Positions 1 to 64,000 of a stretch of 64,000 bases of DNA are shown here, in pieces. The notes under the pieces were generated by a model. It did no database searches, was not told the DNA's origin, and saw only the letters and a program-made list of their open reading frames with translations. The stretch comes from Candidatus Bathyarchaeota archaeon. GTDB lineage: Archaea > Thermoproteota > Bathyarchaeia > 40CM-2-53-6. The position numbers were made by a program, and so were the translations under genes. The DNA is taken from positions 96,001 through 160,000 of the forward strand of contig CAVPLU010000013.1 in the NCBI GenBank assembly GCA_963706285.1. Reading direction: 5' to 3'. Position 1 is the stretch's first letter. Each line of letters starts with the position of its first letter.

Positions 1-109
1 CTCTTGTGCTCAGATATCTCTGGAGACTGATGTCTGCGACCTCGATGTCACTGAGGCTCCACTTGTTGAAAGCCTTGACCTCAGCGAGCCTCTTTGCTTC
101 CTTGCTCAT
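1..109 (-). CDS. rps7: 30S ribosomal protein S7, N-terminal part (runs off window)
   Basis: Hand translation MSKEAKRLAEVKAFNKWSLSDIEVADISLQRYLSTR resembles the archaeal uS7 N-terminus (F.KW....EV.D.SL..Y). Confidence 0.8.
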   Translation of the reverse strand, partial: MSKEAKRLAEVKAFNKWSLSDIEVADISLQRYLSTR

Positions 110-222
110 TCTAGACACTTCGCATCCTGTGAGTTCGCTTTCTTTTTCAAAGGTTCGCTGAACGTAGCTGCGAGCTTAATATAAGCTAAGCGTATCGCGG
201 CAACGATGCCTTCGAAAATTAA

Positions 223-548
223 GACGGTGGCGGCATCCCCAAGTGATGGACACAGTTTCCTTCCACGGTTTTTCAGATGCTTTCTATACCCTGTGATCCT
301 ATCAGCGCCAGCATGTCGACCTTACGACTGCCCTCTTCCGAGTCTCGCCGGGTTCGGCCGCAAAGAAGTCGACCCTTCCCTTCGGAAGAGCCTCTTCCTC
401 CACCGGCCCGGTAGGGCAGGATTTCATCGTTGGCAACTGAAGCCTATGAGAGGAACCAAATGCCTCTCCCTTGAGTTAACGGATCCCCGCGTAGAGCCGA
501 TTTCGGGTAACAAGGAACGGCTGACTCCTCGATCCCCCACCACCGCCG
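223..548 (-). ncRNA. ffs: Archaeal SRP (7S) RNA
   Basis: Terminal helix GGCGGTGGTGG/CCGCCACCGTC; Alu-like TTGTTACCCGAAATCGGCTCTACGCGGG; helix-8-like GAACCCGGCGAGACTCGGAAGAGGGCAG; about 325 nt; TTAAAG about 25 nt upstream. Confidence 0.88.
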
Positions 549-673
549 TTCAGAGCTGAGGACGGCTATCCTTTAACTCTTGTCTCACAGGGTCACAACT
601 GACAATCATCCACAGGAACTTTTGCCATCACGGAACAGTCTATCTGTCTTAGTTAGTCTGCAATGATAGTCTA

Positions 674-1613
674 TCAGCGGACCTCGGCAACCTCTGTTTT
701 GAGTGACCTCAGCATTTGACAAGCTTCACAGATGTCGTTAGGGGTAGGTTCACCGCAGACTCTGCATGATCGAAAATCACGTTGTCTCTCCGTTGCCTCG
801 GCTGTCTGCGAGAGCCTCTCGATGGATCGAGCGATTGTATATTTCATCCCTGGGTGTTTCAGTTCGAGTCTGTTCAGCATCACTCTGATGTCTCCTCTCA
901 ATGCATCATGTCCATGCGGGCATGGCATAGTCTGGAATCGAAGCCCAGACGAGTATGCGTACAACGTTGTCTCTCTTTCAGGCAGTTCAGCTAGAGGTTT
1001 GATTCTTGGAACGAATCCTGCAGGAGCATTAGTAGTGGAACGAGAGTTTTGGAGAATTCGTTCTACATCACCATGTAAGATGTTTATCAGGGCATGTCTG
1101 TGCTTCGTCGTCAAGATTGTGTGCCGTCGCCAGTTTCGTGGCTCCGAGTTTCATCGCGCCTTTATTGAGTGCCTTTCTTCTCAGGACCCCACAGTAGGAG
1201 CAGGGTTGCAGTTCATTCTGCTTTGCGGCCACATCATCCATTGTTACCCCGAATAGTTCCTTGAAGGAAATTACGATGTGCTCGATCTTGAGCTCGTCGC
1301 ATACTTGTTCTGAAATGGAAATTGCCTCACTTCTATAGTCGGTTATCCCTTCGTCCACGGTTAGTGCAATGATTCGAGCTGGCGGAAAACGACGTTCAAG
1401 CTTCTGAAGAATCCGCAGGAGCGTTACACTATCCTTTCCGCCTGAGAGCGCCACAGCAACTATGTCGTTGGGTTCAAGCATGTGTCTGCGCGTTATTGTT
1501 CGGCGTACCTTCGTCTCTACGCTGTCAACAAAGCATTTCCGGCAAAAACTGACTCCCTCATGCTCTCTACGGTAGTAGATTTGGCTCACACCACATCCGG
1601 AACATGTGGCCAA
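674..1613 (-). CDS. TtuA/Ncs6-family tRNA 2-thiolation protein (1-nt frameshift near 1095)
   Basis: PP-loop SGGKDS, CxxC motifs (PCSYC), TAHNLDDEAQT, C-terminal Zn finger; split over ORFs 1068..1613 and 674..1114. Confidence 0.88.
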
Positions 1614-1629
1614 TTGCAGTCGATCTCTC

Positions 1630-2802
1630 TCAGAGCTTTATGAATCCGAAACGCACTATGGACAAGAGGAAGTTTAGACCTAGAATCGCCAACGAAACAG
1701 AACTTGCAAACATCCGTATTTCCTTAGCTCGCCTAATACCTGAGGCTTTCAGGAGAGTCTCTAGGAATCGATCACCATCAAACATGAATAGCGGCATCAT
1801 ATTGACCACACCTACACTGACGAAAACTATTGACGTCCAGAACTCCACGCGAAGGAGATAATACGGCAAATTGTCAGGCAAGAATGCGAATCGACCAGTA
1901 TACGTAATGACATCTTGCAATGGGCTAATACCCATGATTGCGCGAGAGGAATTCTTCGGATCTGCCGTCGTCACCACGTGGAAACTTCCACGGGCTGTTA
2001 AGAGCACCACATCTGCACCAGGTGAAAGTCCGGACATTGCGTGTTGCAGATCGGCGCTGTCGTGCACTTGGATTCCGTTGACTCCTGTGATAATGTCGCC
2101 GGTGTGTATGCCCGCAATCTCAGCCGGATAGCCTGGCATGAGCCCCCCAACCTCGACGCCTGCATAGTTGGTTGCGTAGAATGGAGCTATTGTCACGGCA
2201 AAGTTGGCGAATAGAAGAAGCACGACCATTCCTAAAGCTGCGTTCGTGAAGGACCCGGCGGCGTAGACTCTGAGTTTCGTTTGATTGGATGCTTTCTCCA
2301 GTTTCTCTTCTTCGGGTTCAACGAATCCCCCGAAGAGGATGACTGCTATGAAAACTCCAGCCGATTTCAGAGGCACATTGTCGACACGTGCCGCAACTCC
2401 ATGCGCCAGCTCATGAGTGGCTAGCACTAGCGAGATTGCGAAGATCAAGTAAGGAAAGCTTTCCCAGCTTATCGTGAGTCCTGGAAGGGGAATCACTGGT
2501 TGGATGGATGTTGCTGCCTCAACGTGGAAGAACAGATTATACAAATTGAATCCAAGTTGGTATATGGCAAAAGCCATCAAACCGATTCCGACAACGACTC
2601 CTGTATTGCCAAGGATCCTCCACAGACTTCTCCTCTTTCCGGCAAGAGATCCTATCCATTCGTTAAGAGCTGTGGTTTTGTACATGAAATATAGAGGTGA
2701 GAGGACAAAACCGAAGCGTTCAGCTTTGAGAATTCTTCCCACGAGGTAGAGTCCCGCCCAGATCGCCACATAGTAGAGCAAAGCCGTGATCGTGGGATCC
2801 AT
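1630..2802 (-). CDS. Site-2 protease (M50) with PDZ domain
   Basis: HELAH zinc motif, NMMPLFMFDGD motif, PDZ-like segment, TM helices. Confidence 0.9.
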   Translation of the reverse strand: MDPTITALLYYVAIWAGLYLVGRILKAERFGFVLSPLYFMYKTTALNEWIGSLAGKRRSLWRILGNTGVVVGIGLMAFAIYQLGFNLYNLFFHVEAATSIQPVIPLPGLTISWESFPYLIFAISLVLATHELAHGVAARVDNVPLKSAGVFIAVILFGGFVEPEEEKLEKASNQTKLRVYAAGSFTNAALGMVVLLLFANFAVTIAPFYATNYAGVEVGGLMPGYPAEIAGIHTGDIITGVNGIQVHDSADLQHAMSGLSPGADVVLLTARGSFHVVTTADPKNSSRAIMGISPLQDVITYTGRFAFLPDNLPYYLLRVEFWTSIVFVSVGVVNMMPLFMFDGDRFLETLLKASGIRRAKEIRMFASSVSLAILGLNFLLSIVRFGFIKL

Positions 2803-2893
2803 GGTTATTCCTCCGGGCGTTGAGAAGTTGCGGCGTCTACAGCAGGATGCTTGACTAAAAGCATAGCTCCGTTGCAGGCAATCGAAAACTATC

Positions 2894-3970
2894 TCACTCT
2901 TGATGAAGCCGGTATCTCAGTAGAGCTGCAACACCGCCGAGTGAACGTAGCATCTTTCCAGATTCTTGTTCGCTGCTCACCAACGCAACCTTGCCTCCGC
3001 GTTCTTCTACGATTCTCATTGTTCCTTCAATTTTCAATCTTTCCTCATCCTCAGCTTCTCTGACTATTTGGTCAGACACTATCATTGTGTCCACGGCGCC
3101 CGCTTCACCGTCGGCTTGAACTCGATCAAGCCCATAGGAAACATCTCCACTTGAAGCCCCGAGTCTCCTCAACGCCTCGTTGACAAGTTCTATCTCTTGA
3201 GTGGCACGTGCGTCTCTTTTGATTTTGCTGGCAGCTCCAACTCTAATTGCTTCGTGCACACCGGCAACACCGCCGCTTCCAACACTCTTGACGGCAATCT
3301 TTCGTTCCCCAAGATACTTCGCTTCCGATCTAAGTTCTGTCACGAAATGATCTTTTGTGAAACCTGGCCCAACGATCAGGATCGGCCCGGGCAGTTCAGC
3401 GCAAATGGTCTCCAGCAAGCTCTCGATTCTGCGGAAGTAGTCTTTCATCGCGACTTGGCGTTTCTCGGCCTCATTCTTTCCGGGGAGGCGTGATCGTACC
3501 TCGCCCTTGAAGTCCAAGCCAAAAGACCGAAGTATCGCAACTGACGCCTCTTCGGAGTCAAGTGCCAGAATGATTATTGGCTCCTCAGCGATAACAGCCT
3601 TATCCACTCTTTCGACTTGATGGCTGAGCCATTTGTCCTTCAAAATTGTGACAATGTCCTCGGGTCCTACGCTCAGGGTGTGATGGGACCCCGTCACCCT
3701 AACCTCCTCAGGAGCTTCGAAGACTATTCCGTGAATTCTGAGCCTATCAAGATCGCGATCGAAGTACACCTTCTGCACTGTAACCCCGAGCGTAATCGTG
3801 ACTCTTCTGCTGAATGGTCTAGCACTCTCTGTGGACTTCACCTCACGTGTGGTCTTTCCAAGAACCCGATCATTCTTTTGGATGACGTTGTACAGCGCCC
3901 AAAGGTCGTCTATATTGCGAAGCTCCAGCTTCATGATGCCATGCTTGACATCTTTCAGGAGTATTTTCAA
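2894..3970 (-). CDS. pelA: mRNA surveillance protein pelota
   Basis: DDLWALYNVI, GSHHTL, GPGF, LGGVAALLRY; probable TTG start at 3970. Confidence 0.93.
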   Translation of the reverse strand: MKILLKDVKHGIMKLELRNIDDLWALYNVIQKNDRVLGKTTREVKSTESARPFSRRVTITLGVTVQKVYFDRDLDRLRIHGIVFEAPEEVRVTGSHHTLSVGPEDIVTILKDKWLSHQVERVDKAVIAEEPIIILALDSEEASVAILRSFGLDFKGEVRSRLPGKNEAEKRQVAMKDYFRRIESLLETICAELPGPILIVGPGFTKDHFVTELRSEAKYLGERKIAVKSVGSGGVAGVHEAIRVGAASKIKRDARATQEIELVNEALRRLGASSGDVSYGLDRVQADGEAGAVDTMIVSDQIVREAEDEERLKIEGTMRIVEERGGKVALVSSEQESGKMLRSLGGVAALLRYRLHQE

Positions 3971-4215
3971 GGGCTGACGCCTGGGGATGGAGAACCACTT
4001 GCTAGTGACCTTTTTATACGATTGAATAATGGACAGCTTGACTGAACGGGACAACAAACTCGTACCTCACGTAACGACTCAGAGTAAGCCAGTAGTCGCC
4101 ATATTACACTTGCCAGAAAGAATGGAAAAAGCTAGCCTTTGCGTTTCTAACACACCAGAGCTATGTTGAACCTTCTGTTCAGAGCCCACCCCCGGTGCTT
4201 TGTATCCTCACCTGT

Positions 4216-4431
4216 TCAAACGTGCGCGAGAAATTCGTCTCTTGACACGTTGCAGTCTTTCAGTATCCTATTCAATAGGCCGACACGTATTTCCTTCATT
4301 GGAACCGTGACGAAAGTTTCGTTCCGCTGCAACGTCACGTGGCTGCCTTTCTGCCTAACCTTGATGAAACCGAACTTGTTGCAGAGAATCCTAATCAGTT
4401 CCCTACCGTTTACCGGCCGTAGACGAGTCAA
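4216..4431 (-). CDS. hicA: HicA-family toxin
   Basis: GF..VRQKGSHV motif, 71 aa. Confidence 0.88.
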   Translation of the reverse strand: MTRLRPVNGRELIRILCNKFGFIKVRQKGSHVTLQRNETFVTVPMKEIRVGLLNRILKDCNVSRDEFLAHV

Positions 4432-4448
4432 TGACTCGCCCCGATGGA

Positions 4449-4649
4449 TCAGCGGGCTACGACCGTCGCAAGCTCTCTTCTTGCCTTCTCCCGCAGAACG
4501 GACAGGTGCAGATCGAGAGCATCCTGGAAATTCCGTTTAGCTTCCTTGAGGGTCTTGCCGACCGAGTAGACGCCGAGAGCTGAACACGCGACAGCGTACG
4601 ACCCATCATCCTCTCGTATTACCTCAGTCCTGACGTCTCTCAGTTTCAA
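4449..4649 (-). CDS. hicB: HicB-family antitoxin (short, no obvious DNA-binding domain)
   Basis: EDDGSYAVAC..LGVYSVGKTLKEAKRNFQDAL; directly upstream of hicA; TTG start inferred. Confidence 0.82.
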   Translation of the reverse strand: MKLRDVRTEVIREDDGSYAVACSALGVYSVGKTLKEAKRNFQDALDLHLSVLREKARRELATVVAR

Positions 4650-4735
4650 TGCCAACCCACAGACCCCTAACGCGATGAATTGATGAAAGCCGCCTATAAG
4701 TAATTCAATGCGTCGGAGGAGCGCTTGAACCTTGA

Positions 4736-4762
4736 GTTCAGCGTCCACCCCCAACGCTGAAC
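4736..4762. repeat. Perfect 9-bp inverted repeat upstream of hicBA
   Basis: GTTCAGCGT-N9-ACGCTGAAC. Confidence 0.6.
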
Positions 4763-5103
4763 CCTCTTGGTCGCGTAACGTGGATCATTACCATTCATAG
4801 TCAACCAGAGAATAGAAGCAAGCCCCAAGCGAACCTACCCTGAGAACCCCCAAAGAGGGCAAAAAGCCCACAGAAACGGTAAATACATATACGATTGTCC
4901 GTTACGTTGCGATCGACCCTTCGATGAATCCTGATGAAGAGGACAAGATCGTTGAGGCAATGGAGCAACTGCGAATAAACTATAACCTGCGTCAATGGCG
5001 GGTTTGCTCGCTAATCTGCGAGTCACTTGCTGAGAAGTTCAAGTCGGTATCAGAGCAGAACGCCAAGTCACCAAAATAGTATGACTTTGCTCGCGATGGT
5101 CAA

Positions 5104-5379
5104 CTACAGGGCTTTCAGCGCCTCGTTGAAGTTCATGAGCGCCTTGGTCTTCTGACTATCTTGATTGAGTGCAAGTATTTTCATTCCGCCTTCGTATCGA
5201 TCGAAGAGAACTACTCCGTGCCGAACCAACGGTTCAATGATTCTTGCAACGGTTGAGGGCGAGACTTCCAAGAAGCCCGCCAGTGTGCTTTGGTTGAAAA
5301 CTTTCCCCGGGTTATCAAGCAAATGTTCAACTAGCCTCACTTGTGCTCGCGACTGGAAGATGTCAGTCAGCCTCGTCAT
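5104..5379 (-). CDS. Winged-helix HTH protein
   Basis: NQSTLAGFLEVSPSTVARIIEPL HTH pattern; overlaps pyrH stop. Confidence 0.75.
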   Translation of the reverse strand: MTRLTDIFQSRAQVRLVEHLLDNPGKVFNQSTLAGFLEVSPSTVARIIEPLVRHGVVLFDRYEGGMKILALNQDSQKTKALMNFNEALKAL

Positions 5380-6068
5380 CGTGATCGTCTCTCGGATGAG
5401 ACAATTCTAGTTCCGACGCGTTTACGATGTAAAGCCTTCTCGATATTCGATGAATCAGTTCCGTCAACAATGACTGTGTGAATGTTAGATCTTTTGATGA
5501 TGCGAAGCGCAAGTGGATCCATAAGATCATACTCTCCAGCCTTGAATCCCTCCGTCGAAAGTATCTTCATCAATTGATCAGGAGTCACTTCGTCGAGCTT
5601 CCTTGCATTCGGATCTTTGCGCGGATCAGCAGTGTAGACGCCATCCACTTTGGTAGCGTTTACTAAGAGATCTGCATGCATGGCTTCCGCAGCCAGCGCG
5701 GCAACCGCGTTCGTGGATTGACCAGGCTGGAGTCCTCCCATCACAACCGTCAATTCCGAGCTGAGTGATTCGACCAAGTCATCGGGAGATTCAGGTATCT
5801 TTTGAACAGCGGACTCCCTGAGCACAGTTGCGAATAGCCTAGCATTCAAGCGTGAAACGTGAATGCCGATCTGATCGCAGAAGAACTCTGAGGCGCCTAG
5901 ATCCCTGGCAGCAGTAATGTACTTACGCGCAATCGAACCCCCGCCTGTCACGATGACCAGTCGGTTGCTCTTTGAGAAGTCTCTCACTATTCTTGCATAT
6001 CTATCGATATTCTTCCCGGACAAGTCCGAATCAAACGCAAAGCCTCCGAGCTTTAGGACGGCCTTCAA
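5376..6068 (-). CDS. pyrH: UMP kinase
   Basis: VLKLGG, TGGG, PGQSTNAVAA, VDGVYTADP. Confidence 0.95.
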   Translation of the reverse strand: MKAVLKLGGFAFDSDLSGKNIDRYARIVRDFSKSNRLVIVTGGGSIARKYITAARDLGASEFFCDQIGIHVSRLNARLFATVLRESAVQKIPESPDDLVESLSSELTVVMGGLQPGQSTNAVAALAAEAMHADLLVNATKVDGVYTADPRKDPNARKLDEVTPDQLMKILSTEGFKAGEYDLMDPLALRIIKRSNIHTVIVDGTDSSNIEKALHRKRVGTRIVSSERRSR

Positions 6069-6231
6069 TATTCCTCAATCTCTCGCGGTTCTGTTTGACG
6101 ATGTATGTATGAGTTGCGCATCTGACGGATGAGAGTGTCGCCCTTCGTTGTTTGTTATGTTGCGGTCTGTGTTTCGCGCCATTTATAAGAACCAGATCTT
6201 CGAACGCATCAGCCAATGGGAGTAGAAGTTA

Positions 6232-7488
6232 GTGTCGTCAGCCGACTCGGTCTCACGCTTCAAACTCAAGCGGACTTTGGAGACTCTGGCCTCCAAGGAG
6301 GGAAGAGGCACCGAATTGATCAGCCTCTACGTTCCTCCCGATAGGCAAGTACATGAGGTTATGACGAATCTCCGGGAAGAATACGGGACGGCATCTAACA
6401 TCAAGTCTCGAGTGACTCGAAAGAACGTCCAAGAGGCAATTGACAAGGTACAGCAGAAGCTCAAGCTCTTCAAGACTCCCCCGCCGAAAGGCTTGGTCAT
6501 ATTCTGTGGGGCAATCCCATACGGAGCGCCCGGAAACGAGAAGATGGAGATCTATACTCTTGAACCACCGGAGAAGATCAACGTATACTTCTACCGTTGT
6601 GACAGTCACTTCCATCTGGAACCCCTCTTCGACATGATGCGCGAGAAGGAAACGTACGGCGTACTCGTCATCGACGTCAGTGAAGCGATCTTGGCCATCT
6701 TGCGAGGTCAGCGGATGACCGTGCTGAAGGAGTTCACGTCTGGAGTTGCTGGAAAGCATCGTGCAGGAGGCCAATCAGCAAGAAGATTCGAGAGGATCAG
6801 AGAGGCCCAAATCAACGACTATTTCAAGAGAGTTGCGCGTCACACCAATGAAATGCTCGAACCAATTCCGGATCTGCACGGAATCATTCTGGGTGGGCCG
6901 GGTCCGACAAAGTACGACTTTGAACAAGGGGACTATCTCAACTACATGCTCAGACAGAAGATTATCGCAACTATTGACACATCATATGTTTCCGAAAGAG
7001 GCGTTGAGGAGATCCTGGAGAGAAGCCAAGATCTCCTCAAGGGCGTCCGCTACATGGAGGAAAAGAAGGTCGTGCAGAAGTTTCTCTATGAACTCGGCCA
7101 TGAGACTGGCCTCGGATCTTACGGGGAGACGCAAGTGAGGAGACACCTTAACGCTGGATTGGTGGATACTCTGCTGCTCTCAGAGAAGTTGGATAGACTC
7201 CATGTTCTCACGAAATGCAAGACATGCGGAGACATCGAGGATTCACTGCTTGCTCGCTCAGGCCTCACCAAATTTGAACAGGAACTGCTTTCCAGACAAT
7301 GCAGAAAGTGCAACAATCCGACCCTAGCGATCGAGAGTAATCAGAATTTGCTAGACGAGTTCGTTGAGATTGCTGAGAAGAGCTCCGTGAATCTGCAAGT
7401 GATCTCAACTGAGACGGAGGAGGGAATCATGCTGCTTGATTCATTCGGCGGCATAGCCGCAATACTCAGATACAGACCGTCGAGTTAG
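6232..7488 (+). CDS. prf1: Peptide chain release factor aRF1
   Basis: GTELISLY, TASNIKS, YRCD, GGQS motifs. Confidence 0.97.
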   Translation: MSSADSVSRFKLKRTLETLASKEGRGTELISLYVPPDRQVHEVMTNLREEYGTASNIKSRVTRKNVQEAIDKVQQKLKLFKTPPPKGLVIFCGAIPYGAPGNEKMEIYTLEPPEKINVYFYRCDSHFHLEPLFDMMREKETYGVLVIDVSEAILAILRGQRMTVLKEFTSGVAGKHRAGGQSARRFERIREAQINDYFKRVARHTNEMLEPIPDLHGIILGGPGPTKYDFEQGDYLNYMLRQKIIATIDTSYVSERGVEEILERSQDLLKGVRYMEEKKVVQKFLYELGHETGLGSYGETQVRRHLNAGLVDTLLLSEKLDRLHVLTKCKTCGDIEDSLLARSGLTKFEQELLSRQCRKCNNPTLAIESNQNLLDEFVEIAEKSSVNLQVISTETEEGIMLLDSFGGIAAILRYRPSS

Positions 7489-7700
7489 CTGGAAGTCAAA
7501 GAAGAAACAGCAATTCTGGCTCCCATGCGTTTCAGGCATATCGAACTCGGTTGAACTTTCTCGCGAGTGCAATTGTCCTCTTCTTTGCCTGGAATCCTAC
7601 GAACGGCAGCGCTCGTCACATTCTCTGAGGCTATGAGGTTCAGATACTGAACTTAGGTTGGCTGACAAGAGCCGCGCCAGCTGTTCAGTCTTGAGTGAGT

Positions 7701-8756
7701 CTAGATCCGCTTGTAGATCGTTCTCTCATCCGCGCCGTGCCCGAGTTCGGTTTCAATCTGTCTTAGCAGCAGAATACGTTTGTAGGTAGGTGGATGCGTG
7801 GAGAAAGCTTCGTTAATTCCCGACCAAGTCGATTTTGCCTCCCTCTCCATCGCAAGCTGAAGCTCTCTCTCGCTGAGTACGCCGTCGTGGTCCAAGTCAT
7901 ACTGAGTCTTTCGTTCCAAAATGCCCTGGACTTCGCTCCTGGCCAGGGAAGGATCAGAAATGTACAGTGCACGCACACCCTGCGGATCCTCTGGCCGCAT
8001 GGAAAGTCCGTAGGCGATCTTCGTCAGAGCGCTCTCAAGGCTTCTCGGGGAACCGGTCAAGTACCCAGAGTAAACATCAGCAAAGTGTTCTCTGAGCCGG
8101 CTTAGCCTCAGAACGAGAAGCTGAGCCACAAAATACACAACCATTGCAGCAATGCCAGCCAAAGCAATGTATCCGGCGTTCCTGTTCCTGTCACGCGAAC
8201 CGGTACCCAGGTACAGGGTACTCCTCGCAACCATGTATGCGAGCAACGGAATCGCGGAGAGAACCGTCATTACGATCGAGTCACGGTGTTTCACATGTCC
8301 CAGCTCATGAGCGAGTACACCCTTGACCTCATCCTCGTTTAGCTGCCTCAATAGGCCCTCATGTACCGCGAGTGTCATCTTTGATGATGAATTGCCAAAC
8401 ACGAAAGCGTTAGGAGTTGGGTTTGTGACTATTGCCAATCTAGGCACTGCCACTCCACTGGCACCGGCAAGTTCCTTGACAGTGTTCTCAAGCCAGGGAT
8501 ACTGTCCAGGCTGCAGATACTGGAGCCTGGTAGACCACGCTACAATGGATGGGCTGATCAAGAATTGTATGCCCAGAAAAATCAGCGCCAACACGAACGA
8601 TCCTACGAGAGTGCCAAATGGAGATAGATTGAGACCCGCTGCCGCACTGTACAGCAAAGAGACCGCTCCGACAAATCCCACAAATATCACCAGCGTGAGG
8701 ACAATAGTGACAAACATGCTTGTCCGAAGCTGAGATAGGCTTGCCATCTCTATCAC
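7701..8756 (-). CDS. htpX: HtpX-like M48 zinc metalloprotease
   Basis: PNAF, HELGH, SRLREHFAD, STHPP. Confidence 0.9.
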   Translation of the reverse strand: MIEMASLSQLRTSMFVTIVLTLVIFVGFVGAVSLLYSAAAGLNLSPFGTLVGSFVLALIFLGIQFLISPSIVAWSTRLQYLQPGQYPWLENTVKELAGASGVAVPRLAIVTNPTPNAFVFGNSSSKMTLAVHEGLLRQLNEDEVKGVLAHELGHVKHRDSIVMTVLSAIPLLAYMVARSTLYLGTGSRDRNRNAGYIALAGIAAMVVYFVAQLLVLRLSRLREHFADVYSGYLTGSPRSLESALTKIAYGLSMRPEDPQGVRALYISDPSLARSEVQGILERKTQYDLDHDGVLSERELQLAMEREAKSTWSGINEAFSTHPPTYKRILLLRQIETELGHGADERTIYKRI

Positions 8757-9273
8757 GCGGTGGTCACAGGGTAAACTGAAAGCGGGTAAAAACCTAGCGC
8801 TCGGCTAGCCGGCTATTTGATGAAGAGACACATTCACGCAGTCATCATGCACCTATTCCAGATAGCTTTTACATCATGCTTTTTCGTTTCGCTCGCAGCT
8901 TTCTTGATGCTAATCCCTTCCTGCATCCACACGACATTTGCAGCTCTTCTCTCGCGTCTCTGACGACCGACCAGACATCTGGAGAAGGTTAGAAGAATCC
9001 CACTATGTCGACTTTCAAGTCAATCGTCAATAGCTGGAGGAGATTTTCACTTTCGAGACCTCGGCTATGACCGGATTCACAGGAATCAAACTGAATCCGT
9101 GATTCAATGGACACTCAGGTATTGTGAGCTGGTTTCCAGGGAATTTCTCGATACAACAGCGACTACAGCGTTTCTCAGCTTCAGAAGCTAGTTGATGTCG
9201 CATTTTGCGAGATTACTCATTACGACACTTGGAGAGGAAAGAATCCAACAATCGCTGCCGTCAGGATTGAGAT

Positions 9274-9672
9274 CTAGACACGTCTTCCTCTGCGTCCACC
9301 AGGTCGGCGCGTTCCGTCGTGTGGAACAGGTGTGACATCTTCGATCCGACCGATTCTGAAGCCTGCTCTCGCTAACATTCGAATTGCAGCTTGCGCACCT
9401 GGGCCGGGTGTTCGCGCTCCGTGTCCGCCTGGCGCACGTACTCGAATATGTAGGGCAGTAATACCTCTGTCCTTCGCTGTTCTGGCAGCGGCACCAGCGG
9501 ATTGCATCGCGGCATAGGGTGAACCTTGAAGCCTGTCCGCCTTGACGTGTTGTCCACCGGAGCTTCTGGAGACCGTTTCCGCACCAGCGAGATCGGTGAT
9601 GTGTACTAGCGTATTGTTGAACGAGGAGTAGATGTTCGCGATTCCCCAACGTTCAACACGTTTCTCTGAGAT
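9274..9672 (-). CDS. rps11: 30S ribosomal protein S11 (apparent ATC start)
   Basis: Open frame (I)[20 protein letters not shown]...[21 protein letters not shown]; GGAGG 8 nt before ATC. Confidence 0.95.
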
Positions 9673-9874
9673 GTCTGCTTCCTCCTTCTGTGATGACGAG
9701 TCGTAGCGTACGACCCTACACCGTTTATTATAGGTTTGTCTGAGCCTGCAGACTACGCTAGACCTTCCGGATTAACGTAATTCGCTTAACCTGCACATGC
9801 GCTTCTGCATGGCGCCGATCGTCATGCGCGATCCGGGAAGACGAAAGCACTATTTCTCGCCAAGGACGAAACGA

Positions 9875-10360
9875 ATGGTCATGGCGGCACGCACTCGCTT
9901 GTCTTGTTTAGTTCGACTCGTAGAAGCATCAGACATACCGGGGATCTATGCGGTTGAAAGAGCTTGCTTCCCCGACCCCTATCCTTCGGTTTTCCTGGAT
10001 GACCTGATGAAATCCTATCAGGCACAGTTCTTTGTTGCTGTGGATAATGGCGAGATTATTGGATATGCCGTGGCTTCCATAGGCGACAGATATGGGCATG
10101 TCATCTCGCTTGCGGTTAGTCCGCGCTATCGTCGAAGACGTGTGGGCACGGCCCTGATGTCGGCTCTCGAAGCAAAACTGACTCAAGAAGGGGCTGAAGA
10201 GATTCATCTTGAGGTACGAAAGGGAAACGGCGGAGCTATCTCATTCTATGAGCGCTGGGGATACCAACCAGTATCGGAAATTCGACGTTACTACCCTGAC
10301 GGCGAGGACGCTTTGGTTTTTGAGCGATCCATCGAGTCATCTGCATACCGCGATCCTTAG
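9875..10360 (+). CDS. rimI: RimI/Ard1-like N-acetyltransferase
   Basis: HVISLAV, RRRRVGTALM, LEVR..N..AISFY, YYPDGEDA. Confidence 0.88.
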   Translation: MVMAARTRLSCLVRLVEASDIPGIYAVERACFPDPYPSVFLDDLMKSYQAQFFVAVDNGEIIGYAVASIGDRYGHVISLAVSPRYRRRRVGTALMSALEAKLTQEGAEEIHLEVRKGNGGAISFYERWGYQPVSEIRRYYPDGEDALVFERSIESSAYRDP

Positions 10361-10579
10361 AGGTGAACCATCTTTAAGATCCTCAGATTCTTCCTGCTAG
10401 ACCAAGAAAGACAAGATACTGTACGGGAAGGCTCAACCGTATTTTGAAGTAACCTCTGATCAAGTCGAACAGAACACTGGATTTCTAATCAAGTCGTGCC
10501 TGCAGCGACTAGAACACTAGGCGTCTTCGGCATTGGACAGGAGGAGTTACTACTTCGAGGGCAAACCTCGCTGCTGTAG

Positions 10580-11749
10580 TCAATGCCCGCCAAGTTCGGA
10601 CATTGTCAGGACCTTGACATCGGCGGGTTTCTTGGCGATTTCTGACAAGCGATCGCCTACTACGTACTTGATTTTCTTCTGGTCCGCTAGGTCAAGTATC
10701 CTTTGCGTTATGACTCCATCGAAGACTAGAGTGCTAGGCGCCTCCATGTTTGGTAGTTGGTTTGCAAGTTCGCTGACTGGTAGGCGAGCTATTTCTTTGC
10801 CCGTTTCATCAAAGATTGCTGCCTCAAGTGTTCCTTTGAGTTCCTGAGCTTTCTGAAGAATAGGTTCAGGAAAGGTCGTTTTAGCTATGACTGGCTTCGC
10901 TTCTGCTTTTGGTGCTCCGTGTGATACGCGATCGCGTAGCGCTTTCATTATCTCCTTCGGCGTGAGCTCCTCGACCTCTTTCCCAGGCGGAGCTCGCGTC
11001 AGGTAATCCAGCTCTGTCACTTGGTCGAGTTCCTTCAGTATGAGGTCTCCACCTCTGTCTCCGTCCAGAAATGCTGTGACCTCTTTGTTCTTGCACAGCG
11101 TGATGATTGTTTGAGGAATCTTTGTGCCTTCTATGGCTACTGTGTTCTTGATTCCGCATCTGAGCAGATTTAGAATGTCCGCTCTTCCCTCGACAATTAT
11201 GATTGAGCCGCTGCTCTGTACATCTGGTCCTGCGGGAAGTTTGTCAGGCCCGAATTCCACGATCTCTGCGGATCGAATGGCTCCCCCGACTTCTTTGACC
11301 ATTTCATCTGTGCTTGGTGAGCCTTCAATCACCCATTTCTTGAGGATCTCTTTGGCCTTGTCCAGGATGACTTTTCTTTTCTCTTCTCGGACATCCTCTA
11401 CCTTCTCAAGGGTAACCTTCGCCGTGCAGGGTCCGATCCTATCGACGCTCTCAATGGCCGCCGCGACTATTGCGGTGGAAACTTTGTCTAGGCTAGACGG
11501 GATCATTATCTTGCCGGTAGTCTTGTCCTGTCTGGATTCCAGTTGAATCTCGATTCTCCCAACCCTTCCGCTCTTTTGAAGTTCCCTGAGATCCAGATCA
11601 GGTCCGAATAGGCCTTCGGTCTGTCCGAAGATTGCACCGACTACGTCAGGCTTCTCAACTACACCCTCCACTTCGAACGCCGCCAAAACGACGTACTTGG
11701 TAGTGGGCGCATACTGACTTTCTGCTCCCAATTGATTGTAAACCTCCAC
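10580..11749 (-). CDS. dnaG: Archaeal DnaG (exosome-associated, Toprim)
   Basis: VEKPDVVGAIFGQTEGL, VEGRAD, DGDRGG. Confidence 0.95.
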   Translation of the reverse strand: MEVYNQLGAESQYAPTTKYVVLAAFEVEGVVEKPDVVGAIFGQTEGLFGPDLDLRELQKSGRVGRIEIQLESRQDKTTGKIMIPSSLDKVSTAIVAAAIESVDRIGPCTAKVTLEKVEDVREEKRKVILDKAKEILKKWVIEGSPSTDEMVKEVGGAIRSAEIVEFGPDKLPAGPDVQSSGSIIIVEGRADILNLLRCGIKNTVAIEGTKIPQTIITLCKNKEVTAFLDGDRGGDLILKELDQVTELDYLTRAPPGKEVEELTPKEIMKALRDRVSHGAPKAEAKPVIAKTTFPEPILQKAQELKGTLEAAIFDETGKEIARLPVSELANQLPNMEAPSTLVFDGVITQRILDLADQKKIKYVVGDRLSEIAKKPADVKVLTMSELGGH

Positions 11750-12258
11750 TTATCTATCGTATATTGCACGTAGAACGCCCCTTTCAGTCCCTACTTTCGT
11801 TCGTTACCCTTACTTCGTCGGTTAGATCGGCGACCGAAAGGATGCGAGTGAACGTGAACAGTCTATACCATGTCGGCAGGAGACATAATAAGCTACTTGC
11901 TGTCGCGTCCGTTCGCCGTGCGCTGAGACTTGCCACCTTCTCCCTGTCCCTTTGTTCGCTCTACTATCGGCCAGAGGTCACCTGACAACCTCACCACAGA
12001 TGAGGTATAGGAAGGCGGCCTCATGTTCACCTTTGAATTTGACGAGCATTTGCAGCCAGGGATGCTCGCACCTGTAAGATTGCGGAATCGAAGTCATGCG
12101 GACGAGGATTGTTCGACTCCCCCACCCATGGAACTTGAGTCTCGGACACGTGGTGACTCTTCATTCCCGCGCACAAGAAAAGTGAGAAAGAGTCAGTCAG
12201 ATACTTAGTGCCTCGAGGTTTCTTGCGAAGAAAAGGAATGTGCTGATAACAGAAAAAA

Positions 12259-12807
12259 CTAGTCTCGTCTCCACTTGATGGAGCATCCGAACGGTCTAGT
12301 TTCAGCTACGGAAGCCTTCTTTCCCGCCGTGATGGCGTCGAGAGCGTTCCTAAGATCATGCGTCGTCACTTTGGAGGAGTCCCTGTTATCATCAATGCGG
12401 CCGTGGTAGACAAGCTTCCTAGCCTTGTCGAAAACGAAGGTTTCAGGTGTGCATACGGCGGAGAGCGCTCTAGCTAGGGATTGATCCTCGTCTCTAATGT
12501 AAGGAAAATTGAATCCTTTTTCCTTTGCTCGTTTGATCATATTCTCGTAGCTGTCCTCCGGATAGTCCTTGTCATAGTTCGAATTCACGGCAACGAAGCC
12601 GACGCCTCGATCCATGTAGTCACGCTGGATGGCGATCATGCGATCCTCGTACGCCTGCACGTAAGGACAATGATTGCATGAGAGAATCAGGACCATTGTT
12701 GGGACATCTGCAAAGCTGGCGAGAGAATACCTCTTACCGTCAGTTCCGAGTAGGTCACGGAAGTCCGGTATCGTTTCTCCGATCTTCAATGCGTTCACAC
12801 TAGTCAA
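12259..12807 (-). CDS. Thioredoxin-like AhpC/TSA family protein
   Basis: CNHCPYV, YHGRIDD, GCSIKW. Confidence 0.88.
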   Translation of the reverse strand: MTSVNALKIGETIPDFRDLLGTDGKRYSLASFADVPTMVLILSCNHCPYVQAYEDRMIAIQRDYMDRGVGFVAVNSNYDKDYPEDSYENMIKRAKEKGFNFPYIRDEDQSLARALSAVCTPETFVFDKARKLVYHGRIDDNRDSSKVTTHDLRNALDAITAGKKASVAETRPFGCSIKWRRD

Positions 12808-12996
12808 TCCGGGTAGGATGGAAATGAATCATTCCGCCTCCCCACAGACATTTCTCCCCCTCACTCAGACGATTTGCCCTGCACACCAAAGGAGCTTGTT
12901 TCTTGGCACATTAGCGACTTGTGAAGCGATTTTCAATAGGATAATTCCGCTCCTAGCGAGGAGGAGTGTCACTGACGACCGCCATTAGGTTGGGGC

Positions 12997-13446
12997 TCAT
13001 CTTCTCAGACGTGACGTAATCGAATGATTAGGCGGACCCCTCTTCGCTGACGAGCCGACCGCTAGTCTCTCCATGTACTTCTCGATATTCTCAATTCCCA
13101 CGACCTCCGATCGAGCGAGAGCTTTCAACTGCTTCCAGATCTCGACGTTCGCCTTCACACGCAGGTGCGATAGCTCCGTGCGAAGCCGCCATGCAAGCGC
13201 TCTTCCTTCCTTGTCGAAATCAGTCAAGATTATCACTTCTGAGTGGACTGCAATAGAGTCTAGGAAATCAACAAGTCCCAAGCGTCGAGACTTGGCGCAA
13301 AATATCGGCCCCGAAATTCCTAATTTACGGAGCGTCTTAACGTCATTTGGACCTTCGACGACAACCGGGATTCCTCGACTCGAGTGCGAAACAACGACTT
13401 CTATGAGTTCTTTAACCGCTTCAAGGCGTCGTTCTTGAGCGCTCAA
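12997..13446 (-). CDS. Small Toprim-domain protein
   Basis: VVEGPND and LTDFDKEG motifs. Confidence 0.85.
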   Translation of the reverse strand: MSAQERRLEAVKELIEVVVSHSSRGIPVVVEGPNDVKTLRKLGISGPIFCAKSRRLGLVDFLDSIAVHSEVIILTDFDKEGRALAWRLRTELSHLRVKANVEIWKQLKALARSEVVGIENIEKYMERLAVGSSAKRGPPNHSITSRLRR

Positions 13447-13460
13447 TTCGCACTTGGGTC

Positions 13461-14564
13461 CTACCGGGTGATTTCCAAGCTCATGACACGCCTGAGCAGT
13501 TCAGGGTCTTTCCCAAGTTCACGTCTTACACCCTCAAGCCTTCTCGATAGTCCGTCGGCAACTGCGTCTTTAAGATCCTGAGGATGAAGCTGGCCAAGCT
13601 CGTATGCCTTCTTGAGCTCTTGATAATCGTCAAATCTGACGTTTCCTCCGTACTTGAGCGGCCTTTGGATTTCGAGGCTACCCACCTGAGGCAACAGGAC
13701 TAGTTGAACGATTTCTAGTACGGGATTGTTCTGAGTCTCCTTGGACGGGCAATATGCGGATCTCATTTTCTTCTTGATCTCCTCCGGTTCTTCATGAACC
13801 AGAATTGCGGTTCCAGGAATGCTTTTCGCCATCTTTGACCCAATTTCGGAGTTGTACTCAGGATTCTCATCAAGGTCGTTTGCGGTGGCTGCAGTTGCGA
13901 CGGTTTGGGATTTGCCGGCAAGGCCCGGCAGGAGAGGCGTGTGTACCGAAACTGGCTTTCTTCTCTGCAGTTTCTGAGCGGATTCCCGAGCTATAATGTG
14001 TGCCTTCCTCTGATCAATTCCCGCGCAAGCGATATCAAGATCCATCTGAAATATGTCCGCAGCTTGCATGCAGGGATAAAGCAACGCTGCTGTTTCAATG
14101 TCTTCCACGTCCATTTGTCGCCCCATTATCGGAAGTGCCCTGAGCATTCTCTTAGTTGAATTTGATTTGGCTATTCTGATTACTTTCTCCCAGTAGTCGA
14201 GAGCACCTTCAACCTCAGAGCCCAATCGATATGTGACCTTATCTCCGGTGAGTCCGAGTCCAATGAAACATTTCCTGAAATATTCGGCGCATAACCGGAT
14301 GTTGTCAAGATTGGCGCCGAGTTTGTTATTGATCCATGCGTGCCAATCCGCGAGGAAGACCGTGAAATTGCAGCCCGCGTCCACCATGTCTTTGATCTTA
14401 CCTCCGCAGACTAGCCCCGTTCCGATGTGCATGCCCCCGCTCGGCTCGAAGCCCCAGTAGGCTTTTGGGGCAACTGTTGTTTCCAAGAGTTGTCTGAGTT
14501 CGTCGCCTGTGATAATCTCTTCTGTACCTCTTGAGATAAGTTGTAGTCGTTGCTCCGCATCCAA
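13461..14564 (-). CDS. tyrS: Tyrosine-tRNA ligase
   Basis: YWGFEPSG.MHIG, ADWHA, YPCMQAAD, DQRKAH, KMAKS, LHPQDLK. Confidence 0.95.
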   Translation of the reverse strand: MDAEQRLQLISRGTEEIITGDELRQLLETTVAPKAYWGFEPSGGMHIGTGLVCGGKIKDMVDAGCNFTVFLADWHAWINNKLGANLDNIRLCAEYFRKCFIGLGLTGDKVTYRLGSEVEGALDYWEKVIRIAKSNSTKRMLRALPIMGRQMDVEDIETAALLYPCMQAADIFQMDLDIACAGIDQRKAHIIARESAQKLQRRKPVSVHTPLLPGLAGKSQTVATAATANDLDENPEYNSEIGSKMAKSIPGTAILVHEEPEEIKKKMRSAYCPSKETQNNPVLEIVQLVLLPQVGSLEIQRPLKYGGNVRFDDYQELKKAYELGQLHPQDLKDAVADGLSRRLEGVRRELGKDPELLRRVMSLEITR

Positions 14565-14617
14565 TGTGTAGACTCTCGCATGGAAGGTTTGCACGTAGAC
14601 CTCTTAAATGATAAGCT

Positions 14618-14754
14618 CAGGTTTCACCGCGGGCAAGAGTCCAGGGTTACCCGAGCTCCCGCCCTGTCGCCCACGACACTAACACGCGAACTTCATCGAG
14701 GGGCGTCGCCCCACTTGGTCGGCTCTCTCGGGGGTGGGCTGTTTCTGGTGCCTG
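14618..14754 (-). ncRNA. Structured RNA flanked by a BHB-like motif; H/ACA-like hairpin plus second hairpin
   Basis: CAGG-CACC-AGA...GGTG-AAA-CCTG; stem GCCCAC/GTGGGC followed by GACA; CCGA/GATGA K-turn-like boxes; hairpin GGGCGGGAG/CTCTTGCCC. Confidence 0.6.
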
Positions 14755-14782
14755 CAGAGAATATGTTCTCAGCTGAATTAGA

Positions 14783-16483
14783 TTAAGGGTTCGTTGCTGC
14801 AATGTGCAATGTCCGCGTGTTCAGCTCAAACGCAGCGGCGGGGTTCTGGATTCCCCAGTTCTCTAGGACTTGGGGATGAATCTCACCCATGATTCCTACC
14901 TGTGCCTCTCCAACACGTATTGCAGCTGCACGTCCGTTCACGAAGCTTCCATGCTCTAGATCGGTAACCTGAGCGCTCAGACCAAGGTTCGTGAGCAAGG
15001 CATCGATACAAGCTCTTGCTTCGGTGAATGAGGCCTCGGCGTGGCATGTGATGCCTGCAACTTTTGTGATTTCTTGGACGCCGGACCCATCTCGTATAAC
15101 GCAGTCGCCCGTCTCGAAGATCTTCTGAGGGTACGTAACATGAACATTGGCTGCCAGAATCTCCATTAGGCTTGGGATCAGCCAGTCTCTAAGACACGTT
15201 AGGGTCTGTACGCGTGGATTCTGGAGGTCAACAACATTTTCTGGTAACAAGTTCATTCGCTTGAAGAGTTTTTCCGGGTTGGAGAGAGTGAATGTGAGTA
15301 CTTCCTGGAAGCCTAGTCCGAGCATTATTTCGCGCAGCAGATCGTTGAACTCTTGTTGTCTCGTCATGCCGCCAATCGTGGGGTGCGAAGGCCATCTTGG
15401 CTTGATTCGGTTGAGGCCATAGACAATGCCGATGTCTTCAATGACATCAACGGGATGCATAATGTCCAACCGGTAACAGGGCACGATCACATTCAATGCG
15501 TTTTGTGATTTTCCGGACGCGCCGAATCTTGCTTTGCGCAGCAATTTCACTGCCTGAGCGACGGTTAAGTCAATTCCAAGTATTCTCTTCATGTAGTCTA
15601 GTTCAATTCTCACGTGACCTGTTCTCAGCGTGGGCGTCATTGCACTCTTCGTCTTGCCATACGGGTAGTGAACAATGCTCGAATAGATACTGCCGCCGCG
15701 ATCGGCCAGACTGATGGTCACCATCATGAGCGCGTTCAACACTACATCGAGCGATGTGCCGGTGACTTCGACAAGCACATTGTGTGTCTGAGGAGTGATC
15801 CGGCCGAGATCGTTCGAGTTTATGATTGGAGGAAAGGAAAGCACGTTTCCTCTCGAGTCAAGCAGGATAGGCCACAAGGGATTCAGTTCCACAATGTGTC
15901 CGTACTGAATTCCTTTGGGATGTTTGACTAGGATCTCCCGAAGACTCATTCGCTCATTTGTTCCAAGAGGAATGAAGCTAATCTCCTCCGGTCTAGCTAC
16001 AGCGTATCTGAGTGGCGGAGCTATCAGATCGAAGTCGTAGAGTCCGATTGATGATCTCTTCCTTCCTCGACCGTAGCTCTCATCGAGCTTGTCCTGGAGA
16101 TGCATGAGGCCTCGGATTGCAGCGTCCGAAAGCCGAACGCTCTTCACTACCGAGCAGCCGATGAATGGCCTGATTTTCTGCAGGCGAGGGTCAACCGTGA
16201 TTGTTACGCCAGAAGGGCCCGCTATTGTGTAAGTCTTAGGCCCGGTCTCAAGCCCAAGAAACCCCCGCAGGGCCCTCGCTATACCTTCTGGCGACCACAG
16301 GTCTGGTCGATTGGTATCCTTGTTCTCAAGACTGAGCTCCTCAACTCCGCTCTCTTCAGAGATCGTGCGCGTTACATCGCACTTGATCTGATGAAAAATT
16401 TCATTCAGAGCATTGATATCTGTTGGCAACTTGCCGCGGAGCAACTCTTCGAGGTCTTCCTGCTCTACTGATATGGTGACCAT
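14783..16483 (-). CDS. pheT: Phenylalanine-tRNA ligase beta subunit
   Basis: NRPDLWSPEGIARAL, SFPPIINS, YRLDIMHPVDVIED, GEIHP. Confidence 0.96.
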   Translation of the reverse strand: MVTISVEQEDLEELLRGKLPTDINALNEIFHQIKCDVTRTISEESGVEELSLENKDTNRPDLWSPEGIARALRGFLGLETGPKTYTIAGPSGVTITVDPRLQKIRPFIGCSVVKSVRLSDAAIRGLMHLQDKLDESYGRGRKRSSIGLYDFDLIAPPLRYAVARPEEISFIPLGTNERMSLREILVKHPKGIQYGHIVELNPLWPILLDSRGNVLSFPPIINSNDLGRITPQTHNVLVEVTGTSLDVVLNALMMVTISLADRGGSIYSSIVHYPYGKTKSAMTPTLRTGHVRIELDYMKRILGIDLTVAQAVKLLRKARFGASGKSQNALNVIVPCYRLDIMHPVDVIEDIGIVYGLNRIKPRWPSHPTIGGMTRQQEFNDLLREIMLGLGFQEVLTFTLSNPEKLFKRMNLLPENVVDLQNPRVQTLTCLRDWLIPSLMEILAANVHVTYPQKIFETGDCVIRDGSGVQEITKVAGITCHAEASFTEARACIDALLTNLGLSAQVTDLEHGSFVNGRAAAIRVGEAQVGIMGEIHPQVLENWGIQNPAAAFELNTRTLHIAATNP

Positions 16484-16484
16484 T

Positions 16485-18011
16485 CTAGACTAGCTCCTGC
16501 TTCCTCAGCCAATTGAGGTCTTGAGAGAAGAGCGTGCGCATGTCGTCGATTCCGGCCTTCATCATGAAAAGGCGCTCGACACCTAGGCCCCAGGCTATCA
16601 CTGGCACTTCAATTCCGAGCGGGATAGTGAGTTCCGGTCGGAAGATGCCGGACCCTCCAAACTCAAACCAGCCCACTCCTTCTTTGTATGCCTGAAGCTC
16701 AACGCTAGGTTCTGTGAACGGGAAATAGTCTGGATTGAACTTGACTTTGTCCGCGCCAGCTATGTCTAATGCAAATTTCTCTAATACACCCAGCAAATCT
16801 CTGAGGGTTAGATCCTCACCGACGACTATTCCTTCAACTTGATTGAATTCTGTAAGATGCGTCCTGTCGACTTTGTCTGGGCGGAAGCACCTAGCTATCG
16901 AGAAGTACTTGCCTGGGATCTGCAACTCCTTGCTGACTAGGGTTCTTGCACTCTCGGCGGTCCCGTGGCTTCTAAGAACCAGCCGAGAAGCTTCGGTCGT
17001 GGAGTAGGGGGCTCTCCAGCCTGTTGATCCCGTCTTCCAGCCGTTCTCATGCGTCTCCTTCACGTTGTCAAGAAACGCAGCGAAGGGTGCAGAGTCTCCA
17101 TGCTCCGGCGATTTTACCAGGTATATGTCGTGGACCTCGCGTGCCGGATGATCTTGGGGCATGTAAAGCGCGTCGCAGTTGAAGAACATTGATTCAACGA
17201 TGGGGCCTGTCATCTCTCTGAAGCCGAGTGCGATTAGCTTCCACTTGAGTTCGTCTAGGAATCGTCTGTATGGTTGTTTCTTGCCTGGCCAATATGGAGC
17301 TACTTCGGCTTGCACATCATACTTTCTCAGTGTGTTTTGACGCCAGCTTCCTGTGGCCAACATTTCAGGTGTTAGGCTGCTGGTCTCGTGCTGAACTGCA
17401 ATTCCTTGCTTCACGAGGCTCATGCCCTCCGGCGTGATCGATACGACCTTGTCTGCTCGCTCGCGGAGGGTCAATAGCCTTCTCTGCTTCAAGACTTGAA
17501 GCTCAACCTTATCCGCGGAATCTAGGGCGGACAAATCGGTTCCTTCAGATTCCGAGAGTGTGTGAAGCACTTTCTCGTCGTTTGATACCTCAGCTACTTT
17601 CTCCGCGATTATCATCGTCGCTCCGTCGGACTTTTCGAGCTTAGCCCAGCCCTTCTTCTTGAGCCATCCATAGACCACCGGAAGCATATCCGCTGGCACC
17701 TGTGCCAGATGGGCTGCCTCGGATGCTTCCATTCTCCCTCCGTGATCGACTACCGTTTTGACGATCCTGCGCTCGGGCAATCCTCTCTGCGAGTAGTCTC
17801 GACCTTCTGTTGTAAGAGAGGCTAGTGAAACAGGTTCGTCCTTGACCAATGCGTAGCCTCGCTCGGCGAGTGCAAGGGCCGCTCGTATCACGGCGGCTTC
17901 CTCAAGTCCGGTTTCGGCTGCAACCTCCACCGACTTGGACGGCCTTTCTAGCTTTCCGAGTGCTTGAAGAGTTCTAGCTTCATGATCTCTGAGTTCTATC
18001 ACAGTCACCAC
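16485..18011 (-). CDS. pheS: Phenylalanine-tRNA ligase alpha subunit
   Basis: PQDHPARE, THLTEFNQVEG, YFPFTEPS, GIFRPE. Confidence 0.96.
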   Translation of the reverse strand: MVTVIELRDHEARTLQALGKLERPSKSVEVAAETGLEEAAVIRAALALAERGYALVKDEPVSLASLTTEGRDYSQRGLPERRIVKTVVDHGGRMEASEAAHLAQVPADMLPVVYGWLKKKGWAKLEKSDGATMIIAEKVAEVSNDEKVLHTLSESEGTDLSALDSADKVELQVLKQRRLLTLRERADKVVSITPEGMSLVKQGIAVQHETSSLTPEMLATGSWRQNTLRKYDVQAEVAPYWPGKKQPYRRFLDELKWKLIALGFREMTGPIVESMFFNCDALYMPQDHPAREVHDIYLVKSPEHGDSAPFAAFLDNVKETHENGWKTGSTGWRAPYSTTEASRLVLRSHGTAESARTLVSKELQIPGKYFSIARCFRPDKVDRTHLTEFNQVEGIVVGEDLTLRDLLGVLEKFALDIAGADKVKFNPDYFPFTEPSVELQAYKEGVGWFEFGGSGIFRPELTIPLGIEVPVIAWGLGVERLFMMKAGIDDMRTLFSQDLNWLRKQELV

Positions 18012-18050
18012 TCACTGTTTCGAATCGCTTCTGTTTGAACTTCTGGAGCT

Positions 18051-18193
18051 GACACGTGTTTGGGCGAGATCTCGGCTCCTGACGTAGCCTGCAATTAGTG
18101 GCGTATTCAGCGGCCGGCAGGGAGCGTGAAAACGCAGTCACCGTCATCGTTGCTCCCGCATCTCATCATTAATCTCCGGAAACGTTCGTGCCC
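18051..18193 (-). ncRNA. Box C/D K-turn-closed structured RNA in pheS leader (unclassified)
   Basis: Stem GAGATT/GATCTC, 3-nt bulge, box C ATGATGA (18163-18169), box D-like CCGA (18072-18075), two internal helical arms; AATATAT upstream. Confidence 0.5.
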
Positions 18194-18231
18194 GTAGGTA
18201 CCTTTGGAACGATATATTAGTCATGCCAGAT

Positions 18232-19359
18232 TCATTCCGGTAAATCCAGGCCCTTCTTCTCAGCGAGGAATTCGTCCACATGGTCCTTTGCTCTCTCTCG
18301 CTTCGCTTGATGTTCACGGAGAAAAGGTTTCACGCGTTGAACAAGCATCTGCTTGCAATCTCCGCACAATAAGTGACCTGACATGCAGTTTCTGCGAAGC
18401 TGTTCAATCTCCTTGTCATCATCCATGAAAAGGAAATACTCATAGTAGTAGATCGGGCATATGTCTGGATTCGCGCCTAGCCGCCTCTGCTCCTCCACGG
18501 TGGCTCGCCCTCCTGTGAACGCATTCATTACTTTTCGCTCTGCAACCTCAGGTGCATCCGTTGTGAATATCGCCGTCTCCGGCATTGAGGCCGACATTTT
18601 TCCTCCCTTACCTAGGCCCGGCAGGAACTTCGAATGTATCTGGGCAGGCTTTGGAAATCCAAGTTTCGGAGCCACATCCCTAGTAATCCTCCAGTATGGA
18701 TCCTGATCGATCGCTGCTGGTATAAGACAGGGGACGCTCTTGCCGCTTGTAGCAGATGGGAGAAAGGCAGGTACCGACTGAACTGCTGGGAAGAATATGA
18801 TGCCGATATTGGAGCTATCTTGGAAACCGAATACCGCTTTGACAGTCGAAAAGGTCATGTGTTTTGCGACTTTGATAGCTATTTCATAGAGGCGCTGCAT
18901 GTTCTTGAGATCTGAAATGATCACTGTTCTCTTTGGATCGAACCCCATTGCTATTATGTCCAGTATGTTCTCGTACGTCCAGTGATGCGAATCATCAATG
19001 CTAGCTTCCTGACGGAACAGAAATTTCTCATCGTCAGTCAACTGAAAGAAGAGGTTCGCTTTGAAGACATCTTGGAGATGCTTTGTGAATACCCACGGAA
19101 CGATGTGTCCGATATGTACTGGACCTGATGGTCCCCTGCCGGTGTAGAGTGCGAACTTATGCCCCTTTTCGTATTCGTCCAGAATCCAATTCAGGTCCCT
19201 GTGAGAGAAGAATATCTTTCTGCGGAGCTGAGTATGTAGCGTTCCTGCGTGCTTCCGGACGCGCTCTAGCAGTTCAATCGTTATTGGTTCAACGCCAAAC
19301 TCACGGGTGAGCTTGTCATAGTCGATTTTCCCCGAGACTTCCCAAGGGGTTACTATCAT
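18232..19359 (-). CDS. trpS: Tryptophan-tRNA ligase
   Basis: VTPWEV, YTGRGPS..HIGH, TDDEK, DQDPY, KMSAS. Confidence 0.96.
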   Translation of the reverse strand: MIVTPWEVSGKIDYDKLTREFGVEPITIELLERVRKHAGTLHTQLRRKIFFSHRDLNWILDEYEKGHKFALYTGRGPSGPVHIGHIVPWVFTKHLQDVFKANLFFQLTDDEKFLFRQEASIDDSHHWTYENILDIIAMGFDPKRTVIISDLKNMQRLYEIAIKVAKHMTFSTVKAVFGFQDSSNIGIIFFPAVQSVPAFLPSATSGKSVPCLIPAAIDQDPYWRITRDVAPKLGFPKPAQIHSKFLPGLGKGGKMSASMPETAIFTTDAPEVAERKVMNAFTGGRATVEEQRRLGANPDICPIYYYEYFLFMDDDKEIEQLRRNCMSGHLLCGDCKQMLVQRVKPFLREHQAKRERAKDHVDEFLAEKKGLDLPE

Positions 19360-19490
19360 TTCCTCGTTATTGTTTGACAGCGATAGCCTCTCCAAGATTC
19401 CAATTACTTCATCAGTTCTAGCGCGGTCTTGCTGATCTCCCAACCCTAAATATAATGCAAGCGATAGCAATCTATTCATTTCAGGGGATT

Positions 19491-20399
19491 GTGCAACTGA
19501 TTTCCAAGGACGAGCTTGAAGCATACAGGCGAGGCGGGCAAATCATCTCACAGCTTCGAAAGACCGTGCCTACGTTCGTACACGAGGGCGGGCTTATCCT
19601 TGAGCTGTGCGAACGGGTTGAGGCAGAGATTATCTCTCTCGGAGGGCAGCCTGCCTTTCCGTGCAACGTCAGCATCAACGAAGTGGCTGCTCATTACACA
19701 TCACCTTGGGAGGATCCAAGTGTACTGCCAAAGGATTCCGTCATAAAAGTCGATTTTGGGGTGCACATAGATGGTTACATCAATGATTCAGCTGTCACCG
19801 TCTCGCTTAGCCCGATCCATCGTTCGATGATTGAAGTGGCTGAGGAAGCGCTTCGTGCTGGAATCACGAGAATCGCCCATGGCGTCCGATTCTCCGAAAT
19901 CGGAGAACAAATCGAGAAGACGATACTACAATACGGCTGTAAACCAATCCAAAACCTAACAGGGCACAAAGTGGAGCGCTACACAATCCATGCCGGCCGA
20001 TCGGTCCCGAATGTTTCTGGACCAATACCGGGGCGTTTCCAGACAGGCGATGTCTATGCAATTGAACCCTTCGTCACCTTAAAGGATGCAGCCGGAAGAG
20101 TTGAGGATTCTGCCGAGATGTACATCTACAGGGCGGTCAAAGAAAGAGGGGCACAGTCTGAATCAGCCAAGAGGATCGTGGAGCATGTTCGGAGAACGTA
20201 TAGAACCTTGCCTTTTGCATCCAGATGGCTGTACGCGTCATTAGGCAGGGATATTGTTGAGACCGGCTTTCCTGAGGCTGTTAACGCGAAATGCATCTCC
20301 GGATACTCTGTATTGGTTGAAGCAAGCGGCAGGGTCGTGACGCAAGCCGAGCATACGGTTGTGGTTAAAGAGAACGGCTGCGAGGTCTTGACGATCTAG
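19491..20399 (+). CDS. map: Methionine aminopeptidase type II
   Basis: AFPCN, AAHY, DFGVHIDG, NLTGH, AIEPF, QAEHT. Confidence 0.95.
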   Translation: MQLISKDELEAYRRGGQIISQLRKTVPTFVHEGGLILELCERVEAEIISLGGQPAFPCNVSINEVAAHYTSPWEDPSVLPKDSVIKVDFGVHIDGYINDSAVTVSLSPIHRSMIEVAEEALRAGITRIAHGVRFSEIGEQIEKTILQYGCKPIQNLTGHKVERYTIHAGRSVPNVSGPIPGRFQTGDVYAIEPFVTLKDAAGRVEDSAEMYIYRAVKERGAQSESAKRIVEHVRRTYRTLPFASRWLYASLGRDIVETGFPEAVNAKCISGYSVLVEASGRVVTQAEHTVVVKENGCEVLTI

Positions 20400-20797
20400 G
20401 AACGATTCTTGGCGGGTTCTTCAGCATATATCGAGTCGACACGCATTGTTCCGTTGCACTGCTGACATTTGCCTACTTCTTTGTATACGAAATCGCCTTC
20501 TGAGAAGCCCCGTACCACCTTGAATCCGCAGCTTGCACAGAGGACCACGGAGAGCACCTTTACCGCAAGGTTCCGCAGCAGTATGACTCTTCTTCGCATC
20601 TGCATGATCGAAGATACAGCTAGCACAATTGCCACTGAACTGGCGGCTGCGTAGAAGTAGAAGCTATCCATGTTGCCTTGTTGTTGGAAGCTGAAGGCGG
20701 AATACATTGCCCAAATGGCCCATGCGAGTATTATGATGCTGAATATTACCATCAGGTAACTGTACATGCTATTCTTCTTTGCTTCCACATCCGTCAC
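20396..20797 (-). CDS. Hypothetical membrane protein with C-terminal Zn ribbon
   Basis: Two TM helices, CASC and CQQC. Confidence 0.7.
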   Translation of the reverse strand: MTDVEAKKNSMYSYLMVIFSIIILAWAIWAMYSAFSFQQQGNMDSFYFYAAASSVAIVLAVSSIMQMRRRVILLRNLAVKVLSVVLCASCGFKVVRGFSEGDFVYKEVGKCQQCNGTMRVDSIYAEEPAKNRS

Positions 20798-21925
20798 CTA
20801 CTGTGCGATACCCACTGTGTTCCCGATGCCGGCAACGATTACCAATTCGCCTTCCTTCGTTCTTTCCTGGATAAGGACCTTGATTCTCTGAATGACGCCC
20901 TCCGCGGCTTCAGCAATCTCCTTCTTCATTGGCGTAATTGCCTCCTGAATGCTCTGCTTGACTATGACCGCGTAGACCGGAATCTTGTACTTCGTAGCCT
21001 CCTCCTCGATCTTGAATCGTTCCGTTCCAACTCCCCCAATTGCTGCTCCGATACCTTCTGTTATCTCTCCGGTCTTTTCGCCTTCGAATTTCAATGCGGC
21101 ATCGACCATTATGACCATTGCAACCTTCCCATTGTTTTCCTCAATGACAGTTCGAATTGCATCTCCAGGCTTGCCGACGTTGCCTCCGGGGCCTTTTGCC
21201 TTCAAGGCTATGACACGACGCCCTTCCATCGTTGTTTCTGCAACCATGACATCCTTGTCGACCTCGCGCTTCTCGTGGTCTCTCATCAGTCTCGCCGCCA
21301 CCAACGCGCCGGCTCCATCTCCGACCGGTTGACCTTGGGCGAAGGCTTTTGCAGCACCTGAGTATGCTTCTGCCTCCTGCATGATCATGGGGAGAAGCAT
21401 CTGGAGCTGAAGTATCACATAGAAACTTGAAGTCTTCTTTCCAAGAAGATAGAAGTGTCTAACTATCTTGTAGAGTAGATTGAGTGCCCAAGATGCCTCG
21501 ACCAAGTTCTCGAGGTTGTTTGACTGTGCATCTGTCGCTTCTGGAGCAATTTTCTTTACATCTGATTTGAACTTTAGATCACGCACATCCAATAGATGGT
21601 CAAGCTTCCCAATTACTCCAGCTGGATCGAGAGCAACTGGATCTATGAAGAACTGCTCAAGAAGGCCAGAGAGCGCAGGGGATGGATCATCCTTCGGTTT
21701 TCCAATCTCCTTGATTGTACGAAGAGCCAGAGCCTTCGCATCATTCTTGATGAATTCAAGTTTCCTGACAGCTCCGTCCAGCTGGAGGATCGCGATCCGG
21801 CTCTGTATCTGCTGACCAAAGAAAAAGGAGGCAAATATCATCCCGAATATAACGAGATTCATCAGATTCGAAAGAGTACTGTTTCCTCCTGTCGGGGCGA
21901 GCTGAAGCGCCAGGTCAAATATCAA
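20798..21925 (-). CDS. DUF1512 family protein
   Basis: PVGDGAGALVA, KAKGPGG.VG, DAALKFEGE, GIGNTVGIAQ. Confidence 0.85.
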   Translation of the reverse strand: MIFDLALQLAPTGGNSTLSNLMNLVIFGMIFASFFFGQQIQSRIAILQLDGAVRKLEFIKNDAKALALRTIKEIGKPKDDPSPALSGLLEQFFIDPVALDPAGVIGKLDHLLDVRDLKFKSDVKKIAPEATDAQSNNLENLVEASWALNLLYKIVRHFYLLGKKTSSFYVILQLQMLLPMIMQEAEAYSGAAKAFAQGQPVGDGAGALVAARLMRDHEKREVDKDVMVAETTMEGRRVIALKAKGPGGNVGKPGDAIRTVIEENNGKVAMVIMVDAALKFEGEKTGEITEGIGAAIGGVGTERFKIEEEATKYKIPVYAVIVKQSIQEAITPMKKEIAEAAEGVIQRIKVLIQERTKEGELVIVAGIGNTVGIAQ

Positions 21926-22004
21926 ATCAGTATCCTCAATCAATCGGGCACTACAATTAGGCGGCGTTATAAACATTCATCGATAGTTCTGATAAGAAAG
22001 GTGA

Positions 22005-22132
22005 TGGGGTTGGCAGCTGTCCAAGTTTCGCGTGGCCTTGCGGAACACACTACTGCCTGAATCGCCTGGGAGATTCACTTCCGTGTTCGGAATGGGAACG
22101 GGTCCTAGCTCCCAGCTATGGCCGCCAGCTCC
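22005..22132 (-). rRNA. rrf: 5S rRNA (not linked to 16S/23S here)
   Basis: GGCGGCCATAGC...ACCCGTTCCCATTCCGAACACGGAAGTGAA...GCTGCC. Confidence 0.95.
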
Positions 22133-22605
22133 GATAAGGAGCTTCGCCGACGCATAATTAAACATTGAGGGAGGGTTTTGCGTGACAACTTTCTTCGTCT
22201 ATTTGGAGTTCGACGTTTCGCCTGATAACGTGTTTTTGTGGCATCGACCGGAATCCGTGCTTCAAGTCGTGAGTCCGCTAGACGACGAGAGGTTGGGCGT
22301 TGTAAAGAAAACAGAAATGGTGGCCCGGGGGAAACCTTACGGCTCCATCTAATATCCACTTAATGACTTCTCTGACATCTTCTTCAAGGCTCGCATTTAG
22401 TAACTCTTTCCTTGGCATTTCCAAGAAGCCATCACACATAGCCGTCTTCCGTTCTTCCTCGTAACCCATTCAGTCCTAGACTGCGGAGCTAAGACACCTA
22501 AGAATATTATCGGAACTGCAAAGATTCTTATGAGAATACTTTCTTGCTCCAAACTTATATTATGTGAATACCGGACTTGCGGCAATAACTCAAGCTGGTT
22601 ACGAG

Positions 22606-23814
22606 ATGGGTTTTCCAGGAGCAACGAAAAACCAAACGACAGGCGTCGCACGCACCACATCCCAAAAACCACGATCCTTCCTGTTCACCTCCGAGAGTGT
22701 CACGGAGGGTCATCCTGACAAAGTCGCGGACCAAATCTCCGATGCGATCCTAGATGACATCATCTCCCAGGATCCAAAAGCGAGGGTAGACATTGAGACC
22801 CTAATAATGAAGGGCACCGTCATAGTTACGGGTCAGGTCACCACATCCGCCTATTCGCACATTCCTCGCATCATTCGAGGCGTCCTGCGAGATATTGGGT
22901 TCTATGATGCGAAGGTTGGTATCGACTGGGAGGCTTGCGGAGTCCTCGTCTCAATGGAAGAGCAATCGCCAGACATCGCGATGGGAGTCAATCGGGAAGA
23001 TATGGGTGCAGGAGATCAGGGCATGGTCTTCGGTCATGCAACAAACGAAACCCCAGAACTAATGCCCCTCCCAATAACCCTCGCACACAAGTTGGTTAGA
23101 AGGCTAGCGGATGTAAGAAAGCAAGGAATCCTCAAATACCTTCGACCCGACGGCAAATCACAGGTGACGATCGAGTACCAAAATGGCACACCCAAGAGAG
23201 TGGAAGCCATTGTAATCGCAGCTCAACACGATGAAAACGTCTCAAGGGAGGAAATGAGAAAAGACATTATCGAGAAAGTGATCAAGCCCGTTATCCCGTC
23301 AGAAATGCTCGACGAGAAAACTAAGTTCTTCATCAACGAAACTGGAAGGTTCACTGTCGGCGGTACACTTGCCGACACAGGTCTTACTGGCAGAAAGATA
23401 ATTGTCGACACTTATGGGGGAGTTGGAAGCCATGGCGGAGGCTGCTTCTCTGGAAAAGATCCCACGAAAGTCGACAGATCAGGCAGCTACATGGCCAGAT
23501 ACATCGCGAAGAATATAGTGGCCGCAGGACTCGCCGACAGATGTGACGTTCAGATCGCCTACGCTATCGGTGTGTCGAAACCCGTCTCAGTGATGGTCTA
23601 CACGTACGGCACAGGAAAAGTGCCTGATGAGAAGATTACGGAAGCGGTACTGAAAGTATTCGACATGAGGCCAAAGGCAATAATCGAACAATTGAAGCTT
23701 CTCAAACCCATCTACCGAAAAACGGCCGTTTATGGCCATTTCGGACGGGATGATCCAGACTTCACGTGGGAGAGGACGGATCGAATAGACGAACTCAGAA
23801 AACTCTGCGACTGA
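22606..23814 (+). CDS. metK: S-adenosylmethionine synthetase, bacterial/eukaryotic type
   Basis: [46 protein letters not shown]. Confidence 0.96.
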
Positions 23815-24376
23815 CATATCCCCACCGAAATCAAGATATATTTTCTGCGGGCATCGCCTGAGCAAGCAGCGAGGGCACCGCATTACTGATCTGTTGGGAC
23901 TTCAGTGCAAGCGGTCCTGAGAACCTGTATGTGTCACGAAAAGAATGCAGTCGTGCAGCTTCTCGCGTTGTGAAGAATCTTGCGTGATCACTATCAGGCA
24001 AACATACATCAAGCTATCATTCTGCATGTGCACAAGTAGTGTGCTATCCCACTGCTGTTCCTTGGACGTCCCGATCCTATCTCATGTGAAATACACTCTT
24101 ACTGAATTGCGGTGCTCCAAAGTCAGCTGCATTGAGCATACTGGAATTCTCTAGTTCCCTCAAACCCTCCAAATTTGGCTGACGATTTTGCCGTTCTGAA
24201 AGAGCCAATACCCGGGGAAATTCTCCATGACGAAGAATTTCGGCCTTGCTTCCTTCATAACTAACATCATCAAACGATGCATTTACCGATAGAATTTCTT
24301 CGATTGCAGCGGAAAAGTGCAACGCCAGGCGATTATGCGTGAAGAACAGCAAGCGCATCAGCGCAAAATAGTAAGT

Positions 24377-24597
24377 TGGTGGGGCCGAAGGGATTGTCAT
24401 GGCGTGCCGCCATTTTGAACCCTCGACTTCCGCCGTTTTTCTTCGTCTACGGGTTTCTCCCGCGCTCCGGAAGATCGTCATCCCACATGGTCAGCAAACC
24501 CGTTGCATGCCAAAGGCTTCTGGAGCCCTTAACGGGGGTTGTCCTGTCGTCATCCCTGGCTAGATTCCGCCGAACCTTGATCATCGCCTACGGCCCC
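24377..24597 (-). tRNA. tRNA-Trp(CCA) with five predicted introns (24565-24587, 24529-24545, 24455-24519, 24428-24446, 24394-24413)
   Basis: Removing the five segments gives a 77-nt cloverleaf ending CCA; each junction has a BHB/BHL-type 4-bp helix; anticodon at 24521-24523. Confidence 0.85.
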
Positions 24598-24648
24598 ACT
24601 GGACGACGACGCTCTGGCCCCACCGAGCTAGACTCGCACGCGAACAAC

Positions 24649-24657
24649 ATATTTAAT
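24649..24657 (-). promoter_or_regulatory. TATA box candidate for tRNA-Trp
   Basis: ATTAAATAT about 25 nt upstream of the leader repeat. Confidence 0.55.
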
Positions 24658-24798
24658 GTTTCACACAGAGCCGCGTTCTTGCGGCAATCCAACTCTAGAC
24701 GCCCGACAAGAAAAGCCATCGACCTTCGATGACTGCCTTGTGAAGAACAGGCTCGTAATCAGTTAGTTGCGACCGAGGGCCTCAGTCAAAGCGTAGAC

Positions 24799-25359
24799 CT
24801 ATACGGAGAAGACTCTCAACAAGTCTGCTTTCGTGATTATTCCCGCTACCTGCCCTCTCTTCACTACCACAACTGCCGAATGGTACTGTAAGAGAGTCGA
24901 AATCAGAGACAGCGGCGCCTTCTCGTCAATCTGAGGGAAAGCCTCAGCCATCACCTTAGAGACAGGCATACTTGAAAGTTCTCGCGGGCTAATCCCTGAT
25001 ATGAGTCGATCCATGATCACTTTCTCTGCGATGCTTCCGACAATATTTCGTCCACCAAAAACTGGCAGTTGAGAGAATCCGCTTTCCTTCATTATCGCTG
25101 CCGCTCTTGAGATAGAATCGTTCTCATCTACTCCAACAACCTTCGATTGCAGGAGATCCCTCGCATGCGGTTCCTTTTCCCTCTGCATCTTCTCCAACGT
25201 ATCAAAGATGGCTTTCGTCTTGAGATAGGATGGCTCAGTCTTTCCGGCCTCTATTTTCGCGATCATTGATTGGCTCACGCCGGCAAGCCGTGCAAGATGC
25301 TTCTGACTCAGCCCGACGATGCGTCTTCGCTTTGAGATCTCCTCAAGCCTTGGGAGCAT
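24799..25359 (-). CDS. HTH (XRE) + CBS domain transcription regulator
   Basis: LSQKHLARLAGVSQSMIAKIE; tandem CBS (GFSQLPV, GIITKADLL). Confidence 0.9.
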   Translation of the reverse strand: MLPRLEEISKRRRIVGLSQKHLARLAGVSQSMIAKIEAGKTEPSYLKTKAIFDTLEKMQREKEPHARDLLQSKVVGVDENDSISRAAAIMKESGFSQLPVFGGRNIVGSIAEKVIMDRLISGISPRELSSMPVSKVMAEAFPQIDEKAPLSLISTLLQYHSAVVVVKRGQVAGIITKADLLRVFSV

Positions 25360-25452
25360 GGACTCATCCGCCCTCGCAATATTCCTTCAGGAATATGTGG
25401 ATCAGAACTCTATTAATAGACGCTCTGGGTGTTGTGACCGCGAGGTTTCAGA

Positions 25453-25645
25453 ATGGCGAACATATCCGGCGGCGTGCTCAATCAGACTCCTGTGCAAGAT
25501 CAACCCATTGAGATATGCGAGAGAAAGGGGTTTGGCTATCCTGAAAGAAGTCTCCAAAAGCGTTCAAGAGCTCGCCGCTGCCGAACTCTCAAACATCAAC
25601 AAATTCAGCGAGGATCTTGCCTACGGGCGCATCCCAGTCTGCTGA
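25453..25645 (+). pseudogene. mat: Remnant of archaeal-type SAM synthetase with large internal deletion
   Basis: N-term MANI...NQTPVQDQPIEICERKGFGYP joined out of frame to C-term-like ELSNINKFSEDLAYGRIPVC*. Confidence 0.75.
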
Positions 25646-25741
25646 GACATAGCCGCTCACTTCCCAACATGTAGTGCCTGTTTCTCTACCCTGAGCCGGC
25701 CACCGCGCTGAATCCCAGCTTGTGAGGAGCTTCAGACAGGA

Positions 25742-26789
25742 TTGCTTTCAAGCCTGAAAGAAGAGGCTACATCAGCTTTCAGGAAAGTCGTAACAGCGCT
25801 CGTTCTGATTCTTTTGGCCTCCTACTTGATCTCGATGATCCTTGGCCCAATCCTCTTCTACACATCACGCGAGGGACTTGATGCTGCATCCAACCTGATC
25901 ACTAAGCTCCCACTAAGCCTGTTCATGATTGCTGACTTCTCGATTCCTATGGGAACCTACGTGGGCATATTCTTCTTCATGATTTGGATGCTCTTCGCTG
26001 CCGCATTTGTTTTGGCCTGGATTGATGCTCCGAGTTTCCCCATCTCGATCAAGAAAGTCACCCAACGAGTCAACGTAATCGGTTCAAACTACCTCATTGT
26101 TCTACCACAAGTGTCCACCATTGTGCTCGTCGCAATTGTGGTGCTTCAAGCGTTCCAGGAATCCGCAGGCGTCCAGACAGGCAGCATCTCTTTCGAGAAT
26201 CCAGTGATCGGTTTCCTGTCTGTCTCTTATGCTCCATTAGTGGAAGAGCTCAGCTACAGGATAACAACCCTGGGTCTTCTAGATGGGCTGTATCTTGTAT
26301 GGAGGACCCGGCACCAAGAACAGTACCAAGGCATCAAGGGTGCCGTCTACCTTCTAGCAGGTACAATGTGGAAACCGGACGGACCAAAGAGACTGTTAGG
26401 ATTCAAGACAATTCGAGACAACGGCTTGAAAGGAATCTCGCGGATCGAGTGGCTCATTCTGATTGCGACGTCAGGAGCTTTTGGAGCTGCTCACTATCTA
26501 TACGGGGGCGGATGGGAGATCGGCAAGGTTTCCACTGCGATGATATCGGGACTTGCGTTGGGCTACGTCTATCTACGCTATGGTGCATATGCTCCCATCT
26601 TGCTTCATTGGTACTTCAACTACTATTTTGGAACCTTTGATCTCGCTTCACAACTGAACATGCCCGAGCGCTGACCTGCTTGCTCTTGGTATAGAATTCT
26701 TGAATCTTGGCGGCGGAATCATCCTTGCATCAGGTTTGATTGTATCTTCCGTCGCCAGACTCTGGTCTGCCACGCGGCACAGGACCTAG
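25742..26789 (+). CDS. CPBP/CAAX family intramembrane protease (frameshift near 26670)
   Basis: APLVEELSYR, FGAAH, ILLHWYFN motifs. Confidence 0.85.
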
Positions 26790-27017
26790 ATTCGAAGAAG
26801 AACGCCAATGACCTTCCAAATATTCACGATTCGAACCCTGAAAGCCTACCATCGCAGGCGCCGGAGTGTATATCACCGCCAAGTTCATGTGCATTTGTAG
26901 GCTTTGCAGCAGACGGAACGATCCTATCAAGAGTGTATCTGCGGGAGAATCCTTGGCATGAAAACTGATACAAGAGCGATAAAACTCGATACTGAGAGAA
27001 ACGCCGGACATGATGAG

Positions 27018-29476
27018 ATGAGGCTTCCTCCTAGATATGAGCAGTCCACGCTTGAGGCGTCATGGCAGAAGAACTGGGAGCAGACTGGTATCTATCACTA
27101 TGACGCGAGCGACCGTTCGAGACCAACCTACTCGATCGACACGCCTCCACCTTACCCAAGCGGGGAATTTCATATGGGAAACGCTCTCAACTGGTGCTAT
27201 TTCGACTTCGTTGCCCGCTACAAACGAATGCGCGGATACAACGTCCATTTCCCTCAGGGGTGGGATTGCCATGGTCTTCCGACGGAGGTTAGGGCCGAAC
27301 GCACCTTCAACATCAAGAAACGAGACATATCGGTTGACAAATTCCGCGAGATTTGTGTGAAACTGACCACCGAGTATATCGAGAAAATGAAAACCGCGAT
27401 GCAGTCTATGGGATATTCAATCGACTGGAACCTTGAATACCGAACCATGGATCCCGAATACTATAAGCTGACGCAACTTTCGTTTCTACAACTCCTCAAA
27501 CGTGGACTCCTCTACAGAGGAGAACATCCAGTGAACTGGTGCCCAAGGTGTGAGACGGCAATCGCGGAGGCAGAGGTTGAATATGTCAGAAAGCAAAGGT
27601 ACCCTCCTCGACATTCCTCTTCTCCACACAAAAGGGCGACTTAGTCGTCGCAACCTCACGCCCAGAGTTCATTCCTGCCTGTGTGGCATTGGCGGTGAAC
27701 CCGACCGACACCCGTTACGCGGGATATGTTGGAAACGAAGCCGTGGTGCCTCTTGTGGATCGCAGGATTCCCATCCTGAAGGATGAGCTCGTTGACGTTA
27801 GTTTCGGCAGTGGCGTCGTGATGATATGTACGTTTGGCGATAAGACCGATGTCCGCTGGCAACACAAATATGCCCTTCCAGTTGTGAAACTCCTGGACGC
27901 GCAAGGGCGGTTAACGCAAGAAGCGGGAAAATATGCAGGACTCAAGATCCAAGAGGCACGGAAGGCAATCGTCGAGGACCTAAAGAATGCTTCAAAGATA
28001 GGTGGATCAAAACCAATTGAACGCGAGATAGGCACCTGCTGGAGATGCCACACTCCAGTCGAGATCCTGTCAGCTCCACAGTGGTTCATGAAGACCAAAG
28101 ATATGACGAACGAGATAGTCGAATGGACCAACAAAGTCACTTGGGTGCCAGATTTCTCCAAGAACAGGATGATAGAGTGGGCAAAGTCTCTCGACTGGGA
28201 CTGGGTAATTTCTAGGCAGAGACTGTTCGGAACCCCGATACCAGTTTGGTACTGTCGCAAGTGTGAGCAAATATTCGCTGGAAAAGAGGAATGGCTGCCC
28301 GTCGACCCACGCTCCCAGAAACCACCGGCAGGATCCTGCCCACACTGTGGATCAACCGAGTTCATCGGTGACCAAGATGTTATGGACACTTGGATGGACT
28401 CATCAATCACATGCGCCGTCCACGCTGGGTGGCCAGCAAAGGTTGATGAATTTCAGAGACTATTTCCCGCAGACCTCCAACCCAATGGTCTGGACATCAT
28501 ACGGACATGGGATTACTATCTGATGGCAAGACACCTTGCCCTATTTGGACAGGCACCGTACAAGACTGTCCTCGTAAACGGTATGGTTCGTGGCGCCGAC
28601 GGCAGAATGATGCACAAATCGTACGGCAACTACGTAGAAGTCACAGAGGCGATCATGAAGTATGGAGCAGACTCCGTCAGGCAATGGGCAGCGGCGGGGG
28701 GATCCACGGGCTACGACATCCCTTACAGATGGGCAGACGTTGAGTACGGCCGCAAGTTCCTGACAAAACTATGGAATGCTGCTCGGCTAATACTCTCTTC
28801 GCTCCAAGACTACGACTCCGCCCTCGCAGCTCCGAAGCTGGACTTGCTCGACAGATGGCTGTTAAGTAAACTCAACAACCTTATCAAGACCTCCACGGCC
28901 GCTTTTGAGAACTTCCAATTCAGCGTCGCCACAGAATCTACGAGAAACTTCATTTGGCATGATCTCTGTGACCAATATCTGGAAGCAGTGAAATACAGGC
29001 TATATGCCGAGCATTCCCCAGAGAGCGAAAACCGAAGAGCCGCTCAGTACACCCTATTCCAGACTCTGGAAGTTGTTCTGAGACTGCTCACCCCTATCTG
29101 CCCTCACGTCACGGACGCTCTTTATCATGAGCTCTGCCATGACCGGCCAAACGTTAGAAGCATCCACTCGGATGCCTGGCCCCTTGCAAATGATGAGCTC
29201 ATTGATCCGGAATCCGAAAGAAATGGATCGATCATTGTTCGAATACTCTCAGAAGTCCGTCGCTTGAAGTCAGAGAAACGACTCTCAATGAAGGCCCCCA
29301 TCAAGAGATTAACAGTCGAATCAACAGAAGAAGTGATGTGCGTACTCCGCGAACATGTAGACGCCATTTGTCAGATAGCCGTTGTCGAACAGGTTGAGAT
29401 CGTTCCCATCAAACGGCCAATGGATGATTTGCCCCCACAGAAGGACAACGACATCCGGCTCTCCGTACAATTCTAG
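27018..29476 (+). CDS. valS: Valine-tRNA ligase (two 1-nt frameshifts near 27588-27620)
   Basis: IDTPPPYPSG.FHMGN, GWDCHGLPTE, DWVISRQ, MHKSYGN. Confidence 0.95.
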
Positions 29477-29526
29477 GCGCGAAGTCTTTAATACATAATC
29501 TCAGTTTGTTAGGGCGGCGATCTTCC

Positions 29527-29814
29527 ATGAAGATAACTGAGCTAACACCGGGGATGAAAGGAGTCAATGTCGAGGGCAGAATTACGGAGAAGGGAGAACC
29601 CCGACAGGTCCAGACCAGATACGGCGAGAGTAGAGTAGCCGATGCTATCTTGACAGACGATTCTGGATCGATCAAGCTGTCTCTATGGAATGAGCAGATA
29701 GACAACTTCAAAATCAATGATGAAGTACGGATTGAGAATGGCTACATCACAAGCTTCAGAGGCGAAGCACAACTTTCCCCGGGAAGAACAGGGCGCCTTA
29801 CGCTAAAGCAATAG
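29527..29814 (+). CDS. ssb: Single-OB-fold ssDNA-binding protein
   Basis: MKITELTPG, D.SGSIKLSLW, IENGY..FRG. Confidence 0.85.
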   Translation: MKITELTPGMKGVNVEGRITEKGEPRQVQTRYGESRVADAILTDDSGSIKLSLWNEQIDNFKINDEVRIENGYITSFRGEAQLSPGRTGRLTLKQ

Positions 29815-29890
29815 TAGCAAGAGATAGCTTTCACGGCACCTAGCTAGCGCTCCGCGAATAACGGAGCCCCGGGTAGGAGTAATTTCTGAT

Positions 29891-30772
29891 ATGAGCGAAG
29901 ACGAGAGACTCGCCAAGATCAAAGATTTACTTGATTCTACGCTCGCTGAATTCGAGTCCGTCTTCAAGTCCGCAGGGACTTTTGATCAGTCGCGAGTGGG
30001 AAACGGTTGGACACCTTCAAACATTCGAATCCAGACGTATATGATCGACCCCATGTCATTTGATCAGGCTCGGAAGATTGCAGAATCGCGGAAAGCTAGA
30101 GCCTTTGGACCTTTTGGATGGCTACGAGTACGGCCTGGCCGAATGCACTTGATAGGTGAACCTACACTGGTCTTCTTTCCGTTTTGGCGTGTGAGGGGAT
30201 ATCACGAATGCTTCTACTTCCGAGGGAAGACGTACACGACGACTGTCCCAGATGATGTCATGGCCGTCCAAATGGGCGGGCGAATGCGAGCATTGACTTC
30301 ACAGCTCAAAGCTGAACGTTCTGTTATGGCTAGAGCAAGAAATGTGCTCAAGCGAACTCTGACGGCGCGAGCTGAGCCTAGATATTTCACAGTCGACGGC
30401 GCTATAGAACTTGCACGTCAATTCAGTGATGCATCGGTCATTGTCAACGGAGAGGGTAAGGAGGATGTTTCGATGGAGTACCTGCTTGAGAAAAAGCCAC
30501 AAATGCATCATATGGAGGAAGATCGCGAGCGAGGTGAACAGAAACCGGCTATCAAGTTCGCCCCGTTGGCTTTGCAGGCGGAAGATGTTGTGCGGGTTCT
30601 TCATGGCAGAGTGGTGAAACCACCACCTGTCTTCAACAAGATATTGACGAATAGGTTTGAGGTCACAGAACTTAGTCTTATTGAATTGCCAATCTATGTT
30701 TTCACATACAGGTATCTTGGCAGAGAGAAAGAACTCCGAATTCACGGGGTAACGGGCGAATTGCTGAGGTAG
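29891..30772 (+). CDS. Hypothetical protein
   Basis: 293-aa ORF, no family recognised. Confidence 0.65.
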   Translation: MSEDERLAKIKDLLDSTLAEFESVFKSAGTFDQSRVGNGWTPSNIRIQTYMIDPMSFDQARKIAESRKARAFGPFGWLRVRPGRMHLIGEPTLVFFPFWRVRGYHECFYFRGKTYTTTVPDDVMAVQMGGRMRALTSQLKAERSVMARARNVLKRTLTARAEPRYFTVDGAIELARQFSDASVIVNGEGKEDVSMEYLLEKKPQMHHMEEDRERGEQKPAIKFAPLALQAEDVVRVLHGRVVKPPPVFNKILTNRFEVTELSLIELPIYVFTYRYLGREKELRIHGVTGELLR

Positions 30773-32241
30773 CGCCAAATCGATGGGTGATTCGGGCGCC
30801 GTCTGAACGCGGATAGAGTCCGCTTCGTCTCAAGATACAGGCGTCGCCAGAATTTCGAAAGCAGCCATCTAGCCACAAGAAGCACAGCTGCGACTACAAT
30901 GACTATCTCGAGCAATGTGTAAGGTTCCGTGGCTACTTCAAGAAAGCTTGACCCTGAGTTGCCGTAGATATCCGTAGCCTCGACGTTCAGTCTCCAACTT
31001 CCAAGTCTTAGCAGATCGCCCCAAGAGAAGGCGTACTTGATTATCCAGACAGGGGTCGTTTTGTCATGAGTTACTGTCGCGTTCATCTTTGAGTCTGAAG
31101 CGTTCAACCAAGCTCGGACTGTTGCATTAGTGACTGTTGTGCCATCGGGGTAGGTGACTTCTGCATATGCCGTAAGTGTGTCGAACGGGACTTGGTAGCG
31201 GGTAGAATTCGAGACAGAACCTACCAAAAGCGTTGCAGGAGTCACGGTGAAGCTACTTGTCTCGACGTCCTTTCCTGGTCCAGTGTTCCCTTTCCCGTCG
31301 TCAAAGGCCTTGGCCAACATTAGGAACTTGTAGTTCACATCAAGTGATGCGTTCTGTGGGATTCTGTACTGAGCAGTCCAAATCCCACTCGTCGTCCCCG
31401 AGATTGCGAGGCTAAGATCTTCTGTTTTCAGCTGCCCTGCATACAACGCAACCGGTTTAAGGCCGCTCCTGACGCTAACAACTTCGGAAGAGTCAGGGTA
31501 TCGTATGATGAACTCGGCAGAGGCCGCCTGCGTTCTCTCGTAGGAGGTATGTGGCGCAACATTGACTGAAACATTCAGGAGTGCCGGGGTCACACTGAAC
31601 TTCGACAGAGAGACGAACTCTGCGTTTGGAGAATCATATGTCCCCACGCCATCTATGAAAACGGTGTAGGATTCAGGCATGGCGTCCGACGGAATCTTCC
31701 AAGTCGCAGCAAAAGTACCTGTTTGATTTGCTGCAATTGTTGTGTCATAGACGAAAGCTGCTGAGGGGTTTCGGATGGTAACCTTCAAACTAGCTTTGGG
31801 GAGGACACCGCCACCGACGGCCTTTACAATCTCCGTGCGTTGATATACGTACTTGTCAGTCCCCCATATTCCGTAGTGCGCACGAGCTATTGCAACATCC
31901 GATTTAGTTGAGTTGGAAATGCTGACCAAGTAGGTTCCTAGGGTAGCATTCGGTTCGATCGGCAACGAAATGGAAGGCGGGATCTGTCCCTTATCTGTCG
32001 CTGCAAATGTGAGGCCCGTTCCGCGAGTTGCGTTGTCGATTGGGCTCCGAAGCCACACTGCGTACGTTCCGTTTCGAACGAAACCGTCGCCTTGAAGCAG
32101 AACCTGCTTGTCGCGTAGCGTGTACAAAGGTTGGTCCGTTGTCAGAGAGGAGCGAGCCTGCGCCATGACAGGAAATGGAAAACATGTGACGATGACGACG
32201 GCGACTAGTGTCATGACCATTGCCATCGCTCTCAGTCTCAT
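30742..32241 (-). CDS. Secreted/membrane-anchored beta-rich protein
   Basis: Signal peptide, many N-x-S/T sequons, repeated YPD segments, C-terminal TM helix. Confidence 0.7.
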   Translation of the reverse strand: MRLRAMAMVMTLVAVVIVTCFPFPVMAQARSSLTTDQPLYTLRDKQVLLQGDGFVRNGTYAVWLRSPIDNATRGTGLTFAATDKGQIPPSISLPIEPNATLGTYLVSISNSTKSDVAIARAHYGIWGTDKYVYQRTEIVKAVGGGVLPKASLKVTIRNPSAAFVYDTTIAANQTGTFAATWKIPSDAMPESYTVFIDGVGTYDSPNAEFVSLSKFSVTPALLNVSVNVAPHTSYERTQAASAEFIIRYPDSSEVVSVRSGLKPVALYAGQLKTEDLSLAISGTTSGIWTAQYRIPQNASLDVNYKFLMLAKAFDDGKGNTGPGKDVETSSFTVTPATLLVGSVSNSTRYQVPFDTLTAYAEVTYPDGTTVTNATVRAWLNASDSKMNATVTHDKTTPVWIIKYAFSWGDLLRLGSWRLNVEATDIYGNSGSSFLEVATEPYTLLEIVIVVAAVLLVARWLLSKFWRRLYLETKRTLSAFRRRPNHPSIWRYLSNSPVTP

Positions 32242-32553
32242 TCGCTTTCGCCTCCCTTCCAATCTTTTGCCACATAACAGCTTCTGAGCTGGTAAATAAC
32301 CAAATCAGACGCATTTGGATCTGAAATGGTCAAGTTCGGAGCTGAACCATATCCGACTCACCGTTGTACCTGCGTAGCCAGGTGCCGGCAACTTCACCTA
32401 GCGATCTATCCTGTTAACTGAAAGCAAGGTTGATGCACACATTTCTTAGGTTTGGGACACGCCCTACGGACTAGGCGGACATCCTGATTTCTCTCCTACT
32501 ACCATTGAAGAGTCAACGGCATGGGAACTCGACCATTTCGAACGAAGTCTGAA

Positions 32554-32675
32554 TGGCGCCGGGAGAGGGATTTGAACCCTCGCGGCCCCAAAGGACCACA
32601 GGCTTTGTGTCCTCGATTCCAGGCCTTGGCTCCTCAAGTTGGGATCTGCCCCGTACCAGGCTCGGGAATCCCGGC
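32554..32675 (-). tRNA. tRNA-Ser(GGA) with two predicted introns (32625-32645 at 29/30; about 32605-32616 in the anticodon loop)
   Basis: GCCGGGA/TCCCGGC G CCA acceptor, long variable arm, GGTTCAAATCC. Confidence 0.82.
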
Positions 32676-32769
32676 GTCGATCAACCGTAGATGTTCGACA
32701 CCGACCAGTAGCTACTGAACCGTCATAAAGATTCTCATGAAAGCACAACTCACCCGAGGCTGCGAGTGT

Positions 32770-33780
32770 TCAGTCGCGCCACATCTTGGGGTAAGTTCCG
32801 CGAGGCATTAGGACCCTCGTCACTTTGGCAGCAAGCCCTTTCTCTTGTTGAATGATCGACTCGCTAGAGATCAGTGTCCTAGCTAGAGCCACCGCCTCGC
32901 CTTTCAGCGTCATGATAGCTGCTATCGAGTCTTTCTGAAACGGGTCCTCTACGCTGACGACTCCAGGAACCGCGAGACTGGCTCCGTGGCAAACGGAGTC
33001 TACCGCGGAATCGCGAATACAAATCTTCGGGATGTACTCCAGCGCATCCTCTACTGGTCTGACCAAATCCCTGACCATGTTCTCGTCCCCTTCAAGCAAC
33101 CTTGCATGAGCGTCGACGACTTCATGAAGAGTGTGTAGTCCAGTTGAATCCGTAAAGGGCCCCGATCTCGTTCTCCTGAGCTCCTGCATGTGAGCCCCTG
33201 GACCCAACACTTCGCCAATGTCTGAGCAAAGCTTCCGGATGTACGTCCCAGCTTGGCACCCCACTTTGTACAAGACGCGGTTTCCGTCTCTTTCTAGCAG
33301 ATCGATATAGTATATGGTTCGCTTGCGTGATTCTCGCTTAACGGAGGCTCGAAGCGGCGGTTTCTGATATATCTCTCCGGTGAATTCTCCTAAGACTCGG
33401 TTCAGGTCTTCATTCGAGACTTCGCCATGAAGTATCATGAGGCATACGTATTCCTTTCCGGACTGCAGAAAAACTTGTACTGATTTGGTGGCATCCTGAA
33501 GTGCAACTGGAAGTACGCCGGTTACTATGGGATCTTCCCAGCAGATACTGCTTCTAGGGTCCCGCCGTGACCAGCATGTTCCACTTCAAGGATCTTCTTG
33601 GCCCAAGCAGTGACTTCGTGACTTGACGGTCCGGCAGGTTTGTCGAGGTTGATTATTCCGAATCTCATGCGATCTTGAATTGGTCGATCGGCAGGCTTGT
33701 TGCCGTACTTCGGATCAGTTGACTTCCTCGCACTTCTTGACGACGGTACGCTTGACCTCCCATGGAGGCGAGATTTTCAC
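32770..33780 (-). CDS. cbf5: H/ACA RNA-guided pseudouridine synthase Cbf5 (mRNA intron 33534-33553; 1-nt frameshift near 33720)
   Basis: NLDKPAGPSSHEV, GHGGTL[D]P.VTGVLP, GTYIRKLC, PUA domain. Confidence 0.93.
33534..33553 (-). other. 20-nt BHB intron in the catalytic Asp codon of cbf5
   Basis: GGGA CCCT AG|A AGCAG TAT CTGCT GGGA AG|A TCCC; removal restores GTLDP and the reading frame. Confidence 0.88.
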
Positions 33781-33902
33781 ATATAGCACCGCTTACACAA
33801 TGCACGTCGACATATTAAGAGAAGCCCATGCCACGGACATGCCTTCCGGTATAGATCAAGAAAGCGTTGATTGCCGAGGATTTATGATGTTCTCTTGTCC
33901 GG

Positions 33903-34178
33903 TCACGGCTTCACTTCTGATTTCATGAAACCGGTCTTCTTAGCTTTCTCCAGCGCTTTAGCAATTTCCTCGTCAGCCGCGCCCTTCTTTATCTCGACTC
34001 GCTCTGGAGTAGCTTCGATATGTTGGATGTTTACTCGGCGTCGCTTCACTTCGGTCAGCTTGGGGGGGCCGGTCACCAACGCGAAGTTCTTGTCTATGAC
34101 GTCGACTACTACACATTTCTTGCCGGCCTCTCTTCCTGATAGTTTGACGCATATTCTGCCAACATCAAATCCTGTCAT
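33903..34178 (-). CDS. rpl14e: 50S ribosomal protein L14e
   Basis: [27 protein letters not shown]. Confidence 0.95.
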
Positions 34179-34268
34179 GACAGCGCCACCTTCTTCGCGG
34201 GTCTGCTTAGATCATTCGATCCACTAATAAGCTTACCACAACGGCGAGCACCCGTGACCGCATGAGAT

Positions 34269-34817
34269 TCACTGTGGATTGTGTCGACGCACGATCTCAT
34301 GAATCTTGGACAAGAGTTCTGCACTCGCATTCTCAACGGAACGGTTTCCTGTGTCAACTATGATATTGTACGGTGACAGATCATCTATGTCAATCTCATA
34401 GTACCGTTTGTACCTTTCACGCTGTATGCGCTCACGTTCGACGGTCTGTTTGCGTGCGGTTTCATGGTCTAAGTGATCCCTGTTTGCGATTCTCGCGATT
34501 CTCTCTTCGTCAGGGGCTTTCAAGTAGATACGTATCTGCGCGAGATTCTTGGCCATCCATGCTGCGAGTTGGCCTTCAATTACAGCATCTCCCTTCGCAG
34601 CCTCTGTTGCACTTCGTTCGTCGATCATGCGGTCGATTTCGGGAGAGTTCGCCGCCTCTTTGCTCAGTTCCTCTAGGCTGAGGGCTTTCTCCTCTGCGAG
34701 GGTTCTGAACAATTGGCCTGCCGAAACGTACCTGAGCTTGAACTGTTTAGCAATCATTTTGGCGTACGTGGACTTTCCTGTTCCGTGAGGGCCTCCGATC
34801 GTTACGACCAAGCCCAT
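34269..34817 (-). CDS. cmk: Cytidylate kinase (archaeal)
   Basis: P-loop GPHGTGKST, SAGQLFR, RYKRYY.ID. Confidence 0.92.
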   Translation of the reverse strand: MGLVVTIGGPHGTGKSTYAKMIAKQFKLRYVSAGQLFRTLAEEKALSLEELSKEAANSPEIDRMIDERSATEAAKGDAVIEGQLAAWMAKNLAQIRIYLKAPDEERIARIANRDHLDHETARKQTVERERIQRERYKRYYEIDIDDLSPYNIIVDTGNRSVENASAELLSKIHEIVRRHNPQ

Positions 34818-35081
34818 CTATGCGGAGCCCCGAGCTTTGGCCCTGAGTAGGCTCCTCAGACAAGTGGCACAGATGCTTCCACCATATGGGCGCGAGGGCG
34901 CTCTGCTGCTTTTCGGGACCCGATGTAATCTCGTGAAAGCGGTTCCATGAAGGATCCCGCCACAGACTCTGCACCGGGCCATTCCCTTACGTCGTCTGCC
35001 ATAGGCCAGTGATCTCCTTCCTCCAGGCAGACGTACACGTGTTCGTTTGGCAGACCTTGATCTCTTCGATCGAACTGGCAA
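34818..35081 (-). CDS. rpl34e: 50S ribosomal protein L34e
   Basis: RLPGG, CRVC, SRPYGGSICATC. Confidence 0.92.
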   Translation of the reverse strand: MPVRSKRSRSAKRTRVRLPGGRRSLAYGRRRKGMARCRVCGGILHGTAFTRLHRVPKSSRAPSRPYGGSICATCLRSLLRAKARGSA

Positions 35082-35082
35082 C

Positions 35083-35589
35083 TCAAATATCCTCCGGATT
35101 GACCCCGAGTATTCGCGATAGTGGAAGGCTAATGGTGAAGGAGCATATTAGGTACCAGTAGAAGAAGGATAGGTTAGCACCGGCAAACGGGATCTGGATC
35201 GGTGAATACGCAACAACTGCCTGCCCAAATGAACCGCTCAGCACGATCCAGACAAGCCAGAAGGGTATGATGAAGATGAAGCTAACTTTCATTCGTTCCA
35301 TTGCCACTTGGCTCTGCAACTTCATCATTGCCTGCTGTTTCTTTGTGAGTTGCGCGAGCAGTTTCTTATTGTTGCTCTTTTGGGCTGCGGCGAACTCTTT
35401 TCTCCAAGCATTGACCTCTTTTGTCACGACGGCCGCTCGCTTCACGTCAACAAGGAATCTATTGGATGCATTAGTTATCAAGGCAAGCACTCCTGCGACC
35501 ATTAGAGTGAACAGCGTTGATGCTGGGATGGAGTGGTAGGGCTGCAGCACATCCATGAGCAACTTCCAGATTGTGTCAATTGGCTCCAA
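35083..35589 (-). CDS. EMC3/TMCO1 (DUF106) membrane insertase family
   Basis: TM-coiled coil-TM, WYLICS; position after secY. Confidence 0.85.
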   Translation of the reverse strand: MEPIDTIWKLLMDVLQPYHSIPASTLFTLMVAGVLALITNASNRFLVDVKRAAVVTKEVNAWRKEFAAAQKSNNKKLLAQLTKKQQAMMKLQSQVAMERMKVSFIFIIPFWLVWIVLSGSFGQAVVAYSPIQIPFAGANLSFFYWYLICSFTISLPLSRILGVNPEDI

Positions 35590-35592
35590 TCC

Positions 35593-37013
35593 CTATTCCC
35601 CCAGGAAAGCTCTCGCTGCCGGGTAGAGTTCAGTAACTCGTTCTCGAACAAGGAGTTGGTAGTACTGTTCGATGATGCCGACAGTCAGGAGTATTCCGGT
35701 TCCCGAACCGAAGGCTCCGAGGAAATCTGCTGAAGCAGCGATTACGCCGATGATTATTGCTCCTAGTATTGTAACGACAGGGATGTATCTTTGAAGAAGT
35801 TGTCGGATGGGTATCTGTGATCGTCTGTACCCTTGAATCTGCATGCCGGAGTCCAAGAGCTGTTTCGCAACTGTGTTCGCGTCCATCCCGCCAACTTCCA
35901 CCCATGTCATCGCGAAGAAGACGCAGAATACTACCAGAAGCAGTGCGTAGATGCCTGCTCGAAGTGGATCCTCCAAGACTCCGGGTAGGTTGCGAGGAGG
36001 CACCACATAGTAGACGAGCCCCCCGGTGGGTTGGTATTGCTGGTTGGAGACAGTGAACTTCCCAAGCAAGTTCAGCCAGAAGTTCGTGTTTGCCTGATTG
36101 TATCTGGACCATATTATTTGTGAGATGAAGTAGATGTTTCCGAAGAGCGCCGCCGCAAATATGACCGGGATGTTGGACACGTAGAGTAGTTTAAGCGGGA
36201 ACTTTCCTTTGAATCCTCGGTACTTCGCGTATGAGACAGGCACTTCTACTCTCAGTCCGTTGCAGTAGATTATGACTCGCGAAGACCACGAGAGTGGTGA
36301 AGAACATAACCATGTCAGGGAGACCCTGTGAGCGGTAGAAGATGTTCAGGACCGTGTCGCCTCTTGGTTATTCCTTGAACGAAGGCTATGATGGCACCGT
36401 ATAGTTTTCCATCGCCCATCGGCCCCATTGGAGCTATCGAGTCCCACCAGATCGACTGAGCAACTCCGGCGGCGATGAAGAGGCTTATTCCACTTCCGAG
36501 GCCCCAGCCTTTTTGTAGCAACTCATCCAACAGCATCACGATCATTCCAGCGACTACCAACTGGATGAGTATGATAGCCTGGGTCTGCAGTGTGATGTTG
36601 CCGTAGGTGCCGCCTATGAGATAGGCTGAAGCCTCAAAGATCGTCATAACGACGGATAGAATCTTGCTGGCGCTCGTGAACATGGACCGATCCTCAGGGT
36701 TAGTCATGTCAATGTTTACCATCCGCGAGCCGGCAAGAACTTGCAGTATGAGGCCTGCTGTGACGATCGGGCCTATCCCTAGCTCCATCAGTGTGCCGCG
36801 GTTGGAGGCGAAGATCACTCTGAGTGCTCCCAGAGGATCCGTCTGGGTCATTCCTTGAGTGCCATACAGTGGCACATGGGACATAACGAAGTAGATTATC
36901 AGCGCCATTGCAGTCCAGAATATCTTCTCATTGAAGTTTACTTTCCTGTCAGGGGCGGAAATATTCGGGAAGAATCGCGCTAAGGGTTTGAATAGTTCTA
37001 TGAATCGCACCAT
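35593..37013 (-). CDS. secY: Preprotein translocase SecY (frameshift region about 36270-36370)
   Basis: GTLMELGIGPIVTA, GLGSGISLFIA, YVSNIPVI, GSGTGILL. Confidence 0.95.
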
Positions 37014-37025
37014 GAGGCCGTACTC

Positions 37026-37463
37026 CTATGGCGTGGCTTTTTCGACTCGGCCTCCGGCCGCTTCGATCTTCGCGGCCGCGGATTTCGAGAAACTGTCTAT
37101 TTTCACGAGCATCGGAATTTGTATCTTCCCGGAGCCCAGGAGCTTGGTGAACCCGAGGGCCTGCAAGTCCAAGAGCTTCTTTCCCTCGTGCTCGGTCACC
37201 GCGTGCGCGCAATCTCGGCGTACGAGCATGTCCTCAAGCTGGCCAACACTCGCAATGAACCTCCGCTTATCCTCCAATTTGGGCAGAAGACGCTTCTGTT
37301 TCATCTGGATTCCATAGCGGATCACTGCGCTCTTCTTGCCTCTGAACAATCCGGCATTGCCGTGGCCGCCGAGCATTCCGCTTCCTCTATGCTGTCCAGA
37401 GGTTCCCCAGCCATGGGTTCTGCTGCCTCTTTGCTTCCTCACTTTCCTCTTGCGAGTTGCCAT
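37026..37463 (-). CDS. rpl15: 50S ribosomal protein L15
   Basis: RGSRTHGWG, KLLGSG, KIEAAGG. Confidence 0.95.
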   Translation of the reverse strand: MATRKRKVRKQRGSRTHGWGTSGQHRGSGMLGGHGNAGLFRGKKSAVIRYGIQMKQKRLLPKLEDKRRFIASVGQLEDMLVRRDCAHAVTEHEGKKLLDLQALGFTKLLGSGKIQIPMLVKIDSFSKSAAAKIEAAGGRVEKATP

Positions 37464-37577
37464 GTGTTGGTCCTCTGACAGCGTGATCTGCAAACGTCCA
37501 GTATTCGGATTCGAAGCACTCACACCGACACTTCAGATAAAGGTTTTGTGAAGTATCAAGACGTAGCTGAGCAGCAT

Positions 37578-38530
37578 CTACTTAGCGAGTTTCCGCTGCA
37601 GTCGCCGGATCATGTCCTCGGTCATTCGAGGGAGGTCGAACTTGGGTTCCCAGTTCCATTCTTCCTTTGCGGCGGAATCATCCAGAGATCTTGGCCAAGA
37701 ATTCGCTATCGCCTGCCTATAATCGGGTTTGTAATCGCATGTGAATGTCGGGATGATCTTCGGTTATGGAGTCCGCGAGTTCACGAGCTAAGAAGCTCAT
37801 CGAATTGACATTAAAGACTCGATGCTTCAACCGTAAACCATCTGCCTCAGCGAGGTCCATCAGCGATTTGATCGCATCGGGCATGTACATCATCGGTAGA
37901 ACGGTGTCCTCTCGCACAAAACATGTGTAGCGTTTGCCTTCCACGGCAGCGTAGTACATCTCAACAGAGTAGTCCGTGGTGCCTCCTCCTGGCATGGTCT
38001 CGCTGCTGATGACGCCAGGAAGACGGACACAGCGATAGTCAACCCCAAACTTCCTGAAGTAGTATGTTCCCAACAGTTCTCCAGTCACCTTCGTGATACC
38101 GTACATAGTGGACGGCAATAGTACCGCATCATTCGGGTACGTTGTCGCGAGGAACCCCAGCGCCAAAGACGGCGATTGAACTTGCTGTCATAAGGCGTTC
38201 GAGTTTGTGTATTCGTGCAACTTCTAGAACGTTGAGCACTCCACCCATGTTGACCTCGTAGCACAACTGAGGGTTCAATTCGCCGACTGCTGAAAGAATC
38301 GATGCCATGTGGTATATTGTGTCAACACCATTGTCCACAACCTCCTTTTCCAGTTGATCTCTGTCAAGGACGTTTAGGTACTGAAATGGCCCCGAGTCGA
38401 TGAATTCCTTGGTCGGTTTGGTCTTGTGTCCTGCTGCAATTACGCGATCTCTTCCGTACTTCTCTCTAAGTGCCTGAACTAGTTCAGTGCCGATCTGACC
38501 GACCGCTCCTGTCACAAGTATCTTATTCAC
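37578..38530 (-). CDS. SDR/epimerase-type L-threonine 3-dehydrogenase (frameshifts near 38130 and 37750)
   Basis: TGAVGQIG, ILSAVGE, TMYGITK, PGGGTTDYSV; divergent from kbl. Confidence 0.85.
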
Positions 38531-38791
38531 CTAGCGCAACCTCCATCAAGCACAGAGCCTCACCCTTATCAACCGAAACTTCACTCGACATCATAAGCGT
38601 ACTTTTCTGACCCCGTTGGCTCCTGATTTTATCGCTTACGTTATGCCTTGTTAGGTCTCAACCTCGTTTTCTCTCTTGTCTTTTTGCCTGATGCTTTTGT
38701 TGAATTGGCTCCAGAAGGTCGAAAGCCTATTATCGGCCGTGACGTTGCAGCAGTCTGTTTTCAGAAAGTTCATAGGCTGATCATATTGGAT

Positions 38792-39976
38792 ATGCCAAAA
38801 GATAGATTGGCTTTCCTTCGCGAGGAGTATTTGTCTCTCGAAGCAGCCGGCTTGGACTGGAAGCTTCGAACGCTTCAAGGCAACAGTGCACCTCGTTGCA
38901 TAGTTGACGGCAAAAGCGTGCTTATGCTTTGCTCCAACAACTACCTGAACTTAACGAATCATCCCAAGCTGAAGGAAGCAGCAAAGAGAGCGATCGACAC
39001 GCACGGCGTGGGTTCCGGGTCTGTAAGGGCGATAGCAGGGAATATGGACCTTCATCTTCAACTTGAGAAGAAGCTGGCAGAGTTCAAGCATGCTGAAGCT
39101 GCTCTTGTGTATTCAACAGGGTTTGCAGCAAACGCTGGCCTCGTACCTCAACTTACGGGTGAGGGCGATATCATAATCAGCGATGAGCTGAATCACGGAA
39201 GCATTATCGACGGCGTTCGCCTAAGCAAGGCGGAGAAGACCGTCTACAGACACTGCGACGCCAATGACTTGGAGAGGGTCCTCAAGGAAACACGAAGCAA
39301 GTACAGAAGAACGCTTGTGATCTCAGATGGCGTCTTTAGCATGGATGGCGATATCGCGCCGTTCGACAAGATAACGGAACTCGCGTCGGAGTTCGGAGCA
39401 ATCACGTACGTTGACGACGCACATGGAGACGGAGTGCTAGGCGAGAAGGGGAGAGGGATAGCTTCTCATTTCCGGATCGAAGGCAAGATCGATATCGAGA
39501 TGGGTACCTTCTCCAAGGCGTTCGGGGTGGTGGGGGGATATGTTTCAGGAAGTGAAGACCTCAGGAGATTTGCGTTCAACAAGTCACGCACATGGCTCCT
39601 AAGCGCCTCTCATCCACCACCAGTGACTGCAGCATGCACTGCAGCTTTGGAGGTTGTGGAAAGCGAACCCGAGCATCTTGAGAATCTCTGGAAGAATACT
39701 GGTTACTTCAAGAAGAAGCTTCGAGGGATGGGCTTCGACATAGGTGACAGCCAGACGCCGATCACGCCAGTAATCGTTGGGGAAAGCTCAGTTGCACAAG
39801 AGATGAGCACAATGCTGTACGATGAGGGCGTCTTCGCGCTACCAATTGTCTTTCCGATGGTTGCACGCAACAAGGCTCGGATTCGCACGATGATGAGTGC
39901 AGGTCACACGAAAGCGGATCTTGATGAGGCACTCGCTGCCTTTGAGAAGATCGGTCGCAAACTGAGACTTCTGTGA
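38792..39976 (+). CDS. kbl: Glycine C-acetyltransferase (2-amino-3-ketobutyrate CoA ligase)
   Basis: CSNNYL, SDELNHGSIIDG, DGVFSMDGD, VDDAHG, GTFSKAFG. Confidence 0.85.
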   Translation: MPKDRLAFLREEYLSLEAAGLDWKLRTLQGNSAPRCIVDGKSVLMLCSNNYLNLTNHPKLKEAAKRAIDTHGVGSGSVRAIAGNMDLHLQLEKKLAEFKHAEAALVYSTGFAANAGLVPQLTGEGDIIISDELNHGSIIDGVRLSKAEKTVYRHCDANDLERVLKETRSKYRRTLVISDGVFSMDGDIAPFDKITELASEFGAITYVDDAHGDGVLGEKGRGIASHFRIEGKIDIEMGTFSKAFGVVGGYVSGSEDLRRFAFNKSRTWLLSASHPPPVTAACTAALEVVESEPEHLENLWKNTGYFKKKLRGMGFDIGDSQTPITPVIVGESSVAQEMSTMLYDEGVFALPIVFPMVARNKARIRTMMSAGHTKADLDEALAAFEKIGRKLRLL

Positions 39977-39985
39977 TGCGTTCGT

Positions 39986-40624
39986 TCATCGAATCCAGTC
40001 GTCATGGGTGACTGTGCTGTAGGTATTTCGCAGAGCATCATATACGGCGAGCGCGGTTGAGGCTAGTGTGCTAGTGGATCCATAGGTTCGAGTCCAGCAG
40101 TCTCTCACGCCAGCCAATGTCAACACCGTCTTCATGATTTCTCCACCAACCAGCCCAAGGCCTCGCGGGCCTGGTATGATATCAACTCGTACGCTGCCGC
40201 ACTTACCTGTGACTCGGAACGGGAGCGAGTGAGATTGGCCGCAGCCGCATTCCCAGCTACCGCATCCACGTCTGACGGGGATTATCCTGAGCTTCGCCTG
40301 AAGTGTTGCTTTGTCTATGCCTGTTCTGACTTGCTTAGCTTTTCCATCGCCTACCCCGAGATACCCGTTGCCATTCCCTACGGCAACAACTGCCCTGAAT
40401 CGCGACTTTTCTCCAGCGTCTGTTTGCTTCTGAACGAAACCGATTCCGAGAACTTCTTGCTTCAGATCGGGCAGCAGCACATCAACAATCTCAGGTTCCA
40501 TAACACGGAGTCCTTGCGTGAAGACTTCATCGAGTGACAGAACCTGGCCGATCTGCACCATCTTGCCGAGCTTGGTTTTCGGTACCCAGCCCGCTTCTCG
40601 TTGTTGTGTGGGTGTGTACGACAT
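39986..40624 (-). CDS. rps5: 30S ribosomal protein S5
   Basis: WVPKTKLG, QTDAGE, RGCGSWEC, PRGLGLV. Confidence 0.96.
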   Translation of the reverse strand: MSYTPTQQREAGWVPKTKLGKMVQIGQVLSLDEVFTQGLRVMEPEIVDVLLPDLKQEVLGIGFVQKQTDAGEKSRFRAVVAVGNGNGYLGVGDGKAKQVRTGIDKATLQAKLRIIPVRRGCGSWECGCGQSHSLPFRVTGKCGSVRVDIIPGPRGLGLVGGEIMKTVLTLAGVRDCWTRTYGSTSTLASTALAVYDALRNTYSTVTHDDWIR

Positions 40625-40628
40625 GAGT

Positions 40629-41072
40629 CTATCGCTTCCTTGATAGTTTGTGTGCTTCGATGTACTCGTTGAGATGTGAGGCGCTTCTAAAAGATCCGCC
40701 TTTCGCCATAAGGAACAGTTTCCTGTAGGTTTGTGTTGGTATCATGTGTTTGTCTCTCAATTCTCGCAATCTGTTGCGGATTGCTCGAATGCGTAGCATC
40801 CATGCAGTTTTCCGCGGAAGACTGGCACCCTTTCTTGAACCTAAGCCACTTCGTCTTCCAGCTCTTTTCTTCAACTTGACCGCACGCGCTCTTCCCCTGC
40901 TGACTCCCGTTTCAGGATGGGTACGGATTGCTCCTTCATGTATCAGCTTGCGAATCTCCGTGCGCGTTATTGCTGAACTGATTGCATCCATGTCTTCTGG
41001 GTCCAGCCAAATTCTGTTCTCGCCCACTTTTAGGATATTGGCGGCGATACGCCTTTGCGATCTAGCACTCAT
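40629..41072 (-). CDS. rpl19e: 50S ribosomal protein L19e
   Basis: QRRIAANILKVG, AITR, GSRKG, AKGG. Confidence 0.95.
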   Translation of the reverse strand: MSARSQRRIAANILKVGENRIWLDPEDMDAISSAITRTEIRKLIHEGAIRTHPETGVSRGRARAVKLKKRAGRRSGLGSRKGASLPRKTAWMLRIRAIRNRLRELRDKHMIPTQTYRKLFLMAKGGSFRSASHLNEYIEAHKLSRKR

Positions 41073-41521
41073 TCTATTTTCGCTCCAGTCGTTGCGGGGG
41101 TTTCCTCTTCCGACTTCGTAGGTTCAACGTCTTTGACTACTAGCTCTGAGGTCGGAGTAGGTTCAGGCTTCTTTGTCCTGGGATTTGCCACTTTCAGCTC
41201 TAGTGTCTGAGCTCTATCGATGATGGCGATTCTGTTTCTCTCGCCGACTGTGTGGCTAATCTTAACGATCTGAGTCTTCGCATTGATTCCTTCGAGGTCG
41301 GCCGGTCGCCTCACAATGACCTCTTCAAGACCGGAGGGATGAAGACCTCGCTCTTTTCGATTTCGTTTGTAGCCTACCTTGACGATCTTAGGCCAGCCTC
41401 TCATTCCTAGCCTCATTTTGCTGGTCTTGCCTCGTGGGCGTCTCCATGATTTCTTGACTCTGATCCAACGCCAGCTTTCTTGTCGAACAAAATGGGGGGT
41501 GCTGCGCTTTTTCTCTGTCAA
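41069..41521 (-). CDS. rpl32e: 50S ribosomal protein L32e
   Basis: FVRQESWR, WRRPRG..SKMR, RGLHPSG. Confidence 0.94.
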   Translation of the reverse strand: MTEKKRSTPHFVRQESWRWIRVKKSWRRPRGKTSKMRLGMRGWPKIVKVGYKRNRKERGLHPSGLEEVIVRRPADLEGINAKTQIVKISHTVGERNRIAIIDRAQTLELKVANPRTKKPEPTPTSELVVKDVEPTKSEEETPATTGAKIE

Positions 41522-41522
41522 C

Positions 41523-42074
41523 TCACATGCCTTCTTTGCGTTCGAAGAGGTAAATGCCGTCAAGGAAGACTCGTTGATCCTTCTCCTTGATCTTCGTGCA
41601 TTGTTCAATGTTGGCTGCCGTTTGGCTTACGTCCTGGAGACTGATTCCCTGGATGATTACCTCGTCGCCTGCCGCTTTCACTTTCGAGTCTCCAACAATT
41701 CGGGCGATACGCGGGGTCTTCTCGCCTGTGAAGTTCTCTATCAGTAATTTTCGTTCTTTGTCATTTACTTTTAGGGTGACTGGGAAGTGAGCGTGGACAA
41801 CCTTCATCTTGAATGTGAATCCTGACTCAACGCCTTTGACTATGTTGCGAATCCTAGCCGCCGCTGTTCCCGCCTTTGCGATGTCTGCCTTTCGTGGCCA
41901 CGATGATGTGACACGGACTTGCCCCTTCCCAACTTCCATGATGCATGGTAGGTGGGATAGATCCTCTTCCAACGTGCCTTTCGGGCCTGATGCTTTTACC
42001 TTTCGGTTAGGGATCTCGACTGTGACGTCCGCTGGAATCTCAACGATTCGCTCTACAAGTTCTGTCGGCGCCAT
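41523..42074 (-). CDS. rpl6: 50S ribosomal protein L6
   Basis: GPKG, AHFP, NFTGEK, DQRVFLDGIY. Confidence 0.96.
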   Translation of the reverse strand: MAPTELVERIVEIPADVTVEIPNRKVKASGPKGTLEEDLSHLPCIMEVGKGQVRVTSSWPRKADIAKAGTAAARIRNIVKGVESGFTFKMKVVHAHFPVTLKVNDKERKLLIENFTGEKTPRIARIVGDSKVKAAGDEVIIQGISLQDVSQTAANIEQCTKIKEKDQRVFLDGIYLFERKEGM

Positions 42075-42084
42075 CTCTTGTCAT

Positions 42085-42249
42085 CTACATGTACTTCTTG
42101 AATCCCAATGTCGGGGCTAGTTCCCTGAAACATTGTCTGCACAAATTAAGCCCGTACTTTCGTATGATGGCATCATATTGGCCGCAACGTCTGCACGCGC
42201 GGCTTCCTTTGCCGTATTTTTTCTTCCTCGGCATTTTCTTCTTGGCCAC
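42085..42249 (-). CDS. rps14: 30S ribosomal protein S14
   Basis: Hand translation ...[11 protein letters not shown]...[26 protein letters not shown] (below ORF-track length cut-off). Confidence 0.95.
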
Positions 42250-42797
42250 TATTGTTGACCCCCAACGATCTCTGTGCCGAAATTGCTTCGGACGAACCGG
42301 ATTGCTTCCTCTTTCGTGACCAAGTGGCTCCGTCCTACTCTGCTCTGTCTGATTCTTCGTCTCTTAACACGGAAACCGGGCCTTTCCATTGTTGCGATGA
42401 CGTCGAACCCAATTATGCCGAGTTCAGGGACGTACTTGGTGCCCGGCACTTCAATATGCTCCTTCACTCCAAATGCGAAGTTACCCTGCCGATCAAAGTT
42501 CGATTCTTTCAAGCGATTTCCAACTGCTTCCAAGGCTCTCTTCATGAACTGGGCTGCCTTTTCTCTGCGCAGTGTGACTTTGCAGGCGATAGGTTCTCCT
42601 TCTCTGATTCCAAAGTCTTTGACTGTTCGCTTTGCTCGCTGGGAAGAGGGCTTCTGCCCTGTAAGCTCGCCAAGGATCTTTCTTGCCTTCTCAAGCTCTT
42701 CCCCTGACTTTCCGACACCTATGTGGACGGTAAGCTTCTCAAGCCTAACCTGCCGCATTGGGTGTTCCTTTGCCGGGGTTTCTTGGACTGCTTGCAT
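42249..42797 (-). CDS. rpl5: 50S ribosomal protein L5
   Basis: [25 protein letters not shown]. Confidence 0.96.
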
Positions 42798-42799
42798 CT

Positions 42800-43556
42800 C
42801 TATGCCTCGCCTTCAATCTTGATTATTGGTTTCTCTTCGCCCACAACGAAGAGATAGTCGGCGATGGTTTCGAATCTGTTTCCGGAGGGGTCTTCGATCA
42901 ACGCTGTTGCTCTTCTAGCCGCAGTGCTGGGCTCAAGCTTCATGATCCTTCCGTGCCTCCCGAGGTTTCTTCCGGACGTGACGATCGCGTACGCTCCTTC
43001 AGCAAACTTCAGGTGGCCTACTATCTTTTGAGCCGGGATGCTGATCCTCACTGTATCCCTCGTCTTGTACGTGTCCTCCCTTGGGGTTCGTGAGTCTTGG
43101 ATAGGTATTGCAATGCTTCTGCCATCATGTAGATTGAGCTGGACATGGCCTTTCCTCAACGTGCTCTTGTTTTCAATCCTGCAGAGTTTGGTGTCCGCTT
43201 CGTCCTTTGATATTCGCACTGCTGTCAGGCCTTTGCCAACTGCGGGAAGAATCCGATAGCTCACGTTCGCGTCCGGGTATTCCGACAACATCCATCAAGC
43301 CTGTCGGAAACTTGTGTTCACGTCGAATCTTACCGTCTACGCTGACTCGGTTCTGAGCGAGGATAATCTTACTTTCTCGCGCGTTTCTCGCATAGCCAAG
43401 CATGTCCCTCAGTAGGCTTGAAAGTGGGATGCAGGCCTTCTGAGCGTGGGGACCAGGAATTGGCCTAATAGCCCACTGCGACTCCTTGACATGAATTCGC
43501 CAAAACCGCGGCGACTTCTCTCGCTTGAGATGCCTCTTTCCGCCCTTCTTTCCCAT
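42800..43556 (-). CDS. rps4e: 30S ribosomal protein S4e (frameshift near 43285)
   Basis: HLKR, PGPH, GLMDV, QLNLHDGR, GRNLGRHG. Confidence 0.95.
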
Positions 43557-43559
43557 TCC

Positions 43560-43953
43560 CTATTCAGCCTCCGTCTTTTCAACGACGGTCTTCGGCTCTT
43601 TGAGCGAATCTGCTCGCCATTTGTCGTCCAAGTTCAATCTCGTTATCATGACCTTTGTGCAGTGAACAGAAACCTTTTCCGAGGTGCCAGCGACCTTCTC
43701 TCGGGTCACGCCTTCCACGAAGAGCCTCTGCCTCGTAGTATCTATGTCCGAGACTTTCCCTTCTACTCCAGAGAAGTCGCCGCGGACAATTCGAACTGTA
43801 TCACCGGTTCTCACCGGGACTGATCTTCTCGCCATACGTTGTTCTGAGCTCCACCGACAGGGGTGCAGCAAGGAATTTGTGTCTCTGCCAACTGTGCGCA
43901 GAATATCGCGCTTTTCTTTGTTTGCTTGGTCGAGTCGAGGCTCTTGTATGCAT
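43560..43953 (-). CDS. rpl24: 50S ribosomal protein L24 (frameshift near 43830)
   Basis: PSKQRK, AAPLSVELR, VRTGDTVRIVRGDF. Confidence 0.93.
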
Positions 43954-43959
43954 TACTTT

Positions 43960-44397
43960 TCACACCACTATGTTCGCGATGTTGGCAACTCTAGGCCACC
44001 TCTCTGCTGCCTCTCGGGCGACCGGGCCTCTAATTTCCGTTCCCTTAAGCTCGCCCTCTGGTGTCATGATCACTGCGGCATTATCCTCGAACTGAATTCT
44101 GACGCCCTCAGGCCGGTTAAACGGTCTTCTTTGACGCACCACCACAGCCGGGAACATTTGGCGCCGGAGCTCAGGGGTCCCCTTGGATACGGAGACCATT
44201 ATCATGTCACCGACGCATGCTGCTGGAACTCGTCTGAGTCGACCGTGGTATCCCATGACGTTGATGACTTTCAACTGTTTCGCGCCGGTATTATCAGCGC
44301 AAAAAATTCTGCTTCCTAGTGGTAGACCGCGTGCTACGTGCGGCCTATACTCTACCATTCCCTTTGCGCTGACTGCTCTCGTTCTCGGCGCTGGCAT
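43960..44397 (-). CDS. rpl14: 50S ribosomal protein L14
   Basis: CADNTGAK, FEDNAAVI, GPVAREAAERWP. Confidence 0.96.
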   Translation of the reverse strand: MPAPRTRAVSAKGMVEYRPHVARGLPLGSRIFCADNTGAKQLKVINVMGYHGRLRRVPAACVGDMIMVSVSKGTPELRRQMFPAVVVRQRRPFNRPEGVRIQFEDNAAVIMTPEGELKGTEIRGPVAREAAERWPRVANIANIVV

Positions 44398-44464
44398 ATC
44401 ATGTCACTTTGGATTTTCGGCAAAGAGCGAACTATTCTTCTTTAATGTTTTGATAGTGTCGCGC

Positions 44465-44800
44465 CTAAGCACTTAGAAGGACCTTCTCGATTGCCACAAA
44501 TGTGACTTCTTTGCTGACTGGTCGACATTCCATTATTCTCACGCGGTCGCCGTCTTTCAATTCTAAGCAGGGCGGGTTGTGCGCGAGAATCCTGCTGCGA
44601 CGACGTTCGTAGCGCATGTATTTCTTTGCGTAGTGCAGGTGTCCCCTCTCGACTGTGACAGTGCCGCTCATCTTCGTGCTCACAACCGTCCCATCGAGCA
44701 TCTTTCCTCTTACTGGAAGAGTGCCGTGGAACGGACAGTTCGGATCTTCACAGGGCTTCTGAGGTCGTTTTACTCCGATTCCTATTTCTCGCATCACCAT
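44465..44800 (-). CDS. rps17: 30S ribosomal protein S17
   Basis: CEDPNCPFHG, KYMRYERR, ECRPVSK. Confidence 0.96.
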   Translation of the reverse strand: MVMREIGIGVKRPQKPCEDPNCPFHGTLPVRGKMLDGTVVSTKMSGTVTVERGHLHYAKKYMRYERRRSRILAHNPPCLELKDGDRVRIMECRPVSKEVTFVAIEKVLLSA

Positions 44801-45076
44801 TTCCTCCCTCTTGCCTTCATCCTGTTTTCAGGTCTCCCGACAAGCTTGGCTCCTTCAACTTCCACAATGGAACCATCAGGCAAATCAAACCTGAATACCG
44901 CGATCTCCTTTCGGGATCATCTTCACGCCTTCCCTCGTGCTTAGCTTGACAGTGTTCCTCGTCTCATCGACGATTCGCCCACGAGTGCCCACGATCAGAG
45001 CATTCGAACTTCGCGCAACAATTGTCTTCAATCCAATCAGCTCGTGTCTCAAGATATTCTCTGGTCTGATCGGCAT
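44794..45076 (-). CDS. rnp1: RNase P protein Rpp29 (frameshift near 44910)
   Basis: ENILRHELIGL, GRIVDETRN, ...GRPENR. Confidence 0.9.
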
Positions 45077-45291
45077 TACTCCTTCACGGGCGACTTGGTC
45101 GCCTTGGTCTCCATGGTGAGAAGTCTTGCAATTGTCTTTCGCAATTCTCTGATCCGTGCTGGGTTCTCGATTCGGCCCCCAGATTCGACTGTGGTACGCA
45201 TCTTGGCAAGCTCGATTCTAAGCTCCCTGAGCTTCTTATGCCGCTCATCTGGCAGAAGCTGAGCTCTCTCACGCTTTCGCAGTATCGGCAT
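45076..45291 (-). CDS. rpl29: 50S ribosomal protein L29
   Basis: MPILR, ENPARIRELRKTIARLLT. Confidence 0.94.
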   Translation of the reverse strand: MPILRKRERAQLLPDERHKKLRELRIELAKMRTTVESGGRIENPARIRELRKTIARLLTMETKATKSPVKE

Positions 45292-45955
45292 CTTCCTCTG
45301 TCTCCTCGCTCTTTTCTTCGGTTTCGGCTGCGGTTTCCTTTGGAGGTTCGGGTGCCTCGCCCGGAGTTCTCAGCTCAGGCTTGTCTGGGAACCGTGCTCC
45401 TGGTGGAAGGATTCGCACGGTTATACCAAATAGTCCCTGCTTCAACTGGATGTCAACCACTGCCCTCTTGACTTGCTTGAGCACGGGGTCCCCGACGCTT
45501 GGGAGGTAACCGTCCTTGAATTTCTCATATCTGGCGCGCTCGGTGGTCAATTTTCCACGGATTGCAACGTCAACTCCGAGCGCTCCTGCGCCCATCGCTC
45601 TTTGAAGTGCCCAGTAGGCGGCTCTCCTGAAGTGGATGCCGCGCTGCAAGGCGGAGGCGATTTGAGAACCAACAACCATAGGATCCAGGTCGGGGACTTC
45701 AATGGCCGCGACGGATACCTGTGGATTCTCCATTCCAAATGTCTGTTCAAAGACCTGGGTAAGATCACGAATGCTCTGACCGCGTCTTCCTATTACCATG
45801 CCCGGCTTCGCAGCGTAGATAACAACTCTCGTTCCGAGCGGGGTCTTGGTCATCTCCACTTTGCTATAGCCGGCTTTCTTGAGCTCACCGGCTAGGTAGG
45901 AGTCAATCTCGGCTTTTTTCATATTGTCACGTACAAAGTACTTGCTGACTGACAT
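45269..45955 (-). CDS. rps3: 30S ribosomal protein S3
   Basis: TPLGTRV, PGMVIGRRG, FRRA, GKL..ERAR. Confidence 0.96.
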   Translation of the reverse strand: MSVSKYFVRDNMKKAEIDSYLAGELKKAGYSKVEMTKTPLGTRVVIYAAKPGMVIGRRGQSIRDLTQVFEQTFGMENPQVSVAAIEVPDLDPMVVGSQIASALQRGIHFRRAAYWALQRAMGAGALGVDVAIRGKLTTERARYEKFKDGYLPSVGDPVLKQVKRAVVDIQLKQGLFGITVRILPPGARFPDKPELRTPGEAPEPPKETAAETEEKSEETEEDADTAKA

Positions 45956-46419
45956 CACGCTTGTGCCTCGTATCCGATCAGTTCGATATGGGTGAGAGTG
46001 TTGAAGGATGGGCTTGATCTGCCAAAGGCCCGTGGGACATAGTTCCTCGTCTTCATGCCTCGTTGACTTGCTGCGTGAATTATCCTGAGTCTGTCAACGT
46101 CTAGGCCTTTGTATTCGGCGTTCGATTGCAGTTCCTCCAGCAGTCCGAGGATCCTGGTAGCAGCTTTGGCCGGATACCGGCCTGCATGCCACCGTTCTTG
46201 GCTCTTGTGAGGTACTTCTGTCTTGTAGCGTCGATACGGGATCGGTCGTTTCTTGGAGACGACATCTTCGAGAAGCCGCTTCGCATCATCCAGTCGCATG
46301 CCTCTAATTGTGCAGCAGATTTCTGTTGCGGCTTTGGGCGAGATGCGGAGCTCGCGCCCTGAACACCTCACAGACCGTTCTGGGTCCATCTCCTTTACTG
46401 AATACGCCCAGTTTGGCAT
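45955..46419 (-). CDS. rpl22: 50S ribosomal protein L22
   Basis: ISPK, GRYPAKAA, NAEYKGLD, PRAFGR. Confidence 0.96.
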   Translation of the reverse strand: MPNWAYSVKEMDPERSVRCSGRELRISPKAATEICCTIRGMRLDDAKRLLEDVVSKKRPIPYRRYKTEVPHKSQERWHAGRYPAKAATRILGLLEELQSNAEYKGLDVDRLRIIHAASQRGMKTRNYVPRAFGRSSPSFNTLTHIELIGYEAQA

Positions 46420-46519
46420 GCTCTTCTCCGCCAGTATCTCCGAACGCATGGACGGAGCACCATAAAAACCAATGCCTTTCCCGCAGTCCTAGGAATTGAT
46501 TGAGCAATGACACGTCTTC

Positions 46520-47032
46520 GTGAGCAACGATTATTACGTCTGCTCTTCACCATCGAATTTGTTCATCACGGTGAGACACAGTTTGGCTTCTGGAAGGGAA
46601 GATCAACGAGCGATCGAAGCGGAGCTGAAGGGAACCACGCTCCGAGTCTACTGGGAAGTATTCAAATCGCCAAAGCCGGTAGGCGTCAGAGAGGTGCAGC
46701 GCCTAATCCATTTTTCTAGCCCCAGTACTGCACTCTATCATCTGGAGAAGCTCCGTGAACTCGGAGTAGTGAGAAAGGACGAGTACGGCCATTACGAGCC
46801 TCTCGAAGAAATCCAGCCCAGCCAGTTTCGCATGTTTCTTCGCATCGGCCGCGTCATCTTGCCCAGGTACGTTTTCTACGCGGTATTCTTTGTGGCAGCT
46901 GTCGTGATGTACATTGTGCAGTCGCTTCTCGCAGGCTCGGATGTGAGCGTGATGGCTCTGATCTTTGGATTTAGCGCCGCGCTGGTCTGCACCTATGAAG
47001 CGGTTAGGATTTGGAGGGACAAGATGATATGA
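46520..47032 (+). CDS. Winged-HTH protein with C-terminal TM helices (start uncertain)
   Basis: LKGTTLRVY, GVREVQR...SSPSTALYHLEKL, two TM helices. Confidence 0.78.
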   Translation: MSNDYYVCSSPSNLFITVRHSLASGREDQRAIEAELKGTTLRVYWEVFKSPKPVGVREVQRLIHFSSPSTALYHLEKLRELGVVRKDEYGHYEPLEEIQPSQFRMFLRIGRVILPRYVFYAVFFVAAVVMYIVQSLLAGSDVSVMALIFGFSAALVCTYEAVRIWRDKMI

Positions 47033-47111
47033 GCTCGGTGGGAATTTTCGACTTGTTCCAAACTCTAGATTTAATTTGCGAACGCTACCCGAGAGACAGA
47101 GGGCATTAAGT

Positions 47112-47378
47112 TTGAGGAAAGAACTATCACTCGCAATCATCGCGATAGTATTGGCGCTCATCGCTGTGCAAAGCGCGAGCCTCCTGCAGAATCCCTCAGC
47201 TGCGGCACTAGTGAAGGGCGCATCAGTGCCCGAGACGAGTCCTGTGTCCGAGACAAGTGCCCGTCTGCAGATAGATCAATCGACCTATCTCTCATTGAAT
47301 CAGACTGTCTCGTGGGTGGTCCTAGGTCCACTTGCAATAGCCGCGCTATGTTACATTCTTGTCAGGAGAAGGATGTAG
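47112..47378 (+). CDS. Small hypothetical membrane protein
   Basis: N- and C-terminal hydrophobic helices, basic tail. Confidence 0.55.
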   Translation: MRKELSLAIIAIVLALIAVQSASLLQNPSAAALVKGASVPETSPVSETSARLQIDQSTYLSLNQTVSWVVLGPLAIAALCYILVRRRM

Positions 47379-47448
47379 TCACCTGATGGCAACATAAACG
47401 CGAATTGCTGACGCGTGATGCCCCCTGAACTGTGGGGCAATCCCAAGT

Positions 47449-47841
47449 CTACTTCAGAGGAACATACATTGAGCTTCTAGACGCGCCGATGCCTGGTGTT
47501 CCATGAACCACTTTCTTGTTTGTGATAACGAACTCTCCAAGGTAATGGCCAACCATCTCAGGTCTGATAGCGAGAGAGCTGAATTCTTTGCCGCTATGGA
47601 CGAGCAGAGTCTTTCCAACCATTTCTGGAAGGATGATCATGTCCCTGCAGTGGGTCTTGATCGGTTTGGCTGCTTCTCTCCCGGATATACGTATCTGTTC
47701 AAGGAGTAGCCTCTGCTGGTCCGTGAGCCCCTTCGTGAGCGATCGTCTTTGGCGAGCTGGAAGCAGCTTGATGAACTCGTCCATGGACATCTGCTGAAGG
47801 TCATTGATCGTGTGTCCACGATACGTAAACTCTTTCGGCAT
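47449..47841 (-). CDS. rps19: 30S ribosomal protein S19
   Basis: [28 protein letters not shown]. Confidence 0.96.
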
Positions 47842-47897
47842 TACTTGATCACTTCTCTGAACCTGCTCGACATTGATTAACCAAGACAAAAGAGTTT

Positions 47898-48167
47898 CTA
47901 GAGAATGCCCAACCTAACGGCTAGGTCTGAGGCCTTGTAGTCTGAGGCAAGCTTGACGTAGGCTTTCTTTCGCCCCTCTGGGGTCACAACAGAATTCACG
48001 CGATCAACTCTCACTTCGTATAGTTCTTCAACAGCTCGGCGTATGTCATTCTTAGATGCATCAGCGTCGACAATGAAGGTGATTTTGTTCTCAGCTTCGA
48101 TCAAAGTGACTGCATCCTCGGAGACCAGCGGATATTTGATCACTTCTTGAATGCTCTTTACTGGCAT
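47898..48167 (-). CDS. rpl23: 50S ribosomal protein L23
   Basis: [18 protein letters not shown]. Confidence 0.95.
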
Positions 48168-48168
48168 G

Positions 48169-48960
48169 CTAGTTCCCCTGCGCAGCGAATCGGTTCTCAA
48201 CGAATTCTAAAGCGGACTTTGTCCAGACTGTGAGCCTTCCAGCATGAGTGCCAGGAGCAAGATCCTCGACGTTCAGATTCGATACCTCAACGATATCGAC
48301 GCCGGTCAGGTTGCGAGCTGCTTTCCCAATCCCTTCATCTTTCAATACGACGAGCAATGGACCTCGCGGATGTTTGATTCGTCTACCTCTCACGCGTCCT
48401 CTGCCTGCACGTATCTTTGCACCGCTGCGTGCCCTCGTGACATCATCCCAGAGGCCAAGTTCTTCGAAAGCCTTCCTAGCCTCCGTCGTGGTCTTCAACT
48501 TCTGGAATTCGTCTGAGACCACCAATGGGATACTAGGTACCTTCTTGAATTCGTGGCCCCTGGACGCGACGAGATCTTTGGAGGCTGTTGCGGCTATGGC
48601 TGACCAAAGAGCCAGAAGGCGCTCCTTCTTGTTGATGCGCTTCGCGAGTCTTCGCTGTGGCGACGGTGCATGAGTCAAGCGGCCTTTGACGGTCATGGGT
48701 GCGAAAGCGGCTCTATTTGCGCCCTTGATCCTCGGAACTCGAGCGAGGTCTTTGCCGACCCCAACAGACTCGGCAGTCGTTCGCTTTCCAGCCATCGGGT
48801 TCCTGCCCTGTGGTTGGTATGTTCTGCTGTGAAGAGCGACAACGACTTTCTGTATCACGTCTGGGCGGAACGGTGCTGAGAAAACGGAGGGCAAACCAAT
48901 GTTTTCATGGGGTTTGCCGCTGATATCGTAGATTTCTATGTTCTTGGAAGGAGATGTCAA
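48169..48960 (-). CDS. rpl4: 50S ribosomal protein L4
   Basis: [26 protein letters not shown]. Confidence 0.96.
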
Positions 48961-48963
48961 GGC

Positions 48964-49966
48964 TTAGCGCCCCTGAACGGATTCTAGGCTTAGGTAATCG
49001 AACGTGGGTGGAGGCGCATCTGTGCCTCTGGCTCCACGCCGGAGAGTTATCGCTCTCCTTGCCGGGCCAGGGACAGTGCCGTTTATCATTACGTATTCAG
49101 CTTTGATTTCTCCGTATCTGATGAATCCTCCCTTCGGCGTCACGTCCTTGCCCTCCTGCCCGATCTTGACCACTTGCTTGTTGTACTCGGTCCTCTGATG
49201 GAAACCCATCTGCCCTGCGCGTGGAACTGAATACATGACATAGTGAGGAGTCCATCCTCCAATCGAGCCGACCTGCCTAACCGTCTTTCTTGCCTTGTGA
49301 AACTTGCGACGAATTCCAAATCGTTTCACTGGCCCTTGAATCCCTTTACCCTTAGTTACCCCGATCACGTCTAGCCAGTCGCCTTCCTTGAAGGTGTCAG
49401 AGATCTTGACCTCCTTCCCAAGTTGATTTCGGGCATACTCGAATTGCTCTCTTGGCGTCGCAGCCGCCCAGTTTCACTTCGAGGAGTTCAGGCGTCTTCC
49501 TGCCGAGGCGGACTATCTTAGGCTGGGTTGCTAGCAGTATTCTGATCTCGCTGAGCTTTTCAAGTGAAGACTCTATTTTCGTCAGCCTTTCGCCGTGATT
49601 GATAGATTCTGGCAAGGACAGAAGACGCATCAATTCCTTCTGCGGTTTCTCCATCCAAGCCTCGCCAAGCGTCTGAAGCCCTTTCGGAGTCTTCACGTAG
49701 GCTCTCAGCGCCACTGCAACCATCGGTGGTGTCTCGACGATCGTGATTGGAAACGAAATCTCCTTTCCAAATGTGAGAGAGCCTTCTCTATTGTCAACCC
49801 CAACGGCGGTTCTCATCCCCGCCTTGTACCCAACAAATGCCAACGGCTTCGCCTCTTTGATGCCGGTCGGCCAGTATCTTACATGCCCGATCCAGCTGGA
49901 GGCTCTCGCTCTCGGAAGGTATGCAAGTGAACCTCGTCTTGGAGCAGAAACTTTCCTGTGTCCCAT
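48964..49966 (-). CDS. rpl3: 50S ribosomal protein L3 (frameshifts near 49400-49460)
   Basis: PRRGSL, GYKAGM, TKGKG.QGPVKR, GQMGFHQRTEYNK. Confidence 0.96.
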
Positions 49967-49976
49967 GTCAGCTCAC

Positions 49977-50862
49977 CTATCCGCTAATTGTATTCAAGAA
50001 TGCAAGAGCCGAGTAGACCGCTTCTTCAGTTCGGACGCTCTGCGTTCCTTGATCTGGAACAAAGTTCACAGTGAATGCTGCAACCGTGCTGAGTTTCATG
50101 ACCCTCTTGTGCGATGATCTCATGAAGTCCTCGTTTCGGGGAGCCGAATGCAAGGAGTACACTGGAAGCTCCCGTTATCGATGTCCTCAATTGCTCAAGC
50201 ACTGCGTCCACTTTCTCTCCGAGTCTTGACGTGGCGATAACCACGTCCGGCCCGCTCTCTTGAATGAACCTCCCCAGAGGAAGGTTCTTCAACGTAACCC
50301 GGAAGCCCCAATATATGTCTATCCGGCTGTGATCGATCAACTCAGCGACGATCTTCGGAGCCACTCTGTTGATCCGAACAGACACACGAGATCCACGATC
50401 GAGTCTTGCAGGGATTTCCGCGAGCGATCCAACTCCGATGTCAACCCGACTAATTTGCGCGTTCACCTCCGTCACCACTCCCTCTCTGAGGTCGCCGACC
50501 TTCAAATCGGATGGTCTGGGAGAGACTGGATGATTAGGAGTGCGAAGAGGCGGGAGAATCCCCGCGAAACGCAACTCAGGATTCATTCGCACCAGATGCT
50601 TTCTCAAGTGTTGGGGCGTTTCCATGTAGCTAAGCACTGAGTCAATGAAGTGTCCTTGACTTGCTGATTCACCAGCCGGTAGGTCGGCGTAGATCACAAC
50701 TTCGTCGACTCTGAAGATTCCGAGCGCCCGCCCAAGGAAACCGAGCCGACTCGTCTTTTCCCGGAGGTGAGGGATGTCGGCGACGAATGAACATGGAACC
50801 GCCACCGTGAGCTTCCATCGTCTCTTAAGAGGAGGAGCGTACGCCTGCCCGAGCGCGTTCAT
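49977..50862 (-). CDS. SPOUT RNA methyltransferase, DUF171 family (frameshift near 50090)
   Basis: IFRVDEV, ETPQHLRK, GILPPLRTPNH, QGTQSVRTEEA. Confidence 0.88.
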
Positions 50863-50952
50863 ATCTGAAGTACCGAGTCAAGAGAATGAAGGTTGGACTG
50901 ATGTACTTTGCTTGTCTCGGGACTAGTAGGGTGCTCGAAATCCAGATCGGGT

Positions 50953-51396
50953 TCAGAGATCAAGGATATACCGGGCGACGTACCCTTTCCGAGCAGCGCT
51001 TACTTCCATTCGATGATAGGTGACCGCCTTTATCTCAACCTTCGCAGGATGGCGACCCCTCACGAAGATGCCTCCCTGTGCCTCCGCGACAAGGCGCACA
51101 TTTTCGTTCTGTTCCTCGATCTTCTCTACATGAAACTTCGAATAGACTTTTCCATCTAGGTCAAACTTCAGCAGGAGCTGCTCAAGCCAATCGTGAAGGA
51201 GAGAGACCCGATCATGAGCAGTCACCTCAAACTGATCTGTGAATTCGGACTTGATCGCGGTCGGATCGGTCATAACATCGAACATTGCAAACGCAGACTC
51301 CTCAAAAACGGCAGCAAGCGTCGGCGCATGCACTTCGACATACGCATCAGTCATGTGTGGTAGAAGCTTGTGTCGTGAACGCCCCTGCTTTGGCAT
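50953..51396 (-). CDS. Archease (RtcB RNA ligase cofactor)
   Basis: PHMTDA, EIKAVTYH, C-terminal ILDL. Confidence 0.92.
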   Translation of the reverse strand: MPKQGRSRHKLLPHMTDAYVEVHAPTLAAVFEESAFAMFDVMTDPTAIKSEFTDQFEVTAHDRVSLLHDWLEQLLLKFDLDGKVYSKFHVEKIEEQNENVRLVAEAQGGIFVRGRHPAKVEIKAVTYHRMEVSAARKGYVARYILDL

Positions 51397-51534
51397 GAGA
51401 TCTTCGACATGACAACCGTATTCGGACGTAAATGCGTTCTTGCGCGCCTCACTTGTCAACTCGGACAGTTTCCGTCGGCAAAGTCTTTTAGATGACTCGG
51501 TCTCGATACAGATCTTGTGGTGCCGGGAACACCT

Positions 51535-51692
51535 GCCGGGATATGAGTGATAGTCTCGCATCCCGAAGGCCGAGTGGATTAACGACCCATGGTGGTCGGT
51601 CTATAGGCGCAGGCCTTGAGTCCGCAAAATGCCGGTCTGGAGAGCCTGTGGCCCTTTGGGCCTCGGGGGTTCGAATCCCTCTCCCGGCGCCA
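51535..51692 (+). tRNA. tRNA-Ser(TGA) with three predicted introns (51543-51567, 51582-51604, 51621-51642)
   Basis: Spliced GCCGGGATGGCCGAGTGGATTAAGGCGCAGGCCTTGAGAGCCTG...GGTTCGAATCCCTCTCCCGGCGCCA; BHB helices CGGG/CCCG, GGAT/GTCT, CTTG/CTGG. Confidence 0.88.
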
Positions 51693-51743
51693 AATCTACG
51701 TGACAGAGCGGCAAGACTGCACGAACCGGAGGGAGCAATACTC

Positions 51744-52222
51744 GTGCCCTACACGCTCGAAGATCTCACTCGTCTTACTGTAAAACGGAATTTCTGCATA
51801 CTTGCAACCCATGGGCTTTACGGGCCTCATATGGCTGGCGTTTGTTACTTACTCGCGATCTTGACCTCTACATTCCAACTAGCGCAAATACGTCTAAAGC
51901 TCGTAACATCCGGCGCATCCAGAGGGTAGCAGTTCACATTCCTGTGCCTTGGCCAAGGATACCTGCTCCACAATTCAGTTTCGAGGAAATGCTGAGATCC
52001 TGCCCATTAGCGATGCCAACGCCAATGGAGGCAATCGATCGAGCATCTCGTGCTATGCGTGGCGTCTTTCGTCGTCTTATTGAAAACGTCGACACACAGA
52101 AGTGGGGAGAGATTATCTGGATACATGTTCGCCCCAGAAAGCGCATCGAGACTTCCATGATCGGTGTACCCTTGACAATCATCTTCCTGACGAGGAAAAG
52201 GCCATGCTCCATTTCGACGTAA
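51744..52222 (+). CDS. Pyridoxamine-5'-phosphate oxidase-like split-barrel protein (frameshifted; end uncertain)
   Basis: FCILAT...PH, LYIPT...SKARNIRR..RVAV. Confidence 0.6.
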
Positions 52223-52269
52223 CGTGGATTGTTAGAACAGGGTGCCGTCAGAATTACGTTGAAATGAGG

Positions 52270-53254
52270 TCAAACGTACGCTTTCTTGAAGTACCTGTAC
52301 TCGGCTACTTTCTTTGCGTCATCGATGGCTCTCGCTGTTACAAGTGCCTCATCGGCACTGCATAGCGGCGCGATCACCGATCCTTTCTTGACAGATTCCG
52401 CAAAGCGTTGAAGCATGATGTTGATGGGTTCCTCCCTCGGAAGCTCAAAGGTCGTCTCCACATTCCTTGAGAGCTGTTCGAGATCCTCGAAACTTTGGGG
52501 CCTCTTGCGAAGTTTAGGTGGAGGAAACCCAATCTTAAGGGCGGCGGGGGTGTACGTAACCTCATAGTACTCCTGGTCGGTGTCAAGTTCGAGACGACGT
52601 CTACGTATGTTCGTGCGCCGAACCTCGACGTTCGATCTCGTATTTCCGTAGTCAAGTTCGACCATGCATTCGTACTCTGGTTTTCCTTCTTGCTCAGTCG
52701 TCAGAATTGCGCTCCTGACTCTAGGCTCTGCACGGAAGAGATGGTAAGCCATGTCAATACTGTGGGAACCCAAATCTAGGAGCACCCCTGCGCCATCGGT
52801 CGATGATGGAGCCATGCCAATACGGATCTCTCTCGATCTCACAACATCCTTGAGATCGGCGATTTCACGTAGCTTCACAATCGCGGGGTTCACACGCTCG
52901 ACGTAACCCACGATCACCAGCCTTCCCGATCGTTTCTGAGCTTCAACAATCTGGAGACTCTGGCCAATGGTCGCTCCCATTGGTTTCTCGACGAAGATAT
53001 CAAGACCATGTTCAAGGGCACTCACCGCAATCTTCGCATGACTTGAAGGCCACGTCGCGACCACAAGGACGGAGAGATCAAGCTTGAGGAGAGCGTCGAG
53101 ATCTGTGAAGGTTCGGAAGGGTGCTTCACTCAATTGAGCTGGATTTGAGTCATAGACACCCTCGAACTTTGAATCCAAGCTCGGCGAGTTTGCGTGCAAT
53201 GAGCTTTCCTCTGCCCCCGAAACCTGCGATTCCGAAACTCTCCACACGTTTCAC
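52270..53254 (-). CDS. Gfo/Idh/MocA oxidoreductase (frameshift near 53160)
   Basis: GIAGFGGRG, FVEKP, VGYVERVNP, GVLLDLGSHSID. Confidence 0.88.
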
Positions 53255-53409
53255 CCATCGCTGTTGACTGTGCAACGCCACCTAAAGATATGGCGTGCGC
53301 TTCAGTCGGCTCAACGGGCAAAGATCACCTCACGCCACCCACGGGGCGAGTACAATGTGTCCGCCATTTGAGCAAGTGTTTTCTGTGTACTCAGGCATCA
53401 TTCAAAGAC

Positions 53410-53661
53410 ATGGCCCCAGTGAAACCTCTGGTTTCGTACCTACTGCTATTGGTCGATGTTGGCAGGGAGCATAGCGTCGCGAAGGAGCTGCGGAGACTTC
53501 CCGGCGTCACAGAAGCGCAAGTTGTCTATGGAGAATTTGACGTCGTGGCCAGAATTGAACTAGGCGAGGTCGCACTTATGGATGAGACAATAACCATGGC
53601 TCGCAAGCTGCCGGGGGTCACAAGGACTTCAACTCTAATCTCTTCGGGGATCCAGATCTAG
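53410..53661 (+). CDS. Stand-alone Lrp/AsnC ligand-binding domain protein
   Basis: VYGEFDVVARI, GVTRTSTLI. Confidence 0.82.
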   Translation: MAPVKPLVSYLLLLVDVGREHSVAKELRRLPGVTEAQVVYGEFDVVARIELGEVALMDETITMARKLPGVTRTSTLISSGIQI

Positions 53662-53809
53662 AAATCCACTCTCATTGCGGGCCAGGGAACGTATAGGTTC
53701 TGGTTCGAGTCTGCACCTTGTGATATCGAAACGTCCGCCGCCTAGCTATTTCTGCTAGATGACAGAGAGACCACATACCCACGTTTGGCCGGTAGAGCAC
53801 CGTCTTCGG

Positions 53810-54211
53810 CTAAAGATACTTCTTCAGGACCGCTTCAATTTGCTCTTTCGGCACGGCACCAATTATCCGTTCGGCCTCGACTCCATTCTTGATGATCAAG
53901 ATCGTCGGTATGCTTTGTATATTATACTTCATTGCAGTTGACGGATTCTCGTCCACATTCAGTTTCGCGAAAGTCATCGCTGAACCATACTCTCTGGCCA
54001 ATTCCTCCACAATAGGCGCTATCATCCGACACGGGTAGCACCAAGCAGCCCAACAGTCCACCGCGACAATTGGATTTGCCTTTATTGTCGTGTCGAAATT
54101 GGCGTCAGTAATCTCGATTGGGTCTCGCTTTGGGGCCGACGGTTGGGGCTTGTCGGAACGGCTCATCATCTCACTGATCTTTCGGGTTCTTATCCGCTCC
54201 AGTTCATCCAT
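53810..54211 (-). CDS. trxA: Thioredoxin
   Basis: WAAWCYPCRMIAP, KLNVDEN, SIPT. Confidence 0.92.
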   Translation of the reverse strand: MDELERIRTRKISEMMSRSDKPQPSAPKRDPIEITDANFDTTIKANPIVAVDCWAAWCYPCRMIAPIVEELAREYGSAMTFAKLNVDENPSTAMKYNIQSIPTILIIKNGVEAERIIGAVPKEQIEAVLKKYL

Positions 54212-54324
54212 CGTGTGACGCACGGCATCAACCGGAAATGCAGGCACTGATATTAGGGTGACTATCTCCGTAAGATCAAACGAACAGCGTCCCTTCTTTG
54301 ATGGTCAAAATTCATGGATGTCGA

Positions 54325-55653
54325 CTAAGTGCTCTCGTAAGCTCCAGCAAGCGACCGCAGCTTTCCGACAGGTCTCGTGAGCATTGCGCGTTGATTCTTG
54401 GCAGACTGGGTTGAACGCGAAAACGAAGTGGATACCTGTGGAGCGGTGCCGTTCTGGGAAACGGATTCTCCGAGGCTCTTGGTGAGACTACGAAAGAGGT
54501 TCCTGGTTTGTTCCGGATATATCGTTTTGATGAACAGGGCTAGCCAGATTAGTTGCCGGCCTGCTGCAAACCATTGCACTGGACTGGTGGGAGCAAGGGG
54601 ATTTCCCAGGTTCAACGGAGAGCTGAACCATAGTACGATTACTAGTGCGTTCATTATTTCGGCGAGATAGATTATCGGCAATGAGATTGTTGGTATGAGA
54701 ACATAGAATGGGAGGAGTATGAGAGCCATTTGAGGTGTGACGACGTAGCTGCCCACAAGCCACGCTATATTCATGAGGAAAGAGCGTTCGATTACTCGAG
54801 TTGGACGATCCTTGTATTGTTTCTTGAGTGTGCCTGTGACGCCCTTGTAGACGAGGTAGAGAAGAACTGCCAGGGCTAGATAGTGGGCATTTGGATCCAT
54901 TTGATTGAAGATGAAGATAAGCCAGGAATCCTCTATCCCCCATCCTGCATGATATGTCCATGTTTCAAACCAGCCTGGGAAGTTCGCTAGAATGAAGGGA
55001 AGATTGAGCAACGCGAAAACAGCGACTGGCGCGAGGAGAGCTTTCAATCTGCCCTTCCAGTTGCTTTCCTCAAGCATGTATACTGGAATCAACATACATG
55101 GGTAGAGCTTCGCTGCTATTCCGAATCCCAGACTAAGCGCTGATTTCGTCTTGTCACCTTTCAGATGATAATAGATTGACAGAGTGGCGAAGAAGATTGC
55201 AATTATGTCCCAGTTGTAGACTGTGAACATTAGAAAAGACGGGGCAATTAGGAAGGCCTTCCAGATCCTTCCTTTCTCGACCCCGAGGAGACGAACCATC
55301 TTGTACGTGACTATGATTGTTCCAATGGCAAAAAGGTAGAGCACGCCGTCCATCGCTAGAACGTAGCAGTTAAGCGCGGTGGAGAAATCCGGGACATAGA
55401 GTCGTACTGAGGAAGTAACATACACTAGGAAACCAACGAGCACGGGATATTCGAACATGAACTGATAGTACGGTATCAGATGTGGGCCAGTTCCAATCCC
55501 GTTGCGCCAGAAGACGCTCGCTATGTCGGTGTAGTGATTTGGAACAACCGCCGGCAGGTGTTCCCACACGCCAACTAGGAAAACCATCGTCGCGGCGGCC
55601 AGTATCTCGATCAGCTCACGCTGAGATCCATTCCCTGCGCTTTGCCGATCCAT
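54325..55653 (-). CDS. GT87/DUF2029-like membrane glycosyltransferase
   Basis: EYP, YNWDI, AKLYP, TPQ; polytopic. Confidence 0.78.
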   Translation of the reverse strand: MDRQSAGNGSQRELIEILAAATMVFLVGVWEHLPAVVPNHYTDIASVFWRNGIGTGPHLIPYYQFMFEYPVLVGFLVYVTSSVRLYVPDFSTALNCYVLAMDGVLYLFAIGTIIVTYKMVRLLGVEKGRIWKAFLIAPSFLMFTVYNWDIIAIFFATLSIYYHLKGDKTKSALSLGFGIAAKLYPCMLIPVYMLEESNWKGRLKALLAPVAVFALLNLPFILANFPGWFETWTYHAGWGIEDSWLIFIFNQMDPNAHYLALAVLLYLVYKGVTGTLKKQYKDRPTRVIERSFLMNIAWLVGSYVVTPQMALILLPFYVLIPTISLPIIYLAEIMNALVIVLWFSSPLNLGNPLAPTSPVQWFAAGRQLIWLALFIKTIYPEQTRNLFRSLTKSLGESVSQNGTAPQVSTSFSRSTQSAKNQRAMLTRPVGKLRSLAGAYEST

Positions 55654-55862
55654 GCCTCTTAACCCGGCTCTAAACGAATGATGAAAAGGTGTAAGATTTT
55701 CCATATCTGTCTGTTGGTTCTCGCTGATCGATTATGAACTCCAACAAAACCTGAATAACCTGACAACGGGAGAACGCACGCCATTCCGCGAGCCATCAAT
55801 CAGGAAGTACGATTCGACAGCTCGTTTGAGCTCTCACGAGAGCGATCTGCCAAGGGCCTGCT

Positions 55863-56423
55863 TCAGGCGTATGATATTAGGGCCTTTTCTTCAAGAGTCT
55901 TCTGCAATATTCCGATGGCTCTGTTGACTTCCGCCTCCTTCTTCGCACCTGTACAAACGAGTTTGCCGCTTGCAAAGAGGAGAATGACAACTTTCGGGTC
56001 GACCATTCTGTAGATCAAACCCGGAAACTGCTCGGGCTCGTACATCGTTTTCTGCAGCGAATATGTTGATTTCTCGAGGTCGATACTGCCGCCGAGTCCG
56101 GCGGAAGCGACAATGTTCTGGATTTGGGTTTCCGGTTTTCCTAAGATGACTATTCCATTTCTCTTGAGCTCGTCGACGACTTTTGTAACTGCCTTCCTTG
56201 CCTGCCTTTCAGACTTCGCTCCAGTGCAAACCATCTTCCCAGAACTGAAGATTAACGTCGCAGTCTTCGGCTTCTTGAGACGATACACAAGTCCAGGGAA
56301 CTGTTCAGGCCTGTACTCGACTCCTGGAAACACTCGCACGATCGAGTTCAGGTCTATGTTCTGTTTCAGTGTTGCTGACGCGACGACGTTCTCTATGTTG
56401 ATGAATTCTTTCCCTTTGGGCAA
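55863..56423 (-). CDS. tbp: TATA-box-binding protein
   Basis: Two repeats ENVVAS/QNIVAS, Y.PEQFPGL, GK.VCTGAK. Confidence 0.97.
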   Translation of the reverse strand: MPKGKEFINIENVVASATLKQNIDLNSIVRVFPGVEYRPEQFPGLVYRLKKPKTATLIFSSGKMVCTGAKSERQARKAVTKVVDELKRNGIVILGKPETQIQNIVASAGLGGSIDLEKSTYSLQKTMYEPEQFPGLIYRMVDPKVVILLFASGKLVCTGAKKEAEVNRAIGILQKTLEEKALISYA

Positions 56424-56529
56424 AGGGCGTCGACTCCAGCGCTATTTAAAGGCGATTTATAAAGGAAGATTATATAAACACGCCTCAGCCCCCAGCGACT
56501 TTCTCAACTTGGACCGATCGCGACATGAC

Positions 56530-57123
56530 CTACTCATGAATTGAATTCGACAATTGGCTCCGCGACCTGCTGCTCTTTCTTGAATCGTAGTACTCGAAGA
56601 CAATCATGAGAAAGATCAGGAATGCTATCAGAATGATACCCAAGGGGCCCTGAAGCGCCAAAGTGACATATCCGACATACGGGATCTTCGTAACTAGGAC
56701 TCCTTTCACGTTGGCCTCGGGAACGCCTGGCGACCAAGGATCTGCTGCCGAATTGTGATCCCCCTTCGTTTGAAAGTACAACGTGTTCCCTTCCTTGACT
56801 ATTCCGATTACTCGATGTATGATGTCAATCGAACCGCTTGGGCTTCTGAAAATGATGATTGTACCGACCGTTATCGTACTCGGGTCTACACCTTTGACGA
56901 TCACTATGTCGCCTACGTTTAGTGTGGGCACCATGCTTGTGCTTGGGACCACCATTATCGGTGATTCTGTCTTCATTGCAACTCTCGCAACAGCCATTCC
57001 ACCATACGTGATTAGGAAGACCAGTCCTACTAGGATTGCAACACGAGCGATCGGATTCTTCTTGATGATGACGAGAATGTGACTCAGTGTGCTAGGCCCC
57101 GCAACTTTCGGGCCTCCTGTCAA
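56530..57123 (-). CDS. Signal peptidase I (Sec11 type)
   Basis: STSMVP, GDI, IIHRV, TKGDHN. Confidence 0.9.
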   Translation of the reverse strand: MTGGPKVAGPSTLSHILVIIKKNPIARVAILVGLVFLITYGGMAVARVAMKTESPIMVVPSTSMVPTLNVGDIVIVKGVDPSTITVGTIIIFRSPSGSIDIIHRVIGIVKEGNTLYFQTKGDHNSAADPWSPGVPEANVKGVLVTKIPYVGYVTLALQGPLGIILIAFLIFLMIVFEYYDSRKSSRSRSQLSNSIHE

Positions 57124-57184
57124 AGCGTCCCTTAGATATCAGTTTCGCCCTGAGAATGCAGCGCTGCTAGAAAACCCTTCATCA

Positions 57185-57526
57185 TCAATGTAGTTCGTCC
57201 TGCATGGTTTGGATTAGCTTCACAAGTTCCGCAGTCATCCTTTCGCCTGCTGAAAGGAATTCAAGACCGTTTTGCGTGATTTGATATATCCTTCTCCCGC
57301 GTCCTTTCTCGGATTCCCAGACACCTTCGATTCTGCCGCTGTCCTCAAGCGAGTGCAGCAATGGGTACAATGTTCCGGCACTAAGATAGACTTTGAACCT
57401 GTCTCGTATGGCCATGTTGATCTCGTATCCCCAACGAGGTTTCGCTTTGAGAAGGCGGAGTATGATCAAGTCTAGGTTGGCCTTAACCGAACGTTCCCTC
57501 CAAGCTTTCTCAACATCTCTGGCCAT
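57185..57526 (-). CDS. PadR-family regulator
   Basis: WGYEI, SAGTLYPLL, RRIYQIT..G. Confidence 0.9.
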   Translation of the reverse strand: MARDVEKAWRERSVKANLDLIILRLLKAKPRWGYEINMAIRDRFKVYLSAGTLYPLLHSLEDSGRIEGVWESEKGRGRRIYQITQNGLEFLSAGERMTAELVKLIQTMQDELH

Positions 57527-57682
57527 CTGGAAGAACTCCGCATCGAGTCAACTGAGACGTTTGTGCAATTGGTGGATGACCGTAAGTGGCTCGCGCATAT
57601 ATTTGAGTTGAGGCCCTCGGTGACCTGACACTTCGACTAGCAACTCTATAATAGCACACAATCAGACGCGATAGCGTGCAAT

Positions 57683-58793
57683 ATGTTCCGGCTCACCCAT
57701 CTGAATCCGAGTGATCAGGATGAGATGCACGAGAGACTCTCTTGGTATGAGAAGGTCTCAAGGAACCTTCGCCCCGCAAAATACCAAATTGCCAGACGGG
57801 TGGCATGTGACATTGATTTGGACAAAGCGCCTGACGAAATACTATGGAAAGAACACAAACGCCTCAGTGAGGCGGCCCGTACCCTGTTGAATGCACTGGA
57901 CTCAGAGAAACGCACTCTTGCGGAAACACCCCTAGCCCGGATCAGTTACCTGGATCTAAAGGTGAAACTGCTTAGACAAATGATCCGCCGATGCGTGTTC
58001 TGCGAATGGAGGTGCGAAGTCGACCGCGTCTCTGGAATGAAGAAGGGTGCGTGCAAACTCGATAGCACGAGTCGGGTGAGCACTTGGTTTCCTCATTTTG
58101 GCGAAGAACCACCACTGGTAGGTCGAGGCGGATCGGGCACGATATTCTTCAGTTCATGCACATTCAGGTGCGCATTCTGTCAAAACTGGGACATATCCCA
58201 AGATCCATTGAGTGGGGCACCTGTCGATTCTGGACAGTTGGCACTCATCATAAGAAGTCTCAGCGCGGACGGAGTCTTGAATGTCAACTTTGTCGGAGGA
58301 GACCCCACTCCAAACCTGCACACCATAGTCGAAGCGATGAACCAGCTCGACTTGAACGTACCTATGCTATGGAATAGTAACATGTACTGCTCCCAGGAGA
58401 CGATGCAGCATACTTGCAGATCTCATAGACATATGGTTGCCCGACTTCAAGTACGGGAACGACACGTGTGCCATCAGACTTTCCAAGGCCCCGCGATATC
58501 TCGAAGTTGTTGCCAGAAACCATGAATTCGCACAACTGAATGGAGACATGATCATTCGACACCTCGTGATGCCGAAACATTTTGAATGTTGCACCAAACC
58601 CGTTCTTCGTTGGGTGTCGGAGCATTGTCCGCGGGCGCTCGTGAACATAATGGGGCAATACCGTCCCGACTACAAGGTTTCGACTGAGCGCTCCAATTAC
58701 TCGGAGATCACGAGGAGACCAACTGCCGAGGAGATGAGAGCTGCCTACGAATACGCCGACGCTGTCGGTCTAGTGTATTCGCCAGTATCGTAG
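57683..58793 (+). CDS. PflX-like radical SAM protein (frameshift near 58415)
   Basis: HFGEEP, SGTIFF, CTFRCAFCQN, GGDPTP, PDFKYGND, NIMGQYRP. Confidence 0.88.
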
Positions 58794-58803
58794 GATGCGG
58801 GAA

Positions 58804-59370
58804 CTATTTCGTAGCGTATTTTGCGACTGCTTCCTTGAAGATGTCTCTTCCAGTTACGTCGTTCGCTACTATCGCCGGAAAATCGCGAACCGTTAAGCGT
58901 CGAATCGCCTCGGTCCCAAGATCCTCGAAGGCAATCAATTCAGACTTCACGACTTGTCTACCGAGCAGCGCACCAGTCCCGCCGATTGCTACCAGATAGA
59001 CAGCTTTGAATTTCTTCATAGCGTCGATTACTTCGGGGGCTCTTGGGCCTTTGCCTATAGTCGCTTTCAGGCCAAGCTCGACGAGCCTGGGAGTGTAAGG
59101 GTCCATTCGATACGATGTAGTTGGGCCAGCTGCTCCAATGGGTCTTCCCGGACGCGGCGGCGTCGGTCCCACATAGTATATGACTTCGCCTTTCAGCGAA
59201 AATGGAAGATCCTTCTTTGTTTCAATGAGCTCGAAAAGTCGCTTATGCGCTGCATCGCGTGCAGTGTAGATTGCGCCATCAATGAGGACTTTGTCACCAA
59301 TCTGAAGACTGGACACGTCTGAGTCGTTCAGAGGAGGTTTCAACTTGATTGTTCTAACCGGTTCAGACAT
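58804..59370 (-). CDS. Fe-S hydro-lyase (class I fumarase/tartrate dehydratase) beta subunit
   Basis: YTARDAAHKR, GPTTSYRMD, IGKG, DLGTEAI. Confidence 0.92.
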   Translation of the reverse strand: MSEPVRTIKLKPPLNDSDVSSLQIGDKVLIDGAIYTARDAAHKRLFELIETKKDLPFSLKGEVIYYVGPTPPRPGRPIGAAGPTTSYRMDPYTPRLVELGLKATIGKGPRAPEVIDAMKKFKAVYLVAIGGTGALLGRQVVKSELIAFEDLGTEAIRRLTVRDFPAIVANDVTGRDIFKEAVAKYATK

Positions 59371-59383
59371 CGCAATCTCCTCC

Positions 59384-60226
59384 TTACAGGACCACTGTCT
59401 TCTGTCTATGTGCGTGACAGTCCATGTTGACTGCAACAGGCAGGCTTGTGATGTGACAGGGCAGGGTCTCAATATGAACCTCGATGGCCGTGGTTCTTCC
59501 GCCTAGTCCCATTGGGCCTATCCCAAGTTTGTTGATCTCACTGAGCAGTTCCGCCTCAAGTTGTGCGTAGAAGGGATCCGGATGCGGCTCACCAACTTCT
59601 CTCAGAAGAGCCTTTTTCGCAATCATGCAACATTGATCGAATGTTCCTCCGAGACCGACCCCGACGAGAACAGGGGGGCACGGGTTACCACCTGCATTCT
59701 TGATTGTACTCACAACGAACTTTTCCACACCTTTCACCCCGTCTGCAGGAGTCAGCATCTTGAAGGCGCTCATGTTTTCGCATCCTCCGCCCTTCGCCAA
59801 GAACGATAGCTTCAGCTTGTCACCTGGGACGAGCCACAATGTGACCATCGCCGGCGTGTTGTTGCCGGTGTTCTTCCGTCTCAGAGGATCCGCAACTATC
59901 GAGAACCGAAGGTATCCCTCACGATACCCATCAGCCACGCCCTTGTTTATCGCGTCGATAAGGCTTCCGCCTTCGACGTGAACATCCTGACCTATCTCGA
60001 CAAAAAAGACTGCGTCCCCAGTGTCCTGGCAAATCGGGTAGCCTTCTTCACGGGCGATTCGTGAATTATCGACCAGCTGCTGGAGGACCTCTTTGCCAAG
60101 CGGCGATGTTTCCGCCTGCTGAGCTGATTTGAACTTCTCCACCATTTTGTCACTGAGGTTGTAGGTTGCCTCTATGCACATGCGTTTCGTTTGTTCGGCG
60201 ATGTCCTCGAACTTAATTGTCTTCAT
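59384..60226 (-). CDS. Fe-S hydro-lyase (class I fumarase/tartrate dehydratase) alpha subunit
   Basis: PICQDTG, KGGGCEN, GNPCPP, GIGPMGLGG, CHA.R. Confidence 0.92.
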   Translation of the reverse strand: MKTIKFEDIAEQTKRMCIEATYNLSDKMVEKFKSAQQAETSPLGKEVLQQLVDNSRIAREEGYPICQDTGDAVFFVEIGQDVHVEGGSLIDAINKGVADGYREGYLRFSIVADPLRRKNTGNNTPAMVTLWLVPGDKLKLSFLAKGGGCENMSAFKMLTPADGVKGVEKFVVSTIKNAGGNPCPPVLVGVGLGGTFDQCCMIAKKALLREVGEPHPDPFYAQLEAELLSEINKLGIGPMGLGGRTTAIEVHIETLPCHITSLPVAVNMDCHAHRQKTVVL

Positions 60227-60501
60227 CTACTCACTCTCTTCGCGTGTAGGACACTTGCACGAAGTGACATCGTAGCGCTCATATCTATGATGAAGGGAAA
60301 GTGAATACAGTACTTATCTCCGCTCGAAGAATATGGTAATATTATCAGAAGGATTGGACATCCACAATCGCTTGCACTCAACCCGAACTACTAAGATGTG
60401 CCGCATGGGACTGATCCGCCGTCTAACGGTGGAGGGGCATGCAAGAAAGCCTAAAATCACGTTCTTCTCAATAACGTCGACATAGCCATTGAGGGTGTAC
60501 T

Positions 60502-61905
60502 ATGAAGGCTGAGTATGACGCAGTAGTAGTCGGAGCCGGCGTCGCAGGGTGCTTGGCTGCGACTGCACTCGGTACCCACGCGAAAGAGTCTAAAGTCCTG
60601 CTGATCGACAGGAACCCCAAGACAGAGCCTGGCAAGAAGACGCCCCTGGGGTGGATATGTGGCGATGCCATGAATGCGACTCATGCCAAGTTCGTCCATG
60701 AAAGGCTCGGGATTACCTTCGGACCGCCCGAAATTGAGAATCGTGTCGACTCGGTCGTCGTTTGTTCACCTGACAAGAAGATAAGCCACCCGATCGAAGG
60801 TTCGGGATTCCTACTGGATAGACCGAAGTTTGCACGCCGCTTGCTAAATGAGGCCCTCGGAGCCGGAATCGAGTACCAAGATAAGACTCAGGCAGTGGGT
60901 CTCTTGACTGAAGGCGACTCCGTTACAGGGGTCGTCTGTCAAATTCAAGAAGGCAGCCAGACACAATCACGCAAGATTCCCTCAAGACTTGTGATAGATG
61001 CATCAGGGATGTCAACGGTACTTAGACGGAATCTCGGCATTCGAAGCTACATCGAGAAAGAGTTACACAAAGATGATGTAGAACCAACGATTCGCATGAA
61101 TGCTCGACTTGCCGATGACTCAAAAGTTGACACGTCTCGATGCGAGATATACTTGGATTCAGAAAAAGCCCCTGGAGGTTACCTGTGGATATTTCCAAAA
61201 TCAAGCAACAAAGTCAATCTGGGTCTCGGTGTCCAGCAGAGGCGGTCCGACAAACCCCTCGATACCTTGCTCAAAGAATGGATCGCTGATACGCCTGTCC
61301 TTAGAGGCTTGACACCACTCACAGATGACGGCAACGCGCCCGGAGCATGGCCGGTCTCGGTTCGACATCAGAACGATAGCTTGGTCGCAAATGGATTCAT
61401 GATAGTGGGAGACGCCGGTTGGTTTCCGAACCCCATAAGCGCCGGCGGAATAGGGCCAGCCATGACCGGCGGGGTGATAGCAGGCGAAGTCGCGGCTGCC
61501 GCGCTGCAGAGCGGCGACGTCAGCGAAGCAAACTTGTGGGAGTACAATACGAGATACGTTGAGGAGTATGGAAACAAGACTGCCGCGCTTGAGGCGTTCA
61601 GAATCTACCTGCAGACTTTGGACAATTCCGAACTCAACTATGGGCTGCGCAATTTTGTGACCAACAAGGAGGCGGTTGCCTTCACTTTTGGTGAGATTCC
61701 TGAAATGAGCTTCGCTGATAAGATCGTGAAAGTGGCCCTTGGCCTGGGCAAATTGACTGCCTTCCGAAACCTCGTGTTTTCAGTCTCAAAGATGAACGCG
61801 CTCAATCGGCTGTACAGCGAATACCCGAAGACGCCGTCCAATTTCAGCGAATGGAAGAAGAAAGCGGACGCACTCCTTAATGAGGTCAGAGCCAGGTTTC
61901 GGTAA
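60502..61905 (+). CDS. Geranylgeranyl reductase family FAD-dependent oxidoreductase
   Basis: GAGVAG, ICGDA, PGGYLWIFPK, VGDA, NPISAGGI. Confidence 0.88.
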   Translation: MKAEYDAVVVGAGVAGCLAATALGTHAKESKVLLIDRNPKTEPGKKTPLGWICGDAMNATHAKFVHERLGITFGPPEIENRVDSVVVCSPDKKISHPIEGSGFLLDRPKFARRLLNEALGAGIEYQDKTQAVGLLTEGDSVTGVVCQIQEGSQTQSRKIPSRLVIDASGMSTVLRRNLGIRSYIEKELHKDDVEPTIRMNARLADDSKVDTSRCEIYLDSEKAPGGYLWIFPKSSNKVNLGLGVQQRRSDKPLDTLLKEWIADTPVLRGLTPLTDDGNAPGAWPVSVRHQNDSLVANGFMIVGDAGWFPNPISAGGIGPAMTGGVIAGEVAAAALQSGDVSEANLWEYNTRYVEEYGNKTAALEAFRIYLQTLDNSELNYGLRNFVTNKEAVAFTFGEIPEMSFADKIVKVALGLGKLTAFRNLVFSVSKMNALNRLYSEYPKTPSNFSEWKKKADALLNEVRARFR

Positions 61906-61933
61906 TATGTAGCGGGCCCACAAGCCCCATGTG

Positions 61934-62400
61934 TTAGCCATGACCAATCGAATCATGATGCGGCATCATGTTCTCGACCCAGTACGCCTTTTCAGAAGTG
62001 ACCTCCTTTTTCCATATTGGGATCTCTTTCTTCACGCGCTCCACCGCCTCTTCCAGAACGGGAAAAACGAACTTGCGCCGAGTCCCGAGAACCACAATTG
62101 TCAAGCTCTCATCTCCAACTCCGAGCCTATCGACCACATGATGGATTGAGATGTCTACGATTCCTTCCCTCTTCGCAAGATCATCTCGGAGTTCCTGCAG
62201 CTTCTGAACTGCTACCTCCTTGAAGGCTTCGTATTCAAGATACTGAACTTTGCTACTTGAAGATACGACGGGGTCATCCCTTACTATGCCGATGAACGTC
62301 GCGATTGCGCCTGCTTTAGCGGAGTCAGGCTATTTCGGATTTCACGCATGACCTGTTCGGCACTGATATCTCCGCGAGAATGGATGCCGACGGTGCCCAA
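61934..62400 (-). CDS. moaE: Molybdopterin synthase catalytic subunit MoaE (frameshifted)
   Basis: AGAIATFIGIVR, LEYEA, VERVKKEIPIWKKE. Confidence 0.85.
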
Positions 62401-62477
62401 GAATCCCACTGTGCATGACTAGATAGGCGCTGATATGAAAACATCTCTCGCCCATGACGAGTGGATTACATTTGCAA

Positions 62478-63197
62478 CTATGGAATGAGAGGAGTAACCA
62501 AGAAGAGCACCATCGCACATGCGAACGGTACAGTGAAGTTGTCGAATGGCCTAATTGGACCGATCGTCAATGCCTCGGCAACAGTACCTACAAGGGCTCC
62601 CAAGAAGCAAAGAATGAAAATCGAAAATAGATCTGCGGATGTAATTCCTGTGAACAATGCGAGAGCGTATGAGACCAGAGCTCCCAAGAAAGCGAAGACA
62701 AACATCATCGCGGAGCCTTCAAACGACTTGTCTGAAAATGGGTAAAGATGCCTATTCTTGAGCGAAGGCGTAATCGCGGATGCGGCACCGTCGCCCCATG
62801 CCATCACCATCGTTGCAGCCATTATGATTGGCTTTTGACTCCAAAGAGCGACAAGTAAGGCGCCAATCGATATGATGTAGAAAACTGGCCCGTATGAGTG
62901 TAATCGCGAGTATCGCTTCTCATCGATCATTGACTGAGTCAGGAAGCTCTGCTTGCGGAGAGCGAATGAAAGGGCAGTAATTAGCCCCATTCCGATCGGG
63001 AGCAGAAGAGGATAGATAACACTCGAGAACAAAGGCACGAAGAGGATTGAATCTCCAGCGAACAGGTGAATAGCTCTTCGCGTCGTGTAGGCGCCGAGGT
63101 TCAGTTTCCTTCTCAGAAATTCAACTGCACCTATTAGGAGAATCACAAGCACAAAAACCAGAACCGCGAGACTCAGATCAAAAAGAGAGAGTTGCAA
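62478..63197 (-). CDS. Dolichol/phytol kinase-like membrane protein
   Basis: RRAIH, GPVFY, WGDGAA, KSFEGS, DNFTVP. Confidence 0.82.
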   Translation of the reverse strand: MQLSLFDLSLAVLVFVLVILLIGAVEFLRRKLNLGAYTTRRAIHLFAGDSILFVPLFSSVIYPLLLPIGMGLITALSFALRKQSFLTQSMIDEKRYSRLHSYGPVFYIISIGALLVALWSQKPIIMAATMVMAWGDGAASAITPSLKNRHLYPFSDKSFEGSAMMFVFAFLGALVSYALALFTGITSADLFSIFILCFLGALVGTVAEALTIGPIRPFDNFTVPFACAMVLFLVTPLIP

Positions 63198-63285
63198 GGC
63201 TCAGCACATTTCTGAAGCGATATATACTATGGTGGTTCTGCTCTGAATAAATAACATGCAATGACGATTAGAGAAAACGCAGCCG

Positions 63286-64000
63286 ATGACAGAAATGGTT
63301 GACTTCGCAATCGTACTCGTTGCCGGCGCAATTTGTGCAGCCCTCGCAGTGGGAGCTTGGAGGACTCACATCCTTGACGAAGGCGGCGCCATCAGCGCAT
63401 TTCTCATAGGCTTCGTGACTTTCGTCGTTCCTGCCGACGGCTGGAAATGGTTCGTTGTGCTCCTGGTTTTCCTTTCGGTTTCGAGCTACATGACACACTA
63501 CAAGTATCAGGCAAAACGGAAGAAAGGATTCGCACAAGAGAAAGGCGGAGCACGCGGCTGGCCGAATGTCACCGCGAACGGCGTGGTCGCTGGACTCGTG
63601 GTACTGCTCATTCCCTTCTTTCCGCGAGAAACGATAATCTTGGCTGCGTTTCTAGGCGCCGTAGCGACGGCAAACGCAGACACATTAGCGACGGAGATCG
63701 GACTCCTGAACCCAAGCGACCCGCAGATTGATCACGGACTGGAGGAGGATCGTTCCCGCTGGAACATCTGGCGGCGTCTCCCTCTTTGGCGAGCTTGCCA
63801 CGCTGCTCGGAGGCTTGGTTGTCGGTATTGTTGCTGGACTTTTGGGAATGACGGGCAATCCTGGTTGGCCCCTTGCTGTCTTGATCGGCACGACGATGAT
63901 TGCAGGCTTGGTTGGATGCTCTGTCGACAGCATCATTGGAGCCACCGTTCAGGGAATCTACAAATGCAGCATCTGCAACAAAATCACAGAGAACCGCAGA
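63286..64000 (+). CDS. DUF92 (TMEM19) membrane protein, runs off window (frameshift near 63725)
   Basis: GGARGWPNVTANG, ADTLATEIG, GTSGGVS, DSIIGATVQ. Confidence 0.85.
   Translation, partial: MTEMVDFAIVLVAGAICAALAVGAWRTHILDEGGAISAFLIGFVTFVVPADGWKWFVVLLVFLSVSSYMTHYKYQAKRKKGFAQEKGGARGWPNVTANGVVAGLVVLLIPFFPRETIILAAFLGAVATANADTLATEIGLLNPSDPQIDHGLEEDRSRWNIWRRLPLWRACHAARRLGCRYCCWTFGNDGQSWLAPCCLDRHDDDCRLGWMLCRQHHWSHRSGNLQMQHLQQNHREPQ

Follow-up and report, generated by a model that had tools for sequence, protein, structure and literature searches.

In Thermoproteales, the presence of up to three introns per tRNA gene is textbook knowledge (PMC4090602, PMC4033280, PMC4390854, PMC3218864, PMC8450103, each in the passages concerned). 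The tRNA-Pro(UGG) gene of Pyrobaculum islandicum, for example, has introns at positions 25/26, 37/38 and 56/57, and the tRNA-Glu(UUC) gene of P. calidifontis is a further example. As these passages describe it, the introns of such genes comprise one at the canonical position and two at non-canonical positions, and they are processed by an alpha/beta endonuclease of broad specificity that tolerates relaxed motifs (PMC4090602, PMC4390854, PMC4033280, PMC8450103); passages in PMC4090602 and PMC5829648 likewise link the two-subunit type of endonuclease to a broad substrate range. The tRNA gene that we describe here resembles the Thermoproteales genes in having one canonical and two non-canonical introns, but it comes from a different lineage, and immediately upstream of it there is a copy of its own 5' acceptor strand, a feature of which the Thermoproteales passages make no mention. 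One of its introns is at position 8/9, which is missing from the non-canonical positions given in the relevant section of the review PMC4090602, a list that ends in 'etc.'

Multi-intron tRNA genes are also present in Asgard archaea, where inserts in the D arm are often missed by software (bioRxiv 10.64898/2026.10.13.758758). The sections of that preprint that bear on our gene report a situation much like the one here: most tRNA genes are interrupted, there are about two inserts per gene, the D-arm inserts are about 22 nt long, and introns have been repeatedly gained and lost at sites able to form a splicing motif. Unlike here, acceptor-stem and junction inserts are few in the Asgard data and are grouped under 'other'; the main text of the preprint nowhere uses the word 'leader'.

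Introns in the acceptor region are mentioned in a passage of PMC12397907, and an intron at position 3/4 is mentioned in PMC4090602. The 3/4 intron, as outlined in that part of the review, lies in or next to the 5' acceptor strand, and its splicing motif competes with the acceptor stem, as happens in our gene. A further point of comparison is the split and tri-split tRNAs of Nanoarchaeum equitans and Caldivirga maquilingensis and the permuted tRNAs of Thermofilum pendens; the passages describing them also name unusually long 5' leaders as a clue to permuted tRNA genes (PMC3218864, PMC4390854). In these tRNAs, as is predicted for ours, sequence outside the mature tRNA, in leaders or trailers, pairs to build the endonuclease substrate. 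By the account in those passages the leaders of split and permuted tRNAs pair together and form the motif itself, whereas the leader described here is predicted to pair with the gene's own 3' acceptor strand, outside the motif. Our gene is neither split nor permuted, because its four exons are colinear, on one strand and within 158 nt. By analogy, the copy would act somewhat like a split or permuted leader in a gene that does not belong to that group. Where the other cited papers use the word 'leader', they mean those of split or permuted tRNAs. As far as the literature searched reaches, in the passages cited, the consistent occurrence of acceptor-proximal introns together with a leader copy of the acceptor strand appears to be an undescribed variant.

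The gene is at positions 51535-51692 (+) of the window, by which we mean the whole 64,000-nucleotide stretch of DNA analysed, and which is part of an archaeal metagenome-assembled genome (2.13 Mb in 21 contigs, 89% complete). Taking the gene model and splicing together, it is very likely that this is a tRNA-Ser(UGA) gene with an encoded CCA and three introns. Exon 1 (51535-51542, +) supplies tRNA positions 1-8, which are the 5' acceptor strand plus U8. Exon 2 (51568-51581, +) supplies positions 9-21, with the 5' strand of the D stem and most of the D loop, and exon 3 (51605-51620, +) supplies positions 22-37, with the 3' strand of the D stem, the 5' strand of the anticodon stem and the anticodon TGA (51617-51619). 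Exon 4 (51643-51692, +) supplies positions 38-76: the 3' strand of the anticodon stem, a long variable arm, the T arm and the acceptor 3' end, in which the 3' acceptor strand is 51682-51688, the discriminator G is 51689 and the encoded CCA is 51690-51692 (all +). The intervening sequences are intron 1 (51543-51567, +; 25 nt) at position 8/9, intron 2 (51582-51604, +; 23 nt) at position 21/22, and intron 3 (51621-51642, +; 22 nt) at the canonical position 37/38. In itself a three-intron gene of this kind is ordinary, since multi-intron archaeal tRNAs are well known.

Standard programs do not see this gene. ARAGORN reported no tRNA gene anywhere in the window, nor any in the gene region under four intron settings. 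Searching the unspliced locus against Rfam gave no tRNA match at the gathering score; when the threshold was relaxed to E <= 10 the sole match was a partial one of 16 bits to the tRNA-Sec model, covering part of exon 4 only. Across the 2.1-Mb genome there are only 17 tRNA matches. The window also carries an archaeal SRP RNA and a 5S rRNA.

When the four exons are joined by coordinate, the resulting 88-nt RNA is called as tRNA-Ser(tga) by ARAGORN, which draws it with a 3-bp D stem, a long variable arm, G73, TGA in a 7-nt loop and the encoded CCA; in its variable arm, D stem, G73 and anticodon loop it has all the hallmarks of a class II tRNA-Ser(UGA). Removing the introns therefore restores a standard tRNA, as is also evident from comparison with a naturally intronless ortholog described below. 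The agreement between three separate deletions and a perfect class II cloverleaf is far beyond chance. There is a second serine gene in the window, a two-intron tRNA-Ser(GGA) gene at 32554-32675 (-), and its presence makes UGA the sensible reading for the gene at 51535-51692.

The three introns have the marks of substrates for the archaeal splicing endonuclease. According to a passage in PMC12397907, each 3-nt bulge is cut after its second base, with the scissile phosphate at the third, and applying this rule to the window gene reproduced exactly, for all three introns, the junctions seen in intronless orthologs. The central 4-bp helix looked for in endonuclease-spliced introns is complete in introns 1 and 2 (4/4) and has 3/4 pairs in intron 3. 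None of the gene's three introns has the strict hBHBh' form with flanking helices on both sides. The outer helices of introns 1 and 2 are short, and the inner helices of introns 1 and 3 are offset rather than abutting, so we assign these introns to the relaxed class.

In intron 1 the central helix is CGGG/CCCG, made by acceptor positions 3-6 pairing with the 3' part of the intron (CCCG), and the bulges are AT↓A and AA↓G, where the arrow marks the cut. The outer helix is only 2 bp (G1C2/G10C11), and the inner helix is 4 bp and offset by 3 nt on the 3' side, so that AT↓A, the 5' cut site, faces 3 unpaired bases and forms part of a small internal loop; the 3' cut site is within the 3-nt bulge AA↓G. 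Judged from its sequence, intron 1 in this genus is thus a relaxed motif and not a strict bulge-helix-bulge. It is strict in other families, where an abutting inner helix of 3-7 bp is present (7 bp in the orthologs L018-L020), and the central helix is 4/4 in all 16 orthologs that carry intron 1. Its junction has no equivalent slid position. Intron 2 has the central helix GGAT/GTCT (4/4, including two G-U pairs), clean bulges TA↓A and AT↓A, an outer helix of 1 bp, and a directly abutting 5-bp inner hairpin, CGACC/GGTCG. By eye, this intron can be shifted rightward by one base with no effect on the product, and the 4/4 central helix selects the 21/22 register over the slid one. Intron 3 has the central helix CTTG/CTGG with one mismatch, bulges AG↓T and AG↓A, a 7-bp outer helix and an inner helix offset by 1 nt; it can be slid 1-3 nt leftward without changing the product. 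In the congeners L003 and L004 the central helix of intron 3 is 4/4. The original prediction had described several of these elements from the sequence alone – the CGGG/CCCG helix and G1C2/G10C11 pairs of the 8/9 intron, the GGAT/GTCT helix and CGACC/GGTCG hairpin of the 21/22 intron, and the 22-nt intron at 37/38 – and all of them are present at the positions given above.

We searched 40 related genomes at the DNA level, and extracted and dissected 20 Ser loci. The other members of the genus (7/7) keep three introns in the same places, with diverged intron sequences, and all three introns are also present in five orthologs from three other families of the order. Intron 1 is missing from 4 of the 20 loci (L009, L010, L015 and L017, all in a sister genus), in which position 8 runs directly into position 9. 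Three other loci (L018-L020, from two further genera) keep introns 1 and 2 and have their third intron at position 29/30, so that their anticodon loop, CTTGAGA, is uninterrupted. Used as a search pattern, the spliced D arm occurs without interruption in 20 of the 401 genomes searched from the class (0 for a reversed-pattern control). In one of these, the locus L183 from the same order, the Ser(UGA) gene has no introns at all; it is colinear with the predicted mature RNA, identical to it at 82 of 88 positions, and scores 57.9 bits on the Rfam tRNA model. Each junction therefore has at least one natural uninterrupted sequence, and comparison fixes all three junctions and the UGA anticodon. The original prediction had named orthologs as a check on its model of a tRNA-Ser(TGA) with three introns, including one at 8/9, whose spliced product is an ordinary class II tRNA-Ser; the relatives bear out the exons and introns, the anticodon and the intron positions, and the ARAGORN call and the 82/88 identity to L183 agree with it on the product.

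The inserts are also conserved as structures. The central helix of intron 2 is 4/4 in all 20 orthologs, and there are compensatory changes in both its central and inner helices; pairs 1, 2 and 4 of the inner helix are formed in 17-18 of 18 distinct sequences by C-G, G-C, T-A and A-T combinations. In this genome the majority of tRNA genes carry interruptions of the same kind. A census of 34 sites, made with a bulge-helix-bulge filter and ARAGORN, often allowed more than one solution and did not recover the correct model of the window gene, so it shows only that multi-intron genes are common. A degenerate pattern for intron 1, searched against the genome collection, hit at least 120 stretches, and all the records listed were bacterial; the pattern is too loose and we presume these matches to be chance. 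Crude scans of the 89%-complete genome found no other Ser(UGA) gene.

The genome encodes the machinery that an archaeal tRNA intron calls for, namely a pair of endonuclease proteins and an RtcB-type ligase. The two endonuclease-family proteins (186 and 174 aa) each contain the domains PF01974 and PF02778, and the nearest solved chains to the stronger of them (2cv8_A, 3p1z_B, 3ajv_B and 2zyz_B) are titled tRNA-splicing endonuclease. The two genes are in the regions of 149004-149243 on contig C12 and 75200-75433 on contig C6. The presence of two genes suggests the two-subunit (alpha/beta) type, and we infer that the proteins form a heterotetramer. RtcB is encoded in two adjacent pieces, and RNase P RNA is present (183.7 bits). 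Directly upstream of the tRNA gene, divergently on the opposite strand, is a gene for archease (PF01951, E = 1.1e-34). Archease is the cofactor of RtcB. The archease domain begins at residue 65 of the longest reading frame, so the likely start is a Met at about 51396. Next in the neighborhood is a gene for a SPOUT-type RNA methyltransferase (PF02598).

In public sequencing runs (three RNA or possibly-RNA, and one DNA), the RNA contigs touch only positions 51643-51696 and contain no exon joints; this segment is the conserved T arm that is common to other tRNAs, so its coverage is uninformative on splicing either way. The 23 public runs listed for the locus include none with half of its words. 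The runs that match part of it are labelled as wetland, sediment or groundwater metagenomes, all in small shares.

A leader element is present just upstream of the gene, at 51518-51528 (+), and positions 51522-51528 within it are an exact 7-nt copy of the 5' acceptor strand. The original prediction did not mention this copy. The complete element is complementary to the 3' acceptor strand, the discriminator and CCA, over 11 pairs of which one is G-U. Between the copy and the mature 5' end is a 6-nt spacer (51529-51534, +) that varies among congeners, and RNase P would be expected to cut after 51534. In an alignment of five distinct sequences from the genus, the leader copy is invariant and the spacer is variable. 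The three bases preceding the copy are also invariant among the Ser genes of the genus, and these are complementary to the discriminator and CC. Further upstream we read from the sequence a possible archaeal TATA-like box (CTTTTAGAT, 51485-51493, +), which would put the start of transcription a few bases upstream of the leader copy; orthologs of a second tRNA family have TTTAATA/TTTAAATA motifs upstream of their leader copies. A scan for bacterial-type promoters, which is not applicable here, found nothing.

The leader copy is associated with introns close to the acceptor stem. We scanned the genome for a T arm followed by a 3' acceptor strand, and then for the complement of that strand upstream, which gave 33 distinct tRNA-like genes. 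In six of them an intron follows immediately on position 7, 8 or 9 – the Ser gene, a Cys(GCA) gene, an Arg(CCG) gene, a Met(CAU)-type gene, and two genes without an assigned isotype. In this genome a 7/7 leader copy, 0-13 nt upstream, is present in all six of the genes with an intron at 7/8 to 9/10 (in the Met gene, where copy and G1 overlap by a single base, the copy was spotted by eye; a uniform measure over 35 nt upstream scores it as 5/7). Among genes whose 8-15 region is uninterrupted, a 7/7 copy is present in 0 of 26, and four have 6/7. The comparison of 6/6 with 0/26, which leaves out one doubtful candidate among the 33 genes, has a Fisher exact probability of about 1e-6 by hand arithmetic.

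The association extends to relatives. To the Ser loci we added orthologs of three more tRNA families from the same 40 genomes, and scored all distinct loci of the four families by the best match within 32 nt upstream, counting a copy as present when at least 6 of 7 bases matched. Loci with an intron at 8/9 or 9/10 have a copy in 62 of 65 cases, versus 1 of 31 for loci without such an intron. By family, the copy is present in 14 of 17 Ser loci with the intron and 0 of 23 without it, in 13 of 13 and 1 of 5 Cys loci, and in 10 of 10 and 0 of 3 Arg(CCG) loci, respectively; in the GCCGCCG family it is present in 25 of 25 loci with the intron, and we found no intronless locus. The intron and the copy come and go together in three tRNA families. 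Related genomes are not independent, so these locus counts overstate the number of evolutionary events. Orthologs of the Met-tRNA gene were found only within the genus, and they offer no contrast between presence and absence. The loci L018, L019 and L020 keep intron 1 with a leader match of only 5/7, so the copy is not indispensable. These three are also the orthologs with the strongest strict motif (the 7-bp inner helix), and the occurrence of the intron without a good copy in strict-motif loci fits a helper that is useful but dispensable.

Folding predictions give the copy a specific partner. For the precursor with its leader (51516-51692), the minimum free energy is -92.3 kcal/mol (z = -5.02; 0 of 200 shuffled sequences were as good), and both the MFE and centroid structures are cloverleaf-like, with 51518-51528 paired to 51682-51692 through 11 pairs. 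In the same fold the real 5' strand pairs with TCCCG of intron 1, the D, anticodon, variable and T arms are all formed, and each intron is an extension. When the leader is left off, the real acceptor stem forms and CCCG of intron 1 mispairs with the T arm. By partition function, the copy of the window gene pairs with the 3' acceptor strand with a probability of 0.99. All 10 scored Ser orthologs that have a 7/7 copy reach 0.93 or more for this pairing, and 11 of 12 Cys orthologs reach 0.85 or more; for 2 Arg loci the search pattern of this test chose the wrong copy. Every MFE fold of the six precursors from this genome likewise has the copy paired with the 3' acceptor strand. The central helix of intron 1 is well predicted by RNAfold only for Ser, with probabilities of 0.87-0.99 in 8 of the 10 scored Ser orthologs with a 7/7 copy and a mean of 0.06 for Cys and Arg(CCG). 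Shuffling the copy in Ser gave a mean P(H) of 0.52 versus 0.61 for the native sequence, and is a weak control.

These observations suggest how the precursor might be processed. Bases 3-6 of the 5' acceptor strand are taken up by the central helix of intron 1, which makes the acceptor stem incompatible with the splicing motif. In the pathway that we propose, the primary transcript would begin some bases upstream of 51518, from a possible promoter near 51485-51493, and each intron would fold with the neighboring exon bases into a bulge-helix-bulge-like motif. The leader copy would capture the 3' acceptor strand and the CCA end, holding the body of the molecule in a cloverleaf-like shape, and the real 5' strand, left free, would pair with intron 1 to build its motif. 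A two-subunit (alpha/beta type) endonuclease could then cut all three motifs, which coexist in the predicted fold, and RtcB, aided by archease, would ligate the exons. Once splicing is complete, the real 5' strand would take the place of the leader copy, and the leader would be cut off by RNase P, with CCA being already encoded. That the leader is transcribed, that splicing actually takes place and that the events run in this order is what we infer. The real acceptor stem, at 7 bp, is weaker than the 11-bp pairing with the leader, and this difference could hinder the final folding of the tRNA. We think it slightly more likely than not that the leader copy helps the precursor fold so that intron 1 can be excised. 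For the more general proposal, that acceptor-proximal introns (7/8 to 9/10) depend on a dedicated leader decoy, which would be a previously undescribed folding device of pre-tRNAs, we see an even chance.

The copy might instead have no function, and be a footprint of the intron's origin or of a local duplication that persists for want of time; we regard this as possible, with a distinctly smaller probability than a role in folding. Each copy is only 0-13 nt upstream of the real strand, which is where a local duplication would put it, and the copy has been lost or has degenerated in 3 of the 17 Ser loci that still have intron 1. Moreover, the Asgard preprint, in its passage on the matter, calls the arrival of archaeal tRNA introns an open question (bioRxiv 10.64898/2026.10.13.758758). 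However, within the genus and across several families of the order the copy stays unchanged next to a spacer and upstream bases that diverge, which is the signature of selection. At 7 nt the copy is too short to be maintained by gene conversion. The complementarity of the Ser leader is conserved past these 7 nt, into the discriminator and CC, and each of six different acceptor sequences is matched by a copy of its own.

The other alternatives concern the gene model itself, and we rejected all three. It is very improbable that intron 3 is removed in another register (51616-51637), making the gene a tRNA-Ser(GGA). The original prediction had warned of such a mis-call, rightly, because ARAGORN accepts the product of this deletion as Ser(gga), and by hand reading the central helix in that register is also 3/4. 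But L018-L020, the intronless L183 and others read CTTGAGA without interruption, the central helices of L003 and L004 are 4/4 in the 37/38 register, and the separate Ser(GGA) gene at 32554-32675 (-) makes a second one unnecessary. The chance is similarly slight that the true 5' acceptor strand is this upstream copy, with 51529-51567 forming one longer intron. The copy could form the same CGGG/CCCG helix with the 3' part of the intron, and its distance from the TATA-like box resembles, by eye, the distance from TATA to +1 in intronless orthologs. The product, however, would have A at position 8, where U is nearly universal. Among orthologs the upstream copy is followed by A, C or G, whereas T always follows the downstream copy, as in intronless genes, and with the upstream copy as exon no inner helix abuts the central helix, while the orthologs have one of 3-7 bp in the 8/9 register. 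Nor does it seem credible that the locus is a decaying pseudogene whose inserts are junk that is never removed. The failure of standard finders to call it would be expected of a pseudogene, but its exons are conserved across an order, and its inserts vary in sequence and length while their helices are kept by compensatory changes. The crude scans of the 89%-complete genome that revealed no other Ser(UGA) gene, and the interruption of most tRNA genes here in the same way, also argue against decay. The reading that we retain is a tRNA-Ser(UGA) gene that begins at 51535, with introns at 8/9, 21/22 and 37/38 and a leader copy outside the mature tRNA.

For annotation, the value of this result is that gene finders overlook tRNA-Ser(UGA) here: both ARAGORN and Rfam miss the gene, so the lineage would appear to be without a tRNA-Ser(UGA). 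Gene finders could look for acceptor-proximal introns by a simple signature, a direct repeat in which 7 nt of the acceptor strand recur immediately upstream. For the biology of these tRNAs, the leader copy offers a testable answer to the question of how an intron can occupy a place in which its splicing helix competes with the acceptor stem to the exclusion of one or the other. If the copy does act as a decoy, it would make splicing come before RNase P cleavage, and it would explain the persistence of introns at sites that are incompatible with the tRNA fold. In several families the copy is present or absent along with the intron, and for this reason it may have a bearing on the origin of archaeal tRNA introns; should the decoy reading be true, the pair of decoy and intron may preserve a legible trace of the way in which such introns are acquired.

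The tRNA genes of the window's genome (2.13 Mb in 21 contigs) are heavily interrupted as a set. Searching with Rfam, we found only 17 tRNA matches in the 2.13 Mb, the full-length ones being 88-129 nt long. A scan for T-arms and acceptor strands found 33 tRNA-like genes with lengths of 88-241 nt, many of which yield a tRNA only after two or three deletions. CCA is encoded in most of these 33 genes, and a few have CTT, CCT or TCA ends instead.

Five more tRNA genes in this genome have both an intron at 7/8, 8/9 or 9/10 and a leader copy, that is, a second copy of the tRNA's own 5' acceptor strand lying just upstream of the mature 5' end. Two are on contig C12 (81715-81880, minus strand, and 74183-74345, plus strand), two on C4 (348149-348334, plus strand, and 313719-313946, minus strand) and one on C3 (165472-165787, minus strand). 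Three were assigned isotypes–Cys(GCA), Arg(CCG) and one Met(CAU)-type–and the other two have no isotype assignment. The gene on C3 has a length of 241 nt and must contain several additional inserts.

The window also contains a second serine tRNA gene (32554-32675, minus strand; 122 nt, CCA encoded), which, like the three-intron tRNA-Ser(UGA) gene, is recognized by neither ARAGORN nor Rfam. Once two inserts are deleted, one in the anticodon stem (about 21 nt) and one located 3' of the anticodon (about 12 nt), ARAGORN reports it as tRNA-Ser(gga). Its acceptor stem is identical to that of the Ser(UGA) gene. It has no 8/9 intron and no 7/7 leader copy, the best match being 6/7 at 23 nt upstream. 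Two other structural RNAs in the window, an archaeal SRP RNA (225-545, minus strand; 161.4 bits) and a 5S rRNA (22008-22129, minus strand; 80.6 bits), were used here solely to assign the window to Archaea.

The divergently transcribed neighbor of the three-intron gene codes for archease (50953-51396, minus strand; PF01951, E = 1.1e-34), a cofactor of the tRNA ligase RtcB, and the next gene codes for a putative RNA methyltransferase of the SPOUT type (50026-50862, minus strand; PF02598, E = 1.6e-46), so the locus looks like a small tRNA-processing neighborhood. RtcB itself is encoded outside the window (C4, 105729-107043, minus strand), where the profile match is divided between two neighboring open frames that overlap slightly (a frame of 281 aa covers profile positions 1-243 and one of 226 aa covers 236-426). 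A frameshift or an error in the assembly could account for this arrangement, as could a ligase gene that is naturally split.

Among Ser(UGA) orthologs, three loci from sister genera (L018, L019 and L020) lack a good leader copy, yet have a strict intron-1 motif, with helices flanking the bulge-helix-bulge on both sides, and an abutting 7-bp inner helix. In an ortholog from another family of the same order (L186), intron 1 is present with a 6/7 leader copy, the D-loop intron is absent, and the anticodon arm holds two inserts, near 29/30 and at 37/38, which is a further combination of intron positions within this gene. The third intron of L018, L019 and L020 is at 29/30 rather than 37/38, which shows that intron positions in the Ser(UGA) gene turn over between genera.
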